Shown piece by piece: positions 1-64,000 of a stretch of 64,000 nucleotides of DNA. The translations under genes were made by a program, and so were the position numbers. The DNA comes from Escherichia phage ECO07P2, in sequence record OP172785. The stretch is one strand, 5' to 3'. The notes beneath the pieces are model-generated. The model was given only the letters and a program-made list of their open reading frames with translations. It did not search any database and had not been told where the DNA came from. Within the stretch, counting starts at the first letter, position 1. Every line of letters begins with the position of its first letter.

Positions 1-219
1 GAAGCTCGTGATCTTACTAGAAAGGACTACGTCGATGGAGCAATAAATACTGTTACGGCAAATGCGAACTCTAGAGTGTTACGATCTGGCGACACTATGA
101 CAGGTAACTTAACTGCGCCAAACTTTTTCTCACAGAATCCCGCATCTCAACCTTCACATGTTCCACGATTTGACCAAATCGTAATTAAGGATTCTGTTCA
201 AGATTTCGGCTATTATTAA
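1..219 (+). CDS. 36: long tail fiber protein gp36, C-terminal fragment (5' end outside window)
   Basis: Frame 1 open from window edge to TAA at 217-219; ends ...[29 protein letters not shown]; directly upstream of gene 37 as in T4-type phages. Confidence 0.7.
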
Positions 220-227
220 GAGGACTT

Positions 228-3200
228 ATGGCTACTTTAAAACAAATACAATTTAAAAGAAGCAAAACCGCAGGTGCTCGTCCTGCTGCTTCAGTATTAG
301 CCGAAGGTGAATTGGCTATAAACTTAAAAGATAGAACAATTTTTACTAAAGACGATTTAGGAAATATCATTGATCTGGGTTTTGCTAAAGGCGGGCAAGT
401 TGATGGAAATGTGACTATCAATGGTCTTTTGAAATTAAACGGCGATTATGTACAAACTGGTGGAATGACCGTAAATGGACCTATTGGTTCTACTGAAGGC
501 ATAACTGCAAAAGTTTTCAGATCTACACAAGGTTCATTTTATACAAGAGCCTCAAATGATACTTCCAATGCCCATCTTTGGTTTGAAAATGCCGATGGCA
601 TTGAACGAGGCGTTATATATGCTCGTCCTCAAACTACAACTGACGGTGAAATACGTCTTAGAGTTAGACAAGGAACCGGAAGCACTATTAATAGCGAATT
701 CTATTTCCGTTCTATAAACGGCGGCGAATTTCAAGCCAACCGTATTTTAGCATCAGATTCGTTAGTAACTAAACGCATTGCGGTTGATACTGTTATTCAC
801 GATGCCAAAGCCTTTGGGCAATATGATTCTCAATCTTTGGTTAACTATGTTTATCCTGGAACCGGTGAAACAAACGGTATAAACTATCTTCGTAAAGTTC
901 GCGCTAAAGCTGCCGGAACCATGTGGCATGAAATCTGTACAGCTCAGACTGGCCAAGCAGATGAAATGTCTTGGTGGACGGGTAATACTCCATCATCTAA
1001 ACAATATGGTATTCGTAACGACGGCCGAATGGCTGGGCGTAATAGCCTTGCATTAGGTACATTCACTGCAGATTTCCCGTCTAGTGATTATGGTAACGTC
1101 GGTGTAATGGGCGATAAGTATCTTGTTCTCGGTGACACTGTAACTGGCTTGTCATACAAAAAAACTGGTGTATTTGATCTAGTTGGCGGTGGATATTCTG
1201 TTGCTTCTATTACTCCTGATAGTTTCCGTAGTACTCGCAAAGGTTTATTTGGACGTTCAGAAGACCAAGGCGCTACATGGAACATGCCTGGAAACAACGC
1301 CGCGCTTTTATCGGTTCAAACACAAGCTGATGGAAACACTGCTGGTGACGGTCAAACCCACATTGGATATAATTCTGGCGGTAAAATGAACCATTATTTC
1401 CGTGGTACAGGTCAGATGAATATCAATACCCAGCAAGGTACGGAAATTAACCCGGGTATTTTGAAATTAGTAACTGGCTCTAATAACGTACAATTTTATG
1501 CTGACGGCACTATTTCTTCTATCCAACCTGTTAAATTAGACAACGAATTATTTTTAAATAATTCTAATAATACTGCGGGCATTAAATTTGGCGCCCCTAG
1601 CAAAGTTGATGGCTCGAGAACTATCCAATGGAATGCCGGGACCCGTGCAGGACAAAATAAAAATTATCTGATTATGAAAGCTTGGGGTAATGCATTCGAC
1701 TCCACTGCCGGTAATCGCGAAACTGTATTTGAATTATACGATGGTCAGGGCTATCATTTTTATTCTCAACGTTTAGCTCCAACGGGTTCTGAAACTGTCG
1801 GTGCTCTTCAATTTAGAATTTCCGGCGCTTTACGTGTGGGTGGTGGTATTATATCAGCTGGTTCTATTGTTAGTGAATCAAGTTTAGTTGCAAATAATGG
1901 ATTGTCTATAAACGGCCAAGCTAAATTCGGTGGAACTGCAGATGCATTGAGAATTTGGAATGCTGAATATGGTGCTATTTTCCGTCGTTCAGAAACAGCA
2001 TTGCACATTATTCCTACTCTTAAAGACCAAGGAGAAAATGGTGAAATAGGTAATCTTCGTCCATTGAGCATCGCACTTCATAACGGTATGGTGCAAATGC
2101 GTCATTCCGTCACGTTAGGTGATGATGGTGCAGGCGGTAATATGGTTACTGTTGATAATGATAGTAAACTTGTTGTTGTTACTAGTAATAGTCGCATTTC
2201 TCCTAATTATAATATGCAATTAGGACAAAATGCTTATATAGATATTCAGGCTTCTGACGGCGTTCGTCCAGCAGGGTGTGGTTCATTTGCATCCCAGAAT
2301 GACGTAAACGTCAGAGCTCCAATTTATATGAATATAGAGCGTACTGCTACTTCTGAATACATTCCTATTATTAAACAACGGTATGTAAAGGGTGATAGCA
2401 CTTATTCTATTGGCACCTTAATTGCCCAAGGAGACTTCCGTGTCCATTATCACCAAGGTACTAGTACTACCGGAACCGATATAAGTTGGGAATTCCGTCG
2501 TACCGGTGACTTCCGCTTACCTGGTAAAATTATTGTAGGCAACACAACTTTAGGAACTGATGGTAATATCACCGGTGGCTCTGGTAACTTTGCTAACTTA
2601 AACAGTACGATTGAATCACTTAAAACTGATATTGTTTCAAGTTATCCTATTGGAGCTCCAATTCCATGGCCAACGGATACTCCTCCTGACGGTTACGCTA
2701 TTATGGAAGGTCAGACTTTTGATAAGTCTGCATATCCTAAGCTCGCTATCGCATATCCTACAGGTACTATTCCTGATATGCGTGGACAAACTATCAAGGG
2801 TAAACCAAGTGGTCGTGCTGTTTTGAGCGCAGAAGCAGATGGTGTTAAGGCTCATAGTCATAGTGCAAGTGCATCAAGCACAGATTTAGGTACTAAAACC
2901 ACATCAAGCTTTGACTATGGTACTAAGACGACAAGTAGTTTCGACTATGGTACTAAGACCAGTAATAATACTGGTGCTCATACGCATAGTTTGAGCGGTT
3001 CCACAAACACCGCCGGTGCGCACAGCCACACAAGCGCTCTTTATGCGGGCGATAGAGACTCTCCTGGTGGTAGTTCTGCAAGAGGATCCGCCGGTGGTGG
3101 TAATACGCTTGGAACTTCTTCTTCTGGGGCACATTCGCACTCTATATCTGGTACTGCTGCAAGCGCAGGCGCTCACGCACATACTGTTGGTATTGGTGCT

Positions 3201-3344
3201 CATACCCATACAGTTGGTATTGGTGCCCATACTCACTCTGTTGCGATTGGTTCGCATGATCATACTATCACTGTAAATAGTACAGGTAATACAGAAAACA
3301 CGGTTAAAAACATTGCTTTTAACTATATCGTTCGTTTAGCATAA
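228..3344 (+). CDS. 37: long tail fiber distal subunit gp37 (receptor-binding)
   Basis: 1038-aa ORF; N-terminus [13 protein letters not shown] and C-terminal His-x-His repeat region (GAHSHT, GAHTHT) as I recall for T4 gp37. Confidence 0.95.
2886..2950 (+). repeat. in-frame tandem repeat inside gene 37 encoding [10 protein letters not shown] twice
   Basis: Two ~30-bp units with synonymous differences (ggtactaaaaccacatcaagctttgactat / ggtactaagacgacaagtagtttcgactat). Confidence 0.7.
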
Positions 3345-3349
3345 GGAGA

Positions 3350-3363
3350 GGGGCTTCGGCCCC
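3350..3363 (+). terminator. GC hairpin GGGGC-UUCG-GCCCC between genes 37 and 38
   Basis: ggggcttcggcccc directly after gene 37 stop, followed by U-rich tract; overlaps gene 38 SD region. Confidence 0.4.
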
Positions 3364-3371
3364 TTCTAAAT

Positions 3372-3923
3372 ATGAAAATATATCATTATTATTTTGACAC
3401 TAAAGAATTTTACAAAGAAGAAAATTACAAACCGGTTAAAGGTCTTGGTCTTCCCGCTCATTCAACAATTAAAAAACCTTTAGAACCTAAAGAAGGATAC
3501 GCAGTTGTATTTGATGAACGTATTCAGGATTGGATTTATGAAGAAGACCATCGCGGTAAACGGGCTTGGACTTTTAATAAAGAAGAAATCTTAATAACTG
3601 ACATAGGAAGCCCGGTTGGTATAACTTTTGATGAACCCGGCGAATTTGATATATGGACTGATGATGGTTGGAAAGAAGACGAAACATATAAACGCGTTTT
3701 AATTCGTAATAGAAAAATTGAAGAATTATATAAAGAATTCCAAGTATTGAATAATATGATCGAAGCTTCAGTTGCAAATAAAAAGGAAAAATTCTATTAT
3801 CAAAACCTTAAACGGTTCTTTGCTCTTTTAGAAAAGCATGAGCATTTAGGTGGTGAATTTCCTAAATGGCCTGAAAAAGAACGGAAGCCTTGGTATAAGC
3901 GTTTATTCAGGAATTACGTATAA
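3372..3923 (+). CDS. 38: gp38 tail fiber assembly chaperone (T4 type, 183 aa)
   Basis: 183-aa ORF MKIYHYYFDTKEFYKEENYKP; same size and position as T4 gp38; SD aaggagagg upstream. Confidence 0.9.
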   Translation: MKIYHYYFDTKEFYKEENYKPVKGLGLPAHSTIKKPLEPKEGYAVVFDERIQDWIYEEDHRGKRAWTFNKEEILITDIGSPVGITFDEPGEFDIWTDDGWKEDETYKRVLIRNRKIEELYKEFQVLNNMIEASVANKKEKFYYQNLKRFFALLEKHEHLGGEFPKWPEKERKPWYKRLFRNYV

Positions 3924-3926
3924 ATA
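3919..3926 (+). promoter_or_regulatory. late promoter TATAAATA upstream of holin gene t
   Basis: Exact TATAAATA ~19 nt upstream of ATG 3945, followed by SD AAAGGAGG. Confidence 0.6.
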
Positions 3927-3944
3927 TCCTTAAAAGGAGGGTCT

Positions 3945-4601
3945 ATGGCAGCACCTAGAATATCATTTTCGCCCTCTGATATTCTGTTGGGTGTTCTAGA
4001 TCGCTTGTTCAAAGATAACGCTACCGGGAAGGTTCTTGCTTCCCGGGTAGCTGTCGTAATTCTTTTATTTATGATGGCGATTGTTTGGTATAGGGGAGAT
4101 AGTTTCTTTGAGTACTATAAGCAATCAAAGTATGAAACATACCGTGAAATTATTGAAAAGGAAAGAAATGCACGCTTTGAATCTGTCGCCCTGGAACAAC
4201 TCCAGATAGTTCATATATCATCTGAGGCAGACTTTAGTGCGGTGTATTCTTTCCGCCCTAAAAACTTAAACTATTTTGTTGATATTATAGCATATGAAGG
4301 AAAATTACCTTCAACAATAAGTGAAAAATCACTTGGAGGATATCCTGTTGATAAAACTATGGATGAATATACAGTTCATTTAAATGGACGTCATTATTAT
4401 TCCAACTCAAAATTTGCTTTTTTACCAACTAAAAAGCCTACTCCCGAAATAAATTACATGTACAGTTGTCCATATTTTAATTTGGATAACATCTATGCTG
4501 GAACAATAACCATGTACTGGTATAGAAATGATCATATAAGTAATGACCGCCTTGAATCAATATGTTCTCAGGCGGCCAGAATATTAGGAAGGGCTAAATA
4601 A
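3945..4601 (+). CDS. t: holin t (lysis inhibition-sensitive holin)
   Basis: 218-aa ORF MAAPRISFSPSDILLGVLDRLFKD with N-terminal TM segment; position after gene 38 as in T4. Confidence 0.9.
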   Translation: MAAPRISFSPSDILLGVLDRLFKDNATGKVLASRVAVVILLFMMAIVWYRGDSFFEYYKQSKYETYREIIEKERNARFESVALEQLQIVHISSEADFSAVYSFRPKNLNYFVDIIAYEGKLPSTISEKSLGGYPVDKTMDEYTVHLNGRHYYSNSKFAFLPTKKPTPEINYMYSCPYFNLDNIYAGTITMYWYRNDHISNDRLESICSQAARILGRAK

Positions 4602-4874
4602 TTATTTGTTCGTATACATCTCTAGATATCGATATACACTCTCAAAACCCTCGTTGAATTCGTCGATGAGGGTTTTCTTATCTTCTTGGGTTAATTCAGA
4701 AACAATTTTACGGAATGAATTCTGATTTAACTTTCTACCTTCATGCGTTACTCCAATCTCATTCAGAAATGCAATAAAATTAGCACGATTCTCAACAATA
4801 TCTTCTCTGGAAAATTTAATCAAAATAGACGCAACAGTAATAATTTCACGAACTGTATCAATGTTTTTATTCAT
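4602..4874 (-). CDS. asiA: anti-sigma70 factor AsiA
   Basis: 90-aa ORF MNKNIDTVREIITVASILIKFSREDIVENRANFIAFLNEIGV, recognised as T4 AsiA. Confidence 0.92.
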   Translation of the reverse strand: MNKNIDTVREIITVASILIKFSREDIVENRANFIAFLNEIGVTHEGRKLNQNSFRKIVSELTQEDKKTLIDEFNEGFESVYRYLEMYTNK

Positions 4875-4886
4875 TAACTATACCAC

Positions 4887-5039
4887 TCAATTAGTTGACT
4901 TTATTATAATATCATCAGACGTTTGATTTGTAAAATGGTCTGTGTTATTTTCTTCAAAAATTTTTTCTACGAATTCCTTGAACGACTCACGTTCCTGAGC
5001 TACATTATGCTCGATTACCTTTTCAAGATTATGACTCAT
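4887..5039 (-). CDS. small hypothetical protein (asiA.1 position, ~50 aa)
   Basis: ORF below track threshold; ATG overlaps arn stop (ATGA); MSHNLEKVIEHNVAQERESFKEF... Confidence 0.4.
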   Translation of the reverse strand: MSHNLEKVIEHNVAQERESFKEFVEKIFEENNTDHFTNQTSDDIIIKSTN

Positions 5040-5314
5040 TCGAAATAATCTTCAATTTCGTAATCATGGACGTAAATCATTATAGTTTTTAATACATCAT
5101 CAATACTTTTTCCTGGAGCTGGAATTACGTAAAAATATCCTGCTTTTGAGAGGTCTTTATAAGTTCCAACCAAGAAATCATTATTCTCGAGATGTAGTTC
5201 TTCAACTAATTCATCGACAATTGAGTGGTATAAATTTGGTAGAAACTTATATAGCTTTTCTAGAATATCAATTTTGATTGTGTATTGAACCACAGATTGA
5301 GAATCAATAATCAT
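5036..5314 (-). CDS. arn: Arn anti-restriction protein (McrBC inhibitor)
   Basis: 92-aa acidic ORF MIIDSQSVVQYTIKIDILEKLYKFLPN; size and position match T4 Arn. Confidence 0.8.
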   Translation of the reverse strand: MIIDSQSVVQYTIKIDILEKLYKFLPNLYHSIVDELVEELHLENNDFLVGTYKDLSKAGYFYVIPAPGKSIDDVLKTIMIYVHDYEIEDYFE

Positions 5315-5397
5315 AGACCTTCCCCTTATGTTTCTGTTTGCGATTAGATTCTTTAAACGCTTTCTTCTTATCTTTATGAACAGAAGCTTTATTAAAA

Positions 5398-5616
5398 TTA
5401 TGTTTTGCGACTAAATTGTTCATAGTGCTGAATCACCTCTCTTAAACATTCGCATGTGAATGAAAACTTTTTAGCTACACCACATTCAAATATATGTTCT
5501 CTTAAATCACGTGTGTCAGTATATCCCATCTCAACGATAAAATGCCGTATTAGGTTTTTATCTTTATCATTGAGAGAATTAAAATAATCGGATTTTGAAT
5601 TAATTTCCCTGGCCAA
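5398..5616 (-). CDS. hypothetical protein (arn-motA interval, 72 aa)
   Basis: Track ORF; co-oriented in compact early gene array. Confidence 0.5.
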   Translation of the reverse strand: MAREINSKSDYFNSLNDKDKNLIRHFIVEMGYTDTRDLREHIFECGVAKKFSFTCECLREVIQHYEQFSRKT

Positions 5617-5896
5617 ATTGAATCACCTTCAGTTGACGTTTTAGCTCTTTTATCATCTCTTCGTTCATCGCGATATAAAGATCGCGTAAAGCAGGTTTTA
5701 GCATTCCATTTATTGGGGAACTAAATGGACATACATAATCTTTTCCTACGAGCTTTTTAGTGAATTCCATATTACAGAACTGAAATGCCGGTTCATTGGC
5801 ATAAATTCCCCATTTGGTTGACATCATTTTATTGGCATATTCCAGCGCCTTGATTTGATTCATAATTCCATCAATTTGAAACTTTTTAATATTCAT
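5600..5896 (-). CDS. hypothetical protein (arn-motA interval, 98 aa)
   Basis: Track ORF; start overlaps next gene stop. Confidence 0.55.
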   Translation of the reverse strand: MNIKKFQIDGIMNQIKALEYANKMMSTKWGIYANEPAFQFCNMEFTKKLVGKDYVCPFSSPINGMLKPALRDLYIAMNEEMIKELKRQLKVIQFGQGN

Positions 5897-6357
5897 TAGT
5901 AAAGGTCCTCAGAGTAAAGTTCTTTTTCACTACCACCGCGTTCAATACGTACTTGTCCAGCGTAAGTTGCAATAATCATTGCTTCTTCACGTGTCCAATA
6001 ATTACTATATTGGTCAATAAACCCTTGGTCATCATCACAAACTTGTTGAGTAACTAATTGAGGTTTAACTACATCTAAAACTGCTGCCATATCTTTAGAA
6101 TAATGACGAGCACCCGGAATAACAAGAATTCGTCCATCTTTTAATTTAAAACGGTTGGCCGCGCAAACAATCCGTCGTTGGTACTTTTGATTTTCATCCC
6201 AATATGCGGTCTGCCAACAGATTTCAGGAACTTCTTTTAAAATATCTTCTTCTGTATATTCACCGCTGTAAGAAGCTAATTTAGCAGCCAGACTTTCTGG
6301 AGTCTCACGTGACAAAGCTTTATCTAACAGAGCTAAACGTTCTTTAAAAGTTTTCAT
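5896..6357 (-). CDS. hypothetical protein (153 aa)
   Basis: Track ORF with 4-nt overlaps to both neighbours typical of T4 early operons. Confidence 0.6.
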
Positions 6358-6683
6358 TTAAACCATCCTTTAATACGTTGCCACAAAGTTTTCTGTTGAG
6401 CTTTGTTAACGCCAATTGAGCGAATAACTGGTTGAGATTCCTGAAATTCTTTATAATCAGCAAGGTAAATTTCGTAAGCTGCATCCGTAAAGGAACTTAT
6501 CGCTGCCATGAAATTATTGCGAATACCTACTGGAACATCTTTACTTTCACGAATAATCATGTATTTGCCAGTCTTAATCTTTACGATAGTTCCAAGATAA
6601 GCTCCATGGTACCAGATATCCCACCCCTCTTGAGTGGGTTCTGCACAACGACGAAGTTCATTGATAATTTCTAACTTGTTCAT
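6354..6683 (-). CDS. hypothetical protein (109 aa)
   Basis: Track [30 protein letters not shown]; immediately downstream of motA. Confidence 0.6.
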
Positions 6684-6693
6684 TATTTATTCC

Positions 6694-7329
6694 TCACAGT
6701 TCAGATGCTACGGTGATTACTGCTTCAATGTTTTCTGCCGAGCGTTTAATGTCAAGATACACATTACCATTTTTAGCGATTTTGCATGACATACCGATGT
6801 CAGTAAATTTCTGAATATGATGTTCCATCATTTTGTATCCAAAAATTCGCATATTTCCATTGTTGTTAATTTCAAAATTACGAATTCCGTGAGTGCGTTT
6901 TTCTAAAATAGCGAGATAGTTACTACGATAAGTTTCAACTTTTTTAAGAACAAATCCATTTTCATCTAAAAGTTTTAACATGAAATCTTTATCTTCTTCC
7001 ATATCAGAAGTAATCTCGCGAGCTTTACGAGTTGCTCGTTTTTTCAGTAGTTCCGGAGCATTTTCCTGTGCGTATAAAGTTGCCGCGTTTGAAATAATAT
7101 CCTGAGCTTCACCAGTAATGATTAATCCATCACCAGATTTCTCCACCAGGCCTTTTTTAATCAATACCCCAATATTACTATTAACTACTGCATTACCTAA
7201 ATCTGGATGCACCTCACGAACTTCTGCAGCTGTAATGAAATCTTTCTTAGCAATGGTAATTAAAATCGCAGCAGTTTTTTCATTCAGAACATCGTTAGAA
7301 GCTTTGATGATGTAAGTTACTTTAGACAT
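6694..7329 (-). CDS. motA: MotA middle-transcription activator
   Basis: 211-aa ORF MSKVTYIIKASNDVLNEKTAAILITIAKKDFITAAEVREVHPDLG recognised as T4 MotA. Confidence 0.93.
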   Translation of the reverse strand: MSKVTYIIKASNDVLNEKTAAILITIAKKDFITAAEVREVHPDLGNAVVNSNIGVLIKKGLVEKSGDGLIITGEAQDIISNAATLYAQENAPELLKKRATRKAREITSDMEEDKDFMLKLLDENGFVLKKVETYRSNYLAILEKRTHGIRNFEINNNGNMRIFGYKMMEHHIQKFTDIGMSCKIAKNGNVYLDIKRSAENIEAVITVASEL

Positions 7330-7357
7330 TTTCTAATCTCCGTAATTCTGTATCAGC

Positions 7358-7391
7358 AGTTGATAGTTGTATAGTACCACAGTATGCTTTG
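7358..7391 (-). promoter_or_regulatory. early promoter (GTTTAC -35, TACTAT -10) upstream of motA
   Basis: Minus strand GTTTACAACCAAAGCATACTGTGGTACTATAC; upstream A/T tract; shares the conserved leader repeat. Confidence 0.55.
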
Positions 7392-7420
7392 GTTGTAAAC
7401 CGTTTTGTGAAAAAAATTTT

Positions 7421-7440
7421 AAAATAAAAAGGGAGAGCCA
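7421..7440 (-). terminator. intrinsic terminator-like hairpin
   Basis: gggagagccaaggctctccc perfect stem followed on minus strand by U-rich run; right after small gene stop. Confidence 0.5.
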
Positions 7441-7455
7441 AGGCTCTCCCTAAAA

Positions 7456-7605
7456 TTACTGCATGACTGTGATAACTGTCATGATAACACGTTGAATGCC
7501 GAACGCAAGAAGACCTCCTGCTACAGCTGGAACAACACCTAAACCCGCTAGTAAAATGCTACCAGATACTAATGCCGCGCTTGTAATACCTATGAATGGA
7601 CTCAT
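7456..7605 (-). CDS. small hydrophobic protein (motA.1 position, ~49 aa)
   Basis: ORF below track threshold; ATG overlaps gene 52 stop; MSPFIGITSAALVSGSILLAGLGVVPAVAGGLLAFGIQ. Confidence 0.5.
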   Translation of the reverse strand: MSPFIGITSAALVSGSILLAGLGVVPAVAGGLLAFGIQRVIMTVITVMQ

Positions 7606-8930
7606 TTGATTTCCTCTAAATCTTTAGTGTATTCTGTAACTACATCAGTAGTTTTCCAATATTCGTTTTCTTCTTTTTTAGCTTTAGCTTCTTCAGCAAG
7701 TTTCTTTGCTTCGTCGGAAGTCATATGAAAAATGTTCATTCCAACTAGTTTATCAACATAAGAAGAATACATATCAATTTTAGAAAGTTCTTCAGTCAGT
7801 TCTTTGCGAGTTTTACATTGTACAACAATTTCACCTGAAATCACTTTCTTAATGAAATGTGCCTTGGCAAAGGCTAAACGAAATGCTGATTCAGTTTCTT
7901 TGATTTTGTTATCAATTCGCTTTTGGACATAAGTTTTACGAACTTCAACGAAGTCTTTAATTAAATCAACTACGTTATCGTAAACTTGTAGTTTTCCTTT
8001 CTCATTAATAACGGTAATATTCTGGGAACGACGCTCAATCAACCCGAAGTCTTTCATGATTTTTGCATGGCGTTCTTCTTCGTTATCGCTCAAAGAGTAT
8101 TCTTTGCGGAATTTAATTTTAAAGCCAAAACCATGCTCACCACAAGCATCATCCCATGTAATGAAGCCTTTATCTTCAAGCGGGTCTAAGATTTTACTCA
8201 CATAAGTTTCACGATCATACTTATACGGAATCTCAGTGATATTCATTTGAATTCGTGAAGTAAACTTGTACGTTCCACGAATTTCATATTGACCGTCAAT
8301 TTCAACGACTTCACCACGAAATTCTGGGAATTCTACCTTCGGTTTAGTTACTTTCTTTCCTTGAAGAGCTTGTAGTACAGCTTTCTTGACAGAAGAAACA
8401 CTATGAGGAAGAATGTAAGTTGCATAACCAGTTGCAATACCGGAAACACCATTAAGAAGAACAGTAGGAATAATAGGCAAATAGAAAGCAGGCGGAATGT
8501 GTTCTTTATCTTGATGTACCGGAGCATATTCAGTATCTTTATATACGTTATAGAAATTTTTACTTACGCGAGCAAAAATATAACGACTTGCCGCTGCTTT
8601 TTGAACGGTACGAGAACCAAAGTTTCCTTGACCATCTAACAAAGGAAAGTTATTATTCCAAGTATTAGCCATCAAAGCCCCCGCGTCTTGCGCAGAGTTT
8701 TCGCCATGATGATATCCAAGGTCCGCTACACCGCCTGCAATAGAAGCGAGTTTGTGAAACTTATCTTTATTTCCTCGTGCCAAATCAAGAGCTCGAGCGA
8801 TAACAAATCGTTGAACTGGCTTAAATCCATCAATCATATTTGGGATAGCACGATTTTCAACGGTGTACATCGCATATGCTAAGGCTTCGTTATCAATAAT
8901 ACTTTTTAAATCGCGATTATTCAGTTGCAT
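7602..8930 (-). CDS. 52: DNA topoisomerase II medium subunit gp52
   Basis: 442-aa ORF MQLNNRDLKSIIDNEALAYAMYTVENRAIPNMIDGFKPVQRFV; GyrA-like breakage-reunion motifs. Confidence 0.95.
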   Translation of the reverse strand: MQLNNRDLKSIIDNEALAYAMYTVENRAIPNMIDGFKPVQRFVIARALDLARGNKDKFHKLASIAGGVADLGYHHGENSAQDAGALMANTWNNNFPLLDGQGNFGSRTVQKAAASRYIFARVSKNFYNVYKDTEYAPVHQDKEHIPPAFYLPIIPTVLLNGVSGIATGYATYILPHSVSSVKKAVLQALQGKKVTKPKVEFPEFRGEVVEIDGQYEIRGTYKFTSRIQMNITEIPYKYDRETYVSKILDPLEDKGFITWDDACGEHGFGFKIKFRKEYSLSDNEEERHAKIMKDFGLIERRSQNITVINEKGKLQVYDNVVDLIKDFVEVRKTYVQKRIDNKIKETESAFRLAFAKAHFIKKVISGEIVVQCKTRKELTEELSKIDMYSSYVDKLVGMNIFHMTSDEAKKLAEEAKAKKEENEYWKTTDVVTEYTKDLEEIK

Positions 8931-8934
8931 AAAT

Positions 8935-9075
8935 TTACCATACTAGTGAATGTAGTGCCATAATAACATCAGAAATGAAAAGCACGACTTGAATTAATCC
9001 GAACATTACTCCATAATATAGTGCTACCAATAAAGTAGCAAGGGCTACTGAGTAGCCCAAGATTTTCTTAATCAT
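8935..9075 (-). CDS. small membrane protein (52.1 position, ~46 aa)
   Basis: ORF below track threshold; MIKKILGYSVALATLLVALYYGVMFGLIQVVLFISDVIMALHSLVW. Confidence 0.45.
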   Translation of the reverse strand: MIKKILGYSVALATLLVALYYGVMFGLIQVVLFISDVIMALHSLVW

Positions 9076-9226
9076 TAGTAGATAACAACACAAATGTTAA
9101 ATATGCACACATACCCTGAGCTAAAGCTTGTGAAAACACGCTGCTGGCATCAATATAGATAGTTAAAACACATGCTACTATCCAACAAATAAATGAAATA
9201 ACTCCTAATAATTTTGCAATATTCAT
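9068..9226 (-). CDS. ac: Ac (acridine sensitivity) small membrane protein
   Basis: ~52-aa ORF MNIAKLLGVISFICWIVACVLTIYIDASSVFSQALAQGMCAYLTF; matches my recollection of T4 Ac and sits between stp and 52.1. Confidence 0.6.
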   Translation of the reverse strand: MNIAKLLGVISFICWIVACVLTIYIDASSVFSQALAQGMCAYLTFVLLSTND

Positions 9227-9233
9227 ATTTTCC

Positions 9234-9314
9234 TCACTGGCGTCCGAAGACGCCTTTAGTTTTAAGATTGTTACGATAGAACTGCATCACGTGTTCGTTA
9301 TGGAAATTACTCAT
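9234..9314 (-). CDS. stp: Stp peptide (suppressor of three-prime phosphatase; activator of PrrC anticodon nuclease)
   Basis: 26-aa [29 protein letters not shown], identical to T4 Stp as I recall it; ATG overlaps ndd stop. Confidence 0.8.
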
Positions 9315-9772
9315 TAATACGCCTGCAAAACAAATTTAAAGTTATCAGCCAACATACGATTCATTTCTTCAAGTGTTTGATACTCAGAATGATGATTACG
9401 GGTAAACGCCAAAGCTAACTGACCTTTTCCAAACCCCGTCGTCAGAGGTTTCATCTTAGAAGCAGGTAGATAAAATACCGTGTATGGAACATTGTTATTT
9501 GCAATAGTACGTGCAAGCTGAGACCGACGCTGACGAATATGACTTAGAACTGCACTGAATCCTTGCTTAGAACGCTGATTACCTACATAAAATCGTGCAG
9601 ACACACATGGATTACTAAATAGACGACCATCTAATTTACTTACTAAAAAGTAAAATCCAGGTTTAGATAAAATATCTTTATGTGGAACTCCCAAAAACCA
9701 TTCACCGTTCTTGATTGTACCAATAACGGTAGCGCCTGCATTGTTCAGATCAGTAACAGTCATATATTTCAT
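9314..9772 (-). CDS. ndd: Ndd nucleoid disruption protein
   Basis: [28 protein letters not shown]...; start trimmed from track 9820 to the ATG preceded by GAGGAAATTAAT SD. Confidence 0.85.
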
Positions 9773-9832
9773 ATTAATTTCCTCTAAATTATTTTCTACT
9801 CCAAGGCCGCATGAATACACACGGCCATTAAA

Positions 9833-10048
9833 TTAATCATCGCAGTCGACGCTTAATTCCCAGAACTCTTCTACAGTATAAGTTTCAGTATCATTTTCAA
9901 TACAGAAACGTTCATTGCTGTTATTTGCTAAAGTAGCGTTAACTGTCATTTTCTCGCTAGTGCTTTTAAGAGGCGAAATACGAATTAACTGATCACCATT
10001 ATCTAAGCAAAAAATTTCACCAACTTTTACATCTTTAAAGATTTTCAT
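9833..10048 (-). CDS. hypothetical protein (71 aa)
   Basis: Track ORF upstream of ndd. Confidence 0.5.
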   Translation of the reverse strand: MKIFKDVKVGEIFCLDNGDQLIRISPLKSTSEKMTVNATLANNSNERFCIENDTETYTVEEFWELSVDCDD

Positions 10049-10163
10049 AATTCACCTCAAGGAGTATAAAATCCAAATGCAGTTGTTGACCATCCCATCC
10101 AATATGGGAAATTTGCACCAATGTAAAACATAAGAATATAAAACCAAATGCTTAGTAAATTCA

Positions 10164-10382
10164 TTATTTTACACCATTCCAAATTGTTTCAACCACAGAT
10201 TTTAAGCCATTTTGGTGAATATCCATTCCGACAACTGCCATCAAATAGATTCCAACTACAACTGAACCTAAGGCAAAAATCAGCATGAAAATGAATAAAG
10301 CTGGAAAAATATTATCGAAAAACCATTCAATAAATGTAAAAGCACTGCGTTTACGCTTCATATTTTCCTCACATAAATCCAA
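10164..10382 (-). CDS. hypothetical membrane protein (72 aa)
   Basis: Track ORF with hydrophobic core FIFMLIFALGSVVVGIYLMAVVG. Confidence 0.5.
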   Translation of the reverse strand: MDLCEENMKRKRSAFTFIEWFFDNIFPALFIFMLIFALGSVVVGIYLMAVVGMDIHQNGLKSVVETIWNGVK

Positions 10383-10482
10383 AGTAAGCGTTTAATACAT
10401 CAATCATTAAAACGATTGGGAATATACTCAAAACTACTAGTATTATAACTACATTCCATATAGCTTTAACAATCTTTTTCAT
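10369..10482 (-). CDS. small membrane protein (~37 aa)
   Basis: Track ORF 10369-10617 reads through a promoter; likely start MKKIVKAIWNVVIILVVLSIFPIVLM after SD GGAGGAACAGAAAATG. Confidence 0.4.
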   Translation of the reverse strand: MKKIVKAIWNVVIILVVLSIFPIVLMIDVLNAYFGFM

Positions 10483-10510
10483 TTTCTGTTCCTCCGTAGT
10501 TGATAGTTGT

Positions 10511-10540
10511 ATAGTACCACAGAGGAACAGTCTTGTAAAC
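10511..10540 (-). promoter_or_regulatory. early promoter within conserved promoter/leader cassette
   Basis: Minus strand GTTTACAAGACTGTTCCTCTGTGGTACTATAC then leader ACAACTATCAACTACGGAGGAACAGAAAATG. Confidence 0.55.
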
Positions 10541-10725
10541 AACTTTTTTAAAAATATTCGTAATAAATGTGAATACCAACTACTACCGCTGAAACTTGTG
10601 CAACCCACCACGCACAAGCAATAAGTACAGAATTCAAAATTTTCATAATAACCTCATCACAAAAGTAAATACTAAACAAATCAATGGAATACTAATTAAC
10701 CAAACAAAACACCACCACAATGAAC

Positions 10726-10998
10726 TCATAGTTCAATCTCAGCGATTTTCATTTCATTACTATTAATAGCCGCTTTAAGACTATCTGAAAGAATTACATC
10801 CCAGTGGTCATTCATATGACCATTAACTAAGCGTGTAATTTCTTCAGGAGTTGAAAAATAAGGCGTATCAGACTCCCAGTGCGATAGTCCCAAGCGAGTA
10901 TAAATCATACCTTCATCATCGCTAGAATATTCAACTGACACAAACTCATCAGTTATTTTATGTTTAGCGTAATAAAATTTAAATTTCATTTTACTCAA
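10726..10998 (-). CDS. hypothetical protein (90 aa)
   Basis: Track ORF MSKMKFKFYYAKHKITDEF. Confidence 0.55.
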   Translation of the reverse strand: MSKMKFKFYYAKHKITDEFVSVEYSSDDEGMIYTRLGLSHWESDTPYFSTPEEITRLVNGHMNDHWDVILSDSLKAAINSNEMKIAEIEL

Positions 10999-11201
10999 TA
11001 ATCCGCTAAAAGATCGACGATTGCATCACGAAGACACTTATTCGCAATACGCTTAAAAGCAATTTCAGTTTCTGGAGCATTTTGAATAATCATTGAATTC
11101 AATTCAGCCTCAGCAAACTGAAGTTCTTTAACTAATTCAGCTTTATATTTTCCTTGCCCTTTCTTAGCTTTTGCTCGTTTTAATTCAGCTGTAGTAAACA
11201 T
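10995..11201 (-). CDS. hypothetical protein (~68 aa)
   Basis: Track ORF 10995-11300 reads through a promoter; probable start MFTTAELKRAKAKKGQGKYK. Confidence 0.5.
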   Translation of the reverse strand: MFTTAELKRAKAKKGQGKYKAELVKELQFAEAELNSMIIQNAPETEIAFKRIANKCLRDAIVDLLADY

Positions 11202-11235
11202 TTTATTCTCCAAATCCGTATCAGTTGATAGTTGT

Positions 11236-11265
11236 ATAGTACCACAGTCCTTGTGGTATGTAAAC
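11236..11265 (-). promoter_or_regulatory. early promoter (conserved cassette variant)
   Basis: Minus strand GTTTACATACCACAAGGACTGTGGTACTATAC with upstream AAATTTTCACAAAAC A/T tract. Confidence 0.5.
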
Positions 11266-11281
11266 CGTTTTGTGAAAATTT

Positions 11282-11839
11282 TTAAATGGAAAGATACCAT
11301 CCGTTGTAGTTGCTTTTTCTTACAACTTTACGAAGGTCTTCTCTATCACCAATGAACTTCGGAGTGTACTGGATGACACCTGGATGAATTTCTTTAGTGT
11401 TGAATATAATTATACAGTCAGCGACCTGATGATTCAGAATGGGCCCTAGATTTATTCCAGAACCGTATGGATACTCTCCGCTGCATCCTGTTGTTACAGA
11501 AATCCAACGTGAGTCAGTTTGGTGTGTTTTGACTTCTACACGAAGCCCGCAATATCTTGGATGAGCCAATACATCCCATGCATATGTATACGGGTCATTA
11601 ACATCCTCTTGGCCTTTGTTAACATACCCGCTCAGCCAATCTGCTACAAAAAACTCTGCATACACAGCGATACGGCATCTTTCGATGACTTCTGCTTTAT
11701 CCTGATTAGGATTTTGTTTTAAAGAGTATCTTGCTGTATCAGCAATTTTGACCTTCATTTCACTAGTCAAGTCATTGTTCGATAGGGTAAATGTCGGAAT
11801 CTGAAATAGTCTCTGTAAACCCGGATTCGTTTTCTGCAT
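11282..11839 (-). CDS. denB: DenB endonuclease IV (cytosine-DNA specific)
   Basis: 185-aa ORF, size and position next to rIIB match T4 denB; sequence identity not independently verified. Confidence 0.65.
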   Translation of the reverse strand: MQKTNPGLQRLFQIPTFTLSNNDLTSEMKVKIADTARYSLKQNPNQDKAEVIERCRIAVYAEFFVADWLSGYVNKGQEDVNDPYTYAWDVLAHPRYCGLRVEVKTHQTDSRWISVTTGCSGEYPYGSGINLGPILNHQVADCIIIFNTKEIHPGVIQYTPKFIGDREDLRKVVRKSNYNGWYLSI

Positions 11840-11907
11840 TAAACTTTCCTTTTACGTCGGAATCACTGATATTCATACAATAAATCATAGTTTCCCTTAA
11901 AACAAAA

Positions 11908-11919
11908 GGGCCGAAGCCC
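11908..11919 (-). terminator. GC tetraloop hairpin (gggccgaagccc)
   Basis: Perfect stem with CGAAG loop flanked by A/T runs, in intergenic space. Confidence 0.4.
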
Positions 11920-11925
11920 TTTATT

Positions 11926-12120
11926 TTATTTGAACTGTGCAATTCTTTTCTCTAAACAATCTGCGTAAGATTTCATTGAGATAAACTGCGAAAGCAGTAA
12001 TTCTTGCTCAACTGCATTAACCGTTGAAAACTTTTCACTTTCTAAAAATTTGCTCAGTGCATTAATTTTGAGCATTAATTGATCGTATTCTTCTTTTACT
12101 CGTGCTTGATAACCTAACAT
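11926..12120 (-). CDS. hypothetical protein (64 aa)
   Basis: Track ORF between rIIB and denB. Confidence 0.5.
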   Translation of the reverse strand: MLGYQARVKEEYDQLMLKINALSKFLESEKFSTVNAVEQELLLSQFISMKSYADCLEKRIAQFK

Positions 12121-12136
12121 AATTTTCCTTAGTTAA

Positions 12137-12148
12137 GGGCCGAAGCCC
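12137..12148 (-). terminator. GC tetraloop hairpin (gggccgaagccc) after rIIB stop
   Basis: Same hairpin family, immediately 3' of rIIB. Confidence 0.4.
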
Positions 12149-13087
12149 TTATTTAAATTGTTCAGTAACGTCTTCAACTACTTCGTATTGACAGGTACGC
12201 ATTTTAGCATCGTTGTAATCAATCGGAATTGATACTACATCACGAGGATGTACTTTAACTTTTACAACTCGGCTGGTTGAACTGCCAAAGTGACGAATAT
12301 AAGATTTAGAACACACATGCAGACCACGAGAACAAGTTTGTGTATCATCGTCATTCACGCGAGTACGTGGCATTTTAACTACTTTACCAGGACTGTTATC
12401 AAAGGTATTTGAGTGACAGTCAAAGTAATTGCTGCGAACTACTTTCCAAGCATAGAAGTAACCGTCTTCTGTAATTTCAATATCGTTTGCTACCAAGAAA
12501 TCAAAGAGTCGAGATACCGCTTTTTGGCTCGGGTTTTCCAACAGATTTTCCAAGAACGGAAAATAAAATTCAAAGTTTTCACCTTTTTCCATCGAATCGA
12601 GAATACGATCAACTAAACCAGACCGCAATTCAATGTTTTGATAGAACAAGCTTCCACCTTCAATTCGAACATCACCGGAAATATATTTTTCAACAGCACG
12701 ACGAACGTTAATTTTTTGCGCTGCTTCTTCCAATTTATCCGCAACAAGCAGATTAAGAATTTCTTGGAAGTTTGAATGAGTATTAGGAGTTGCGTTATAA
12801 GTTACACCATCAACAGTAATTGAAATGAATTTTTTAGATGCATTCCAAATAATGTCAGATTTAGCAACTGGAGCAATAGCTGCATCACTCTTAACTTTAA
12901 CTGTAATGTCACCGCTAATGGTAACTTTGGAGCGCTCAGCTTCTTCAGCATTTTTCAAAACACGACGGATTGTGTCCACCGATACACCTTGCCAATCAGC
13001 CAATTCCTGTTGGGTGTAATTACCACTTGAATACAGTTTGACAATTTCAGCTTGTTCGTTTTTGGTCAGGCATTTAATATTGTACAT
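12149..13087 (-). CDS. rIIB: rIIB membrane-associated protein
   Basis: 312-aa ORF MYNIKCLTKNEQAEIVKLYSSGNYTQQELADWQGVSVDTIRRVLKNAEEA recognised as T4 rIIB. Confidence 0.95.
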   Translation of the reverse strand: MYNIKCLTKNEQAEIVKLYSSGNYTQQELADWQGVSVDTIRRVLKNAEEAERSKVTISGDITVKVKSDAAIAPVAKSDIIWNASKKFISITVDGVTYNATPNTHSNFQEILNLLVADKLEEAAQKINVRRAVEKYISGDVRIEGGSLFYQNIELRSGLVDRILDSMEKGENFEFYFPFLENLLENPSQKAVSRLFDFLVANDIEITEDGYFYAWKVVRSNYFDCHSNTFDNSPGKVVKMPRTRVNDDDTQTCSRGLHVCSKSYIRHFGSSTSRVVKVKVHPRDVVSIPIDYNDAKMRTCQYEVVEDVTEQFK

Positions 13088-13098
13088 AATTTTCCTTA

Positions 13099-15276
13099 TT
13101 AGGCCGCAAGGGCCTTCATAGTTTTAGCGATTTGGGAAACTTCATCATCACTTAAAGAGTTGCGATAACCGATGAAGTCGGAAACAATACGGAATTTCTT
13201 GGTAAACTCAGCAACCATTTTATCACTGTTTTTTGAAGCATTACGTGATAATTCATCAAAAAGATTAGTTACTGTCCAGATGTCATGACCAATGGTATCT
13301 TTTCCACCATTAAAATATACACCCTGTAATGAACTAACCATATTAGCGAGTCGTGTATATTCTTCAGAAACTTCATCTACACTGAAGTACTTCATCATAA
13401 AATCTAGCTCAGGATACTTGATAATTTTATCAATATATCGTTTAGCTGAACTTGAATAACCTACATACTTATCATAATCTACATCATCAAAAGCATCTAC
13501 ATATAAATCACGCAAAGCTTCAAAAATACATTGGCACTGACCGAGTTCTTTTACCTTTTTCTGCAAAAGCGGACGAATAACATAAAATTCATTAATGCCA
13601 ATAAGATTAGCCATACGAATCAAAATATTCATAGATGGATGACAAAGCGATGTAGTACCATCCATAGAGAAAATATCAGAACGATGCATGTATGCTACAT
13701 AACCAGTAATTTCATCTGCTTCTGATGTGAGTGTAAACAGTTCCTCTTTTTCCCAGCGCCCGTCTTTAATTTCAAACTTAAATGCAGTAGCAGCTTTAGG
13801 ACGAGGAGCTGTACTTTTTACTGCCTTTGGAATATAACTTTTAACTAAAGCTTCAATTTCTGACAAATAATGAATGTTAACTTCATCACTTTCAAACATT
13901 GCCATAATATCAGGAAGCAAATCAATCTGCGATTCTACTTCCGGATTAATAAACAGAAGACGCTCATTGTGATGAATATTTAAGGTGTTATTAAATTCAC
14001 TATCATCTAACGCACGTGCTAATCCACGGACAATATTAACACGATTTTTAGTATTATCAATAACAATATTAATTTTTGTCGTATTAATACCAAACAGACG
14101 ATAGCTTGACGCAACGGCTGAAGTTTCATGGCTTTGCTTAATGCGTTTCAGTCGAGGGTCAAGATTTACTTCATACACAACCCCTGCATTGCATAACTTA
14201 CTGTCAGGTTCAAACATGCTTTGCATCTTCTTATATGACAGATTTTTAGTCGTGAATTTGACCGAATTACTAATCATATAATCTCGAGCAGAATATCCCA
14301 TCTTCATCAATTCACGGTATGTATGACGAGGAGATGTAGATTCTTTAAATCGTTTTACATCTTCATTGAATGCCTTCTCACTAAGCTCTTTAACACGCTC
14401 AATAATATTTTTACGAGTACGATCATCCAGCGAAAGAGCCTCACGCGATGGAGCAATATCAAGTGAACCCATTGGAAACTTAATATAATTCACTTCATTG
14501 CGAATGCTTAACCAGTTACGTTCTCTAATAACACCTTCGATAGGATAAACAATGCCGCCATAGATAGCATACAATCCACCACGATCTGGCCAGTATCTTT
14601 CTGGATTTACACCGTAATAGTCATCAAAATCCGGAAAATAATCAATTTCACGGTCAAGACCATTAATGATAGCCAAATCTTTGAATGGTCGCATGATATA
14701 AGAAACTTCATAAGCAAAGTTTCTAAAGTCTTTTTCTTCAACTGGAACTACGATTTCAATACCAGTTTTATCATCTGGACCCATTTCTTTTACGAATGTA
14801 GGTTTAATCTGTGGACCATCACCATCCATGTAAGCTACATAACCACGAATTTCACCTTTATGATATGAAGTAATACTAAATGTATCAGTATAACTAAACG
14901 GAGATTTAGAACCTAAACCAAATCCACCAATGAAATCATTAGATTCAGCCTTAGATGAACTGAAGTATGAATTATACAACCCAGGAGAATTATCATCACC
15001 TTGAATATCAAAATCGCTCATACCTGGACCAAAATCTCGACAAACAAATCGCGGATCTAATCGTCCTGGAACTTGAATGATAAATTTTTCAGGATTTCCA
15101 TTGAGAGCATGGGCATCAATCATGTTGGTAATCAATTCACGGACTACTGCGCGAATCTTGTTTGTATACAAATCAGATGACAGAATTTTGAATACTTTAG
15201 GAGATGCTGTGATGCTAAATGCTTTTGATTTAGAACCATTGCCAAGAATTGTTTCTTTTTCAGTGGTGATAATCAT
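13099..15276 (-). CDS. rIIA: rIIA protein
   Basis: 725-aa [63 protein letters not shown] (GHKL ATPase-like N-terminus). Confidence 0.95.
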
Positions 15277-15286
15277 AATTTCCTCA

Positions 15287-15490
15287 TTAATTCATATTGC
15301 GTTTAATAACTTCAGCAACTTCTAGTAATTCATCTTTAGTTGCGGTGTCGGATTGAATTTTATCTCTAATATCCTTAAAGCGGTTTTTAAACTCTTCGGC
15401 TTCTCCCATATCGAAAAAGCGTTGAATGATTCTATATTCTCGATGAACTGCTTTATCAAAAAGTTCTAAATTTACTTTATATGATTTCAT
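15287..15490 (-). CDS. hypothetical protein (rIIA.1 position, 67 aa)
   Basis: Track ORF directly upstream of rIIA. Confidence 0.6.
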
Positions 15491-15515
15491 TTCAATATCC
15501 TCATTTGCCCAATTA

Positions 15516-15545
15516 ATTATACCACATCCTTGTGGTAAAGTAAAC
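15516..15545 (-). promoter_or_regulatory. early promoter GTTTAC-18-TATAAT
   Basis: Minus strand GTTTACTTTACCACAAGGATGTGGTATAAT; contains CCACA/TGTGG inverted repeat. Confidence 0.6.
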
Positions 15546-17362
15546 TACTGACTCATCCATTCTTTACGAAGGTCAGCATTATCTCCCATGAGCATTTCAA
15601 AAAGCTCTTTCCAGTTCTCAGGAAGTTTAACAACATCATATACTGGATTTTGAATCATCTCACGATATTCAGATTTTTCCAAAGAGCCAAGTCCCTTAAT
15701 ATAACGGATGCTATGTTTAGGTAGAGCATCTTTAGCACTCTCATATTCAGCGACTGTATAAAACCATTCTTGTTTTTTACCGACCTGAGCGATGATTACA
15801 GGAGTTTTGACAAAGCGAATTCTTCCTTGTTCAAACAGTTCTGGCCAATTACTGAAAAATCCGAGCAGAGAAGGATAAATGCTTCCTAGACCATCGTGGT
15901 CAGCGTCAGTCATAATAGCAATATTATGATAATTCAAGTTTTCGGCTTTTTCACCAAGAACTAATCCAGTGATTGCGCAAATATCAAACAGTTCTTTGTT
16001 TTTAAGCATATCAGCATATGACATACCCCAACTGTTGAGAACTTTACCACGTAATGGATAACCACCATGAAGTTCTTTATCACGAACATCAATAAGATAT
16101 CCGATAGCGGAATCACCCTCAGTCAAGAAAAGAGTAGTGTCAGCATCTTTACCACAAAGATTCGCTTTAATATGTTTATGAACCTTAGCTTTAGAAGCCT
16201 TTTTAGCTGCTTTAGTTTCTGCTGCTTTTTCTGCCGCCAATTTACGAGCCAAGGCAGCTTCAATGATTGGCATTAAAATTGCTTCATTGTTTAAAATAGC
16301 GCGTGAAATCTTTTTAGCATCAAGCTGAATATGACTACGAATTTCACCAAAAGGAGAAGTCAAACGCTCTTTAGTTTGAGAATCAAATCGCATGTTTTTC
16401 ATATCACGAACAAACATAACGATAGTCAAACATTCTTTAACACGTGCTTTAGTTACATCAATTTTAAATTTACGTTTGATTTGTGGAATAAGGTCTTCAC
16501 AAATATCATCCATAACACAGTCAATGTGATGACCACCATTCTTAGTATGAATGTTATTGACGTATGTTAATTGACGAAAACCATCCGGTGAACGACCAAC
16601 CGCAATAGAGCAATTTTCCTGTTCTTGAACGATAGCATGCTCATCATACTGGCGTGCATACTTCTTAAAATTGCCCTGAACCTTTTTACCATTAAAGGTA
16701 AATTGAATATCAGGATAAACTACTGCAAGTGTCTGGAGACGATCTAGTGTAATGTCAAGATAAACTTGGGACAGCTCATTAGTTTCAAATGACATAAAAT
16801 CAGGAATGAAAGTAACGCGAGTTCCTTTCCATTTTCCAGGAATAGTTTCCCATGATTTATTTTCCATGCCGTTTGAACAACGAACTACAATATTATTTTG
16901 ACCGTCGCCAGTTTCACCGACAAACATCACAGAAAAAATGTTAGTTAAACTAGAACCAACACCGTTCATACCGCCAGTGACGCGTTCTTTGTCATCACCG
17001 AAGTTACCACCTGCTTTTGGAATAGTCCATGCAGCAACAGGACCAGGAATTTCTTCACCGGTAGGTGTTTTAACCATCGCCTGTGGAATACCACGACCGT
17101 TATCTTCAACTGTTACTTGATTGTTTTTAATAGTAACATTAATTTTATTCGCGAATTTAAACTTAGTACGAATACCTTCATCTACTGAGTTATCGATAAT
17201 TTCATCAATAAGCTTAACAAGACCAGGTACATACTGAACACTTTCCCATTTACCAAACAGAAAGCGCTCATGCATTTCATTAGCAGAAGAGCCAATATAC
17301 ATGCCGCTACGCTTTTTGATATGTTCAATATCGCTCAGAATTTTAATTTCATTCTTAATCAT
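15545..17362 (-). CDS. 39: DNA topoisomerase II large (ATPase) subunit, uninterrupted gp39 form
   Basis: ~605-aa ORF MIKNEIKILSDIEHIKKRSGMYIGSS ... RKEWMSQ with GyrB-like motifs through the C-terminus in one frame; start set to ATG after GTG in track. Confidence 0.9.
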   Translation of the reverse strand: MIKNEIKILSDIEHIKKRSGMYIGSSANEMHERFLFGKWESVQYVPGLVKLIDEIIDNSVDEGIRTKFKFANKINVTIKNNQVTVEDNGRGIPQAMVKTPTGEEIPGPVAAWTIPKAGGNFGDDKERVTGGMNGVGSSLTNIFSVMFVGETGDGQNNIVVRCSNGMENKSWETIPGKWKGTRVTFIPDFMSFETNELSQVYLDITLDRLQTLAVVYPDIQFTFNGKKVQGNFKKYARQYDEHAIVQEQENCSIAVGRSPDGFRQLTYVNNIHTKNGGHHIDCVMDDICEDLIPQIKRKFKIDVTKARVKECLTIVMFVRDMKNMRFDSQTKERLTSPFGEIRSHIQLDAKKISRAILNNEAILMPIIEAALARKLAAEKAAETKAAKKASKAKVHKHIKANLCGKDADTTLFLTEGDSAIGYLIDVRDKELHGGYPLRGKVLNSWGMSYADMLKNKELFDICAITGLVLGEKAENLNYHNIAIMTDADHDGLGSIYPSLLGFFSNWPELFEQGRIRFVKTPVIIAQVGKKQEWFYTVAEYESAKDALPKHSIRYIKGLGSLEKSEYREMIQNPVYDVVKLPENWKELFEMLMGDNADLRKEWMSQ

Positions 17363-17415
17363 CACTTATCCTCGTTTGGTTTCGGGAATATTATACTCCA
17401 GTAATCATAAAGCTA

Positions 17416-17431
17416 AAGGCCCGAAGGCCTT
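17416..17431 (-). terminator. GC hairpin aaggcccgaaggcctt
   Basis: Perfect 6-bp stem, tetraloop, flanked by T-rich tract. Confidence 0.4.
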
Positions 17432-17692
17432 TTATTTAAAGCGGATAGTCGAATCCTTGAAGAATAGACCAGAACATACGGTTCCTTCTACTTTCTGCCC
17501 GGTAGGTCCAATAGCACGAAATCCAGTATGTTGGAAATCATTTTCAGAGCAACCGAACCAATTATATCCAGTGATTTCAATATTAGTAAAACCACTTGAA
17601 GACAAAACTTTGGTTGCATTATCAGCATCAGTACATCCTACTAAAGATACTGCTAATACTAATGCCGCGATAGAACGATTAACATATTTCAT
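17432..17692 (-). CDS. putative lipoprotein (39.1 position, ~86 aa)
   Basis: MKYVNRSIAALVLAVSLVGC: signal peptide with lipobox L-V-G-C; start trimmed to ATG. Confidence 0.6.
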   Translation of the reverse strand: MKYVNRSIAALVLAVSLVGCTDADNATKVLSSSGFTNIEITGYNWFGCSENDFQHTGFRAIGPTGQKVEGTVCSGLFFKDSTIRFK

Positions 17693-17696
17693 AATT

Positions 17697-18068
17697 TCAC
17701 TCAAATTTAATGGCTTGAAGGAGACTAATAATTCTCAAGCGACTTCTTTCATCTTTAACTGTAAAAGAAAGAGGGTCACCAGATTTCATAGTGATGGTGC
17801 ATCCAAAATCAAAATCTTCTGTAACTTCTTCGAATAGGTCAAACTCTTCATCATAAATTAGAACATTACTCTGAAAACTGTGAAGAATTTTTCCATCATT
17901 TCCAGATGCTGTACTAATCATTGTAACATTATTACCCTTCATATCTTCAACGATAAATTCGCTTGTAGATATTACATTACTAATAGAACCATTCCTATAA
18001 ATAGCAGAAAATAGATATTTCTTTTCTTCGCCTTCGCGAATACGATACTTCTTACCGATTTTAAACAT
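17697..18068 (-). CDS. hypothetical protein (123 aa)
   Basis: Track ORF MFKIGKKYRIREGEEKKYLF. Confidence 0.55.
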   Translation of the reverse strand: MFKIGKKYRIREGEEKKYLFSAIYRNGSISNVISTSEFIVEDMKGNNVTMISTASGNDGKILHSFQSNVLIYDEEFDLFEEVTEDFDFGCTITMKSGDPLSFTVKDERSRLRIISLLQAIKFE

Positions 18069-18070
18069 AA

Positions 18071-18247
18071 TTACCCTTTAAGTAAGTCGTAAAAACCGCC
18101 ATTCACATGCTTAGGAGCAGAAGGCCGACGAATAGACAGACGATGACATTTAGGGCAAACATCATTTTCTCGTTCAGAAATCTTTTTAATTTTTTCATAT
18201 TCATGCCCGCAATCTTCGGATTGGCATTTATAATCATACATTGGCAT
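18071..18247 (-). CDS. FmdB-like zinc-ribbon protein (~58 aa)
   Basis: Not in ORF track; MPMYDYKCQSEDCGHEYEKIKKISERENDVCPKCH has the two Cys pairs and MPxYxY start of FmdB-type zinc ribbons. Confidence 0.5.
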   Translation of the reverse strand: MPMYDYKCQSEDCGHEYEKIKKISERENDVCPKCHRLSIRRPSAPKHVNGGFYDLLKG

Positions 18248-18249
18248 AA

Positions 18250-18654
18250 TTATTCCTTAAAATGTGCTTTTAACATCTGATACAAGGACCATGCATGTTC
18301 ATTATTTTCAATAGTAACTTTCATTACCGGGAATTCTGTGAAATCTTCTATCTGTTCTTGCTCTTCAGAAGCTTGGTATGGATTTTCCACTTCATCAAAG
18401 AACTCAGCTTCGTTAGTAGAGAGCCAAATAAAGTTTTCGTCAAGGATATCAGCGCCGGCACAACGTTTGAGTACACCTGTGGATGTCACAATTTTAGTAG
18501 GACGACTGAGATGGTCAACATCTAAAATTTTAAAAGGTTCCATACCTAAACGTCGTGCGTAGATTCCGTTATCAGTATGGTCTTTAATAAAAGCTTCTTG
18601 AGCTTGTTTATTTTTAAATTGATACCATTTATTAACTTCAAATCTAATAGCCAT
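18250..18654 (-). CDS. hypothetical protein (134 aa)
   Basis: Track [29 protein letters not shown]. Confidence 0.6.
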
Positions 18655-18869
18655 TAATAAATTTCCTTCCAGTAAGTTGTACCGTCTTCAGTGATTTCAC
18701 GGAATACACCATAAATCGGTTGTTTATCACCAACCTTTTCATACACATAAACCGAAGTCAAGTGAGTAAACTTGATGGTGTGTTCCTTTTGAACTACTAC
18801 CAAATCTGGATCGAATAATACATCTTCAAATTCGTCATTAGTGCAATTCTGAACAATTTTATGTTTCAT
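18654..18869 (-). CDS. hypothetical protein (71 aa; size matches T4 cef)
   Basis: Track ORF; identity with cef not verified. Confidence 0.5.
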
Positions 18870-18882
18870 TACAATTTCCTCA

Positions 18883-19164
18883 TTAATTGAACAGTGGAGC
18901 GATGCGTTTCAGAAGAGTAGCAGCACCTTTGGCAAATTTTACATCATGAAAAACAGTTTCTTCTTCCGTTACAACACGAACTTTAATGTTTTCACAATCC
19001 CAATTTTTGCGAACAATCTTCAAAAGCTGCAGTAAATCTTTACATTCAGCAATATCGATAACACATCCACGAGAATCTTCCATTATCGCACGATAACCAT
19101 AAGCCATACCATAATCGTTGAAAGATTGTTCGATGATAATTAAGTTTTCCATTTTATTCTCCAA
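18883..19164 (-). CDS. hypothetical protein (93 aa)
   Basis: Track ORF downstream of conserved promoter/leader cassette at ~19171-19240. Confidence 0.55.
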   Translation of the reverse strand: MENKMENLIIIEQSFNDYGMAYGYRAIMEDSRGCVIDIAECKDLLQLLKIVRKNWDCENIKVRVVTEEETVFHDVKFAKGAATLLKRIAPLFN

Positions 19165-19170
19165 GTTGTT

Positions 19171-19240
19171 TTCTGTATCAGTAGTTGATAGTTGTATAGT
19201 ACCATAATCAACTACTGATGTATATAGTTTTATGAAAAAA
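19171..19240 (-). promoter_or_regulatory. early promoter/leader cassette variant
   Basis: Contains gttgatagttgtatagtacca leader repeat and upstream A/T tract. Confidence 0.45.
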
Positions 19241-19248
19241 TTTAAACT

Positions 19249-19746
19249 TTATGCACAACGAGCTTTGCTGTAGTGTTTAATCCAACTTTCAGGAATGACT
19301 TTGTATGTTCCTAAAAATACCGCGTTGTACAGCTTAACACCATCTTCTACCCACTGATCGGTAATGTATGCGCACATAGCACGAGTACGGTGTTTTTGAA
19401 CAACCCCTTCCTCATCTTCAGTAAATTCGAATTCATAAGGAGCAACGAACTTAATAGCTTGACCGAGTTTCCACTTAAAGTCTACACCTACATGCGAAGT
19501 ATCAATCGTTTCAATTCCTTTAGCAGGAACAGCTTTCAAAAACGCAGATTCAAGAAATTTCGCACGAACATAGCCAAACTGGGGTTTAGACTTTCCATCT
19601 TTAGGAATGATACGCACTTTTACTTCAGAATCTTCATCTTTAACGCCATGTTTAAGCTGAATGCTTACAATTTCGACCAATTTTCCTGCTGCTTTAGAAC
19701 GGGATTTATCAGATACACGAGCTAATTCACCAATATTAATAATCAT
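19249..19746 (-). CDS. hypothetical protein, paralog A (165 aa)
   Basis: Shares motif TDQW(V/I)EDGV(K/E)L.N.V..G.Y.V.P with neighbouring ORF. Confidence 0.6.
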   Translation of the reverse strand: MIINIGELARVSDKSRSKAAGKLVEIVSIQLKHGVKDEDSEVKVRIIPKDGKSKPQFGYVRAKFLESAFLKAVPAKGIETIDTSHVGVDFKWKLGQAIKFVAPYEFEFTEDEEGVVQKHRTRAMCAYITDQWVEDGVKLYNAVFLGTYKVIPESWIKHYSKARCA

Positions 19747-19790
19747 AGTTATCTCTCACTTGTTAAAAAGATTTTATACTCCACAGGACC

Positions 19791-19820
19791 ATTATACTCT
19801 GGTCCCAAGAGTTTGTAAAC
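19791..19820 (-). promoter_or_regulatory. early promoter GTTTAC-18-TATAAT
   Basis: Minus strand GTTTACAAACTCTTGGGACCAGAGTATAAT. Confidence 0.55.
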
Positions 19821-20254
19821 TAGCTTACACGAACATTAATCACTGCGCTGCGAGGAACTACAGAGTATTCTCCAGCATGAACTACATTAAGAAGTTCAAC
19901 GCCATCTTCAATCCATTGGTCAGTTACCCAACCACCAATCGGATTCGCAAATGGACGACGAATGTAAACCGCCTTACACAACAAATCAGTCGGATCTTCA
20001 GGTTTTTCAATTTCTGTCAATAGATTAAAATCTTCTTCATAGATGATAAATGATGATACTGTTCCATGATAGTTTCTAATTTCCATGTACACTGTACCAA
20101 TAAGAATTCCGCTATTAACGCTAATAACAGTAAAAGGATACCCATAAGTTACACCAAGAAGGTCCCAAAACTTACCATAAGTCGTATTAGACATTGTTGA
20201 TAAATCAATTTTAGGGGATTTTTTCAATTTGTAAACAGTATTAATTTTAATCAT
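19820..20254 (-). CDS. hypothetical protein, paralog B (144 aa)
   Basis: C-terminal region similar to 19249-19746 product. Confidence 0.6.
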   Translation of the reverse strand: MIKINTVYKLKKSPKIDLSTMSNTTYGKFWDLLGVTYGYPFTVISVNSGILIGTVYMEIRNYHGTVSSFIIYEEDFNLLTEIEKPEDPTDLLCKAVYIRRPFANPIGGWVTDQWIEDGVELLNVVHAGEYSVVPRSAVINVRVS

Positions 20255-20264
20255 GATTTTCTCT

Positions 20265-20768
20265 TTAGTCTAAAGTAATAAAGCCTTTTAATTCAGCATG
20301 CGATTTACGGAACATTACTTGGTGTCCGCCAATTATAACTTCATCTTCAGGAACTTCGTATACAGCGAGATAAAATCCTTTAGAAGATAATTCTTCACGC
20401 TCTTCTCGAGTGAACCATCTCATCATATCATATTCACTAGCGAAAGCAAAATGATAAAGAGCTATAAACCATCCTGGAATATAGTGATCTACGCCTACAT
20501 ATTCCTCTTTCTCAAATTTAGTATTAATTGCTATATTAGCATTTTTAACTAATAATTTGTCTTCGCGCGGAAGAGGAATTCTTTTGTTATCATTACTATG
20601 ATGTGTAAAATTAGGTCTATCATAACCTACGTGTAATAACCACTCTTCGCTCCATGAATCTATTATACTCCTGTATGGAGTTATTTGAACACAAAGATTT
20701 CGACGTATTGTTATAGCATCTTCACAATTAAGAATACTAAACGATGATTCAACACGATAAATTTTCAT
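20265..20768 (-). CDS. hypothetical protein (~167 aa)
   Basis: Track ORF trimmed to MKIYRVESSF start, preceded by SD GAGGATAATAAA and promoter. Confidence 0.55.
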   Translation of the reverse strand: MKIYRVESSFSILNCEDAITIRRNLCVQITPYRSIIDSWSEEWLLHVGYDRPNFTHHSNDNKRIPLPREDKLLVKNANIAINTKFEKEEYVGVDHYIPGWFIALYHFAFASEYDMMRWFTREEREELSSKGFYLAVYEVPEDEVIIGGHQVMFRKSHAELKGFITLD

Positions 20769-20786
20769 TTTATTATCCTCAGTAGC

Positions 20787-20826
20787 TATGGTGTTATAAT
20801 ACCACAACTAACCGAGGAAGTAAACA
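20787..20826 (-). promoter_or_regulatory. early promoter GTTTAC-18-TATTAT
   Basis: Minus strand GTTTACTTCCTCGGTTAGTTGTGGTATTAT. Confidence 0.55.
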
Positions 20827-20831
20827 ACTTT

Positions 20832-21515
20832 TTATCGTTTTGTTGGAAGGGATAGAGGATCGCAATCTTCCTCTGACGGAGCATCTTCAAGACCCATAGC
20901 ATATCGTAAAGCATACTTCATCATCAGGATGTCTTTCGCACAGTCATGAATAGAATCATGTGCAACGAATCCATCTAAAGTTCCCTTTGGAAGAGGACAC
21001 GTGGTCATATCACGAACAAGAAGAAGTGCTTCAATTCTGGTACGAATATCACGCTGATTCCAGAATTTACATGGTTCTAACTTAAATGTGTCAAGTTCAT
21101 TCTCAGAAACGCCATTAAGACGTTGAATATCGCGAATGAGATCGACTAAAATTGGAAAATCAAACGACATTCCACGGCACCAGCCTTGAGATTTCCAAGG
21201 ATCAATATTATGTGCATTGATGTAATCATTAAATTTTGCAATACCATCGATAGTGCTTACATCTTCATCTGATGGTGCAATATTTTTTCGAGCTTCAGGA
21301 GACTGATTTTTCCACCATTCAATAGTGCTTTTAGTAAAAAGACGATGTCCTTTTTGGCTTTTTAAATCAAATTTGATTTTAATGCCGCGCGAAACTAATT
21401 CATCAAATGTTTCAACTACTTCTGGATTAGGGTCAAAGGCAATAACAGCCAAATCAATAACAGCTGCCTTTTCACCGCTTCCCATTGTTTCAAAATCTAT
21501 AATAAAATCAAACAT
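20832..21515 (-). CDS. dexA: DexA exonuclease A (3'-5' exonuclease)
   Basis: 227-aa ORF MFDFIIDFETMGSGEKAAVIDLAVIAF: DEDD-type exonuclease motif (D-F-E-T); size matches T4 DexA. Confidence 0.85.
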   Translation of the reverse strand: MFDFIIDFETMGSGEKAAVIDLAVIAFDPNPEVVETFDELVSRGIKIKFDLKSQKGHRLFTKSTIEWWKNQSPEARKNIAPSDEDVSTIDGIAKFNDYINAHNIDPWKSQGWCRGMSFDFPILVDLIRDIQRLNGVSENELDTFKLEPCKFWNQRDIRTRIEALLLVRDMTTCPLPKGTLDGFVAHDSIHDCAKDILMMKYALRYAMGLEDAPSEEDCDPLSLPTKR

Positions 21516-21757
21516 TAAATTTTCCTCGCTAAATCGCGAATTTGACCTACAGTATAATCTTGGATATAAACTTTATTAATGGGCTCATCAATAAATTTTG
21601 CCATAGATTCAATATCTTTTTGTATCTCTTCAAGACTGTATACTATCTTTGAAGCTTTTTCGCGAATAGTAACATTATCAGGTCCTGAATTTTCTTGAAT
21701 GACAGCTTTAACACTTGCCATAAGAGATTTAAACTGGTGCAAACTTAATTCAATCAT
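21515..21757 (-). CDS. hypothetical protein (80 aa)
   Basis: Track ORF; weakly similar to adjacent 81-aa ORF (LEEI..D...DY.LG.I). Confidence 0.5.
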   Translation of the reverse strand: MIELSLHQFKSLMASVKAVIQENSGPDNVTIREKASKIVYSLEEIQKDIESMAKFIDEPINKVYIQDYTVGQIRDLARKI

Positions 21758-21995
21758 TAATAACCGCCTTATAAAGATGGCTAATTTCGCCTAAAACATA
21801 ATCACTGATTGTAACAGTTTTCACTTCACCGCAAAAGAATTCTAACGCAATCAAATCTCGTTCAATTTCTTCCAATTGAAGCATTAACTTGCCTGATTCA
21901 ATTTTCACGTTTTTGCGATTTTTACTATAAGCTATTTCATAAATTTCGCTTACTTTATCTTGGAGCAGATAAAACTGATCTTTAGTTATTTCCAC
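21750..21995 (-). CDS. hypothetical protein (81 aa)
   Basis: Track ORF; possible tandem paralog of previous. Confidence 0.5.
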   Translation of the reverse strand: MEITKDQFYLLQDKVSEIYEIAYSKNRKNVKIESGKLMLQLEEIERDLIALEFFCGEVKTVTISDYVLGEISHLYKAVIND

Positions 21996-22016
21996 GAATA
22001 GATTCCTCGAATTTAA

Positions 22017-23336
22017 TCATACGTAAAACACATCATAACGACCACGTGTTACACCAACATAAAGAAGCTGCTGAGCTAGTTCAGCATCTGCATAATGAAT
22101 ACAAGGCGTATAGATAAAAGCACGGTCTACAGACATGCCCTGAGCTTTGTGGAATGTTGATGCAGGAAGTGCTTTCACTTTACTAAACTGCGATTTAGCA
22201 TCCCAAAAATCACTCCATGGAGCTTTTCCACCTTTATTCCAATTTTTATAAGTTTCTGCCGTTTTACCTAAAAATAAGTTAAACTTATACAGCTCTTCAT
22301 CAGATGAAATTATTTTAATCTTTTCACGATAATATTCATCATCGCCGTAAGTTTCTACTGTTAAATCCCAATGACGAATTAGATATTCTCCAGGAACACC
22401 ACGAGCTTTAACAAATGTTGATGTATACTCTGCTTCTATAATACGAACTAATTGTCCGTTATTAAAAATAATTTCTGACACAGGCTTTCCATCAATTTTA
22501 TATGTTTTAATTAATGGTTCCTGCATTACAATAATTTCACCAACGATAAAATCTTTATCAGTTTCAAAAATCTTTTTGCGAATAATGCTATTTAACTTGT
22601 CAACAGATTTATTCGTAAATGCCATTACGCGATTTTCAAACAAATCATCTAGTGATTTTACGATTGAAAAATAATTTACCATAAAATCGCGTAAAGCGGT
22701 ATCACCAGTAAATCCACGTACTCCATGCCCGTCAACAATTTTATCATAAATCCACTTACCATTACGAACATCAGTAGCTACATCAATAATAGGAGCATTA
22801 CTGCGTTTAACTTCAGTGAGTTCACACTGATAAAAATCTTTATGTGTAAAGAATGGACTGATATAAGCAGTGTTTTCTCCTGGGTCAACAGGTCTAATTT
22901 GCTTATTATCACCTATTCCAATTATAGTACACCATGGTGGAATAGTTGAAAGCAAAATTTTAAATAGCTTTCTATCATACATTGACACTTCGTCGCAGAT
23001 TAATACTCTGCATTTAGCCAAATCCGGTACTTCTTTTTGCTCAAAAAGAACGTTTTCTTCATATGTTACTGGGTTAATTTTGAGAATACTGTGAATAGTA
23101 CTCGCTTCTTTCCCTGACAGTTTTGAAAGAATCTTTTTAGCTGCATGAGTAGGAGCTGCTAAAATAATGCCAGTTTCGCCAGTAGATATTAAGGCTTCAA
23201 TGATGAACTTAGTAAGAGTAGTCTTACCAGTACCAGCAGGTCCATTAATAGTTACATGATGTTTCTTTTCTTTGATAGCCCTCATAACGATGTTAAAGGC
23301 ATTTTTCTGGCCTTCAGTCAAATCATCAAATGTCAT
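22017..23336 (-). CDS. dda: Dda DNA helicase (SF1B)
   Basis: 439-aa ORF; Walker A GPAGTGKT, helicase motifs; N-terminus MTFDDLTEGQKNAFNIVMRAIKEKKHHVTINGPAGTGKTT as T4 Dda. Confidence 0.95.
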   Translation of the reverse strand: MTFDDLTEGQKNAFNIVMRAIKEKKHHVTINGPAGTGKTTLTKFIIEALISTGETGIILAAPTHAAKKILSKLSGKEASTIHSILKINPVTYEENVLFEQKEVPDLAKCRVLICDEVSMYDRKLFKILLSTIPPWCTIIGIGDNKQIRPVDPGENTAYISPFFTHKDFYQCELTEVKRSNAPIIDVATDVRNGKWIYDKIVDGHGVRGFTGDTALRDFMVNYFSIVKSLDDLFENRVMAFTNKSVDKLNSIIRKKIFETDKDFIVGEIIVMQEPLIKTYKIDGKPVSEIIFNNGQLVRIIEAEYTSTFVKARGVPGEYLIRHWDLTVETYGDDEYYREKIKIISSDEELYKFNLFLGKTAETYKNWNKGGKAPWSDFWDAKSQFSKVKALPASTFHKAQGMSVDRAFIYTPCIHYADAELAQQLLYVGVTRGRYDVFYV

Positions 23337-23644
23337 CGTAAATTCCCTGCAATTGGTATACTAACAATACGCCCAGTATCTAAAATTCGCCGATATAATC
23401 TTTGCGTGTCTACATCAGGCTTAACGTGTTTAACTTCTATTTTATTAAACCAAAACTTGCGTGGAGTCTCAACTAATCTCGGAATTCCCATACCTAAAGC
23501 TAGTCGATACTGCTCTTTAAGAGTTGTAAAAACTTTATCAGCAATCTCCCTTTCAAAAAATACAGCAGGACGATGTTCATCAAGCGGAACAGGCACCGCA
23601 AATCCATCTTTATCTCTATACACTATCGCATATACATAAAACAT
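23333..23644 (-). CDS. hypothetical protein (dda.1 position, 103 aa)
   Basis: Track ORF, 4-nt overlap with dda. Confidence 0.55.
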   Translation of the reverse strand: MFYVYAIVYRDKDGFAVPVPLDEHRPAVFFEREIADKVFTTLKEQYRLALGMGIPRLVETPRKFWFNKIEVKHVKPDVDTQRLYRRILDTGRIVSIPIAGNLR

Positions 23645-23645
23645 A

Positions 23646-24392
23646 TTATCCTCGGATAAGTTTAAAAATTGAACAATTTAGCGGGTATCCTCTTTTCAGT
23701 TTAAGTTTATCAATAAAAGACAAGTTTTGATACCGCTCTACACCTTGAATAATTTTATCACACATATCATATTGCATTTCTGCTTCTGACAACTTTTTCA
23801 CGGTTTTCCAATCCGAGCCTTTAAGAAGAACGTTCAATTTAACAACTTCAGCGCCTTCTGCTATACGAGAACCATCAATACGAGCTTTGAGTGCTATAAT
23901 CGTTAGCTTAACGTCAGAAGTTTGTTTTGATTTAGAAAGCTGAGAAATGTGCTCAATTCGGTTTTCACGTTTTTTCTGTATAGCTTTAATTTGATTATAA
24001 GTCTTTTTGATTTTAGCCCATTTCTTTTCATCTAAATTTAGTTTATGAACTTTTTTCGCAGATGAACGACCAATTCGCAAAGCAAATAAATCACGCTTTT
24101 CAATCAACTCTTCTAAAGTATAATCAGAACGAAATGTATTATACTTTTTCTTTACTGCAATAACATTCCCTTTAATGTATCCAACGTTATTATCAAAACG
24201 TTCTAATGATAATTTCTCTCCTTCAATACGATTATCAAAAGGTTCTCCTGAGTAAGCGCAAACTTTCTGATCTAAAATGTTCTTAATGTAATTGAAGTCT
24301 AAGTTAAAATCTTTAGAACGTCTTTTGGCAGATGCCTGAGTGTGCTCTAGACGACGTGTAATTTTACGAATTTGATTATTAGACAGTTTCAT
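23646..24392 (-). CDS. hypothetical protein at srd position with degenerate HNH-like motif (248 aa)
   Basis: CAYSGEPF...LSLERFDNNVGYIKGNVIAV resembles HNH-type zinc-finger motif with His replaced; position between dda and modA corresponds to T4 srd. Confidence 0.6.
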   Translation of the reverse strand: MKLSNNQIRKITRRLEHTQASAKRRSKDFNLDFNYIKNILDQKVCAYSGEPFDNRIEGEKLSLERFDNNVGYIKGNVIAVKKKYNTFRSDYTLEELIEKRDLFALRIGRSSAKKVHKLNLDEKKWAKIKKTYNQIKAIQKKRENRIEHISQLSKSKQTSDVKLTIIALKARIDGSRIAEGAEVVKLNVLLKGSDWKTVKKLSEAEMQYDMCDKIIQGVERYQNLSFIDKLKLKRGYPLNCSIFKLIRG

Positions 24393-24418
24393 ATTTTTCT
24401 CACGGACGGTTAACTACT

Positions 24419-24451
24419 TATACTATAACATTTTTACTTCAGCTTGTAAAC
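24419..24451 (-). promoter_or_regulatory. early promoter GTTTAC-18-TATAGT
   Basis: Minus strand GTTTACAAGCTGAAGTAAAAATGTTATAGTATAAG. Confidence 0.5.
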
Positions 24452-24507
24452 AACTTTATGAAAAATGCTTTAAAACTTTCATGGTATAATGAATCTAAGT
24501 CCTTCCA

Positions 24508-25110
24508 TTATAGATTAAATCCTTCAAAATCAAGAGTATAGATAGTGTATGTTGAATACTTTTTATACTCGTATCTATCAGCAATTCTAAATACACTTCC
24601 AGCTGGTATCATTACTTCTTGTTCATCTGAAACTAATTCCATATTACGATAACGGTGGCTATCTGGAAACTTAAAACTTGGACTATATTCTTTACAACGT
24701 AAAGCTTTTATAGCATACTCCTGGAAATTAAACACCATAGGAGCTTTGAATTCAAAAATAACTTGCGTGTTGTATTCTAATCCAGAAGCAAAATGTAGAG
24801 CTATATTTTTATCATATGAAGCTGATACTACTTTATCAAATGTAATAATATCAATTCCTTGATTTAACACCTGCTTAGTCTCAACTGGAACACCTCTCCA
24901 AAGAGGTTTATCGTTTGGAACCAAACGAGATTTGATTATTTCATTTAACCAAGAATGATCGTCTGGCTTATTAGTAATACAATGAATTAAAAGTTCAATT
25001 TCGGATAAATTAAATCCTTCAGAAAGTAATTCTTCACGAATAGAAGCACGCACAGATGCATCCATTGATTTGATTTTAAAATCTTTTAATTGCATTGCTG
25101 AATATTTCAT
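24508..25110 (-). CDS. modA: ModA ADP-ribosyltransferase
   Basis: 200-aa ORF; R (LWRG), S-x-S (SAS) and E-x-E (EQEVMIP) motifs of R-S-E ADP-ribosyltransferases; size matches T4 ModA. Confidence 0.85.
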   Translation of the reverse strand: MKYSAMQLKDFKIKSMDASVRASIREELLSEGFNLSEIELLIHCITNKPDDHSWLNEIIKSRLVPNDKPLWRGVPVETKQVLNQGIDIITFDKVVSASYDKNIALHFASGLEYNTQVIFEFKAPMVFNFQEYAIKALRCKEYSPSFKFPDSHRYRNMELVSDEQEVMIPAGSVFRIADRYEYKKYSTYTIYTLDFEGFNL

Positions 25111-25730
25111 TCAACTACCTCAATATCATACACTTTAAATGTTCCAAATGAATCGTGTAATTTTTCTTTTGAAATAGAAGTTATTTTATACTTTCCAATT
25201 GGAATCATCCATTCTTGTTCACGTACAATCATCATTAAGTTATCAGTACGTTCTGAATCTAATCCATCAGTATCTTCATATGTATACTTAAACTCAGTAT
25301 TAGGAGAAGAAAGTATAATATCGCTGATATGGTCAGAGTAATTAAAAGCTTTATCAGTTTTTAAGCGAAGTATTGTGTCAGTGAAATATTCGGCATAAGA
25401 AAAAGAACACGCTGTATGCAAACTAGTAGTAAATGAATCTACTCTGTTCGTTGAAAACACTTCTCCGACTTGTAAATCTTTAATGAGTTCTTTTGTCGAT
25501 TTTGATATACCACGATATAGCTGATAAGGCGATTTAGTTAAATGCTTTTTAACGATTTTATTCAACTGCTGATGAAGAGCTTCATTCTTTTTGGCTTCCA
25601 TACATTGCCAAAGAACTGACTGTTCAAAGTCAGTAAATTTTTCACAGACCTTTTTATACATATCATATTGAAAATCGACACTTTCAGCTTTTATAGATAA
25701 CTGTTCAACATCTGCAAGATTAATAATCAT
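25107..25730 (-). CDS. modB: ModB ADP-ribosyltransferase
   Basis: 207-aa ORF; YRG, S-T-S-like and EQEWMIP motifs; tandem with modA. Confidence 0.85.
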   Translation of the reverse strand: MIINLADVEQLSIKAESVDFQYDMYKKVCEKFTDFEQSVLWQCMEAKKNEALHQQLNKIVKKHLTKSPYQLYRGISKSTKELIKDLQVGEVFSTNRVDSFTTSLHTACSFSYAEYFTDTILRLKTDKAFNYSDHISDIILSSPNTEFKYTYEDTDGLDSERTDNLMMIVREQEWMIPIGKYKITSISKEKLHDSFGTFKVYDIEVVE

Positions 25731-25752
25731 GATAGCCTCCGTATACTTCAGA

Positions 25753-25785
25753 AGCTATCATATCATTGTTAGGAAGGAAAGTAAA
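25753..25785 (-). promoter_or_regulatory. early promoter GTTTAC-18-TATGAT
   Basis: Minus strand GTTTACTTTCCTTCCTAACAATGATATGAT. Confidence 0.5.
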
Positions 25786-25797
25786 CAACTTTTTGAA

Positions 25798-25980
25798 TTA
25801 TTTTGCCCAGGGAGCCCAGGGCGGAGGGTCAAGATGGTATGAAGCTAGTTCTTCTAGAAGAGCATCTGGGGCTTCAATTCCATAATTCTGTAATACTATA
25901 CGGTACTCTTTCTTATAATCACTAGAATCATTCTGGATATTCGTAGAATGATTATCTTCTAACATCTCAAATAAATCCAT
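25798..25980 (-). CDS. hypothetical protein (60 aa)
   Basis: Track ORF. Confidence 0.4.
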   Translation of the reverse strand: MDLFEMLEDNHSTNIQNDSSDYKKEYRIVLQNYGIEAPDALLEELASYHLDPPPWAPWAK

Positions 25981-25988
25981 ATTAATTC

Positions 25989-26459
25989 CTAGCGATAAAA
26001 ACCAAAATAACGATTAGCTTCAATAATTTTTCTTTCTTCTTCGGACATTCTCCAGCGCAGTCCAACATCAAAATGAGCCCAGACCATCTTAACAAATGCA
26101 TTTATATCTTTAATATCTTCAATAATGAATGTTTTACTTTTAGAAGGTTGACTCGCTAATTTAACTTTATCATCTTCAAACAGGTCAAAAAGACCATATT
26201 CATGAGCTCTTTTATAGCCTTTAATAGTTAAAGCTTCAGAAGAAGAAAATGGTGAATCAGTATTCTGCAAAATATCTTCAGTATGCTTTATAATTAGAAT
26301 AACATTTTCTGGATATTTTCTTTCTTTTATATCTTTAATTAAAATATCCGGATTTTCTGCTAAAGGAATAATTAATGAGCACTTTTTGTCAAGTGTATTT
26401 ACCGATTTACCTTCTTTAGACATAAATTCTATTGAATAATGTTTTGCTACTTCAATCAT
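25989..26459 (-). CDS. hypothetical protein (156 aa)
   Basis: Track [23 protein letters not shown]. Confidence 0.55.
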
Positions 26460-26612
26460 GTGATTTCCTCTTGCCTACTAATGGGCCGTCAGGAATTTTG
26501 TTTTCCTGGATATATTTCTCATTTTCTTCCATCATTTTACTACCGACTTTAAGAAGCAAATCTAGTGCTTCATTTGCTTTAGCTTTAGCCTCTTCTAACG
26601 TCATATCTCTGT

Positions 26613-26816
26613 TCACGATTTATCCCCATAGATGTCTCTCATCAATTTAAGCGCTGAGCGTTCTAATTTCTTTTCTTTCTCAGCACTAATCATTGATTTC
26701 ATCCATTCTTCTGATTCGTTTTGCATTTCTTTATTTGCCTGTTCAACCCAACCATCGTCAATGTACATTGAGTTTGGTCTACTGAACCATTCAAGCATTT
26801 TCTTCAGAACTTTCAT
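26613..26816 (-). CDS. hypothetical protein (67 aa)
   Basis: Track ORF. Confidence 0.4.
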
Positions 26817-27288
26817 TTGTTTTACCTAAAACAACAGTAGGAGCATCGTCAAATTTATGAATTTTTAGCAATTTTGGATTTAAATTATTCCATACATAAT
26901 AAATGAAGTATGATAAAGCATCTTCACTCGCAATTATAAATTTATTTCCTTTATCTATTTTCCAGTCATATACTGAATCGTACGAATAAAAAGATAAAGG
27001 GTTATCATTATATTGTTCTGCGCTAACATTGATGTATTCGGATTTAGTAAATGCTTCAATTGCTCTAAACGGACTATTTGGCACAGTTTCAATAATTCCG
27101 ATCTTTTTAAGTTTTATTTCAGCATCTTCTGGAACTGGCATTGAAACAAAATTTTCTACGAGATACATTGGGTCACAATAACCCTTATCAATCATTACTG
27201 CTACGGTAATTGGAACGTCTTTAGCAAACGACATACTATTACTGCTAATATACATTTCAAACAAAATCGCTTCCATAATTTTCCTCAA
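26791..27288 (-). CDS. hypothetical protein (165 aa)
   Basis: Track ORF. Confidence 0.55.
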
Positions 27289-27626
27289 TCACAAGATGTA
27301 GATGAACAACTAGAATCGCAAGAACTTCCACACGAATCGCCCGTCCATACATGAACAGGAACATTAGTGTCATATGAATCAGAACTAGACTGTGTATTCT
27401 GTGTATTAGATGATGCAGTAGGTGTTGACCAGCGCCAAGGATTTTTATAATATTCTTGGGCTTCTTCATAAGTCATAGTAACTGCTTCTACTGTTCCATC
27501 TCCCATATAAACATATTCAACTACAGTTAAAGGAAGGTAGTCATTTGAAATAGGAACTACACCTTCTCCAGGAGCTGTAGAGAAAAAATCCGTAAAGAAA
27601 CTTTTAAACCAATTAAAGATAAACAT
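27285..27626 (-). CDS. hypothetical protein with Cys/Ser-rich C-terminal tail (113 aa)
   Basis: Ends [19 protein letters not shown]; 4-nt overlaps with neighbours. Confidence 0.55.
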
Positions 27627-27832
27627 TACAAAAAGCCTCTTTTGAATTCAACTTGCTTCTCGCCATAATCATATCGAATCTCTGCATTAAATTCGACAGA
27701 ACCATCTGCGTACATCATAAATGAATGCACAACAACTTCTGTAGACCATGGCTGTAATTCATATTTCTTCATTACATGCCGTGAAATGATAATATCTAAA
27801 TCTTCATTTGGTTTAATCCAACGATTTAACAT
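27626..27832 (-). CDS. hypothetical protein (68 aa)
   Basis: Track ORF downstream of promoter 27859-27888. Confidence 0.5.
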   Translation of the reverse strand: MLNRWIKPNEDLDIIISRHVMKKYELQPWSTEVVVHSFMMYADGSVEFNAEIRYDYGEKQVEFKRGFL

Positions 27833-27858
27833 AGTGCTCTCCTCTATAAGATAATTTT

Positions 27859-27888
27859 ATTATACCATACTCATTTTGGAAAGTAAAC
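27859..27888 (-). promoter_or_regulatory. early promoter GTTTAC-18-TATAAT
   Basis: Minus strand GTTTACTTTCCAAAATGAGTATGGTATAAT. Confidence 0.55.
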
Positions 27889-27904
27889 CAGTAAAATGAA
27901 AAAA

Positions 27905-27922
27905 GGACTCCCGGAGGAGTCC
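27905..27922 (-). terminator. terminator hairpin after soc
   Basis: ggactcccggaggagtcc perfect 7-bp stem flanked by A/T runs directly 3' of soc. Confidence 0.5.
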
Positions 27923-27930
27923 TTGAATTA

Positions 27931-28167
27931 TTAACCACCTATTTGTGTAGGCGTAAACATTGCAGCATTCTTAGTTTTCCAATCAGCTGCATCAGAAACT
28001 ACAGTAGAATATGCTGCCTTTTCTGACGGAAAGATTTGATAATGAGAATCTGCGATACGATGCTCGTTAGAATAAATTTCAAACGGAACAGAAACTTCCA
28101 TACCTTTAACTTCTTTGCCTTCACCTGCTGGATGAGTAAAGGTCTTGATGTTAACGAAACCACCCAT
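27931..28167 (-). CDS. soc: Soc small outer capsid protein
   Basis: 78-aa ORF with FVNIKTF and YQIFPSEKAAYSTV motifs recalled from T4 Soc. Confidence 0.8.
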   Translation of the reverse strand: MGGFVNIKTFTHPAGEGKEVKGMEVSVPFEIYSNEHRIADSHYQIFPSEKAAYSTVVSDAADWKTKNAAMFTPTQIGG

Positions 28168-28198
28168 AATAAACTCCTTTATTGTTTAATTACAGGTG

Positions 28199-28206
28199 TA
28201 TTTATA
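28199..28206 (-). promoter_or_regulatory. late promoter TATAAATA (minus strand) for soc
   Basis: Plus tatttata = minus TATAAATA ~32 nt upstream of soc ATG, followed by SD AAGGAG. Confidence 0.5.
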
Positions 28207-28380
28207 TCAGTTTTCAATGAAAACTTGTGCCATGAATTCATGTTCATCTTGAATTTGTTTATATAAAGCCATTACAGCATTTATATTAGAGCTATCTACT
28301 TTAAGTTGATAAGCATACAGCTCATGTAAATTAATTAAAGCTTTTTGACGTTTAATAAATTCTTCTTTGGATATTTTCAT
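28207..28380 (-). CDS. small hypothetical protein (~57 aa)
   Basis: Below track threshold; MKISKEEFIKRQKALINLHELYAYQLKVDSSNINAVMALYKQIQDEHEFMAQVFIEN. Confidence 0.4.
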   Translation of the reverse strand: MKISKEEFIKRQKALINLHELYAYQLKVDSSNINAVMALYKQIQDEHEFMAQVFIEN

Positions 28381-28580
28381 TTTGAATGCTCTATAATTAA
28401 TTTTAAGGCTTCTTCGCTGACAAAAATTTCATCAGGACCTTCTTCTACAACCCAATCAGCCATACGAAGCTGATTAGATAAGAGCTCACATACGAGCTCC
28501 TTATCATAATTTTTAAATAGCTGGTCAATACGTTTCTTGCGGGCTTTCTTAAGCTGGCGTTTATTTAAACGAGCCATCAA
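28377..28580 (-). CDS. hypothetical protein (67 aa)
   Basis: Track ORF; basic N-terminus MMARLNKRQLKKARKKRIDQ. Confidence 0.5.
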   Translation of the reverse strand: MMARLNKRQLKKARKKRIDQLFKNYDKELVCELLSNQLRMADWVVEEGPDEIFVSEEALKLIIEHSK

Positions 28581-29095
28581 TAACCTCGGTCTTGACGAGC
28601 GAAGTTTTCAGCATTTTTCAGATAATAAAGTTTAAAGATTTCTTCAGCCGTAAGACCAAGACCTTGGAACATGTTCAGAACGAAATGAAGAATATCAATC
28701 ATTTCGAATTTAATTTCCAACTGATCTTGCGGAGACAAATCAGTAATTAGAGTTTCACGGCGTTCACCATGTTGAGCTTTCCAAGGCTTCCATACAGCAG
28801 ATGCATCTTTTTCACCATTGCTCATGCCGCCAAGAGAAGTCAGAAGTTCACGGAATTCATCGTCAATATAATCTTTTTGATTACGCAGCCAATCAACAAC
28901 TTCGCCTGCAGTAGCCAAATCATCAGGATGACGGTTATATTCAGGTTTATCTTTAGCTAAACGAACCTGCAAAGATTTCTGCATATCAAGCATAACCTGT
29001 AGTGGGTCTTTTTCATCACCGAGAATATCCCAGTATTCATTTTGAGCTTTATCAGCGCCTTCGATCAGTTGTGAACATTCATTAAAGTATGCCAT
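28577..29095 (-). CDS. 56: dCTP pyrophosphatase gp56 (MazG-like)
   Basis: MAYFNECSQLIEGADKAQNEYWDILGDEKDPLQVMLDMQ...ENFARQDRGY; start trimmed from track 29188 to ATG after SD AAAGGA. Confidence 0.85.
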   Translation of the reverse strand: MAYFNECSQLIEGADKAQNEYWDILGDEKDPLQVMLDMQKSLQVRLAKDKPEYNRHPDDLATAGEVVDWLRNQKDYIDDEFRELLTSLGGMSNGEKDASAVWKPWKAQHGERRETLITDLSPQDQLEIKFEMIDILHFVLNMFQGLGLTAEEIFKLYYLKNAENFARQDRGY

Positions 29096-29166
29096 TATTT
29101 TTCCTTTCAATTCATGGGTTAGTAGATTAATTATACAATAAATATATAAAGCAATAAGGAGGACAT

Positions 29167-29367
29167 ATGGTACAAAAATTAATGGCACTTGTTAATGCCA
29201 TAAAAGGTAATAAAAAACGTATAGCTTTTACTATTTCTGCTATGGTAGGAATTTTACTTTGGAATTTTGTTTTATCGCCAATTGCTATTGCTCATGGCGT
29301 TAATATTCCAGTAATTACTCTTGATACATTCGTAGATTTAGCATTTGCTTTAGTTGGGTTAATTTAA
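29167..29367 (+). CDS. small hydrophobic protein on opposite strand (66 aa)
   Basis: Strong SD AAGGAGG 7 nt before ATG; two predicted TM segments; lies in 56-61 gap. Confidence 0.5.
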   Translation: MVQKLMALVNAIKGNKKRIAFTISAMVGILLWNFVLSPIAIAHGVNIPVITLDTFVDLAFALVGLI

Positions 29368-30392
29368 ATCTTAGCATATTTAGATAGCCGCATTTTAGCC
29401 ATCAACCCCTGCGCAATATTATTTTTCATATATTCCATAATTTGTTCAGGGGTTGCACCTTCCTTTCTAATCATATCATTAACATCTTTTGATTTCCAGG
29501 GAGATTTGTCCCAAAACATAACCCTTTCTCCTGCATCAACCAATTTAGTCATTCGTTTAATAGTGTCAGGATGACGAGGTTCATTATCTAAAACCCATAC
29601 ACGTCTATCTTTAAATGGAACAATTTCTAGGTCTAATTGACCACCTGTAATAGCTATACCATTTTCAATAAAAAGTGAATCTATAGGTCCTTCTAGAACA
29701 TATACATCACCATCTTTGACCCGTTCAACGCCATAGATTTTTGTTGCCTCAGGATAAGCTTTGATGGTGATATATTTTTGGGGAGCATCTTTCTTTAACG
29801 CACGTCCTTGAAAAGACTCAGCTTTTCCATTAGCATTATAAATTGGAATAACAAGACGAGGCTCAGGTATTTCCTTTTTGTATGTTCCTGGTGCTATACT
29901 ATTAACTAATTTAGGCCATTCGGTTGTAAACCAAAGATATTTCCATTTGTCCTTTGGAATACAACGAGCTTTTACGTATTTTATAATTGGATGGTCTTCC
30001 GCCAGTTTATCTAATCTAACACATGACGGAAGAGATTTAATTATTTTCTTCTCAGGTTGTTTAGGAAGTTCTTTAGGTTTTTCTACTGGACGACTTTTAC
30101 CTTTTTCTTTTCTTATTTCAAAGATATACTCACGATATAAATCGGGTTCAAACTCCTTTAAATATATTCCGATTGGTGCATGATAGTTACAGTTATAACA
30201 ATGAATATTTCCTTCATTATTATCGCCATAATACCATCCACGAGCTTTATTTTGGTCGGTTTTTGAATCTCCACAAACAGGGCATCTAAACCGCAATTTA
30301 AAAGTTGAACTATTATTTACTTGTGTAAATTTAGGTAAATGAGCTAATGCACGATATGCAAACTCATTATCAATCCAAGGTATTGATGACAT
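29364..30392 (-). CDS. 61: DNA primase gp61
   Basis: 342-aa ORF; zinc ribbon CPVCGD...CYNC and TOPRIM-like region; N-terminus MSSIPWIDNEFAYRALAHLPKF. Confidence 0.93.
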   Translation of the reverse strand: MSSIPWIDNEFAYRALAHLPKFTQVNNSSTFKLRFRCPVCGDSKTDQNKARGWYYGDNNEGNIHCYNCNYHAPIGIYLKEFEPDLYREYIFEIRKEKGKSRPVEKPKELPKQPEKKIIKSLPSCVRLDKLAEDHPIIKYVKARCIPKDKWKYLWFTTEWPKLVNSIAPGTYKKEIPEPRLVIPIYNANGKAESFQGRALKKDAPQKYITIKAYPEATKIYGVERVKDGDVYVLEGPIDSLFIENGIAITGGQLDLEIVPFKDRRVWVLDNEPRHPDTIKRMTKLVDAGERVMFWDKSPWKSKDVNDMIRKEGATPEQIMEYMKNNIAQGLMAKMRLSKYAKI

Positions 30393-30394
30393 TT

Positions 30395-30559
30395 TTACTC
30401 TTCTTTTTCTTTAGATTCCTCTTTTTTCTTTTTAGGAATCTGTTCAGGGCCTTTATTTACTACAGCGCCTGACGTTGTTCCAGTAGAGATATTTTCAGGA
30501 TTACTACCCGAATCTCCAGCTACCATATCTTCTTTGATAAATTCTTTATATGTTTTCAT
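30395..30559 (-). CDS. small acidic/basic protein (~54 aa)
   Basis: Below track threshold; MKTYKEFIKEDMVAGDSGSNPENISTGTTSGAVVNKGPEQIPKKKKEESKEKEE. Confidence 0.4.
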   Translation of the reverse strand: MKTYKEFIKEDMVAGDSGSNPENISTGTTSGAVVNKGPEQIPKKKKEESKEKEE

Positions 30560-30560
30560 A

Positions 30561-30610
30561 TTAACCTCTATTCATAAAAGCATTAAAAATTTGGTCATCA
30601 ATCGATGGAA
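30561..30610 (-). repeat. direct repeat copy 1 (gene 3' end)
   Basis: ttaacctctattcataaaagcattaaaaatttggtcatcaatcgatgg vs copy at 30919-30965. Confidence 0.7.
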
Positions 30611-30917
30611 CAGCAACCTTTTCTACATCATTTAGCAAATCATTAATTTCATCAGATAGCATAACACATGTACCTTTATTTCCTGTAATTGTTACTGCAC
30701 AATTACGAACGTTTTCTTTATCAAATTTTAGGTTAATATTTTCGTAGTGAAAATCCTTTAATGCCGAATATATCTTTAAAATGAAATTGTCTTTTACTAC
30801 AATAAACCCAACCTCACTATTAAAACGCGGTTCATGGAAACTGTAATAAACCTTTTCATCTATAAAATCGTATGAAATTTTTTCCATTTTTAAATATGAA
30901 AATTCAGAACTATACAT
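30561..30917 (-). CDS. hypothetical protein (118 aa), shares C-terminal tail with next gene
   Basis: Ends SIDDQIFNAFMNRG; 3' ~45 bp nearly identical to 3' end of 30919-31551. Confidence 0.55.
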   Translation of the reverse strand: MYSSEFSYLKMEKISYDFIDEKVYYSFHEPRFNSEVGFIVVKDNFILKIYSALKDFHYENINLKFDKENVRNCAVTITGNKGTCVMLSDEINDLLNDVEKVAVPSIDDQIFNAFMNRG

Positions 30918-30918
30918 A

Positions 30919-30965
30919 TTAACCTTTATTCATAAAAGCATTAAAAATTTGATCGTCAATAGAAA
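30919..30965 (-). repeat. direct repeat copy 2 (gene 3' end)
   Basis: ttaacctttattcataaaagcattaaaaatttgatcgtcaatagaaac. Confidence 0.7.
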
Positions 30966-31551
30966 CTTTTACTTTAGGCTGTTCTTCAAACGGTAATTCA
31001 TATCCACATATTACAATTTTGTGATCGATACCAAAATACACAGAAGCAATATTATTAATATTATTTTCAGTGAAATCTAAATCAACATCAATATCTTTTT
31101 GACTAACGCTCAAAGGATAATTAATACGAATAATTCGATTATCTTTAACAAAGATTCCACCGACATACTCTGTGCTGCGTTTAAAGTTTACACGTTTCCT
31201 AAATGAAAAATATTCAGGTTCTTTATGGGCTCGACTCATAGGGCTTAAAGTGTATTCCGAATATGAAATATCAAATCCTACACCTTCAATATGAGCCAAA
31301 GTATCATGATTAAACCAATTATAATCGTATGCCAAATCCATTAAATTGTAATATGTGAAAGGCACCGGATTAACATCATATGTTGTACCTTTAAAATCTG
31401 CCCAGGCAACGATTTCGTTATCTTTAACAATTACAAAAATTGTGCCAATAAGATATCCACGGTTATTTTCATTAGGTGTTATATTATAACATTGTGCATC
31501 AGGAAATTTACCGTATTTAAACGGTGGATTTTTGTGCATATAATAAATCAT
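30919..31551 (-). CDS. hypothetical protein (210 aa; 61.2 position)
   Basis: Track ORF ending SIDDQIFNAFMNKG. Confidence 0.6.
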   Translation of the reverse strand: MIYYMHKNPPFKYGKFPDAQCYNITPNENNRGYLIGTIFVIVKDNEIVAWADFKGTTYDVNPVPFTYYNLMDLAYDYNWFNHDTLAHIEGVGFDISYSEYTLSPMSRAHKEPEYFSFRKRVNFKRSTEYVGGIFVKDNRIIRINYPLSVSQKDIDVDLDFTENNINNIASVYFGIDHKIVICGYELPFEEQPKVKVSIDDQIFNAFMNKG

Positions 31552-31552
31552 A

Positions 31553-31846
31553 TTATTCGCCTGTGATTTCGGTTACGATATTTTTATTATTAAAGTTTTT
31601 ATCGCAATACAGAACATAATTATACTGCATTACACCACCAGACTTAAGTTGTTTTTGCACTTCAGCTTTCATTTCAGGACGATCACGCTCAACGATATTC
31701 ATAATATCGGCTTCAATCTGAGTTTCAACCTCAGTCTGATCTGCAGTCATAGACCACTCACACAAATCTTTGTCATAACCCGCCATAGCAGGCTGAGCAG
31801 CGCAAGAAGATAAAGCAAAAATTGCAGCAAAGATAAATTTTTTCAT
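31553..31846 (-). CDS. sp: Spackle (Sp) periplasmic protein
   Basis: 97-aa ORF with signal peptide MKKFIFAAIFALSSCAAQPAMA; size and sequence as I recall T4 Sp. Confidence 0.7.
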   Translation of the reverse strand: MKKFIFAAIFALSSCAAQPAMAGYDKDLCEWSMTADQTEVETQIEADIMNIVERDRPEMKAEVQKQLKSGGVMQYNYVLYCDKNFNNKNIVTEITGE

Positions 31847-31949
31847 GATAATCTCCTCAGTAGTTTATGTTTATAGTATCTCAATTTTCAACAAAAGTAA
31901 ACACTAGTAGAAGCAAACAGACAAATTACAATAATTGGTGATTTCAGTT

Positions 31950-32141
31950 TCATTCTTCTCCTCCATGTTGATGAACATATTCTTTTTCAAGTCTAGAGCA
32001 CAAGTTTTCATATTCAACTAATAAAAATGAATCAAGTGCGTTATTTCTATGCTGACACCGTTCTTGTAAAGAATCCATCTCTGAACGTTGTTCTTGTGTT
32101 AATAATTGATAACCTGATACTTTAGACATTTTATTCTCCAT
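31950..32141 (-). CDS. hypothetical protein (63 aa)
   Basis: Track ORF. Confidence 0.45.
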   Translation of the reverse strand: MENKMSKVSGYQLLTQEQRSEMDSLQERCQHRNNALDSFLLVEYENLCSRLEKEYVHQHGGEE

Positions 32142-32193
32142 TTACTCGTTTGTTTTGATAGGTCTATAATAACATGTTTAAAACAAAAGTAAA

Positions 32194-32448
32194 CTATTTT
32201 ATTTCCTCAAGTTCGTTAATCAATAAAAGTTCTCTGACGCTAAAAACAAAGAAAAATGTGTTCCCATCAACCAGAGCATGACCGCTAATAGAACACCCTC
32301 TGCGGAATTTAGAAACTTCACAATCTAGAACTGTAAAGGGTTTTAATCCTATGACTTTAACTGTGCGTCTATTCAGTTCACAACCACTCGCGAATTTTTC
32401 CAAATCTTCTTCTGATTTAAACTGATATTCTCTATTAACTAGCATCAT
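32194..32448 (-). CDS. hypothetical protein (84 aa)
   Basis: Track ORF downstream of promoter 32478-32509. Confidence 0.5.
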   Translation of the reverse strand: MMLVNREYQFKSEEDLEKFASGCELNRRTVKVIGLKPFTVLDCEVSKFRRGCSISGHALVDGNTFFFVFSVRELLLINELEEIK

Positions 32449-32477
32449 TTTCTTTTCTCCGCGATTAGCTGATAGAA

Positions 32478-32509
32478 TTACTATAACACAACTCTATCAG
32501 CTTGTAAAC
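32478..32509 (-). promoter_or_regulatory. early promoter GTTTAC-18-TATAGT
   Basis: Minus strand GTTTACAAGCTGATAGAGTTGTGTTATAGTAAT. Confidence 0.5.
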
Positions 32510-32511
32510 TA

Positions 32512-32811
32512 CTATTTTAAAACTTCTGTATAATCACATGTTACAAACTGTTTCTCTAACTTGACGATTTTACGAAAGTATCTTTTGCATTGGCGAATCT
32601 GCCGCTTTGTAGGGCGCACAGCAAACTTAATAAATTCCACTCGACCAAATGGAGGGCTTTCTTCTGCTGGAATATCTAATACCAATTCCCACGTATCTGC
32701 GATAAGTGCTTTGAATTGAGTATTTTTCCTTACGTTATACGGAGTAGGTTTAAATAAAACAATATGCATATTATCCTCGGCAATCCACTTCGCATACTTT
32801 CTTGTCATCAA
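32512..32811 (-). CDS. hypothetical protein (61.4 position, ~98 aa)
   Basis: Track ORF; likely ATG one codon inside TTG start; overlaps dmd 3' end. Confidence 0.5.
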   Translation of the reverse strand: MMTRKYAKWIAEDNMHIVLFKPTPYNVRKNTQFKALIADTWELVLDIPAEESPPFGRVEFIKFAVRPTKRQIRQCKRYFRKIVKLEKQFVTCDYTEVLK

Positions 32812-32953
32812 TGAAAGCTTTAACTAGCGCTTTATTAACTTCAGCATATTGAGTAGTAGCCCATTGAACGTCATCTTTCATCATTGTGATTTCTTTAGTA
32901 AACATGCTTTCATTCTTAAACCACCCCATAAAAACTACCTTTACCAATTCCAT
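32771..32953 (-). CDS. dmd: Dmd (discriminator of mRNA degradation; antitoxin against RnlA/LsoA)
   Basis: 60-aa ORF MELVKVVFMGWFKNESMFTKEITMMKDDVQWATTQYAEV; matches my recollection of T4 Dmd, directly downstream of gene 41. Confidence 0.7.
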   Translation of the reverse strand: MELVKVVFMGWFKNESMFTKEITMMKDDVQWATTQYAEVNKALVKAFIDDKKVCEVDCRG

Positions 32954-32978
32954 AAAAATCTCCTCATTTAACCGACAA

Positions 32979-33011
32979 GACTACTATACCATAGTCTTGT
33001 CGGCTTGTAAA
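32979..33011 (-). promoter_or_regulatory. early promoter with 12-bp perfect inverted repeat spanning -10
   Basis: Minus strand GTTTACAAGCCGACAAGACTATGGTATAGTAGTCTTGTCGG; arms CCGACAAGACTA / TAGTCTTGTCGG. Confidence 0.55.
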
Positions 33012-34439
33012 CTAAAATTTTAATTCATTTGCCAAAGCATCTAACTGAGCTCGAGCGGATTCGTTTCTTTGATAGCGATTCTGTTCAGCCTGAATCTGCT
33101 GTGAACCTGCTACTTCGTTCACTTCAGTTGGAGTAGAATCTTGTTCAATTTCTACCCATTTCTGATTTCCTTTTTGAACACCCATCAAAAACTTATTCCA
33201 TTTATTCTTATCACCGTATCGTGATTTGATTTGCTTAATGAGTTGTTGTTCAGCAGCTGCTAACTCCTCAGTTTCAATGACCGCAAGCATAAAATCGGCT
33301 GTTGCTGGAAGACCGGCAGATTCTGCAATATCGCTCATGTTAACATCAGAAGAATCCCAAGCTTGCTTACCAACCTGTGCTGCAGTCCAAAGAACAGTTT
33401 CGGTTTCAACAGCCAGAGCACGCAATTCTTCTGCGATGGCTTTAACAGTTGTGTAACTATTTTCTGAGTAAACTCTGATGCGGCAAGATTTACAAATACC
33501 TAGATAGTCGACAATAATGATTGTTGGAACAAAATTCTTCTTGAGCTTTAATTCATTTAAAAGCGACCGAAATGTATTAGCGTCTGCTCCACCAGTAGGA
33601 TACTGTTTAACGATTAAACGACCGAGAGTAGATTTCTCACGCCATTTTTCCATTTTTCCTTTATACTCAGCGTAAGAAATATGCCCATCATCAATGTCAT
33701 CAAGAGAAACATCAAGCATATTAGCGTCAATACGCTTAGCACAGACTTCTTCTGCCATTTCCATGGAAATGTAAAGAACATTATGTCCGAGCTGCAAATA
33801 ATCTGCTGCCAATGAACATAGACCTAATGACTTACCAACGTTAACACCAGCCATTAAAACGTTCAGTGTTCCAGTCTCAGCTCCGCCTTTAGTAATTTTA
33901 TTTAGAATTTTGAGTTTAAATGGAACCTTACGAGCTTTATTCATATAAGATAGCCAACGTGCTTCGTAGTCATCCATCCAATCATGGCCAACGTAGCTAT
34001 CAAATGAAATTGATAATGCTTGGCGCATGATGTCAGGAATAGCACCTACATCTGGCATTTTCTTATTTCGTTTTTCTGGAGGAAGCTCAGCATTAGTTTG
34101 AATTTCAATTATTTTAGATGTGGCGTTAAACATCGCCCTTTGCTGAACGTATTTTTCTGTTTCTTTTACTAACCAGCTATGGTCTTCTGGAGAATCGGTT
34201 AGTTTCGAAATAAGTGTTTTTACACCAGAATATTCTGTTTCAGTAAATGAACTATTTTCTAATGCAACATTTAACGCATTAATAGATGGAACGCTATGGT
34301 ACTCATTGACATGAGATTTAATTAATTTGAATGTATTTTTAGCTGGACCACTTTCAAAATATTCTGAATCCATATATGGCCAAACTTTTGAAAAATAAGC
34401 TTGATCAAATATGAGATGAGAAAGAATAATTTCTACCAC
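33012..34439 (-). CDS. 41: replicative DNA helicase gp41 (DnaB family)
   Basis: 475-aa ORF MVEIILSHLIFDQAYFSKVWPYMDSEYFESGPAKNTF; Walker A GVNVGKS. Confidence 0.95.
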   Translation of the reverse strand: MVEIILSHLIFDQAYFSKVWPYMDSEYFESGPAKNTFKLIKSHVNEYHSVPSINALNVALENSSFTETEYSGVKTLISKLTDSPEDHSWLVKETEKYVQQRAMFNATSKIIEIQTNAELPPEKRNKKMPDVGAIPDIMRQALSISFDSYVGHDWMDDYEARWLSYMNKARKVPFKLKILNKITKGGAETGTLNVLMAGVNVGKSLGLCSLAADYLQLGHNVLYISMEMAEEVCAKRIDANMLDVSLDDIDDGHISYAEYKGKMEKWREKSTLGRLIVKQYPTGGADANTFRSLLNELKLKKNFVPTIIIVDYLGICKSCRIRVYSENSYTTVKAIAEELRALAVETETVLWTAAQVGKQAWDSSDVNMSDIAESAGLPATADFMLAVIETEELAAAEQQLIKQIKSRYGDKNKWNKFLMGVQKGNQKWVEIEQDSTPTEVNEVAGSQQIQAEQNRYQRNESARAQLDALANELKF

Positions 34440-34448
34440 ACTTACTCC

Positions 34449-34811
34449 TTAAAAGAATTTAAATTTTTTCTTTGACCTTTTATTAAATGCATCTTGTAGT
34501 TGCATTGTAATACATTTTTCTACATGAGGAGCTAACTCAGCTTTTCTTTCTTGGTCAAGAATAGCAAAGTCCATTACGACTTTTCCATCAACCCAATCTA
34601 ATTTTGTCACATACACAATGTGTGTAGAACCGTCTTCTAGTTTAATGACAATCTCCTGGATAACATTTTCCATAGCAGATTTAATTATCTTAAGAGATTC
34701 ATTAAAAAGACGTTCTTTTCTTTCTTCTTCCCCCTCCGAAGAGGGGGATTCATCGATAATTTCTAGATCTAAATCTAAATCATCTTTATTCATTAAATTC
34801 TTCCATATCAC
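34449..34811 (-). CDS. 40: gp40 head vertex assembly protein (probable)
   Basis: Track ORF of 120 aa between uvsX and 41 as in T4; start may be internal. Confidence 0.55.
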   Translation of the reverse strand: MIWKNLMNKDDLDLDLEIIDESPSSEGEEERKERLFNESLKIIKSAMENVIQEIVIKLEDGSTHIVYVTKLDWVDGKVVMDFAILDQERKAELAPHVEKCITMQLQDAFNKRSKKKFKFF

Positions 34812-35967
34812 TTAACTGGTCTAGGTCAGTTTCTAAATCAGCTGCTGATTTACTTTTACTTTCTGGAGATTTAAATTTTTCAACCTTTGAGTTAATCAAT
34901 TCGTCAACTTCAGCTTCAACAATTTCATTACTATCAATAGCACCTAACTGATAAGCGCGTTTAATAGCATCTCGGAATGGTTGATGCTTAAATAAAGGAC
35001 CCCAGAATGTAGTACAGTTGGTATCTTTTGCACGCCAAGATTTTTCTTCGCGAATCATCTCGCCAGTTTCTTCATCAAGAAATTCACGAGCATACCAACC
35101 GTTTTTAGGTTTTACTACAAATCCTAATTCAAGAGCCATATCTAACAATCCAGAATAAGGATCGATGCCACCGTCAAATTTAACATCAATGAAGAATTTA
35201 CTTTTTTCTTTAACGGTACGAGATTTTTCTACATTTAGAACAAATTGATACCCCTGAAGATCAGAACCATCTTTAATCTGGCGCTTACCGATAATGAATA
35301 CAGTATCAGCCGAATACATTACGCCTGTACCACCTGTCATCACGGTTTTACTAAACATCTCAATTGTTTCAATTGTATGGTTAACCGCAACACATGGAAT
35401 GTTTTTAATACTAAAATAAGGAGTAACAATACGGAATAATGACTTCAGCGATTTAGCACGAGTCATATCTGCCACAGATTTTTCATTCAAGGCATCTTCC
35501 GTTTCTTTCTTAGAAGCCATATTACCGATTGAGTCGATGAATACAATAACTTTTTCACCGCGCTCAATAGCTTCAAGCTGATTCACCATATCAATTTTCA
35601 GTTGTTCAACTGACTGGATTGGTGTATGAATTACTCGTTCCGGGTCAACTCCCATAGATCGCAAATAAGCTGGAGTGATACCAAATTCGCTATCATAGAA
35701 TAAACAAACCGCATCAGGATATTTGTTCAAATACGCCGCAACCATAGTCAAAGACATATTTGATTTAAAGTGTTTAGAAGGACCTGCAAAAATAGTTAAA
35801 CCAGACTGCATACCACCGTCAATCGCACCTGAAATAGCGATATTAAGCATTGGGATTTTTGTACGGATTACATCCTTTTCATTAAAGAATTTAGATGTAG
35901 TCAGTTCAGCAGTCATTTTAGAAGTGGAAGCTTTAATCAAACGGGATTTTAAATCTGCAATAGACAT
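34786..35967 (-). CDS. uvsX: UvsX recombinase (RecA-like)
   Basis: 393-aa ORF; Walker A GPSKHFKS; C-terminal SAADLETDLDQLSDMEEFNE as in T4 UvsX. Confidence 0.95.
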   Translation of the reverse strand: MSIADLKSRLIKASTSKMTAELTTSKFFNEKDVIRTKIPMLNIAISGAIDGGMQSGLTIFAGPSKHFKSNMSLTMVAAYLNKYPDAVCLFYDSEFGITPAYLRSMGVDPERVIHTPIQSVEQLKIDMVNQLEAIERGEKVIVFIDSIGNMASKKETEDALNEKSVADMTRAKSLKSLFRIVTPYFSIKNIPCVAVNHTIETIEMFSKTVMTGGTGVMYSADTVFIIGKRQIKDGSDLQGYQFVLNVEKSRTVKEKSKFFIDVKFDGGIDPYSGLLDMALELGFVVKPKNGWYAREFLDEETGEMIREEKSWRAKDTNCTTFWGPLFKHQPFRDAIKRAYQLGAIDSNEIVEAEVDELINSKVEKFKSPESKSKSAADLETDLDQLSDMEEFNE

Positions 35968-36044
35968 TCATTTTTTCCATAGGCATCATTATATTTTCCT
36001 CACTGGTTAAAGATAGAGTAATTATAACACAATAAATTTAGGCA

Positions 36045-36893
36045 TTAATCAACTGCTATTGGATGAATAGCATTAAACTTATGAAATGCTTCTGACTTTT
36101 CTTTGCGCGAAACACACATGCGAAGAACCTTTAATGGCTCGTCTTCTTCACCCAACGATTTTCGTTTTTCAATATTAGAAGTTTTCCAACGAGCTTGCTC
36201 TGGAAACTCTCTATTGATTTGCTCAAGCGCTCTATTATGTTTAGAATTACTACGAATTGAACTGCACCCGCCAGGAGCTTGTGCTTTTCCAGATACAACC
36301 AGATATTTGAACAAGGCCAAATGCGGATAACCTTGATTAATTAAATTGAGAAATGCATACATATCTTCGCACAAATCAATTTTTCCATACCCAATTTGTT
36401 CTGTCGTAAGTTTTCCAAGGTCATACCATGTATTCGTGAATCCATATGAATTTTCACGATAATTACCCCAAGATGAAGTAATTTTAAAAATTGGTAGGCG
36501 AGCATGGCCGTGATAATACCCGCAATCCATGGCATCTTCCACGTATTGAATCAATTCATAGAACTGTTCACGAGTTAATTGATTAATTTTATCTACACAG
36601 CGACGATCATCTTTCTTTCGCATTGAACTCATACGAATAGTAGTATCATCATCAATCATCCAGATTCGTTGACCTGCATACATATCAGTAATTGCTTTAC
36701 GAGTACCAGCAATTCCATTAACATCATCAGGAATAGTTATAATTTTAGCTCTAGACCCGTAAGCGTCATAATAAGCTTTTTCTTCGTGTTCACGTACTAC
36801 AATATGAGGTTCATAATCAGTCGGAAACATATCAAGGGCAGAAACTGCCCCTACGCGTTGATAGCTTGGAATTACGAATTGAATCATTTCCAC
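36045..36893 (-). CDS. putative glycosyltransferase with DxD motif at the beta-gt locus
   Basis: 282-aa ORF with IWMIDDDTTIR; does not resemble T4 beta-gt N-terminus as I recall; sits between uvsX and gene 42. Confidence 0.6.
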   Translation of the reverse strand: MEMIQFVIPSYQRVGAVSALDMFPTDYEPHIVVREHEEKAYYDAYGSRAKIITIPDDVNGIAGTRKAITDMYAGQRIWMIDDDTTIRMSSMRKKDDRRCVDKINQLTREQFYELIQYVEDAMDCGYYHGHARLPIFKITSSWGNYRENSYGFTNTWYDLGKLTTEQIGYGKIDLCEDMYAFLNLINQGYPHLALFKYLVVSGKAQAPGGCSSIRSNSKHNRALEQINREFPEQARWKTSNIEKRKSLGEEDEPLKVLRMCVSRKEKSEAFHKFNAIHPIAVD

Positions 36894-37624
36894 TCACCGT
36901 TATAATCTTTTTTCGCAATATGAGTTTCGCCAGTTTTCCACCAATGGTCAACCAAATAAAAATGACGGGAATACACATGAAGGCTCCCGACATTCCATAT
37001 AATGGAACCTGCTTTATACTGACGAGTTGAATCACCTGCATTCAAATCAGATACTAATTTATCTAGTACGTATTTTTGCCATGCATAATCATTACGGAAT
37101 CCGAAGACCACGTCATTTGAACGCATGTTAACCACTGCATTGACTTTCTTATCACGAATCAGGTACTGCACTGTATTCGTACACATGAAATCTGACATGC
37201 CATCTTTATTGTAGTCAAACTGCATGGATGGACGAGTATAAATCATGATACCGCGGCGAGAATCAGGATTTTGACCAAGTTCAGCTAAACACATATCATA
37301 CTGGGCATAGTTATCTTCTGACCAGATGGCCCAACCATAATTCGAGTTAATTTCGCCTTTAGAAGATGCTACCTGCTGCCAAATCTTCGGCGTTTCACCT
37401 GGAATATCTTTAACAAACAGACTTTGAGACTTATACCATTCAAGTTCACGCTGAATGTATTCATCATTAAGAGCGCCAAAAATAAAAGGTTCATCTGCTA
37501 CAAATGATGCACCAATAATTTCAATAGTTTTAGCCCCGGTTTTATCAATTACGAAATCTTTTTCCTTTAATGCAAGACCCAAATCAAGACGGATTTCTTC
37601 AACTGTCATATAATCGTTAATCAT
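36884..37624 (-). CDS. 42: dCMP hydroxymethylase gp42
   Basis: 246-aa ORF MINDYMTVEEIRLDLGLALKEKDFVIDKTG; thymidylate-synthase-like fold motifs. Confidence 0.93.
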   Translation of the reverse strand: MINDYMTVEEIRLDLGLALKEKDFVIDKTGAKTIEIIGASFVADEPFIFGALNDEYIQRELEWYKSQSLFVKDIPGETPKIWQQVASSKGEINSNYGWAIWSEDNYAQYDMCLAELGQNPDSRRGIMIYTRPSMQFDYNKDGMSDFMCTNTVQYLIRDKKVNAVVNMRSNDVVFGFRNDYAWQKYVLDKLVSDLNAGDSTRQYKAGSIIWNVGSLHVYSRHFYLVDHWWKTGETHIAKKDYNGEWK

Positions 37625-37631
37625 TTAAACC

Positions 37632-37781
37632 TCAATTGATGCATTCATATTTAACTTGTAACAGTAATAAACTCCACCCTATAATAAGCGTTGGAATCAT
37701 ACAAGGAACTGCTACGCTATAGTATATACTTATTATAATCATCAAGATTAAAAGCAATACTGCTAAAATTTTGCTTTTCAT
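37632..37781 (-). CDS. small membrane protein (~49 aa)
   Basis: Below track threshold; ATG overlaps imm stop; MKSKILAVLLLILMIIISIYYSVAVPCMIPTLIIGWSLLLLQVKYECIN. Confidence 0.45.
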   Translation of the reverse strand: MKSKILAVLLLILMIIISIYYSVAVPCMIPTLIIGWSLLLLQVKYECIN

Positions 37782-38029
37782 TCCTTCTCTCTGATGATAA
37801 TTACTTGATTTTGCTGTACAGATTTTTTAGTTTCACCTGCAATTGACCAAATAAATGTAATAAACCAACCAATGATTGACCAGTTAAACAGTAAAGATGT
37901 GAAAAAGATTCCTACTGTCGATTTTGACCCACGCATCAAGGCGATGAACCATGGAAGCATGTATATAATAATAGCCAACACGCCTGAAACTAAAACCATA
38001 AAAATTGAACCTGCTACTAAAGTTTCCAT
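37778..38029 (-). CDS. imm: Imm superinfection immunity membrane protein
   Basis: 83-aa two-TM ORF METLVAGSIFMVLVSGVLAIIIYMLPWFIALMRGSKS; size matches T4 Imm. Confidence 0.8.
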   Translation of the reverse strand: METLVAGSIFMVLVSGVLAIIIYMLPWFIALMRGSKSTVGIFFTSLLFNWSIIGWFITFIWSIAGETKKSVQQNQVIIIREKE

Positions 38030-38036
38030 GTTTTCC

Positions 38037-38417
38037 TCACTTAGTCAAATTTTTTACACATGAATTATAAGAATTCACTACATACTCCATCGGAGCATTT
38101 TTACCAGTACGCCATTGGTAATTATTAGCCCAATTAGCCCAAAGCTCAGCGCAGTAGTTTTCAATTTTTTCTTCGCGTGTAATCACATCTGAATTACGAT
38201 ATGCTTGTGCAGATTCATCTGGACGAATAGCTTCGTCAAAATTCGCCTGCATTTGTTCTACTGTCTGTTTTGGAGCTTCTTTATAACACTTAACATTAGG
38301 ATTATAAAATTTGCTTGAACAGTTTACAATTTTTCCTACATCAGACTGATTTACTACCGGTCCTTGAGCTACACAACCAGTAAGACCCAATGCAATAACC
38401 AAAATAGCGATTTTCAT
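38037..38417 (-). CDS. putative lipoprotein (126 aa)
   Basis: MKIAILVIALGLTGC signal peptide with lipobox; Cys-containing mature domain. Confidence 0.6.
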   Translation of the reverse strand: MKIAILVIALGLTGCVAQGPVVNQSDVGKIVNCSSKFYNPNVKCYKEAPKQTVEQMQANFDEAIRPDESAQAYRNSDVITREEKIENYCAELWANWANNYQWRTGKNAPMEYVVNSYNSCVKNLTK

Positions 38418-38429
38418 AATAATTTCCTC

Positions 38430-38681
38430 TTAAAACTTAACAAATAACTTTAAAGCATCTTCAGTTTTAATTCCTTTTCTTACACCCATAACAGAAATTG
38501 GCTGTGACTGAAATTTTCCTTTACCATTATAAATTTCCAATCCTGTCACCATTCCATTTTGTTCTATAATACCGTAAGTATTACCTTCATTTTCAAATTC
38601 TTTAACTTTAAAGAGTTTATTAGCTTTTTCTGCATTAACAACTTTTAAATTTTGAATAAAATTAGTTTGAATATTTTTCAT
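38430..38681 (-). CDS. hypothetical protein (~83 aa)
   Basis: Track ORF trimmed to MKNIQTNFIQNLK start after conserved promoter/leader cassette. Confidence 0.55.
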   Translation of the reverse strand: MKNIQTNFIQNLKVVNAEKANKLFKVKEFENEGNTYGIIEQNGMVTGLEIYNGKGKFQSQPISVMGVRKGIKTEDALKLFVKF

Positions 38682-38709
38682 TTTGTGTTCCTCCGTAGTT
38701 GATAGTTGT

Positions 38710-38739
38710 ATAGTACCATGGAAGAACAGGGATGTAAAC
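38710..38739 (-). promoter_or_regulatory. early promoter GTTTAC-18-TACTAT (cassette variant)
   Basis: Minus strand GTTTACATCCCTGTTCTTCCATGGTACTATAC + leader ACAACTATCAACTACGGAGGAACAC. Confidence 0.55.
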
Positions 38740-38827
38740 AGTTTTGTGAAAAAATTTTTAATGAATTCCAGAGGTCCAGAATCATCTATTTTTCCTAAGT
38801 ATAGATTTATATTACTTGTATGAAAAA

Positions 38828-38844
38828 GGGACCCGGAGGTCCCC
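38828..38844 (-). terminator. terminator hairpin after gene 43
   Basis: gggacccggaggtcccc stem-loop immediately 3' of gene 43 stop. Confidence 0.5.
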
Positions 38845-38856
38845 AGATTTATTCTA

Positions 38857-41553
38857 TCAGCCAAACAGGAAGTCTAACGAAGCTTTTTCCTCATAGTCCA
38901 TACCTGCCGATTCACACATACCCGCAAGCGGTTTAACAAACGATTTTTGGAACAAAGTTGAGTAGTCAATCCAAGCCAGTACATCAGAACGAATTTCTTT
39001 TGGAAGTTCCGTACCCGATGGCCAAGCAATGCACTTGTCACCAAATGGATTTCCCTCACGTAACGGAAGAACCATTACCTTATTTCCATCCAAAATTGGA
39101 GCTACACCTAAACCACTAACAGCTCGACGATAAGTTAGCACACCGCGAATGTGGAACGGGCATTTAAATCCTGGCCAACCTTTATCATCATATTTCGCTA
39201 TATCATTCGCAGTTTTTACTTCAGCAATAACTTTATAGTCAAGTTGACGATATTCTTTCTCAAAGTTCTTGTAGTATTCTTGGACAGACTCTTCGCCTTC
39301 CTGAAGAATGCGACGAATACTTTCTTCGAGAGCTTCTTGTACTGCTTTTGGTGTTGAACTCTGCTGAGTTTCCATACCCATGATTTTTAGATGTGGTTCA
39401 GCAAATCGCTTATCTTCCATATCATAAACGTTCAGAGCATAACGTTTTTTCGCTTTCCAAAATCCACCAACACCCTTTGAACCAAGTGGAGGGCAAGAAA
39501 TAGCTTCACGGTCCATATGCATCAGATGCTCGCGGTTATTCATATAATCACATAACTCACGATATGCAACATCAATCATAGGTTCCATCTTTTTCTTACC
39601 GAACTGATTCATGAATTCAACTAAATCGTTCTGCTCTTTGAATCGGTCAAGACCTACTTTTTCAATTACTTTATCTACACAAACATATACAGAATCAGTG
39701 TCACCCGCTGCGATGAAATCTTCACCATCAGTTCCACACACTTTATTTAGATATTCATTAATTTTACGAGCAATCCACTGAATACCAACTTGTCCAAAAA
39801 TCGTGATAGCAGTAGCATTTCGCAAATCATAGTAGCGGAAATGAATATTACCAAGAGCACCATAAAGACTGTTGATAAGAATTTTACGGTTCAGCTGATT
39901 TGTGTTAGCAAGTGTAGCTGCTTTTTCACATTCTTCGATCAGACTATTAAGAACAGATTCAGTGTAATTCGATAATTCATTTAAGAAATCATCGCTGAAC
40001 TTAACATATCGTTCAACTTCTGGTTTAGTTGAGCAAGACCCTGCACCTTTCATAATAATCTTTTTAATAGCTTCGGCATTCATTTCTTCGGCGAACATTT
40101 TCTTTTTCCAATCTTTACGCTGGAAAAATACTTTAGCGATTTCCTTTGGAATGATACCTTCTTGATGCTTATCATACATCCATCCATTCGGAGAACAAGA
40201 ATATTCATCACTTGGCTTAGGAGCTGTTCCTGCGATATATTCATGAATTGGATGAACTTTAAACTGTCCACGAATAGTCTCAGGACTAATGTTAACCTGA
40301 CGAATAATGCTAGGATACAGAGACGTCAAGTCAAAACTCATAATGTATCGACGAGCAATAGGTTTAGGTTCAAACACAAATGCACCTGGAAAACTTTGTT
40401 TAACGTGCGAACCTTGCTGAGGAATAACCTTATGTTCACTTTTCAACGAGTTAAAAATAATAGCATCCCAAGTTTTAATAGGACTCATTACACCAGAAAA
40501 AGGCATTTTAGCATAATAAGACATACTTAAAACTAGATCGATAAACCCACGAATTTTATCAATTGCTTGAACTGATTCTACGTCAATGATGTTATAACTA
40601 ATGTATCGTTGATGATTAGTCTCACGAAGTTTATTAATAGGACCATCGTACGGTAATTTACCCTTTTTGGTTTCATGCTGAGCAACTGATTCCAAAGAGA
40701 ATGATGGCAAATTAGTAAATGCGAACTTCTTGTACAAATCTAAATAATCAAGAATAGATACGCCATCAATAGAATAAATTTCTTTGCTACCGTACATATT
40801 TTGAATTAGTTTAGATTTTACTCGACCGATTGGAGAGAAGCGTTTCATACTGCGTTCGCCCAGAACCATTTTAACACGATTCATGATATACGGAACGTCA
40901 AATCCCTCAATATTCCAACCGGTAAAAATAGCAGGTCGTTTCTGTTCCCAGAGATTAATATATTCCATGAGCATATCACGCTCATTATCAAATGGCATAT
41001 AAATTACTCGGTCAAGAATTTCTTGAGGAACTTCATCACCACCTTCACAGTCAAGCTTAGCAGCTAACTTTGCATCCCATTTTGATACTGAACCGTACAT
41101 TGAATTCAACAAATCAAAGACGTAAAAACGGTCGTCAATTGAATCATAATGAGTGATAGCATCAATTTCATATTCTGCTTTCATTGGGTCAGGAAATTTA
41201 TCGCCAGTAACCTCAATGTCACAGTTAGCTACACGAACAAATTTTCGGTCATAAACAATTTCTGAACCATATGTATCACTGATATAAGCGAGTTTAAAAT
41301 CGTTCATACCGAGAGCTTCGAGACCGATGTCTTCCATTCGTTTCATCCAATCTCGGGCATCTTTCATTGATGGAAATTTTTGAGGAGCACAGTTTTTACC
41401 ATAAATGTCTTTGTATTTTGACTCTTCCTTACAATGCCTAAACATAGTCGGAAGATATTCTACTTCGCGAGTACGTTCCTTTCCGTTTTCATCAATATAA
41501 CGTTCAACAATGCTATTTCCGACTGTTTCAATAGAGATATAAAATTCTTTCAT
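38857..41553 (-). CDS. 43: DNA polymerase gp43 (family B)
   Basis: 898-aa ORF MKEFYISIETVGNSIVERYIDENGKERTREVEYLPTMF; exo motifs FDIE and polymerase motif YGDTDS. Confidence 0.97.
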   Translation of the reverse strand: MKEFYISIETVGNSIVERYIDENGKERTREVEYLPTMFRHCKEESKYKDIYGKNCAPQKFPSMKDARDWMKRMEDIGLEALGMNDFKLAYISDTYGSEIVYDRKFVRVANCDIEVTGDKFPDPMKAEYEIDAITHYDSIDDRFYVFDLLNSMYGSVSKWDAKLAAKLDCEGGDEVPQEILDRVIYMPFDNERDMLMEYINLWEQKRPAIFTGWNIEGFDVPYIMNRVKMVLGERSMKRFSPIGRVKSKLIQNMYGSKEIYSIDGVSILDYLDLYKKFAFTNLPSFSLESVAQHETKKGKLPYDGPINKLRETNHQRYISYNIIDVESVQAIDKIRGFIDLVLSMSYYAKMPFSGVMSPIKTWDAIIFNSLKSEHKVIPQQGSHVKQSFPGAFVFEPKPIARRYIMSFDLTSLYPSIIRQVNISPETIRGQFKVHPIHEYIAGTAPKPSDEYSCSPNGWMYDKHQEGIIPKEIAKVFFQRKDWKKKMFAEEMNAEAIKKIIMKGAGSCSTKPEVERYVKFSDDFLNELSNYTESVLNSLIEECEKAATLANTNQLNRKILINSLYGALGNIHFRYYDLRNATAITIFGQVGIQWIARKINEYLNKVCGTDGEDFIAAGDTDSVYVCVDKVIEKVGLDRFKEQNDLVEFMNQFGKKKMEPMIDVAYRELCDYMNNREHLMHMDREAISCPPLGSKGVGGFWKAKKRYALNVYDMEDKRFAEPHLKIMGMETQQSSTPKAVQEALEESIRRILQEGEESVQEYYKNFEKEYRQLDYKVIAEVKTANDIAKYDDKGWPGFKCPFHIRGVLTYRRAVSGLGVAPILDGNKVMVLPLREGNPFGDKCIAWPSGTELPKEIRSDVLAWIDYSTLFQKSFVKPLAGMCESAGMDYEEKASLDFLFG

Positions 41554-41611
41554 AGATATTCCTTAGTTTATAGCCCGAGTTATTAGGCTCTTGATATATT
41601 ATACTCCAAAT

Positions 41612-41629
41612 AAGGGGCCGAAGCCCCTT
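41612..41629 (-). terminator. GC tetraloop hairpin (aaggggccgaagcccctt)
   Basis: Between small ORF and gene 43 start. Confidence 0.45.
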
Positions 41630-41631
41630 GC

Positions 41632-41853
41632 TTAAATTAATACCATTTGTCGGTGAAAAATTGTCAATCCATCTGCATTAATTGACTTAACCACTGCGGT
41701 AAAGTGTTTTTGTTCTGGGTGAACTAATTTTTGAAATTCTACCTGAAATTTTAGTTGGAGATTTTCTGGTAAATCAAAAAGTGTTTCTGTTGCAGAAAGA
41801 TTATATTTTTCTTTAAGAGACACCATGTATTCTTGCGGGGTTATAGCAGTCAT
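41632..41853 (-). CDS. hypothetical protein (~73 aa)
   Basis: Track ORF trimmed to ATG overlapping regA stop; MTAITPQEYMVSLKEKYNLS. Confidence 0.45.
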   Translation of the reverse strand: MTAITPQEYMVSLKEKYNLSATETLFDLPENLQLKFQVEFQKLVHPEQKHFTAVVKSINADGLTIFHRQMVLI

Positions 41854-41854
41854 A

Positions 41855-42223
41855 TTAATTACCAATCGTATATTTTGGAACGAGTTTCCATTCATGTTTT
41901 TGTTTAAAAGAAATAACTCGGAAGTTATTGGTTAAATCTTTCATAAAAGTTCTTTGACCAGGAACGATTTCAATCAGCCCCCAATCTTCTAACAGCCATG
42001 CAATCGAATCACGACGAACTTCATCTTCTTCTGTCATTTCAACCTGGCGACCATCCATACGAAGCATTTCTTTAAAATGAACGATATAGTATAGTCCTTT
42101 TTTCTGAAGAATATGACAGGACTGATACAGAACTTTATCTTTATTATTAGCAATTCCCATGCGAGTCAAAGTTTCTTTTACTTTCAGAAAATCTTCAGGT
42201 TTTTTAAGAGTAATTTCAATCAT
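41855..42223 (-). CDS. regA: RegA translational repressor
   Basis: 122-aa ORF MIEITLKKPEDFLKVKETLTRMGIANNKDKVLYQSCHILQKKG as T4 RegA. Confidence 0.9.
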   Translation of the reverse strand: MIEITLKKPEDFLKVKETLTRMGIANNKDKVLYQSCHILQKKGLYYIVHFKEMLRMDGRQVEMTEEDEVRRDSIAWLLEDWGLIEIVPGQRTFMKDLTNNFRVISFKQKHEWKLVPKYTIGN

Positions 42224-42224
42224 T

Positions 42225-42788
42225 TTACCATTCCAATGCTAGTTTTTTGAGTTGTTTCTGTTCTTTTACGTTCTTAGTCACTTCTTTCAAAAAATCATCC
42301 GTGACTAAACCTTTTAGTTCTTTTAATACTAAAGGAAGTTTTCCATTTTTAGTAAGAATTGATTTATAGTTAATTGCATCATTTGTATTAACTTGATACC
42401 GCTTAGCAAGTAACTTAATAATCAATACTTCAGTAGAATCTTCGACCAGTTTTGCCCATTTACCATATCTTTTACCCCGAGGAACAGCAGCCATCAGGTA
42501 ATTAAAATGGGCTTCATCGCTTAAACCTGATCCAATTAAATTCATAGCATATACAGCTGGCATGCATTCAGGAAATTGTGATAATGCATTCTCAACCATG
42601 TATTTTGAATAATCTTTTTGAGCAATAGAGCATTTAGTTTTATTATTAATAGCTCCAATTATTTCAAAAAATTCATTTTCAGCTTTTTCTTTAAAAGAAT
42701 CAGCAGCAGATTGGACAGCTGTCCAATCTTTTGAATACCAAGCAACTTGATGCTCGTTTAATTGAATATCATCTTCAAATAAGCTCAT
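42225..42788 (-). CDS. 62: clamp loader small subunit gp62
   Basis: Start trimmed to [20 protein letters not shown] (187 aa), ATG overlapping gene 44 stop. Confidence 0.88.
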
Positions 42789-42789
42789 A

Positions 42790-43749
42790 TCACTTCCACT
42801 GCATTTCACATGCCAATTGAATGAAAAGATATGCTAAATGTAATTCAGTATTAGCCGCAATTCCATGATACTGGTTATTTTCACCAACAATTTCATACAT
42901 ACGAATAATACTTTGCGGAGTTACGCGTGTATAGATTTCTTCGACAAGTTTACCAACGAACCACGAATAATCAGCCGCATATTTTGGTGCTAAAGCTCTG
43001 AGTTGTTTAACATCTTTATTTTTGAGAGACTCAAGAACATCATCAATAGCACCACGATCGTTAGTAACCAGTGATAAAATACCAGCATCCAAAACACCTT
43101 TAGATGAATAACTATCGAGCTCACCAATAGTTTTACGAAAATCAGGAAAATTCTTTTTAACCAAAGCTGCTACAACTTTCATATCAGCTATAGCAATTCC
43201 TTCATGCTTACAGATTTCAGTCAATCGACGAATCATCTGCTTCATCATTTCAATTTTATCTTCATCGGTCGGTTGACCGAACGTAATAACTCGGCAGCGT
43301 GACTGAAGCGGTTTAATAATACCATCAATATTGTTAGCAGTAATAATAATACTACAGTTTGAACTATAAGCTTCCATAAAGGAACGAAGATGTCGCTGAG
43401 ACTCTGCTAACCCTGAACGGTCAAATTCATCAATAACAATTACTTTTTGACGACCATCAAATGAAGCTGCACTAGCAAAATTAGTCAAAGGACCACGAAC
43501 GAAATCAATTTTACAATCTGACCCATTCACAAACATCATATCAGCATTTACATCATGACACAATGCTTTTGCTACAGTTGTTTTACCTGTTCCTGGAGAA
43601 GGAGAATGAAGAATAATATGTGGAATCTTACCTTTACTTGTAATAGATTTAAAGGTTTCTTTATCAAAGGCGGGAAGAATACATTCATCGATAGTAGATG
43701 GACGATATTTCTGTTCAAGAATGTGTTCTTTTTCATTTACAGTAATCAT
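42790..43749 (-). CDS. 44: clamp loader ATPase subunit gp44 (AAA+)
   Basis: [35 protein letters not shown]; Walker [11 protein letters not shown]; 319 aa after trimming. Confidence 0.93.
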
Positions 43750-43783
43750 AATTTCCTCATTCAAGTTTTAGTGTAAATTATAA

Positions 43784-43797
43784 AGGGCCGAAGCCCT
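43784..43797 (-). terminator. GC tetraloop hairpin between genes 45 and 44
   Basis: agggccgaagccct. Confidence 0.45.
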
Positions 43798-43800
43798 CTA

Positions 43801-44487
43801 TTAAAAATCGTGGGTAGAATCAGCTTCAAGAGCTACTACATAATTCGCATGTTCACCTTCAAATTTAGCAGCGCCTTGTTTACCTTTTGCCCAGAGAAGA
43901 AGTTTATAATTTCCTGGTTGCATTTTCATATTTGCCATATTGATAATGAAATTAAATGTATTTTCACCATCATAATCACCAAGAGTCAAAGAATATTTAA
44001 CACGGGTCAAAGCAGAATCTTCTACTTTGTTAAAACCGTTAATTACAATTTTACCTTCTTTTACTGTGATAGCAATTGTATCAATCTGCAGACCGCGAGA
44101 TACACGCAACAGCTGTTGAAGGTCTTCAGCTTTAATTTCAGTAACAACAGATGCTACCGGGAATGGAATTGGTTTATTAGGAGCAACTACTGTACTCGGA
44201 TCGGCTGCTGGCCAAAAAATTGTTGAACGGGCATCAGCAATTTTAATATTTCCATCTTCTGACTGGGAAATTTCTGCATCGTCATTAACTAGAGACAGAA
44301 TACCGAGAAAACCGTTCAAATCGTAAATCGCTACATCAAAATCAATAGTGTCAGAAATATTTGCTTCTGCATAAGTTGTACCATTAACCGCGCGAGTCAT
44401 AATAAATTGACCGGATTTAAGCATAATACCGGAGTTAATAGTAGCGAAATTTTTAAGCAGAGCAGTAGTATCTTTAGACAGTTTCAT
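43801..44487 (-). CDS. 45: sliding clamp gp45
   Basis: 228-aa ORF MKLSKDTTALLKNFATINSGIMLKSGQFIMTRAVNGTTYAEANI as T4 gp45. Confidence 0.95.
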   Translation of the reverse strand: MKLSKDTTALLKNFATINSGIMLKSGQFIMTRAVNGTTYAEANISDTIDFDVAIYDLNGFLGILSLVNDDAEISQSEDGNIKIADARSTIFWPAADPSTVVAPNKPIPFPVASVVTEIKAEDLQQLLRVSRGLQIDTIAITVKEGKIVINGFNKVEDSALTRVKYSLTLGDYDGENTFNFIINMANMKMQPGNYKLLLWAKGKQGAAKFEGEHANYVVALEADSTHDF

Positions 44488-44542
44488 GTAATTTCCTTCA
44501 ATTCAAATGAGATTTAATTTTATAACTAATTTAATAAAGCAA

Positions 44543-44932
44543 TTAACGATTAAAATCAGCAGCAATTGTTTCCGCAACAATTTGAGCAGCAACAATTAGA
44601 CGTTCATCTGCATTACCGCAATAATCATCTTCAAGGCGTTCACCGCATGAAGTCATAATAAATTTAGCACCAGCATTTAGAGATTCTGTCGTATGTTTGC
44701 GCATTAGTTCAATCCATTTATCACTCACTTCACGATCGATAGCTTCATAATACGCATGACGAGCAGGTGCAGATTTAATTTTATTCTGAATAACTTCCAT
44801 TGCGTTATCAGAAAGAGACAAAACCCATGCTCGACGAATTTTATTTTGGTTTTGCGGATTTGATTCAGAACGCACATGTTTTGGCTGAATATCTTTTACA
44901 TCAACAGTATAATTCACAGTAATTTTAGTCAT
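44543..44932 (-). CDS. rpbA: RpbA RNA polymerase-binding protein
   Basis: 129-aa ORF at the 45-46 interval; size/position as T4 rpbA. Confidence 0.65.
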
Positions 44933-44941
44933 AATACACCT

Positions 44942-45130
44942 TTAGTCATAATAATCAGTAACAGTCCAAGCTTCATTCCTGTTGGACATTATTTTCGTAT
45001 ATTCTGATTTAAATGCATTCTTAAGCATAGATTCAGTAACTATATGCTCTTCATTAGAAAAATTATTTCTCAGAATATATCGTTTTATTTCAGGAATAGT
45101 TAATAGATGCTGTCCAGTTGAATATTCCAT
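44942..45130 (-). CDS. hypothetical protein (45.2 position, 62 aa)
   Basis: Track ORF. Confidence 0.5.
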   Translation of the reverse strand: MEYSTGQHLLTIPEIKRYILRNNFSNEEHIVTESMLKNAFKSEYTKIMSNRNEAWTVTDYYD

Positions 45131-45185
45131 GTTTTTCCTCCATAGAGATTATACTCTAATAAATTAAAGCATAATCTCTTATAAA

Positions 45186-46868
45186 TTAAACCATTACAGT
45201 AAACCGACCAACTTTCTTCATTTGGAGATGCTGACCATATGTTTGTGGGTCATGGTCTCTATGCGAAATAACAAAAACGTTAGTATTTTTTAAACTATCT
45301 AAAATAGTTGAAATAGCTTTTACACCTTCAACATCAGTTGCTGAATCAAAAACTTCATCGAGAATTAGTGTGTTTATTTTAACACCTGAAACTTTTTCAG
45401 CAATATCACGCCAAGTAAATAAAAGAGCAATATCAATTCGTGCTTTTTCACCTTGACTAAATGAAGCATAACTAAAATCTTCACGACCACGGGATTTAAT
45501 TGTTTCATTAAATTCTTCATCTAATGTAAACACATAATCCGCTTCCATTATTTTAAGATAATGGTTAATCTGCTTATTAAATAATGGAATGTACTTTTTA
45601 ATAATAGCACCTTTAATACCAGAATCTTTGAGCATATCAGTCAAAATTCCTCTGTGGTATTTTTCCATTACTAAATTAGTTTTTGTCTTAACAATTTTAT
45701 CAAGTTCTTCTTGAAGCAGTGCTATTTCATCAGCATGGTCAATAAACTCAGATGATGCTTTTTCTATAGCTGCTTTAACTTTTTTAGCTTTATCTACAGT
45801 CGTGATTAGAGATTGCTTTTTATTGCGAATATCATTTGCCAACGTCTGCTGGGTTTTAATATTATCTCGGTATTCATCAACAAGAACTTTTAAATTATCA
45901 CGATGTGTTGAAAGCTGTTCAAACGAATGCGTGCATTCAGAAACTTTATCTTTAATTTTAGAAACAACTTTATCACCGGAACTTAATTGTGACAAACAGG
46001 TTGGACATAATCCACCTTCGTGATACATATTAATGACTTTATTATACGAGTCAATTTTTGATTTAATTAAAAATGCTTCTTGACCGATTTTATTAAATGC
46101 ATCAGTCGGGTCTTCATCCAAAACAATATTAACTAATCTTTCATTAGCTTCTTCTATTTCCGATTTTAACGTTCTAGCTTCTTTTGCCAAATCATCATAC
46201 ATGTTCTGCAGACGAGTAAGGTTATCACCAGTTAATTTTTTCTGGCGTTCAACGTTATCATTATATATTTTAATTTGTTGGATAATACTATCTTTTTTAA
46301 CATCAAGCACTTGGTTTTGTGAATTTAATTCACGTATTAGTGCTTTATTAAGCTTATCCATTTCAGCTAATGTTCCTACCTCGAGCAGGTCTTCCACAAG
46401 CTTTCTTCGCGCAGGGGTCGACAAACCCATGAAAGGGGTATACCCTGCTGTACCAAGGACAACAATCTGCTTGAAACTGGCATATGACATTCCGATAAGC
46501 TGTTCAAATTCTGCTTGGAAATCTTTACTGCTGGCAGATTCATTAAGACGTGTACCGTTAACGGTGATTTCGAAAACGTTTGGTTTTTGTCCTCTTTTGA
46601 TATAGTACTTTTTCTCATCATATTCCATCCACAGTTCAACTAAAAGTTCTTTCTTATTTGTGCTGTTTATTAATTGACCTTTCTTTACATCACGAAATGG
46701 CTTGCCAAAAAGCCCAAATGTGATGGCTTCTAACATAGTAGACTTACCACCACCATTTCGCCCAGTAATAAGAGTTTTTTGAACCTTATCTAGTTGAATG
46801 TCAATAGGATTTCCACCTACTGACATTATATTTTGATACCTAACTCGGTTTAGTTTAAAATTCTTCAC
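45186..46868 (-). CDS. 46: recombination endonuclease subunit gp46 (Rad50/SbcC-like)
   Basis: 560-aa ORF; Walker A GRNGGGKST, central coiled coil with CPTC zinc hook, C-terminal signature/Walker B. Confidence 0.95.
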   Translation of the reverse strand: MKNFKLNRVRYQNIMSVGGNPIDIQLDKVQKTLITGRNGGGKSTMLEAITFGLFGKPFRDVKKGQLINSTNKKELLVELWMEYDEKKYYIKRGQKPNVFEITVNGTRLNESASSKDFQAEFEQLIGMSYASFKQIVVLGTAGYTPFMGLSTPARRKLVEDLLEVGTLAEMDKLNKALIRELNSQNQVLDVKKDSIIQQIKIYNDNVERQKKLTGDNLTRLQNMYDDLAKEARTLKSEIEEANERLVNIVLDEDPTDAFNKIGQEAFLIKSKIDSYNKVINMYHEGGLCPTCLSQLSSGDKVVSKIKDKVSECTHSFEQLSTHRDNLKVLVDEYRDNIKTQQTLANDIRNKKQSLITTVDKAKKVKAAIEKASSEFIDHADEIALLQEELDKIVKTKTNLVMEKYHRGILTDMLKDSGIKGAIIKKYIPLFNKQINHYLKIMEADYVFTLDEEFNETIKSRGREDFSYASFSQGEKARIDIALLFTWRDIAEKVSGVKINTLILDEVFDSATDVEGVKAISTILDSLKNTNVFVISHRDHDPQTYGQHLQMKKVGRFTVMV

Positions 46869-47128
46869 AAAAGATTCCTTTTAATGTATCTTTTAGACCA
46901 TTCTATCATATCATCATAATCTAAAAAGTATTCATCAAATTCAGCCATGCAAACAACACCTTGTGCTGCTTTTGATGTGATATAAATTATTCCAACATAT
47001 CTAGAATCTTCTTCGGTGTAATCAATATTTGCTATGAATTCATCGTTAATGTCAAATGTCGAAAACTTCACAATATGCATCCTTAATACAAGATACAGCC
47101 ATATCTTGTAATGATTTAGGTGTGTCAT
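46865..47128 (-). CDS. hypothetical protein (46.1 position)
   Basis: Track ORF 87 aa; start probably internal, overlaps next ORF. Confidence 0.5.
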   Translation of the reverse strand: MTHLNHYKIWLYLVLRMHIVKFSTFDINDEFIANIDYTEEDSRYVGIIYITSKAAQGVVCMAEFDEYFLDYDDMIEWSKRYIKRNLL

Positions 47129-47315
47129 TATCTAAAATGTTGAAGTTAAAAGATACAGCCCAGTCAGTGCAGACCGTGACCTTTTTAATACAATTATCTT
47201 CAACCTCTAGTGGTTCAAACCAGTATTCAATAATTTCTTTATGGCCAATATCATCTTTTACTTCGCATTCAAAATGCTGACTCATCATAACATTTTTAAA
47301 TTCATCAAAAGTCAT
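47052..47315 (-). CDS. hypothetical protein (46.2 position, 87 aa)
   Basis: Track ORF, 4-nt overlap with gene 47. Confidence 0.5.
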   Translation of the reverse strand: MTFDEFKNVMMSQHFECEVKDDIGHKEIIEYWFEPLEVEDNCIKKVTVCTDWAVSFNFNILDNDTPKSLQDMAVSCIKDAYCEVFDI

Positions 47316-48331
47316 TGTGTTGCCTCTACATATAACTGATTTGCATATTGAATAAGTGCTTCACGGTCAGAATCAGTGATGTCTGGAATTGCATTAATGT
47401 ATTCTTCCATCAACGTCTGAAGAGATTGAACTTCAACTTCTTCACTATCATCTGACTCGACAGAGTTATCAATCTTTGATACAACTCGTAATGAATGCAC
47501 AACTTTTTCTAGTTCAGATTCGAACTTCGTTAGATTTTTGTCTACCTCAGTTACTATAACACGTACTGATAGATTTGTAAAATCTTTATAGTCAATTTTT
47601 CCCTTAAATGGATATTGAATTCGACGATGCCAGGTAGTGTTGTTTGGAATAAATTCCATTCGTTCTGTTTCTGTATCAAACATCCAGAACCCACGAGGGT
47701 CATTCTCGTCACCTGCAGTTAGTGTCCATGGTGTCCCAATATATCTGACGTTAGCAGCCTCAGAGATAGTATGGAAGTGACCAGACCACACTTCTTTATA
47801 AGTCTTAAGGAAATCAGGTTCAAGACCGTGAGATTTCATTCCTTTATAAAAATAAAATCCATTCAGTTCCCAGTGACCAACACAAAAAGAAGCAGATGAA
47901 GTTTTGATATGTTCAAGAATTTCACCAGTATTTTCTTCGCACATCCAAGGAATTAAATCAATCAAACATCCGTCAAAATCTACTGTAGTAGGCTTATCAT
48001 ATACTTTAACATTAGGATATTTAGCCAAAAGCTCAGTAGAAGCATTTGGAGTTAAAGTATTTTTAAAGTGCATATCATGGTTTCCTACAACAGTATGCAG
48101 GGTAATACCAGCATCATCAAGCATTTGAACTATTTCACGAGCGAACTCCATAGTTTTATGCGTGATTGCTTTTCGCACATCAAAAATATCGCCGTATTGA
48201 ATCCATGTAGTAATTCCATTTTTCTTAGAATATTCTATTGCTTGTTTAATTCCATCCAACTGAATGGATTGAATCCACTCATCATCGGCTTTAACACCTA
48301 AATGCCAATCACCTAAATTTAAAATTTTCAT
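47312..48331 (-). CDS. 47: recombination nuclease subunit gp47 (Mre11/SbcD-like)
   Basis: 339-aa ORF MKILNLGDWHLG; phosphoesterase motifs GDWH, GDIFD, GNHD. Confidence 0.95.
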   Translation of the reverse strand: MKILNLGDWHLGVKADDEWIQSIQLDGIKQAIEYSKKNGITTWIQYGDIFDVRKAITHKTMEFAREIVQMLDDAGITLHTVVGNHDMHFKNTLTPNASTELLAKYPNVKVYDKPTTVDFDGCLIDLIPWMCEENTGEILEHIKTSSASFCVGHWELNGFYFYKGMKSHGLEPDFLKTYKEVWSGHFHTISEAANVRYIGTPWTLTAGDENDPRGFWMFDTETERMEFIPNNTTWHRRIQYPFKGKIDYKDFTNLSVRVIVTEVDKNLTKFESELEKVVHSLRVVSKIDNSVESDDSEEVEVQSLQTLMEEYINAIPDITDSDREALIQYANQLYVEATQ

Positions 48332-48468
48332 ATATCAAGAACCGTCATTGAAATGCAAAATAAAATTATTGAAATAAATCCATCTGGAGTGCTAAAGAAC
48401 CCAATCCAACACGCTCTAGTGAATAGATAAAACGCTAGAAAAAGTATCACATATCCAAGAAATATCAT
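48328..48468 (-). CDS. small membrane protein (47.1 position, ~46 aa)
   Basis: Below track threshold; MIFLGYVILFLAFYLFTRACWIGFFSTPDGFISIILFCISMTVLDI. Confidence 0.4.
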   Translation of the reverse strand: MIFLGYVILFLAFYLFTRACWIGFFSTPDGFISIILFCISMTVLDI

Positions 48469-48491
48469 TATATCAAACTCCGTATAAAGCT

Positions 48492-48509
48492 AAAGGGCCG
48501 AAGCCCTTT
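48492..48509 (-). terminator. GC tetraloop hairpin after a-gt
   Basis: aaagggccgaagcccttt overlapping a-gt stop codon, flanked by T runs. Confidence 0.45.
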
Positions 48510-49710
48510 ATTTTGTAATAATGTCAAACTGTTCTTTAAAGCAGAAGCTTGAATCTTGATGCTGATACAAAAATTCATAAGCTTTTTCGCGTTCACGGTC
48601 ATAAAGAGCTCGGTCAGATGACAGTTCTTTAATACGCTCAAATGTTGATTCCATGTCATTTTCATCAAACCAAACGATACCGCTATCATGAGAAATTAAC
48701 GGAGTATTATCAACACGGAATTTTAAATTTTCACCAGTAGATTTCCAAAATACTGGAATTGTTCCGCATGCACCAAGCTCGAGATGAGTGTATTCTAAAG
48801 AACGTTGTAGATATTTTTTATCTAATTTACTCAGCTGATAACCAAATCCGGATTTACTCATACGTTCAAGCATTTCGCTATTTACATAACGGTCGAGAAT
48901 TTGCGTTGGCAAATTAGGAGCAATTTTAATTTGGTCTACCTGATGAAGACGATAATACTCGTATGGAATTCCTTTTTCTTTAATAGGAATGAATGCTGGA
49001 GAACGTTCCAGACCTTCCATAATAGTACTTAGTCCTGCAGGTTTAAGATGTTTTTCATGAAAATCAAACATCTGATAAAAGCCTTTCCATGTAGTAGTAC
49101 GACCAATCCAACGGTTGATATTCATGTTAATTTCAGAAACATCTTTCCAGTAGGTTGATCGAACCTTCGCAATATCCATAGGAGGCTGAAAGTTGTATAC
49201 GGTCGGTGCTTCTTCAATATCATCAAACAGAGAAACTGTTTCTGGATACCATTCTTTCATCAGAACTTTATTAAAGTCACCATTATCAGAATGGCTAAAA
49301 ATAACATCAGCTCGACGAACAGTTTCTTCTAATCCCAAATTTCGGCGTAAAGAAAGAGAAGAATGGTCATGCTGGTAAACTACAACACGAACCGAAGGTT
49401 TAATGTTATCAATAATTTTTTTATAGTTATTAATGGTGTCTTCTTCTACTGAAGTAGCAGGAACTGAATTGATAATTAGAATATCACAATCATTTACCAG
49501 CTTAAGGGTTTTATCGTATTCTTTTGCCAATAAAACCGGAATTGAAAATGATTTATAATCATGCGCGCAATTACGAGTAAATGATTTATCTTTAGCATAA
49601 ACCAAAGTTACTTCATGACCATTTTTAATAAACCAATCACGTTGCTCAAGAGAAAATTTAGTTACGCCACAACCTTCAAGACCTCGAGCCATAAAAATGC
49701 ATACTTTCAT
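48508..49710 (-). CDS. a-gt: alpha-glucosyltransferase (hmC DNA alpha-glucosylation)
   Basis: 400-aa ORF MKVCIFMARGLEGCGVTKFSLEQRDWFIKNGHEVTLVYAKDKSF as T4 alpha-gt. Confidence 0.93.
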   Translation of the reverse strand: MKVCIFMARGLEGCGVTKFSLEQRDWFIKNGHEVTLVYAKDKSFTRNCAHDYKSFSIPVLLAKEYDKTLKLVNDCDILIINSVPATSVEEDTINNYKKIIDNIKPSVRVVVYQHDHSSLSLRRNLGLEETVRRADVIFSHSDNGDFNKVLMKEWYPETVSLFDDIEEAPTVYNFQPPMDIAKVRSTYWKDVSEINMNINRWIGRTTTWKGFYQMFDFHEKHLKPAGLSTIMEGLERSPAFIPIKEKGIPYEYYRLHQVDQIKIAPNLPTQILDRYVNSEMLERMSKSGFGYQLSKLDKKYLQRSLEYTHLELGACGTIPVFWKSTGENLKFRVDNTPLISHDSGIVWFDENDMESTFERIKELSSDRALYDREREKAYEFLYQHQDSSFCFKEQFDIITK

Positions 49711-49776
49711 TTAATATCCTCATTGTTTTGGTTTATTTTACCAAAAATTTATAAAGCAATATAGGAGCCGAAGCTC

Positions 49777-49950
49777 CTATCCGCATAATACACCATACAG
49801 AGGCTCATTAGAGCTTCTAAATTTTATACGTTTATATGTTATAGTTCCTTCTGCTTTAGCTTTATCATGAGACTCTTTAAAGCGCCTCATCATTTCTACT
49901 TTAGAGGAACGAATTTTATTATAATCTATTTCAGAAGTCTGGGTGTTCAT
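49777..49950 (-). CDS. small hypothetical protein (~57 aa)
   Basis: Below track threshold; MNTQTSEIDYNKIRSSKVEMMRRFKESHDKAKAEG; stop lies in hairpin ataggagccgaagctcctat. Confidence 0.4.
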   Translation of the reverse strand: MNTQTSEIDYNKIRSSKVEMMRRFKESHDKAKAEGTITYKRIKFRSSNEPLYGVLCG

Positions 49951-49953
49951 CTT

Positions 49954-50160
49954 TCACAGTTGCCACCATTTTTTGACTTGATAAGAATCAACCAACACTT
50001 TCATATTAGGGTCTGCTCTTACAATAGGAGGATTAACTTCTTTAATTGAACTATCATGGTATTCTTTTTCAGAAATTTTCACACAAAGATGACCGTTCAA
50101 AGATTCAGTAAATCCTGCATTAATTTTAAGACGCTTGAATTTTACGCGTGTAAGCATCAA
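49954..50160 (-). CDS. hypothetical protein (68 aa)
   Basis: Track ORF. Confidence 0.5.
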   Translation of the reverse strand: MMLTRVKFKRLKINAGFTESLNGHLCVKISEKEYHDSSIKEVNPPIVRADPNMKVLVDSYQVKKWWQL

Positions 50161-50443
50161 TCATATCCTCAATCTGCGATCTAGTAGTCTTCCAAAGAAT
50201 ACTAATAAGTTCATCGTTATATGGCTGTTTTAGAATATCCCGACTTTTCTTGATAGCATATTCGTATTGAGCAAAATTATTGTTTTCAGCTGCAATCTGA
50301 GCGTGTTTATAAAGACGGTTCAGTTCGCGTTTGTTTTTAGACAATAACTTATTTGCTTTTCTTTCTGCTTCAAGACGGTTCTTTTCTTCAATAGAAGAAA
50401 TAAGCTTTTCCACTTCATCATTAATTTCGGGTTTATCAGTCAT
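50126..50443 (-). CDS. hypothetical protein (105 aa)
   Basis: Track ORF. Confidence 0.55.
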   Translation of the reverse strand: MTDKPEINDEVEKLISSIEEKNRLEAERKANKLLSKNKRELNRLYKHAQIAAENNNFAQYEYAIKKSRDILKQPYNDELISILWKTTRSQIEDMIDAYTRKIQAS

Positions 50444-50444
50444 A

Positions 50445-50663
50445 TTATTTCTCTAATATAAAATAAAAATCATCATCTGTTAAATGATACCGATAGTTTA
50501 ATTCTACACCATTAGATTTAAAAGCGGTATCATACGGATTTTCTGGATCAATATCAATGTCAAGAGCTAAAACTTCCCTGAGATACATTTTAAGTAAATA
50601 GGGAATAGCTTCAACTTCAGGTATTTCTTCCAAGAATCCGGAGAGGTTAATCGTTAGCCTCAT
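50445..50663 (-). CDS. hypothetical protein (72 aa)
   Basis: Track ORF directly downstream of gene 55. Confidence 0.5.
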
Positions 50664-51204
50664 ATAAAAAATCCAAACTAGGAGAATCGTCTACAACACT
50701 TTTCTTTTCAGCCCCCGGTGTTCTATAGGTTGATTCTTCGTAATGCGTCATTTTATCGTAGATGTCTTGAATAAAAGTTTCATCTACTAACGCAACCATA
50801 TCGTCGTCACGACTGTCATAGACATTGTGAACGAAGTAACTATATTTCTTTGCAACTTCCTTACGTTCTTTTTTAATACGTTGGACGAATGCATTAAAAC
50901 AAGCTTGAGTTATATATGCATGTGGGTTTTTATATTTCGTTTCGTCAAAATTATGAAGCCCCTTAATAGAAGCTTCTATACCATCTGCAATCATTTCTTG
51001 TTTCCAGGATTGGGTGTATCCTGAAAAGTTGAAACGTTTAGATAAGCCTTCTGCAATAAGCATAATGGCTAATCCGATAGTATCATTCTGACGAACTACT
51101 TTATTTGGGTCTTTATTATTTGCTAATTCTGTTTTCCAATCAATAATAGCTTGTAAAAGCTCTTTATTGTTTACGTAATTATATTTAGGCTTAGTTTCTG
51201 ACAT
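50647..51204 (-). CDS. 55: late sigma factor gp55
   Basis: [32 protein letters not shown] (185 aa after trimming GTG-extended track start). Confidence 0.9.
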
Positions 51205-51282
51205 TTTCACCTCTTAGCTCAATTCATAGATCTATTATATCATAATATTTGAAGATCTATCTTAAAGCATAGAGGATATCAG

Positions 51283-51552
51283 TTATCTAAGTAAGCAGTA
51301 TGCTTGGAATACTTTCTCCATCATCTTTTTAAATTCATGAATATCTATGTAATGACTAGTTAAATCAGCATGATATAAAAAGTCTAAAAACTTTTCATGT
51401 GTGCTAACATATTCGCTTTCATTTAATTCAGAAACATGGCTTTCCCAATATCCAACACCAGTCTTATTTGGGAAAAATGAAATTTTCATGTATTGGTCAA
51501 CATAGAAAATTCCATAATTTTCAATAGTAATAGAAATATTAATAAATTTCAT
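51283..51552 (-). CDS. hypothetical protein (89 aa)
   Basis: Track ORF. Confidence 0.5.
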   Translation of the reverse strand: MKFINISITIENYGIFYVDQYMKISFFPNKTGVGYWESHVSELNESEYVSTHEKFLDFLYHADLTSHYIDIHEFKKMMEKVFQAYCLLR

Positions 51553-51764
51553 GCATTCATCAACTTAGCCGCTTCAAGAGCTGCATCTAGTGAATCAAAC
51601 TGGTCAACATATTCAATCAGTTTACCGTAATTGGCATATAACCACCATTGGCTAAATTCATACTCAAGGATGAATCCGTTTCCTTCAATTTGAGTTAAAC
51701 CAATGCCGTTTGTATTTACTTCATATCCGGCAAGACGTAAATCGTTAATAAGAGCTTCGTTCAT
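51549..51764 (-). CDS. hypothetical protein (71 aa)
   Basis: Track ORF. Confidence 0.5.
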   Translation of the reverse strand: MNEALINDLRLAGYEVNTNGIGLTQIEGNGFILEYEFSQWWLYANYGKLIEYVDQFDSLDAALEAAKLMNA

Positions 51765-51766
51765 AA

Positions 51767-52093
51767 TTATGCCTTAGTAATTTTCAGGTCAGCAAATTTT
51801 TTCTTGCGTTGATTTTTCATACGACGAATAGTTTTATCAGAAATTTCATGCTTTTGATAAGCTTTAGATTCTACACCAAAAGCTTTAACATCAAATTCTG
51901 ACAGGATATATTGAACCAACAATTCACGGATAGTATTTCGTCCAATTTTTTGATCATTCTGTTTCATCGTCTGATGAAGCTCTTTTTCCCATTTATCCAA
52001 AATTTGAGGAGTAACAATATCGCCTTTTTCTAGCAGAGAAACTACTTTATCATATGCATAAGAATTGATGGCGTTTTTAATTTGAATAGTCAT
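51767..52093 (-). CDS. hypothetical protein (108 aa)
   Basis: Track ORF. Confidence 0.55.
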   Translation of the reverse strand: MTIQIKNAINSYAYDKVVSLLEKGDIVTPQILDKWEKELHQTMKQNDQKIGRNTIRELLVQYILSEFDVKAFGVESKAYQKHEISDKTIRRMKNQRKKKFADLKITKA

Positions 52094-52132
52094 ACATTAT
52101 CCTCAATTACATTAAAATTTTATTATCCAAAA

Positions 52133-52144
52133 AGGGCCGAAGCC
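52133..52144 (-). terminator. GC tetraloop hairpin (gggccgaagccc)
   Basis: Intergenic, flanked by A/T runs. Confidence 0.4.
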
Positions 52145-52145
52145 C

Positions 52146-52346
52146 TTAGCTAAACTTTTTGGCACCCTTCCAGCCTTCGTACATCATTGCAGCTGATATT
52201 AATATTGCTCCTGCGCATTTTGAATATTTGTGATTCCAAAACCAGTTCAGAAAAACTTCGTCATCAATACCTTGGGCTATCATATTTTCAAAGAACTGAC
52301 GACGAGCTTCGGCAATTCGTTGTGATAATTTAGATTCAGGATTCAT
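52146..52346 (-). CDS. hypothetical protein (66 aa)
   Basis: Track ORF. Confidence 0.5.
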   Translation of the reverse strand: MNPESKLSQRIAEARRQFFENMIAQGIDDEVFLNWFWNHKYSKCAGAILISAAMMYEGWKGAKKFS

Positions 52347-52562
52347 TTAAATTTTCCAGTTACCGTTTTCATCAATGAATTTAATCCAGTCATTTACTGA
52401 CCACTTGGTCGTATCGCCTTTTGGAGCAATATTTAAAGTGTATAATCCTTGTTTAAAAAGCATGCGTTTAATATTCATATTTTCCTCAGCTGTAACGATA
52501 GCACTCGTTTGATTTACGCTTAGCAACTCGTTGAGAAGTATTATAATCAAAATCGTCATCAA
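52347..52562 (-). CDS. small hypothetical protein (start uncertain; likely ~43 aa from MNIKRMLFKQG)
   Basis: Track ORF overlaps next gene; SD GAGGAAAAT precedes internal ATG near 52478. Confidence 0.35.
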   Translation of the reverse strand: MMTILIIILLNELLSVNQTSAIVTAEENMNIKRMLFKQGLYTLNIAPKGDTTKWSVNDWIKFIDENGNWKI

Positions 52563-52779
52563 TGTAAACTGATTTTTTCAACTTTCTTACTTCACTACGT
52601 AATTGACGATTTAACTCATCTTTAACTTCTGAATCAATGCCTTTCATTCTACGCCATTTATCAGAGCGAAAAATGTTTTCAACCATATCTTTATGACTTA
52701 CGCCATCAGGAGCTTTACGCTTTCCGAAATAGTCATAATCACGTACTTTTAAATCTTTACGACGATACGTTTTACCCAT
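52486..52779 (-). CDS. basic hypothetical protein (~97 aa)
   Basis: Trimmed to MGKTYRRKDLKVRDYDYFGKRK after SD AAGGAAATTAAA. Confidence 0.5.
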   Translation of the reverse strand: MGKTYRRKDLKVRDYDYFGKRKAPDGVSHKDMVENIFRSDKWRRMKGIDSEVKDELNRQLRSEVRKLKKSVYIDDDFDYNTSQRVAKRKSNECYRYS

Positions 52780-52954
52780 GGAGTTTAATTTCCTTAGCAA
52801 CTGAACTAAATACAGCACGATCACAAATCATCTGTTTATGTAACTTGAGTATAAGATAATAAACTTCAAAACCGTTTACATAAGTAACACGAACAACATT
52901 ACCATTAATAAAATAATATTGCCCCTTTTTAATTTCTTTATCAACCACAACCAT
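52772..52954 (-). CDS. hypothetical protein (60 aa)
   Basis: Track ORF downstream of promoter 52984-53014. Confidence 0.45.
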   Translation of the reverse strand: MVVVDKEIKKGQYYFINGNVVRVTYVNGFEVYYLILKLHKQMICDRAVFSSVAKEIKLHG

Positions 52955-52983
52955 ATCAAATCCTCAAAGGCAATTCATATGTT

Positions 52984-53014
52984 AATAATACCACAGTTTG
53001 AACTTCTTGTAAAC
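52984..53014 (-). promoter_or_regulatory. early promoter GTTTAC-18-TATTAT
   Basis: Minus strand GTTTACAAGAAGTTCAAACTGTGGTATTAT with upstream A/T tract. Confidence 0.55.
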
Positions 53015-53095
53015 AACTTTGTGAAAATTATTTTAGGGAACGATAAGAAGGGAACGATAGCTTAGAATGGTAATATACAGAATGTGAGAAAGAAA

Positions 53096-53109
53096 GGCCC
53101 AGAGGGCCC
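53096..53109 (-). terminator. GC hairpin ggcccagagggccc
   Basis: Perfect 5-bp stem immediately 3' of glutaredoxin-like gene. Confidence 0.45.
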
Positions 53110-53112
53110 GTC

Positions 53113-53436
53113 TTAGTCTTCTATGATATCTCTATCATATCCAAGTGAAATGAGAGTTTCTTTGAAGTGTTTAATGTTCTTTTGTCTAGAATCATTAATG
53201 AAAATGACTGGATAACGAATGTTAAGAGATGTGAATCCAGCGCGTTTAGCAAGAGATACAATCAATGGACGATCATACTCGATCTTACCATTATTTGTAA
53301 GAACTTTATAGAAAGTAAAAGGAGCATTGAGCTCCTTTAGAAGTTTTGTAACTGATTGACATCCAGGACAACGACCTACTTCATCTGGAATTCCATAGAC
53401 TTCAATCTTATTCTTTAAGTTCGAGTTTTGTTCCAC
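53113..53436 (-). CDS. glutaredoxin-like protein (NrdH-like), start uncertain
   Basis: CPGC redox motif (KIEVYGIPDEVGRCPGCQSV); no ATG just upstream, candidate GTG start ~53436 overlapping upstream gene; track ORF extends to 53565. Confidence 0.5.
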   Translation of the reverse strand: MEQNSNLKNKIEVYGIPDEVGRCPGCQSVTKLLKELNAPFTFYKVLTNNGKIEYDRPLIVSLAKRAGFTSLNIRYPVIFINDSRQKNIKHFKETLISLGYDRDIIED

Positions 53437-53719
53437 GAGAAATAATTCCTTGATAAGCCCAATATGGCGGGTTAACAGAATCCTCACCAGAGTTTTCTTC
53501 AGGAAAATAAACCTGGATAACAAATCCAGATGCATCAAAGGTAAAATAAACCGTAGGCAGTTCACCTAACAATTCGGCACGAGCATTAATTTCTTCGAGA
53601 TCTCGTTCACGTCCAGCCCAAAAACTAGGATTTAGATTACATTCGTAAAAATAATAGTCATTACCGAACATATCAAACCCCTTCCAACTCTCTACCACAT
53701 ACCGCTCAAAACTAATCAT
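53408..53719 (-). CDS. hypothetical protein (103 aa)
   Basis: Track ORF. Confidence 0.55.
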   Translation of the reverse strand: MISFERYVVESWKGFDMFGNDYYFYECNLNPSFWAGRERDLEEINARAELLGELPTVYFTFDASGFVIQVYFPEENSGEDSVNPPYWAYQGIISRGTKLELKE

Positions 53720-53721
53720 AA

Positions 53722-53961
53722 TTAAGCCTTTTTATCAAGAACATCATTCAGTTTGTTAGTAATTTTATCCAGACGCTCATTGAATTCGCTAGAAGATAAG
53801 CCTTTTTCTGGAGAAATTAAGCTAATCACGAAAAATATAGCAATAAAAGGAATAAGGAAAATAGCTCCAACTGCCATAAACAAAAAGAACGTTACAGTTG
53901 TAAGAAAATCAGCTAAACCTTTACGAAATTTATACATATTTACCCTTAATTGATTAACCAA
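53722..53961 (-). CDS. hypothetical membrane protein (79 aa)
   Basis: Central TM segment FLFMAVGAIFLIPFIAIFFVISLI. Confidence 0.5.
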   Translation of the reverse strand: MVNQLRVNMYKFRKGLADFLTTVTFFLFMAVGAIFLIPFIAIFFVISLISPEKGLSSSEFNERLDKITNKLNDVLDKKA

Positions 53962-54051
53962 GCATTGATAAGTACTAAACTATACTGCGAATAAAATTCT
54001 GGACCAAAATGAAAAATCATATCATTTATAGTATCAATAATATAATTCAAT

Positions 54052-54522
54052 TTAATCATGTTTCCACACCCCATCGGTATTTGACCAAAGTCGCTGATTA
54101 TCTGAACCTCGCCACAGCTTTTTGGTCGGAAGATTTTTCTCATACTTCCCATCAATAATAACATCAACATATTTAAGCATTTCTAGTTGTTTAATATCTT
54201 CAAACTTATATCCTGTCCACAACCAAATGCTTTTATTCGGATAAAGATTTTTTACTGTTTGAACAATGCAATGAATAACATCTCGGTTATCAGGATAAAG
54301 AGGGTCACCTCCAGTTATAGTTAATCCTTCTATATAATCATTATTCAAACATTCAATTAATTGTTCCAGTGTTTCACCAGTGAATGGAACGCCATTTCTA
54401 GCATTCCATGTTGATTTATTATAACAACCTTCGCATTTATGCAAACAACCTGTAACGAAAAGAACGACCCTGCAACCAGGGCCATTCACAAAATCACAGG
54501 GATAAAATCTATCGTAATTCAT
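54052..54522 (-). CDS. nrdG: anaerobic ribonucleotide reductase activating protein NrdG (radical SAM)
   Basis: 156-aa ORF with Cys cluster CLHKCEGC typical of NrdG activases. Confidence 0.9.
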   Translation of the reverse strand: MNYDRFYPCDFVNGPGCRVVLFVTGCLHKCEGCYNKSTWNARNGVPFTGETLEQLIECLNNDYIEGLTITGGDPLYPDNRDVIHCIVQTVKNLYPNKSIWLWTGYKFEDIKQLEMLKYVDVIIDGKYEKNLPTKKLWRGSDNQRLWSNTDGVWKHD

Positions 54523-56336
54523 TGGTGTTTAACCCTATGCATAATTTCTTTATTTTTGCCGAGATTAAATCCGCGTTCATTCGGATTTCCCAAATAACCA
54601 CAAGTTCTTCTTATTGTGTTCATCTTTTTAGGATCAGTTTCTCCACAAATAGAACAAACAAATCCGTTTTCAGTAGGAGTCATTTCATGGGTACTTCCAC
54701 ACGTAAAACATTTATCTACTGGCATGTTAACACCAAAATAATCTAAATGTTGTGCAGCATAATCCCATACAGCCTCAAGACCTTTTAGGTTATTTTTCAT
54801 ATCAGGAAGTTCAACATAAGAAATGTGACCACCTGTCGCAATGAAATGATATGGGGCTTCTCGAGAAATCTTTTCAAACGGAGTGATATTTTCTTCTACT
54901 GAAACGTGGAAACTATTAGTGTACCATCCTTTATCAGTAACATCCTTTACACTTCCATATTTCTCGGTATCAAGTTTACAGAAGCGATAACAAAGGTTTT
55001 CAGCAGGTGTAGAATACAAGCTAAAAGCAAAACCAGTTCTTTCAGTCCACTGCTTAAGACGAGCATTCATTTTAGTTAAAATTTCCTGTCCAATATCACG
55101 ACCGACAAGAATATTCAATTCGTGAATACCGATGTATCCTAGGGACACTGAACTTCTACCATTTTTAAATAACTCAATTATGTCATCATCAGGTTTAAGA
55201 CGAACCCCGAATGCACCTTCTTGGTAAAGAATAGGAGCAACAGTCGCTTTAACTCCTTTTAAGGAACTAATTCTACACATCAAAGCTTCAAAACACAAAT
55301 CCATTCGTTCATTGAACAATTCGGCAAATTTCTGTTCATTGAACTGTGTTCCAATATAAGAATCTAACGCAATACGAGGAAGATTCAGTGTTACAACACC
55401 AAGATTATTACGTCCATCAAGAATTTCATTACCAGTCGAATCTTTCCATACGCCCAAGAAACTACGACAACCCATTGGAGAAACAGGAATAGATGAACCT
55501 GTGATAGCTTTATTATTCTTAACTGAAATAATATCAGGATACATTCTTTTACTTGCACACTCTAGAGCAAGCAGCTTAATATCATAGTTCGGATCGTCTT
55601 TATAAAGATTAACACCTTCTTCAACGAACATAACAAGTTTAGGGAAAATAGGAGTTATCCCATCACGACCGAGACCTTTAATACGATTTTTCAGAATTGC
55701 TTTCTGAATCATTCGTTCAGTCCAGTCAGTTCCCGTGCCAAATGTAATTGTTACAAAAGGCGTTTGTCCGTTTGAACTAAAGAGAGTATTTACTTCATAC
55801 TCATAAGCTTGGAATGCATCGTATACGTCTTTTTCTGTTTTAGATTGGGCATAATTCAACGCATCAGTGATTTGCCATTTTTCCGCGTCCTCAATATGTT
55901 TTGCGTAGGTGCGTTTAACATAAGGAGAAAGTACTTTATCTACATTCGCAAAAGTCGTTCCGCCATATTGATGAGAAGCAACCTGCGCAGTAATTTGTGC
56001 CATAATTGCAGTAGCAACACCGATTGATTTAGGAGTTTCAATCTGTGCATTACCGAGCTTAAATCCATTCTCAAGCATTCCTTTTAAATCTACTAAACAG
56101 CAATTAGTAAATGGAAGAGCAGGAGAATAATCAATATCATGGAAATGGATAATTCCGCTTTCATGTGCTTTCATAATAAAAGACGGGACCATATTTTTGG
56201 CAATGTGTTTAGACACAATACCAGCCATAAGGTCCCGTTGAGTTGGAAAAACACGAGAATCTTTATTAGCATTCTCGTTTAAAAGGTCTTTATTAGTTTT
56301 ATGAATTAATCCTTCAATTTCTTTTTCAATTGTCAT
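54519..56336 (-). CDS. nrdD: anaerobic ribonucleoside-triphosphate reductase NrdD (uninterrupted)
   Basis: 605-aa single ORF; C-terminal glycyl-radical motif RTCGYLG and zinc site CFTCG...CSICG. Confidence 0.95.
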   Translation of the reverse strand: MTIEKEIEGLIHKTNKDLLNENANKDSRVFPTQRDLMAGIVSKHIAKNMVPSFIMKAHESGIIHFHDIDYSPALPFTNCCLVDLKGMLENGFKLGNAQIETPKSIGVATAIMAQITAQVASHQYGGTTFANVDKVLSPYVKRTYAKHIEDAEKWQITDALNYAQSKTEKDVYDAFQAYEYEVNTLFSSNGQTPFVTITFGTGTDWTERMIQKAILKNRIKGLGRDGITPIFPKLVMFVEEGVNLYKDDPNYDIKLLALECASKRMYPDIISVKNNKAITGSSIPVSPMGCRSFLGVWKDSTGNEILDGRNNLGVVTLNLPRIALDSYIGTQFNEQKFAELFNERMDLCFEALMCRISSLKGVKATVAPILYQEGAFGVRLKPDDDIIELFKNGRSSVSLGYIGIHELNILVGRDIGQEILTKMNARLKQWTERTGFAFSLYSTPAENLCYRFCKLDTEKYGSVKDVTDKGWYTNSFHVSVEENITPFEKISREAPYHFIATGGHISYVELPDMKNNLKGLEAVWDYAAQHLDYFGVNMPVDKCFTCGSTHEMTPTENGFVCSICGETDPKKMNTIRRTCGYLGNPNERGFNLGKNKEIMHRVKHQ

Positions 56337-56806
56337 TTTAAACTCTTTCTAAGCTGCTTCTTAAATGAAGCTATTAATTGTGTTTTAGTGTCAGATTCAT
56401 TATATTCAAATCCTCTTTGAAGCATCTCAGCCATCATTTCCTCTTTTCCTAAACGAGAAAATTCCTTTGATTTATCTCCAACGAAGTTAGGGTGAATATT
56501 ATTTTGGGTGTAATCGGATTTTAAATAAGTAAGTAAATTTTCTAGCCATTCAAGATAATCAACACCTTGTCCCTTTAAGCCAGAACGATTGAATTTATGC
56601 TTCATTTGACCTTCTGCAGCATTACAGAGATTACATAGCAACCCACGTACCTTTCCTGCTTTTGGTCCATTTAATTCATGGTCATGGTCAAGGTGATTAG
56701 CTTGAACATCAGGATTTAGTTCTCGTTGGCAAATTAAGCATTTACCGTTTTGTGCATTATAAAATTTCTGTTTTTCTTCTTTGTACAATTTGCCAGTCAA
56801 TAACAT
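56333..56806 (-). CDS. 49: endonuclease VII gp49 (Holliday junction resolvase)
   Basis: 157-aa ORF with Cys-rich zinc site CLICQ...HLDHDHELNG...CNLCN as T4 endo VII. Confidence 0.88.
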   Translation of the reverse strand: MLLTGKLYKEEKQKFYNAQNGKCLICQRELNPDVQANHLDHDHELNGPKAGKVRGLLCNLCNAAEGQMKHKFNRSGLKGQGVDYLEWLENLLTYLKSDYTQNNIHPNFVGDKSKEFSRLGKEEMMAEMLQRGFEYNESDTKTQLIASFKKQLRKSLK

Positions 56807-56848
56807 AATAAAACCCTTACCTTGAATAGATAAGGGTATTTATTATTT

Positions 56849-57352
56849 TCATGTATTGTAAAACATTTGATTCAATCGCTTATATTGCCGAATCTTTTGG
56901 TCAGAAAAAGAAATTTGAGTTTCAAGCCATTCAATATATTCTGCTGCAGCTTGCATCAAATTTCCTTCATAGCCATCGTTATTTTCTTGTGCAGCTAATT
57001 TAGCTAATGCATATGAAATACGTTCACCCTGAAAAGCGGCTTTAGGTTTATGAATAGCTTGATCAACTCGTTCTACAACTTCTTCAATTTCGCCATTTTC
57101 TACTGATTCAGTATTCCACAAGCACCAATACGTAATTGGCTTATCATAGATGTTAATAACCTTTCCATCAGAAAGTTCAATTTCAATAATTCCAGTATCA
57201 GGTTCTATATCATCTTCACATTCTTCTGCAAGTTCACGAACTTTAAAGACAGTACCTGCACTAAGTTCCGGCCAGTAATTACACAGCCCTTTATCAGCAC
57301 GATTAATTCTAAACCACTTATCTACTGTAATCATGTCCCATCTCCATATCAA
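56849..57352 (-). CDS. hypothetical protein (167 aa; size similar to T4 Pin)
   Basis: Track ORF; identity with pin not verified. Confidence 0.5.
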   Translation of the reverse strand: MIWRWDMITVDKWFRINRADKGLCNYWPELSAGTVFKVRELAEECEDDIEPDTGIIEIELSDGKVINIYDKPITYWCLWNTESVENGEIEEVVERVDQAIHKPKAAFQGERISYALAKLAAQENNDGYEGNLMQAAAEYIEWLETQISFSDQKIRQYKRLNQMFYNT

Positions 57353-57457
57353 TTATGTCATTTATTGTAGGTTCATTATATACTGTTTCTTCATCAGTGT
57401 AAACCGGTTCTTCCGGCTCTGGCTCTACTGTTTCCCATCTAGCCGCCCACCAAGGTT

Positions 57458-57778
57458 TTATAGCGTAATCCATTCTCGTATTGTCTGAGTTACTACACGT
57501 TCACGGGGCTCGACTAGTTCAACAGTCGGAACTGCATAATACCAGTCAGAATGGTAAGAACCTGAGCGAGATTCATTTACAGACACATGTACGTTATGTT
57601 TTGGACTAAAATAAACGCACTGCCGATATTGGCATTTGCCATCTTGTACCCAATCTTCTATTTCGACAGGTTTAAGATAATCCGAAAAATCGAAATCATA
57701 ATTTTCTGAAAATGCATCATGGTCTTCGATGATTTCACTCAGAACTGCATCAACATCTAATTTATTTTCAATAGTCAT
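57458..57778 (-). CDS. hypothetical protein (106 aa)
   Basis: Track ORF. Confidence 0.5.
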   Translation of the reverse strand: MTIENKLDVDAVLSEIIEDHDAFSENYDFDFSDYLKPVEIEDWVQDGKCQYRQCVYFSPKHNVHVSVNESRSGSYHSDWYYAVPTVELVEPRERVVTQTIREWITL

Positions 57779-57963
57779 TTGTCACCACTTAATTTCGCAA
57801 TTTATTAAGTTCTTCATAATCAATCCAGGATTCTAATCCTGATGGCAAATCAGATTCAATTTCCCAAAGAAGCTCTTCAATTTTCTGAAGACGATCTAAT
57901 TCTTCAGCTGGAATAGTATAACCATTGACGGAGTTCTTGATACACTAATATCGTAAATCATAT

Positions 57964-58179
57964 TTACCCCAGTTTGACCATGCAATCGCCATATTTCCAT
58001 TTAGAAATAGACTTTTCACCGTTAGAATAATAAACTTCGAGTTTAGCGCGGCCATTTTTAATTTGAATAACCTTTGCTGTCATCAAAGTTCCATACCCAT
58101 AATAAACTGCAACCTCATCACCCACATATACCGCGCTTCCGCGGTAGTCATGGATATAATCAGTTCCTTCGAGCATCAT
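57964..58179 (-). CDS. hypothetical protein (71 aa)
   Basis: Track ORF, 4-nt overlap with nrdC. Confidence 0.5.
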   Translation of the reverse strand: MMLEGTDYIHDYRGSAVYVGDEVAVYYGYGTLMTAKVIQIKNGRAKLEVYYSNGEKSISKWKYGDCMVKLG

Positions 58180-58439
58180 TTAAAGTATTCCCGCAATTGG
58201 TCAAATCCACCAATATGACTTCCATCAGGAGCAAATACTTGCGGCATCGTCAGTCCAATTTGAGTATCACGACCCAGTTTAGTTAGAAGCTCAGCGATTT
58301 TCTCATCATCAAAAACACCTTTTTCCGGCATAATGCTGATAAATTCAAACGGCTGTTTCTTCACAGTCAAGAGACGTTTTGCATTATCGCAATACACACA
58401 TTTGTGGATGTTGCTATCATAACCATATACTTTAAACAT
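58176..58439 (-). CDS. nrdC: NrdC thioredoxin/glutaredoxin
   Basis: 87-aa ORF MFKVYGYDSNIHKCVYCDNAKRLLTVKKQPFEF with CVYC active site as T4 NrdC. Confidence 0.9.
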   Translation of the reverse strand: MFKVYGYDSNIHKCVYCDNAKRLLTVKKQPFEFISIMPEKGVFDDEKIAELLTKLGRDTQIGLTMPQVFAPDGSHIGGFDQLREYFK

Positions 58440-58440
58440 A

Positions 58441-58683
58441 TTATTCCTTAATTCCTAGTACTTGTTTAAAAGTCTCGTCGTAATCAAGACTTTGACCTGT
58501 TTGTTCTTTATGTTTGTATATAATATCACTTACTTCTGATAGCATATTTTTATATGAACGAGTTAAAGCAGATTTAAGCACGCTATATCTATCAGGAAAT
58601 TTACCGTGTTCATTATAATACGCTATTGCTAATTCACGGACTGCCTTTTCAGCAGTCTCCATATATTCTTTACGCTTTGTCAT
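58441..58683 (-). CDS. hypothetical protein (80 aa)
   Basis: Track ORF. Confidence 0.5.
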
Positions 58684-58987
58684 TTTCTTCTCGGTTAAAT
58701 CGGTGTTTGCAATGACGGCATTTATAACGAAGATTACTAGTCTGCCAATGGACTAATTGAACCTGTTCAGTACCGCATTTTGGACAGTTCGGAACATTCT
58801 TAGAAGCCCTTTCGCGACGTTCAACCATAGCCATAATAGCATCCCAAGCAGGAGGTTTAAAGTCTAGATCGTCACAACCATGAATCTTTCCGCGCATTTC
58901 TAGATCGTCTTCTTCACCAGCCATAATAATTTTAATTAGACTGGAATTACTTGAAGCTGCAATATCTTCTAATAAACGCTTTTTCAT
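58670..58987 (-). CDS. zinc-ribbon protein (105 aa)
   Basis: CPKCG ... CRHCKHRF four-Cys motif. Confidence 0.55.
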
Positions 58988-59913
58988 TTCAGTACCTCAA
59001 TAGCATCACGTAAACCATTTGCTTTTGCATTAAGAGCTTTTAACAATTTGGTATGTTCGGCAATCTGAGCTTCAACTTCAATCAAACGAGCATTGAGATA
59101 TTCACGTTCTTCGCTCAGGTTATCAACCTTTTCTACTTTAGGTTCTTTTACAACTGGCTTATATGTATTAGGATTCTTCAGTTTAATTAGAATGCGTGAA
59201 CTGTATAGCATTGAACCATTATCTTCGGTTTCGTCATACATTTCCACTACGTCCATCATCTCCACCATCGTGCAGAGTTTATAAGACAACGAACGAATAG
59301 TTTTGTTGTGCTTATTAATTTCTCTAGCTGTCATGGTGCCGAGATTACGTGAGTAATAATAAGGAACCTGGATATTAATTAATACTGATGAACCACCTGG
59401 CTTGTGTGTTACTTCATCAGCAATAACCCAGTCCTTAACATGAACTGTATTTGTACGGTCATCGCCTGCGGTAAATAGTCTGCGAGCATGCTTAAAAAGC
59501 ATATTCACTTGGTCGTTGAATTGACAAGCAAATTTATCAGCAAATTTAGTTTCAGGAATGGTAGATAACCAATCAGCCAAATGGGTCTTTTTAACATTGT
59601 TAACAATAGTAAATTCAACCAAATCAGTTATAGATGTCTCAGATTTAATAAAGCTCGGCTTCATAAAGTTTTTAATGTTATCACGAGCTATCACAGAAGA
59701 TAGTAATCGGGAACGTTTGAACCACTCTAGCAAAGAACCAAGAGAATGTGAATACGCATTTTGTGTATCTTTACAAATATGGTTTTCCCATCCAATATAG
59801 TCTAAAAAATCACGAAGAATATTATTGATTACTGCTCTGTGTCCTATCTGATAATTACGATGTTTAGTAATAAGACTATCAAAATAATCAATATAATGTT
59901 TACGAGTTTTCAT
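58984..59913 (-). CDS. hypothetical protein with C-terminal coiled coil (309 aa)
   Basis: N-terminus MKTRKHYIDYF; C-terminal heptad-rich [44 protein letters not shown]. Confidence 0.6.
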   Translation of the reverse strand: MKTRKHYIDYFDSLITKHRNYQIGHRAVINNILRDFLDYIGWENHICKDTQNAYSHSLGSLLEWFKRSRLLSSVIARDNIKNFMKPSFIKSETSITDLVEFTIVNNVKKTHLADWLSTIPETKFADKFACQFNDQVNMLFKHARRLFTAGDDRTNTVHVKDWVIADEVTHKPGGSSVLINIQVPYYYSRNLGTMTAREINKHNKTIRSLSYKLCTMVEMMDVVEMYDETEDNGSMLYSSRILIKLKNPNTYKPVVKEPKVEKVDNLSEEREYLNARLIEVEAQIAEHTKLLKALNAKANGLRDAIEVLK

Positions 59914-59929
59914 GTTCTTCTCACTTGGT

Positions 59930-59965
59930 TAATGATTTATACTCCGAGCCATCCTTGGCTTTAAA
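59930..59965 (-). promoter_or_regulatory. promoter-like element (TATAAAT -10 with CCAAGGATGG spacer)
   Basis: Minus strand TTTAAAGCCAAGGATGGCTCGGAGTATAAAT. Confidence 0.4.
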
Positions 59966-60967
59966 TTACTTAATTAACTGTAAAGCTTGTTCAAGACGAT
60001 CCAGACGATTAACAGATTCTTCCCAAATCCTTTTAGCCTGCTCATATTCTTTCTGCGCTTTATTAGAAATTTCTAGAACTTCTTTATAAGCCTTTTCTAG
60101 TGCAATAACTTCTGGACGAATTTCTACAGGTTCAGGCGAATCATCAAGATTATCCATTAGTTCCTCAAGTGTAATTTCTTCTTTAGGAGTATTCACAATT
60201 TCATCACATTTTTGTTGGTAAATTTCTTTATCAGTCGGTGAGTACGCACATTTCACTTCACGAAGACTAACTACAATTTTATATCCTTCCCAACCGCATA
60301 TATTCTTAAAAGGATACGTATGAATATTTTCTACTGTTTCCATACAAAGTAATGCGGTTTCTAATTGACGAGTTATAGTGCTAGCAATTGAGAAAAATTT
60401 ATTAATATTCTTTTGGTTAGTTTCTGGTGTAAAAAATCCATAATTCACAAAAATAGATACTTTATTTTTATCAAGTTCATATTCTTTTATGATAATCATA
60501 TCAGAAGCCAAAGGATGAATTTGACGATAATCGCCATAACATAATTTAGAAGCTGATTTTAGAATCTGTCCTTTGAAAAGCCTGAAATTACTAATCCAAC
60601 GACGAGTAAAAATATTCTCAGGGTCTTCTTTATTATTAAGATGATAAGAATTAACATCACCGAACCAATTATATCCTATTACATCTTTGGTTCGTTTAAT
60701 TTCTTTCCCAAAATTACCAAGAATATCCCGATTAACCAAATATGAAAGAAGACGAGACTCTTTAAAGGTTTTCTTGATAACATCTTTATCTACACGACTA
60801 GAAATTTTACGAATTTCATGAATAAATTTAGTAGAAGAAACAATACCTGCATCAACACTATTGAGCCATTGATTGATAATAGAAATAACGCTATTTTGGC
60901 CAAACAACGGTATAGCTTTATCATCAATAACGCTATTGAATGATTTGATATATTCGTTACGAGTCAT
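59966..60967 (-). CDS. hypothetical protein with C-terminal coiled coil (~333 aa)
   Basis: Track start trimmed to MTRNEYIKSF after SD GAGGAG and promoter; C-terminal KAQKEYEQAKRIWEESVNRLDRLEQALQLIK. Confidence 0.6.
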   Translation of the reverse strand: MTRNEYIKSFNSVIDDKAIPLFGQNSVISIINQWLNSVDAGIVSSTKFIHEIRKISSRVDKDVIKKTFKESRLLSYLVNRDILGNFGKEIKRTKDVIGYNWFGDVNSYHLNNKEDPENIFTRRWISNFRLFKGQILKSASKLCYGDYRQIHPLASDMIIIKEYELDKNKVSIFVNYGFFTPETNQKNINKFFSIASTITRQLETALLCMETVENIHTYPFKNICGWEGYKIVVSLREVKCAYSPTDKEIYQQKCDEIVNTPKEEITLEELMDNLDDSPEPVEIRPEVIALEKAYKEVLEISNKAQKEYEQAKRIWEESVNRLDRLEQALQLIK

Positions 60968-60994
60968 ATTAATCTCCTCAGTAGAAAGTAAGAA

Positions 60995-61025
60995 CATTAT
61001 ACCACATCCTTGTGGCAAAGTAAAC
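60995..61025 (-). promoter_or_regulatory. early promoter GTTTAC-18-TATAAT
   Basis: Minus strand GTTTACTTTGCCACAAGGATGTGGTATAAT. Confidence 0.6.
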
Positions 61026-62053
61026 TAGTTTAGTGCATTTAGTGCATTGTTCAGTTTAGAACGTTGCTTCGTGAGATTTTTAACTTTTTCTTGAGCTTTT
61101 TCTAGCATCTTTTCAGCTTCTAGCACTTCATTAGTCGCTTTAACGAGTTCATCATCTACTGCCTTAAGAGACTTCTCAATCGCATCAGCATGCCATTTTT
61201 CAACAGGTTTAAGACTCGGATTTTCAGTAGGAAGAAAACTCACTTTATTAAGTTTACATGCATCTATATTGCTTGAGCTATACATCCAAAATTTAGGATC
61301 GTTTGATGAGTAATTGGATAAATTTAAATTTAAGTTATCTTGCACTTCCTGCTTTTTCTCTTGCGTGACTTCGTCCTTTCTCAAAAAATCGTATTTAAAT
61401 GAAACGATCATATCAAGTTCATATGTTGTTGTGTCTAATTTAAATCGTTCGAAATGTTGTGAAATCTTAGACTGAACAGCAGCAACAACATCCATATACT
61501 TAAATGCTTCTGTCAACTGCGATTTAAGGCATTCGCAAATTGAAAGAGAATTTTTTGTATTAGGTTTAAAGCTAATTCGTGCAGTTCTATTATTTTCTTT
61601 TAATGGTCTTACTTCCATCTGAAGAGTATAACCATCAAATTTCAGATTCTTTAAGTTAATATCAGAACCTTTTAATCGACTCGCAGTTGATAAAATTTGC
61701 TTTAATTGTCTACGGAACAGAGCAATAAATCTCCATTCAATACGATAATGATTTGGATTGAAAAATCCAGATGATAAATCGACCTTACTTTGACCAATGC
61801 CTTGAACAAATAAAGGATTTTTATAATCAATAGTTTTACAGAAATCGGTGAGCTGCTCACGAGCCGTCATTTGCGTAATATACCCTGCTTTACTAAAATT
61901 ACTCACCCATTCACTGCTATTCAGATATTTAAAGTGATGAATAACACGATTAACTTTATCAGGGTCTAAATTATTTTCACACAAAAATATCATAGCATCA
62001 CGAGTATAGCTGGCATTACGAACCATATCTTCAATTTGAGAACGAGTTTTCAT
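61025..62053 (-). CDS. hypothetical protein with C-terminal coiled coil (342 aa)
   Basis: N-terminus MKTRSQIEDMV; shares W..F.LF..Q.L.SAS.L segment with 59966-60967 product; ends LNNALNALN. Confidence 0.6.
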   Translation of the reverse strand: MKTRSQIEDMVRNASYTRDAMIFLCENNLDPDKVNRVIHHFKYLNSSEWVSNFSKAGYITQMTAREQLTDFCKTIDYKNPLFVQGIGQSKVDLSSGFFNPNHYRIEWRFIALFRRQLKQILSTASRLKGSDINLKNLKFDGYTLQMEVRPLKENNRTARISFKPNTKNSLSICECLKSQLTEAFKYMDVVAAVQSKISQHFERFKLDTTTYELDMIVSFKYDFLRKDEVTQEKKQEVQDNLNLNLSNYSSNDPKFWMYSSSNIDACKLNKVSFLPTENPSLKPVEKWHADAIEKSLKAVDDELVKATNEVLEAEKMLEKAQEKVKNLTKQRSKLNNALNALN

Positions 62054-62061
62054 GGTATTCC

Positions 62062-62973
62062 TTAAGATTTAAGTAAATCAACGATTTTAATTAACTTTTC
62101 ACGCTCAGATTTAGCTTTACTACTCAATCCAGATAGTCTGAAAATTTCATCGTCATATTGTTGAATAGAAATATTCAGCTCTTCAATCTGCTTATTAAAA
62201 TAATCAATTTGTTCAGAATGTTTTTCGTTACTACGAACTGGTACAGGTTTTGTAGGCAATGTAGTTGAACTGGATTCATTCGGGCGATAAATTAAAATAC
62301 AACTTGAACCAATAGGGCATTTTGCACCAGATGAATATTCTAATGTTCCAGCTTCTTTTAAAACTTCAAAAGCTAAACAGAGATGATGCCCCATATTGAC
62401 ATAATCTGTAGAGTGGGCTCTGATGTAATAATCATCTCCACGAATACTAAATTTAAAGCATTTAAGGTCTTCTGTATTATTGGTCTTAAAAATCATTTGT
62501 TTATCTAGACCTTTAGCTAATCGAGCGCCCAATGCTAATAATCGTCGTTGATTTTCCCACAAATCCGCAATCATTTGGTCGAATGATAATTTTGGCATTA
62601 GTCGACCATAAAGGTCATATCCTTTATTATAATTACGAAGGATTTCGCTCGCATTAATACGAGACAACGCTCCAATTTTATTAAGGGCTTTCATAATGCG
62701 ATTAGATAAACTCATTCCAGACCCGGTTGTTCGCTGCAAATGTTTTTCTAATCCAAATCCAATATCAACTTTAAACTTATCTAAAATTTCAGCATGAACA
62801 TCTTTGTCGATAACATTCAAATCCAAAGTTGGGTTAAATCTATGAAAAAATTTATCTGGCTCTCCACGACGAAGTACAGTCCATTCATTCATCATTTTTT
62901 TATTAACTAAAGATTTAATTACTGCATTGACATTATTAATTACTACTGACATATTTTCCTCACTCAATTTCAA
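62062..62973 (-). CDS. hypothetical protein with C-terminal coiled coil (303 aa)
   Basis: Track ORF; C-terminal QIDYFNKQIEELNISIQQYDDEIFRLSGLSSKAKSEREKLIKIVDLLKS. Confidence 0.6.
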   Translation of the reverse strand: MKLSEENMSVVINNVNAVIKSLVNKKMMNEWTVLRRGEPDKFFHRFNPTLDLNVIDKDVHAEILDKFKVDIGFGLEKHLQRTTGSGMSLSNRIMKALNKIGALSRINASEILRNYNKGYDLYGRLMPKLSFDQMIADLWENQRRLLALGARLAKGLDKQMIFKTNNTEDLKCFKFSIRGDDYYIRAHSTDYVNMGHHLCLAFEVLKEAGTLEYSSGAKCPIGSSCILIYRPNESSSTTLPTKPVPVRSNEKHSEQIDYFNKQIEELNISIQQYDDEIFRLSGLSSKAKSEREKLIKIVDLLKS

Positions 62974-63367
62974 TTTTACTAAATATACAGAATATGATTG
63001 AACAGACTACATAAGCGCCACACACGGATTGAACTAATACCATCCCAAAGAACCAAACAATATTATCAAACAGTGTCTGTTTTACGTCGAAAGGACGTAA
63101 ACTTACAGTAATATTATCACCTTTTTCTATTGAAGAATACATCTCTGGGGAAATATATTCACTAAATCTATAACCGTCTTTGAGTTCATATACGGCAATA
63201 AACGATAAACTAGACCCTTTTCCTTGTGTTCCTGTAATGGTATTAACTACAGTAACATCATAATCTTTATAATGCATATAATCATTAATTGCGTAATAAC
63301 CATATGCAACTACTACACATAAACAACATATCAATAAATTCAATCTTTTAATTATCAACTGTTTCAT
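62960..63367 (-). CDS. hypothetical membrane protein (135 aa)
   Basis: N- and C-terminal hydrophobic segments (LLICCLCVVVAYGYYAI ... IVWFFGMVLVQSVCGAYVVCSIIFCIF). Confidence 0.55.
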   Translation of the reverse strand: MKQLIIKRLNLLICCLCVVVAYGYYAINDYMHYKDYDVTVVNTITGTQGKGSSLSFIAVYELKDGYRFSEYISPEMYSSIEKGDNITVSLRPFDVKQTLFDNIVWFFGMVLVQSVCGAYVVCSIIFCIFSKIEIE

Positions 63368-63389
63368 AATAATCTCAATTAAAAGGGCT

Positions 63390-63420
63390 TAGAACCATTA
63401 TACCATCCTTGGTATAAAGC
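63390..63420 (-). promoter_or_regulatory. promoter-like element with extended -10 TGGTATAAT
   Basis: Minus strand CCAAGGATGGTATAATGG upstream of 62960-63367. Confidence 0.4.
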
Positions 63421-63422
63421 GG

Positions 63423-63950
63423 TTATGCGAGTACCGTCTTTAACCGTTCTTCAAACTTCCGAAGAGTATTTTGGCGTTCAGCTCTTTGCTTTTTGTAAGT
63501 TTCAATACGCTCTGAAATGAGAGTGTATCGTTCATTCACTGATTCTTTCATAAAATCAGGAATTTCACGAGAAGCTTTAATCTCGTCAAATTTATCAATA
63601 ACAGCTTGCTCTTCAGCAATTAAGTTATCATACATTAAAATATCTTTCTTGATGAACTCAATATCTTCTTGAGTTACACGAGATAATTTAGATGCTTTAT
63701 CCTTTTTGTACTGTTCATTAGTATCACGAGACCAGTGTAATGTACGATTTTTATTCGTATTCTTGTAAATTTCTACAATACCAATCTCATCAATAATAAC
63801 GATCCAATTCCAACGTGATTTGTAAATTTGTCCTCCATCAACAGTGATTTCACCTCCGATTGAGATGTCGTTAAAGAACTTGCTTTGTGCTTCAGATTTA
63901 AATTTACCATCGTTGTAATTTACCAAGTTGAAAATATCTTTAGCGTTCAT
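63423..63950 (-). CDS. hypothetical protein (175 aa)
   Basis: Track ORF MNAKDIFNLVNYNDGKFKSE preceded by conserved leader GGAGGAACAGAAAATG. Confidence 0.55.
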   Translation of the reverse strand: MNAKDIFNLVNYNDGKFKSEAQSKFFNDISIGGEITVDGGQIYKSRWNWIVIIDEIGIVEIYKNTNKNRTLHWSRDTNEQYKKDKASKLSRVTQEDIEFIKKDILMYDNLIAEEQAVIDKFDEIKASREIPDFMKESVNERYTLISERIETYKKQRAERQNTLRKFEERLKTVLA

Positions 63951-64000
63951 TTTCTGTTCCTCCGTAGTTGATAGTTGTATAGTACCACAGAGGAACAGTC
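63951..64000 (-). promoter_or_regulatory. conserved promoter/leader cassette (truncated by window end)
   Basis: ttctgttcctccgtagttgatagttgtatagtaccacagaggaacagtc, near-identical to the copy at 10483-10531. Confidence 0.45.

Follow-up and report, generated by a model that had tools for sequence, protein, structure and literature searches.

An inverted repeat bracketing the -10 box of the dmd-tifA early promoter in a T4-like phage as a candidate RNA hairpin at the end of gene 41

The interval between gene 41 and dmd

The window analysed here, a stretch of 64,000 nucleotides from Escherichia phage ECO07P2 (sequence record OP172785), belongs to Tequatrovirus and is about 97% identical to T4. Around the palindrome considered below, a stretch of 601 nt finds matches in 533 phage records, with 99.5% identity to KFS-EC3 and 97.0% to T4T. 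The minus strand carries gene 41, dmd and tifA in that order, and the features of the interval between the first two genes are collected in Table 1. The product of the dmd ORF is 100% identical to T4 Dmd, and it matches the Pfam family PF17587 (Dmd) with an E-value of 1.6e-46. Together, dmd and tifA constitute an anti-defence operon, with dmd directed against RnlA/LsoA and tifA against ToxN, and according to Srikant et al. 2022 (PMC9391042) both genes are expressed from an early promoter of T4. The interval between genes 41 and 61 is variable between genera and, relative to T4, the window carries a two-ORF insertion bounded by promoters of the GTTTAC type.

Table 1. Features at the gene 41-dmd-tifA locus, in window coordinates
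Feature	Coordinates	Strand	Basis and remarks
Gene 41, replicative helicase	33012..34439	(-)	ORF list; the homologous ORFs of T4 and its relatives carry the annotation gp41 helicase
Gene 41 stop codon TAG	33012-33014	(-)	G33012 shared with the first base of GTTTAC
A/T-rich stretch AATTAAAATTTTA, UP-like	33013..33025	(-)	Upstream of -35; overlaps the last gene 41 codons
-35 region GTTTACA (TTTACA = 33006-33011)	33006..33012	(-)	Promoter scan; invariant in 17/17 aligned relatives
Full predicted RNA hairpin (read-through transcripts)	32970..33005	(-)	RNA folding
Arm 1 (CCGACAAGACTA)	32992..33003	(-)	Repeat search; promoter spacer, about -27..-16
Loop TGGTATAG	32984..32991	(-)	About -15..-8; carries the extended -10 TG and the first five -10 bases
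Extended -10 TG	32990-32991	(-)	Promoter scan; TGgTATAGT
-10 hexamer TATAGT	32983..32988	(-)	Promoter scan; invariant in relatives except sb4 (TATACT)
Arm 2 (TAGTCTTGTCGG)	32972..32983	(-)	Repeat search; about -7..+5, includes the discriminator and the initial bases of the transcript
Putative transcription start	32976	(-)	G seven bases past -10; standard sigma70 geometry
dmd Shine-Dalgarno GAGGAG	32960-32965	(-)	6 nt downstream of arm 2, 6 nt before the ATG (32951-32953)
dmd, 60 aa, antitoxin against RnlA/LsoA	32771..32953	(-)	BLASTP 60/60 and Pfam
tifA (61.4)	32512..32769	(-)	ORF; Pfam DUF7279; operon with dmd per PMC9391042

In regard to the promoter of the operon, the proposal made in the initial annotation agrees with the outcome of the promoter scan, which returned TTTACA-17-TATAGT with a TGn extension, identical to the sigma70 consensus at 10 of 12 positions. 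T4 early promoters are of the UP/-35/TGn/-10 type (Hinton 2010, PMC2988021), and the A/T-rich stretch preceding the -35 region could here represent the UP element. The homologous 30 bp carries the annotation "promoter" in phage Lutter. Transcription of dmd-tifA probably starts at the G indicated in Table 1, as judged from the distance to the -10 hexamer. A MotA-box-like TGCTT (33035-33039) is also present upstream of a TAAAAT sequence (33017-33022), but the two are too closely spaced to make up a middle promoter, and none is listed between P61 and PuvsX among the published ones (Hinton 2010, PMC2988021).

The minus-strand string GTTTAC-AAG-CCGACAAGACTA-TGGTATAG-TAGTCTTGTCGG, on which attention had been drawn initially, is present in the window exactly as quoted, and a repeat search recovers it as a 12-bp perfect inverted repeat, with arms 100% complementary and separated by 8 nt. 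The position first assigned to it, 32979-33011, was right as to location but too short, as the full element extends over 32972-33012, and the last 7 nt of arm 2 together with the G of GTTTAC had been clipped. The arms do bracket the -10 hexamer, TATAGT having five of its bases in the loop and one as the first base of arm 2. The dmd palindrome is confirmed as a non-random feature. Two loci in the window have perfect 12-mer inverted repeats with loops of 3-20 nt, compared with a mean of 0.14 in 100 first-order Markov simulations; the other locus (19177-19219) shows the same design, built around a TACTAT -10.

The expectation that the element could form a hairpin is borne out by structure prediction. 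As RNA, the 40-nt core folds with -23.9 kcal/mol (z = -8.7, with a range of -6.7 to -8.7 for the hairpin) into a 15-bp helix between 33005-32991 and 32984-32970, closed by the 6-nt loop GGUAUA, in which the 12 perfect base pairs are extended and G·U pairs are included. The corresponding DNA fold reaches -12.5 kcal/mol (z = -8.3). The hairpin begins 9 nt past the stop codon of gene 41, and 5 of the 12 pairs in the stem are G-C. A U-tract is absent on the 3' side of the stem, where the tail reads GGUUAAAUGAGG, and a search of the whole window against Rfam 15 at the gathering threshold returned no matches.

The position of the two arms relative to the start site has a direct consequence for the RNA species that could carry this structure. 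With one arm within the promoter spacer and the other across the start, transcripts initiated at the dmd promoter would be devoid of arm 1 and would contain only 5 nt of arm 2, so the hairpin would be possible only in RNA reading through from gene 41. The Shine-Dalgarno sequence of dmd lies outside the helix, which ends at 32970-32972.

Conservation of the stem-loop among relatives and across genera

Since a scan of IMG/VR with Dmd yielded only 5 close loci, the diversity of the element was drawn from GenBank phage records. An alignment of 17 sequences, 15 of them distinct, included T4, T2, T6, RB14 and RB27, and variants were counted on a 55-nt core in about 495 related phage records. The perfect palindrome in the form found in the window is shared by 2 of these about 495 records, and the T4 form, with one T·G, by 21. 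The majority form, present in 342 of 495 records (69%), has two wobbles, T·G at pair 2 and G·T at pair 3. Another perfect 12-bp repeat occurs in sb4, with A-T in place of G-C at pair 3. When the element is read as the sense strand, 99.4% of the pair cells across the 15 distinct orthologues hold standard pairs: at pair 2, C-G alternates with U·G, pair 3 occurs as G-C, G·U and A-U, and pairs 4, 6 and 10 have one G·U variant each. T6 alone has a mismatch, an A·C at mid-stem, and its fold stands at -14.7 kcal/mol.

The effect of these substitutions depends on the strand and on the nucleic acid considered. In the majority form, sense RNA keeps the 15-bp helix with a stability of -18.9 kcal/mol, whereas the antisense RNA is left with a 9-bp helix of -10.1 kcal/mol, and each of the DNA strands with a 9-bp hairpin of -6.7 kcal/mol and an 8-nt loop. 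The DNA palindrome has in this way come down to 9 contiguous Watson-Crick pairs in 69% of relatives, and the two transitions involved pair, as G·U, only in the sense RNA. Comparison with other phages, as proposed in the initial annotation, thus finds the hairpin kept in the relatives, and kept as an RNA helix.

The hairpin of the dmd promoter is accompanied by others within the window. Sites following the pattern GTTTAC-N17-19-TAnnnT were collected, and hairpin z-scores were calculated against shuffles in which the -10 was kept, with a cut-off of z < -2. Such GTTTAC-type sites number 21, and 8 of them fold below the cut-off; at six (20825, 33012, 10540, 32509, 19820 and 38739), at least 11 bp bracket the -10. 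In each of the eight significant hairpins, stability is greater for the sense than for the antisense fold. In a strand-symmetric helix search, the seven hairpins with compact loops contained 9 G·T compared to 1 A·C, and all helices scoring at least 9 contained 8 G·T compared to 2 A·C. The sequences of the arms are unrelated among the hairpin-promoters, and equivalent hairpins built from unrelated arms therefore fit a structural role of the RNA, and not a sequence-specific binding protein common to them.

Two considerations bear on how far the sense-strand signal can be taken. Support from formal covariation is weak: in a column-shuffle control, the observed pairing score was reached in 372 of 500 shuffles; the commonest state is already a wobble and no pair has changed on both sides relative to it. 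Because the majority state is a wobble from the outset, this control is uninformative, and the weight was placed instead on the asymmetry between sense and antisense. Strand-biased C-to-T mutation of the non-template strand could in turn account for part of the G·T excess relative to A·C, a bias by which the two A-to-G changes are left unexplained. Given the shuffle result and this possible strand bias, we take the sense-strand evidence as supportive, short of proof, of a hairpin whose conservation concerns the sense-strand RNA helix and not the DNA palindrome.

In a wider comparison, most of the genera examined have a stem-loop where the helicase gene ends, conserved in its position and not in its sequence. 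A stable stem-loop located just past the gene 41 stop codon, or inside the promoter that follows, was found in 6 of 8 other genera, in three different arrangements. In Mosigvirus and Kanagawavirus, gene 41 is followed by a G+C-rich hairpin with a GTTTAC promoter behind it; Karamvirus and Winklervirus have the hairpin within the promoter spacer; Krischvirus and Biquartavirus have only the hairpin. No hairpin was found past the gene 41 stop codon in Gelderlandvirus and Jiaodavirus. In Tequatrovirus, the stem-loop at the end of gene 41 is fused with the promoter.

Relation to known combinations of promoters and hairpins

Several systems in which promoters and stem-loops are combined have been described, and the dmd element can be compared with each of them. 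The closest are the promoter-early stem-loops (PeSLs), defined in phages RB49 and phi1 as strong sigma70-like early promoters combined with stem-loops (Arbiol et al. 2010, PMC2839356). In these, the usual location of the stem-loop is the stretch separating -35 from -10, or one overlapping the -10, and the stems include G·T pairs (PMC2839356). The concept was subsequently extended to the PST/T4 pair, with the consensus TTTACW-N17-TAYWAT and a link to insertions and deletions (Comeau et al. 2014, PMC4122927). All testable defining features are found at the dmd locus, and by its sequence the element appears to be a cassette of the PeSL type. The promoter is there, with a -10 one position off TAYWAT, and so is a stem-loop, in the form of a helix that brackets the -10. 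The intergenic layout corresponds as well, the TAG overlapping GTTTAC, AATTAAAATTTTA lying upstream and GAGGAG-N6-ATG downstream. Repetition is likewise observed, with many copies per genome located mainly among small accessory genes, and the association with insertions and deletions between relatives is common to cassettes of the dmd type. The legend describing the PST/T4 elements in 2014 places the stem-loops "just upstream of" the promoter, whereas the dmd hairpin brackets the -10, and the dmd element is therefore closer to the 2010 description from RB49/phi1.

The PeSL work also provides experimental information on function. One PeSL stem-loop cut the expression of a downstream lacZ as much as rrnB T1 did, terminator activity having been assayed in the source paper for PeSL211/210 of RB49/phi1 only (PMC2839356). 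The assayed stem-loops are rich in polyG/polyC, while the dmd stem has the more modest G-C content given above and is devoid of a U-tract. The same two features separate the dmd element from Rho-independent terminators, which it resembles in having a stable hairpin a few nucleotides past a stop codon. Canonical intrinsic termination is unlikely here, because there is no U-tract and because a terminator scan of 31000-36000 made no call at this position.

A second group comprises the T4 genes e, soc, 49 and I-TevI, whose promoters lie inside RNA hairpins (Uzan and Miller 2010, PMC3014915). As would be the case at dmd, long upstream transcripts fold, and RNA from the internal promoter is devoid of the 5' arm; the putative dmd start site is located inside arm 2. 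On the other hand, the promoters in that group are late or middle and the 3' arm sequesters the Shine-Dalgarno sequence or the AUG, while the dmd promoter is early and its Shine-Dalgarno sequence stays 6 nt outside the helix. Pairing of the Shine-Dalgarno sequence as in the e/soc/49/I-TevI group, absent at dmd, is present in the sister elements 20825, 10540, 38739 and 25786.

Bacterial promoter-coupled terminators (Fletcher et al. 2026, bioRxiv 10.64898/2026.08.19.745784) likewise consist of one intergenic sequence between tandem genes that combines the end of the upstream unit with the start of the downstream one, and here too the palindrome overlaps promoter elements. Their stem-loop is positioned at -35 and followed by a T-tract before the -10, with termination about 10 bp upstream of the start, whereas the stem of the dmd element extends from -27 to +5, brackets the -10 and is not followed by a T-tract. 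Finally, operators of the LexA type have in common with the dmd element a dyad symmetry centred on the -10, and differ from it in that the dmd half-site does not recur, its symmetry is broken in most relatives, and the arms are different at each promoter of the class.

Possible roles of the element and their implications

We consider it rather probable that the element, fused to the early promoter of dmd-tifA, acts at the RNA level as an insulator and as a structure at the 3' end of gene 41 transcripts. According to this model, a single 41-bp stretch would perform two jobs, as a promoter in the form of DNA and as a hairpin in the form of RNA. The double-stranded DNA would be the strong sigma70 early promoter of dmd-tifA. 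In transcripts of uvsX-40-41 that run beyond the gene 41 stop codon, the promoter spacer and the first transcribed bases would pair into a hairpin of 12-15 bp. RNA from the dmd promoter would begin inside arm 2 and stay unstructured, so that the hairpin would act on read-through RNA only. There, it may attenuate or pause read-through, or block 3'-exonucleases, or both, and as an exonuclease barrier it would define a stable 3' end of the gene 41 message. As a consequence, dmd-tifA would depend on its own early promoter and be insulated from delayed-early and middle transcription. The anatomy, stability, sense-strand helix conservation and class membership of the element are as described above; attenuation or 3'-end protection is suggested by analogy with the experiments on PeSLs of RB49/phi1 and with hairpins at the same position in other genera.

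Alternatively, the hairpin could discriminate between transcripts according to their origin at the level of translation, with the read-through RNA structured in the region of ribosome binding and poorly translated, and the early-promoter RNA open. Synthesis of Dmd and TifA would in that case be limited to the early-promoter RNA, and transcription would not be stopped. The geometry of a promoter inside a hairpin is the same as in T4 e, soc, 49 and I-TevI, for which such a paradigm is documented (PMC3014915), and the 3' arm contains the Shine-Dalgarno sequence GGAG(G) in sister elements 20825, 10540, 38739, 25786 and 19820. Moreover, a fold of a 101-nt window around the dmd element includes an outer A/U helix that pairs part of GAGGAG. 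This outer helix was rejected as an explanation for dmd, as it is not conserved, since the U required for pairing is a G in T4 and most relatives (GAGAUUGUU). In dmd itself, the Shine-Dalgarno sequence and the ATG are found 6 nt and 18 nt outside the conserved helix, respectively. Initiation is usually little affected by a hairpin whose end lies at -19 from the AUG, and we regard control of dmd translation in this manner as unlikely.

It could also be proposed that the hairpin has no function of its own and is a by-product, or a recombination handle, of early-promoter cassettes that spread through the genome, the repeat being kept through the constraint on the promoter. Such a view is in line with the sequence TAGTTTACAAGC(C/T)GA, which the dmd promoter has in common with the next promoter downstream (32509), with the promoters that bound the two-ORF insertion relative to T4, and with Klebsiella phage MY02, in which the same promoter and spacer exist without the 3' arm. 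PeSLs have been proposed as sites of recombination (PMC2839356, PMC4122927), and amplifications of dmd-tifA arise by recombination at microhomologies flanking the locus (PMC9391042). However, arm 2 lies outside the promoter hexamers and is still complementary to arm 1 in nearly all relatives, in wobble or compensatory states, and the 8 of 21 promoter sites mentioned above fold far better than shuffles keeping the -10. A recombination role is, besides, compatible with a role of the RNA. We therefore give an absence of function of its own only a small chance.

The initial annotation had suggested an operator through which dmd expression is coupled to a DNA-binding factor. A dimeric phage or host protein would in that case occlude the -10 and repress dmd transcription or set its timing, in favour of which stands the perfect 12-bp dyad centred on the -10 in ECO07P2. 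The mechanism by which T4 early promoters are shut off is still unknown (Hinton 2010, PMC2988021), and palindromes of terminators are known to double as sites of transcription factors, such as LexA at yobI/ruvA (Fletcher et al. 2026 preprint). The proposal is poorly supported. Allowing up to 2 mismatches, CCGACAAGACTA has 3 matches in the window, the two arms included, compared to 2.99 expected. More than 99% of relatives have an imperfect dyad, with changes that are asymmetric between the half-sites and favour RNA wobble over DNA symmetry, and the equivalent hairpins of other early promoters have unrelated arms. An operator at this site is thus highly improbable.

Just as improbable is the supercoiling switch specific to dmd that was put forward along with the operator, in which negative supercoiling would extrude the repeat as a cruciform, expose the -10 in a single-stranded loop and tie the promoter to topology: both DNA strands of ECO07P2 can indeed form a 12-13-bp hairpin (-12.5 kcal/mol) with an A/T-rich centre, but the loop is long, the 9-bp DNA hairpin of the majority form is marginal for extrusion, T4 endonuclease VII cuts cruciforms, the wobble asymmetry is meaningless for a cruciform, and equivalent hairpins exist at other promoters.

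The insulator and 3'-end structure proposed for dmd-tifA could be one case of a broader arrangement, in which about a third of T4-type early promoters, built inside RNA hairpins, would form a genome-wide "transcript-origin" code of open leaders and closed hairpins. We put this forward tentatively and consider it doubtful at present. If it were true, leaders initiated at these promoters would be open and translatable, and sensitive to RegB where GGAG is exposed, while delayed-early and middle RNA arriving from upstream would be a closed hairpin, with read-through attenuated and the upstream 3' end protected. Wherever the Shine-Dalgarno sequence is in the arm, the downstream gene would be silenced and shielded from RegB. 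Expression of the dmd-tifA anti-toxin functions would be confined to the first minutes of infection, and the lysozyme-type paradigm, which concerns a few late genes, would come to include the early regulon. The steep and so far unexplained fall in early gene expression could be due in part to such a code.

The element is near-identical to the corresponding T4 sequence, and its kind, the PeSL, has already been published. What the proposed function would add is that one sequence controlling an anti-defence operon has two uses, serving as a promoter while DNA and as a hairpin once transcribed. Cassettes of this repeated type also mark places in the "anti-toxin island" where genes have been gained and lost. 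In annotation, palindromes of this sort that lie over the -10 box in T4-like genomes are not to be taken for operators. For phage engineering and the interpretation of transcriptomes, the proposed function predicts that helicase transcripts end, or are stabilised, at the element, and that dmd-tifA is insulated from middle-mode read-through. The dmd element also represents a well-defined case for asking what role hairpins devoid of a U-tract have, whether in termination, 3' protection or translational masking.

A promoter-hairpin downstream of dmd-tifA and an adjacent gene gain

The first promoter downstream of the dmd promoter (positions 32467-32509, minus strand) has the sequence GTTTACAAGCTGATAGAGTTGTGTTATAGTAATTCTATCAGCT and follows the same design, with the -10 hexamer TATAGT bracketed by a 13-bp helix containing one G·T pair, and this hairpin folds at -18.0 kcal/mol with a z-score of -5.5. 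Because TAGTTTACAAGC(C/T)GA is common to this promoter and to the dmd promoter, the dmd-tifA pair is flanked by direct repeats. The dmd-tifA locus is known to amplify via microhomology recombination (Srikant et al. 2022, PMC9391042).

In comparison with T4, Lutter, RB27 and others, the region between tifA (61.4) and sp holds about 600 bp of additional sequence (31900-32520, minus strand) that carries two additional small ORFs (table below), each preceded by an early-type GTTTAC promoter, at 32509 and 32194 (minus strand), respectively. The T4-type sp promoter is shifted to 31902. The insertion marks a gain of genes within the "anti-toxin island" and has promoters resembling those of the promoter-early stem-loop (PeSL) cassettes at its bounds.

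ORFs inserted between tifA and sp, and dmd of the Mosigvirus Shf125875
Feature	Location	Strand	Remark
Inserted ORF, 84 aa	32194-32448	minus	matches phrog_2980 "goF mRNA metabolism modulator", E 5e-20
Inserted ORF, 63 aa	31950-32141	minus	matches phrog_37915
Annotated dmd, Shf125875	L006 2639-2842		overlaps preceding ORF 2319-2768

Promoter, hairpin and dmd in other genera

In Shigella phage Shf125875, a Mosigvirus (comparison record L006, 2319-2842), dmd is separated from gene 41 by two other ORFs, and a promoter directly upstream of dmd is absent, so the promoter-hairpin is not linked to dmd itself. A promoter of Klebsiella phage MY02, from the unrelated genus Marfavirus (L018, 401-432), reads GTTTACAAGCTGATAAGACTATGGTATAGT, with the -35, spacer and -10 almost as in the dmd promoter and with no complementary 3' arm. 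The MY02 promoter suggests that the promoter module moves, or converges, independently of the hairpin.

Hairpins at other promoters of the window

Besides the dmd element, the sole perfect inverted repeat of at least 12 bp in the window is located at 19177-19219 (minus strand), upstream of an ORF starting at about 19150. Its 13-bp arms, ATCAGTAGTTGAT and ATCAACTACTGAT, are separated by a 17-nt loop and bracket the -10 sequence TGGTACTAT; the -35 is degenerate (TATACA). A 22-nt core, TGGTACTATACAACTATCAACT, which takes in the -10 together with the first bases to be transcribed, is common to five minus-strand promoters (10540, 38739, 11265, 7400 and 19219); where these form a hairpin, its 5' arm, which lies in the spacer, is the complement of the conserved downstream segment and of the Shine-Dalgarno sequence (SD). 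A related segment, CCTATCAACTACTGGAG, is found with a matching 5' arm in Shf125875 (L006, 2264-2312). A small hairpin, CCACAAGGA(C)TGTGG, lies between the -35 and -10 of three promoters of the window (61025, 15545 and 11265, minus strand). In Serratia phage X20 (Winklervirus; L025, ~765-795), the promoter that directly follows gene 41 carries the same hairpin.

At five minus-strand promoters (20825, 10540, 38739, 25786 and 19820) the 3' arm of the hairpin contains the SD GGAG(G), which would therefore be masked in read-through RNA arriving from the upstream gene. RegB requires an unpaired GGAG (PMC3014915), and for this reason the read-through RNA of these five promoters would resist RegB. Masking of this kind may partly account for the escape of early-gene transcripts made in the middle mode from RegB.

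Follow-up and report, generated by a model that had tools for sequence, protein, structure and literature searches.

Gene context and start codon

The window analysed here is a stretch of 64,000 nucleotides from Escherichia phage ECO07P2 (OP172785). Its six-frame list of open reading frames (ORFs) includes one on the minus strand at 36045..36893, of 282 amino acids when counted from a GTG codon, which contains the sequence IWMIDDDTTIR. The features at and around this ORF, with those needed further below, are as follows.

33012-34439, minus strand: gp41 helicase (ORF list)
34449-34811, minus strand: gp40 (ORF list)
34786..35967, minus strand: uvsX recombinase, the downstream neighbour of ba-gt (ORF list; annotations of matching records)
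36045..36887, minus strand: predicted coding sequence of ba-gt, also g-gt or TAGT (beta-glucosyl-HMC-alpha-glucosyltransferase), 280 aa plus stop (ORF, T2/T6 identity, PHROG 842, PF20691)
36633..36665, minus strand: IWMIDDDTTIR motif, residues 75-85 in the 280-aa numbering
36645-36653, minus strand: DDD, residues 79-81, presumed DxD site for metal and nucleotide-sugar binding
36884..36887, minus strand: ATGA overlap of the ba-gt start codon (36887-36885) and the gene 42 stop codon (36886-36884), sequence …GAGTGGAAATGATT…
36884..37624, minus strand: gene 42, dCMP hydroxymethylase, upstream of ba-gt (96% identical to T4 gp42; Pfam thymidylate synthase family)
beyond gene 42, minus strand: imm, imm.1 and gene 43 (ORF list)
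48508..49710, minus strand: alpha-gt, DNA alpha-glucosyltransferase, 400 aa (Pfam PF11440, E 2.4e-236; 91% identical to T4 alpha-gt)

The first-pass annotation had described a 282-aa gene carrying this motif between uvsX and gene 42. The ORF, the motif and the place all stand, but the length is likely to be 280 aa. The third codon of the ORF, two codons downstream of the GTG at 36893, is an ATG at 36887, and it is from this same ATG that the T2 record annotates ba-gt as a 280-aa protein with the same 4-nt overlap with gene 42. The T6 record AP018814 likewise annotates ba-gt from that ATG with a 4-nt overlap. Because of the ATGA overlap and these annotations, translation most likely starts at the ATG, and the GTG is probably unused. 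The overlap also suggests that translation of ba-gt is coupled to that of gene 42. A promoter and terminator scan of 35800-38200 gave site counts equal to the shuffled expectation.

When the ORF map is compared with the annotations of T6, T2 and T4, the ba-gt locus between gene 42 and uvsX is seen to be syntenic both with T2 and T6 and with the beta-gt locus of T4. The 77-nt spacer between ba-gt and uvsX (35968-36044) holds no gene and no segA. This GIY-YIG homing endonuclease gene lies at this spot in T4, beside beta-gt, but is absent from T2, T6 and the window. The distant alpha-gt named in the first-pass annotation is real, with its PF11440 match and its identity to the T4 protein, and proteins 100% identical to it are found in phages wV7 and vB_EcoM_P8.

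Two small ORFs were seen nearby. One, at 37632-37781 on the minus strand, encodes 49 very hydrophobic residues (MKSKILAVLLLILMIIISIYY…) and takes up the 153 nt that separate imm from gene 42, where its start ATG and the imm stop codon overlap as ATGA. T4, T2 and T6 have it in the corresponding position with 86-88% conservation, but it is unannotated in the records of these phages that were compared, and it may be an overlooked small membrane protein. The other is an extra small gene at 38430-38864 on the minus strand, between imm.1 and gene 43, probably of 83 aa (MKNIQTNF…). Its T2 equivalent is hypothetical protein T2_046 (95% identity), and T4 and T6 match only its upstream non-coding part.

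Family membership

The window protein is identical to the T2 enzyme (LC348380) at 276 of 280 positions, the differences being R11H, K92R, I101V and P251S. Compared with T6 (MH550421), identity is ~98% over the aligned residues, with five differences, not counting a stop codon present in MH550421. K92 and I101 of the window protein occur in neither the T2 nor the T6 enzyme. Its residues Y40, D55 and R106 are those of T2, and its R11 and P251 are those of T6. Judged by these residue states, the window allele is a mosaic of T2 and T6 with two substitutions of its own.

Profile searches point to the same family. PHROG 842, 'beta-glucosyl-HMC-alpha-glucosyltransferase', matches with an E-value of 5.6e-89 over positions 4-269 of 270. 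The Pfam entry for the TET-associated glycosyltransferase, TAGT (PF20691), matches over model positions 2-205 of 205 with 38.8 bits, compared with a gathering cut-off of 27.5 bits, although the corresponding E-value of 1.2e-9 is modest taken alone. No NCBIfam model matches either of the two glucosyltransferases of the window, ba-gt or alpha-gt.

We consider it close to certain that the gene encodes a beta-glucosyl-HMC-alpha-glucosyltransferase of the T2/T6 type, a DxD-type enzyme of GT-A fold (see below) making gentiobiosyl-hmC after alpha-gt. The first-pass annotation had raised such an enzyme in place of beta-gt, and the full-length near-identity to the T2 and T6 proteins, together with the fold, bears it out. 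Everything else compared is alike, namely the length of 280 aa, the gene 42/uvsX locus, the ATGA overlap, the invariant DDD and the partners alpha-gt and gp42. The window protein differs from its T2 and T6 counterparts only in a few substitutions, of which K92 and I101 are unique and the rest mosaic.

Fold and the DDD motif

An alignment of 48 family members was built by two rounds of homologue searching, and the structure was predicted. The only invariant columns of the alignment are D79, D80 and D81 along with R11 and R63. The predicted structure has a mean pLDDT of 93.0 and a pTM of 0.90, with no disordered segments. In it, the DDD directly follows the β-strand 74-78, right after which the DxD motif usually lies in GT-A enzymes. 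We presume that the DDD is the GT-A DxD site, binding metal and nucleotide-sugar.

A fold search with the predicted model returned the GT-A fold, with the conserved acidic DxD-type motif present. No GT-B enzymes were among the top matches, nor does the model have the two-domain GT-B fold, and the choice between GT-A and GT-B that had been left to structure prediction thus falls to GT-A. Searching the solved structures by sequence produced chance matches only (E-values of at least 0.76), so that no relative with an experimental structure was found. Cellular GT-A enzymes of the GT2 kind, such as TarP (6h1j), WrtF (9omh) and GnT-I (1fo9), share the Rossmann-like GT-A fold, in which the fourth strand is followed by an acidic motif of DxD type, but their sequence identity to the window protein is only 8-16% and their acceptors are glycans or lipids, not glucosylated DNA. 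The aligned length is about 185-210 residues, and a C-terminal extension of ~70 residues in the window protein (~210-280) lies outside the core shared with the cellular enzymes. Our GT-A result reproduces the fold published for the T6 TAGT, whose AlphaFold3 model is GT-A and clusters beside GT2 enzymes, alpha-gt and beta-gt being GT-B (PMC13216743).

Expected DNA modification

In the pathway that we propose, gp42 would make hm-dCMP, with hmC then replacing C in the phage DNA. Alpha-gt would use host UDP-glucose to attach an alpha-linked glucose to hmC, and ba-gt would extend this sugar by another glucose through a beta-1,6 linkage, to give gentiobiosyl-hmC. The ba-gt reaction, with UDP-glucose as donor and a beta-1,6 linkage as outcome, is one that we infer from the literature on near-identical enzymes. 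Since gp42 and alpha-gt are present, the acceptor, alpha-glucosyl-hmC, can be made, and since all three genes are intact in the window a T2/T6-type pathway is expected. The phage DNA should then contain hmC together with its alpha-glucosyl and gentiobiosyl forms, whereas beta-glucosyl-hmC should be absent.

Related phages have been characterized chemically. In Tequatrovirus phages described as 'like T6', alpha-gt is accompanied by a TAGT, and HPLC/MS of their DNA detected hmdC, alpha-glucosyl-hmdC and gentiobiosyl-hmdC, with beta-glucosyl-hmdC in neither of two groups (PMC13390438). One group had the three nucleosides at ~1:2:2, the other about one-third hmdC and two-thirds gentiobiosyl-hmdC (PMC13390438). 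When g-gt is deleted from T6, the DNA is described as ~75% alpha-glucosyl-hmC, and treatment with BapA releases glucose from this DNA but not from wild-type T6 DNA (bioRxiv 10.64898/2026.02.25.707755).

The degree of gentiobiosylation is a separate matter. Gentiobiosyl-hmC makes up ~72% of hmC in T6 but ~5% in T2 (PMC6024577; PMC13216743; bioRxiv 10.64898/2026.02.25.707755), values of 72% and ~5% being given in PMC13390438 also, so that the two phages differ 14-fold despite nearly identical enzymes. Because the residue differences of the window protein form a T2/T6 mosaic, a T2-like or T6-like level is not predictable from them. There is a modest chance that the gene, though intact, is only weakly active in vivo, leaving a T2-like few percent of gentiobiosyl-hmC in DNA whose glucosylation would, in functional terms, be almost purely of the alpha kind. 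The low value of T2, whose enzyme differs at four residues from the window protein, lends this some weight (PMC6024577, PMC13390438), as do Y40, D55 and R106, held in common with T2, although R11 and P251 are held in common with T6. It is countered by the ten out of ten measured Durham Tequatroviruses with this gene set, all of which had about 40% or about 67% gentiobiosyl-hmC (PMC13390438), and by the presence in the window protein of every residue invariant in the family. Such low activity would, in any case, concern the degree of modification and not the identity of the enzyme.

We think it improbable that the window allele, with its K92 and I101 and an alpha-gt only 91% identical to that of T4, sets a level of gentiobiosylation unlike those of both T2 and T6. 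Were this so, comparison of near-identical natural alleles could trace the long-known difference between T2 and T6 to particular residues or to a particular partner. Nothing in the sequence hints at new chemistry.

The assignment of the gene to the T2/T6 type indicates which DNA decoration is to be expected. The decoration affects how sensitive a phage is to sugar-reading defences, among them Brig1-type glycosylases, the type IV enzymes GmrSD and BrxU, the BapA/Brig3 system and CRISPR effectors. The assignment is of use in annotation and in the prediction of host range. The enzyme, the synteny of its locus, the GT-A fold and the gentiobiosyl-hmC of such phages are already published (PMC13390438, PMC13216743, PMC6024577). 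The feature is known, very common and part of textbook T-even biology, and the finding is correct but ordinary.

Comparison with T4 beta-gt

The gene 42/uvsX locus is precisely where beta-gt lies in T4 and its relatives, and the two enzymes share a genomic slot downstream of gene 42. Both the T4 enzyme and the T2/T6-type enzyme use UDP-glucose, act on phage hmC DNA and form a beta linkage. They differ in sequence, family and size, T4 beta-gt being a PF09198 protein of 351 aa, compared with 280 aa here, without sequence similarity to the window protein. They differ too in acceptor, which for T4 beta-gt is naked hmC and for ba-gt alpha-glucosyl-hmC. The dissimilarity to T4 beta-gt that the first reading of the gene had reported was confirmed by BLASTP, in which the best E-value between the two proteins was 3.4. 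PF09198 matches T4 beta-gt but not the window protein, and a tblastn search with T4 beta-gt of the whole 64-kb window (of a genome of ~167 kb) found no homologue, the best E-value being 1.4. The structure of T4 beta-gt, PDB 1JG7, is GT-B (as cited in PMC13216743).

It could be argued that the gene is nevertheless a divergent beta-glucosyltransferase, recruited from another fold but acting like T4 beta-gt on naked hmC to form a beta linkage. It does sit at the T4 beta-gt locus, and its label in some public records is 'putative beta-glucosyltransferase' or simply 'glucosyl transferase'. We regard this as highly improbable in view of the absent sequence similarity, the GT-A rather than GT-B fold, the near-identity to the T2/T6 enzyme, which makes gentiobiosyl-hmC (PMC6024577), and the absence by HPLC/MS of beta-glucosyl-hmC from Tequatroviruses with this gene set (PMC13390438).

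The earlier expectation of a beta-gt at this position is T4-centred, the T2/T6-type gene being ~16 times commoner there among sequenced relatives. At identities of at least 90%, the T2/T6-type gene is found in 472 phage records and a T4-type beta-gt in 29. Among the T4-like coliphages sequenced, T4 is the exception and the T2/T6-type gene the usual occupant.

Distribution and public records

A tblastn search of 50,697 phage records found the window protein in 689, and in 685 the match spans at least 80% of the protein. Identity is at least 99% in 177 of the matching records and 95-99% in 294, and several phages, among them ZCEC15, phiC600P9 and pSs-1, have a protein that is 100% identical. The 3-kb region from uvsX to imm shows 97-98% DNA identity to many Tequatrovirus genomes, most of which label the gene beta-glucosyl-HMC-alpha-glucosyltransferase, and phages such as Ozark and GEP001 match the surrounding 25 kb at 96-97.5% identity. 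That the ORF is a chance one or an unexpressed pseudogene has a negligible likelihood. A terminator-like hairpin inside the coding sequence (36833-36853) carries no weight, the number of such sites being equal to the shuffled expectation, and against a chance ORF or pseudogene stand the full-length conservation in 685 phage records, the confident predicted fold and the ATGA overlap with gene 42 that is kept in T2 and T6.

More distant TAGT homologues, of 47-66% identity over the full length, occur in Salmonella phage S16 (NC_020416), Citrobacter phage Moon (NC_027331), Enterobacter phage myPSH1140 (NC_055739) and Serratia phage PS2 (NC_024121). In these T4-like phages a beta-gt homologue, 49-53% identical to that of T4, directly adjoins the TAGT. 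With beta-gt in place of alpha-gt as the partner of TAGT, the acceptor may be beta-glucosyl-hmC instead of alpha-glucosyl-hmC, and the two sugars on hmC would then be expected to be linked differently.

The two public T6 records each have a different lesion in ba-gt, while the window gene (36045-36887) is intact. In MH550421 (L002:3138-3980) codon 10 is TAG, so that the annotated gene begins at Met20 and has 261 aa. In AP018814 (L004:3135-3974) one GAT of the GATGATGAT repeat is lost, turning the invariant DDD into DD (IWMIDDTTIR). As T6 serves as the reference for 72% gentiobiosyl-hmC, the lesions may be mutations of laboratory stocks or sequencing errors, and in either case they matter to those who take these records as a standard.

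Labels in other records vary. The T4-type beta-gt of RB55 (KM607002) is mislabelled 'beta-glucosyl-HMC-alpha-glucosyl-transferase', the TAGT is called 'alpha-glucosyl-transferase' in Ge15 (PP359696) and 'putative beta-glucosyltransferase' in Sf22 (MF158045), and gp42 is 'thymidylate synthase' in many records. Finally, a 99.6% identical protein lies beside gene 42 in PV654520, the 142-kb record of Pseudomonas phage vB_PSGBLB0006, with the host given as Pseudomonas aeruginosa; the match points to contamination by a Tequatrovirus or to an error in the host label.
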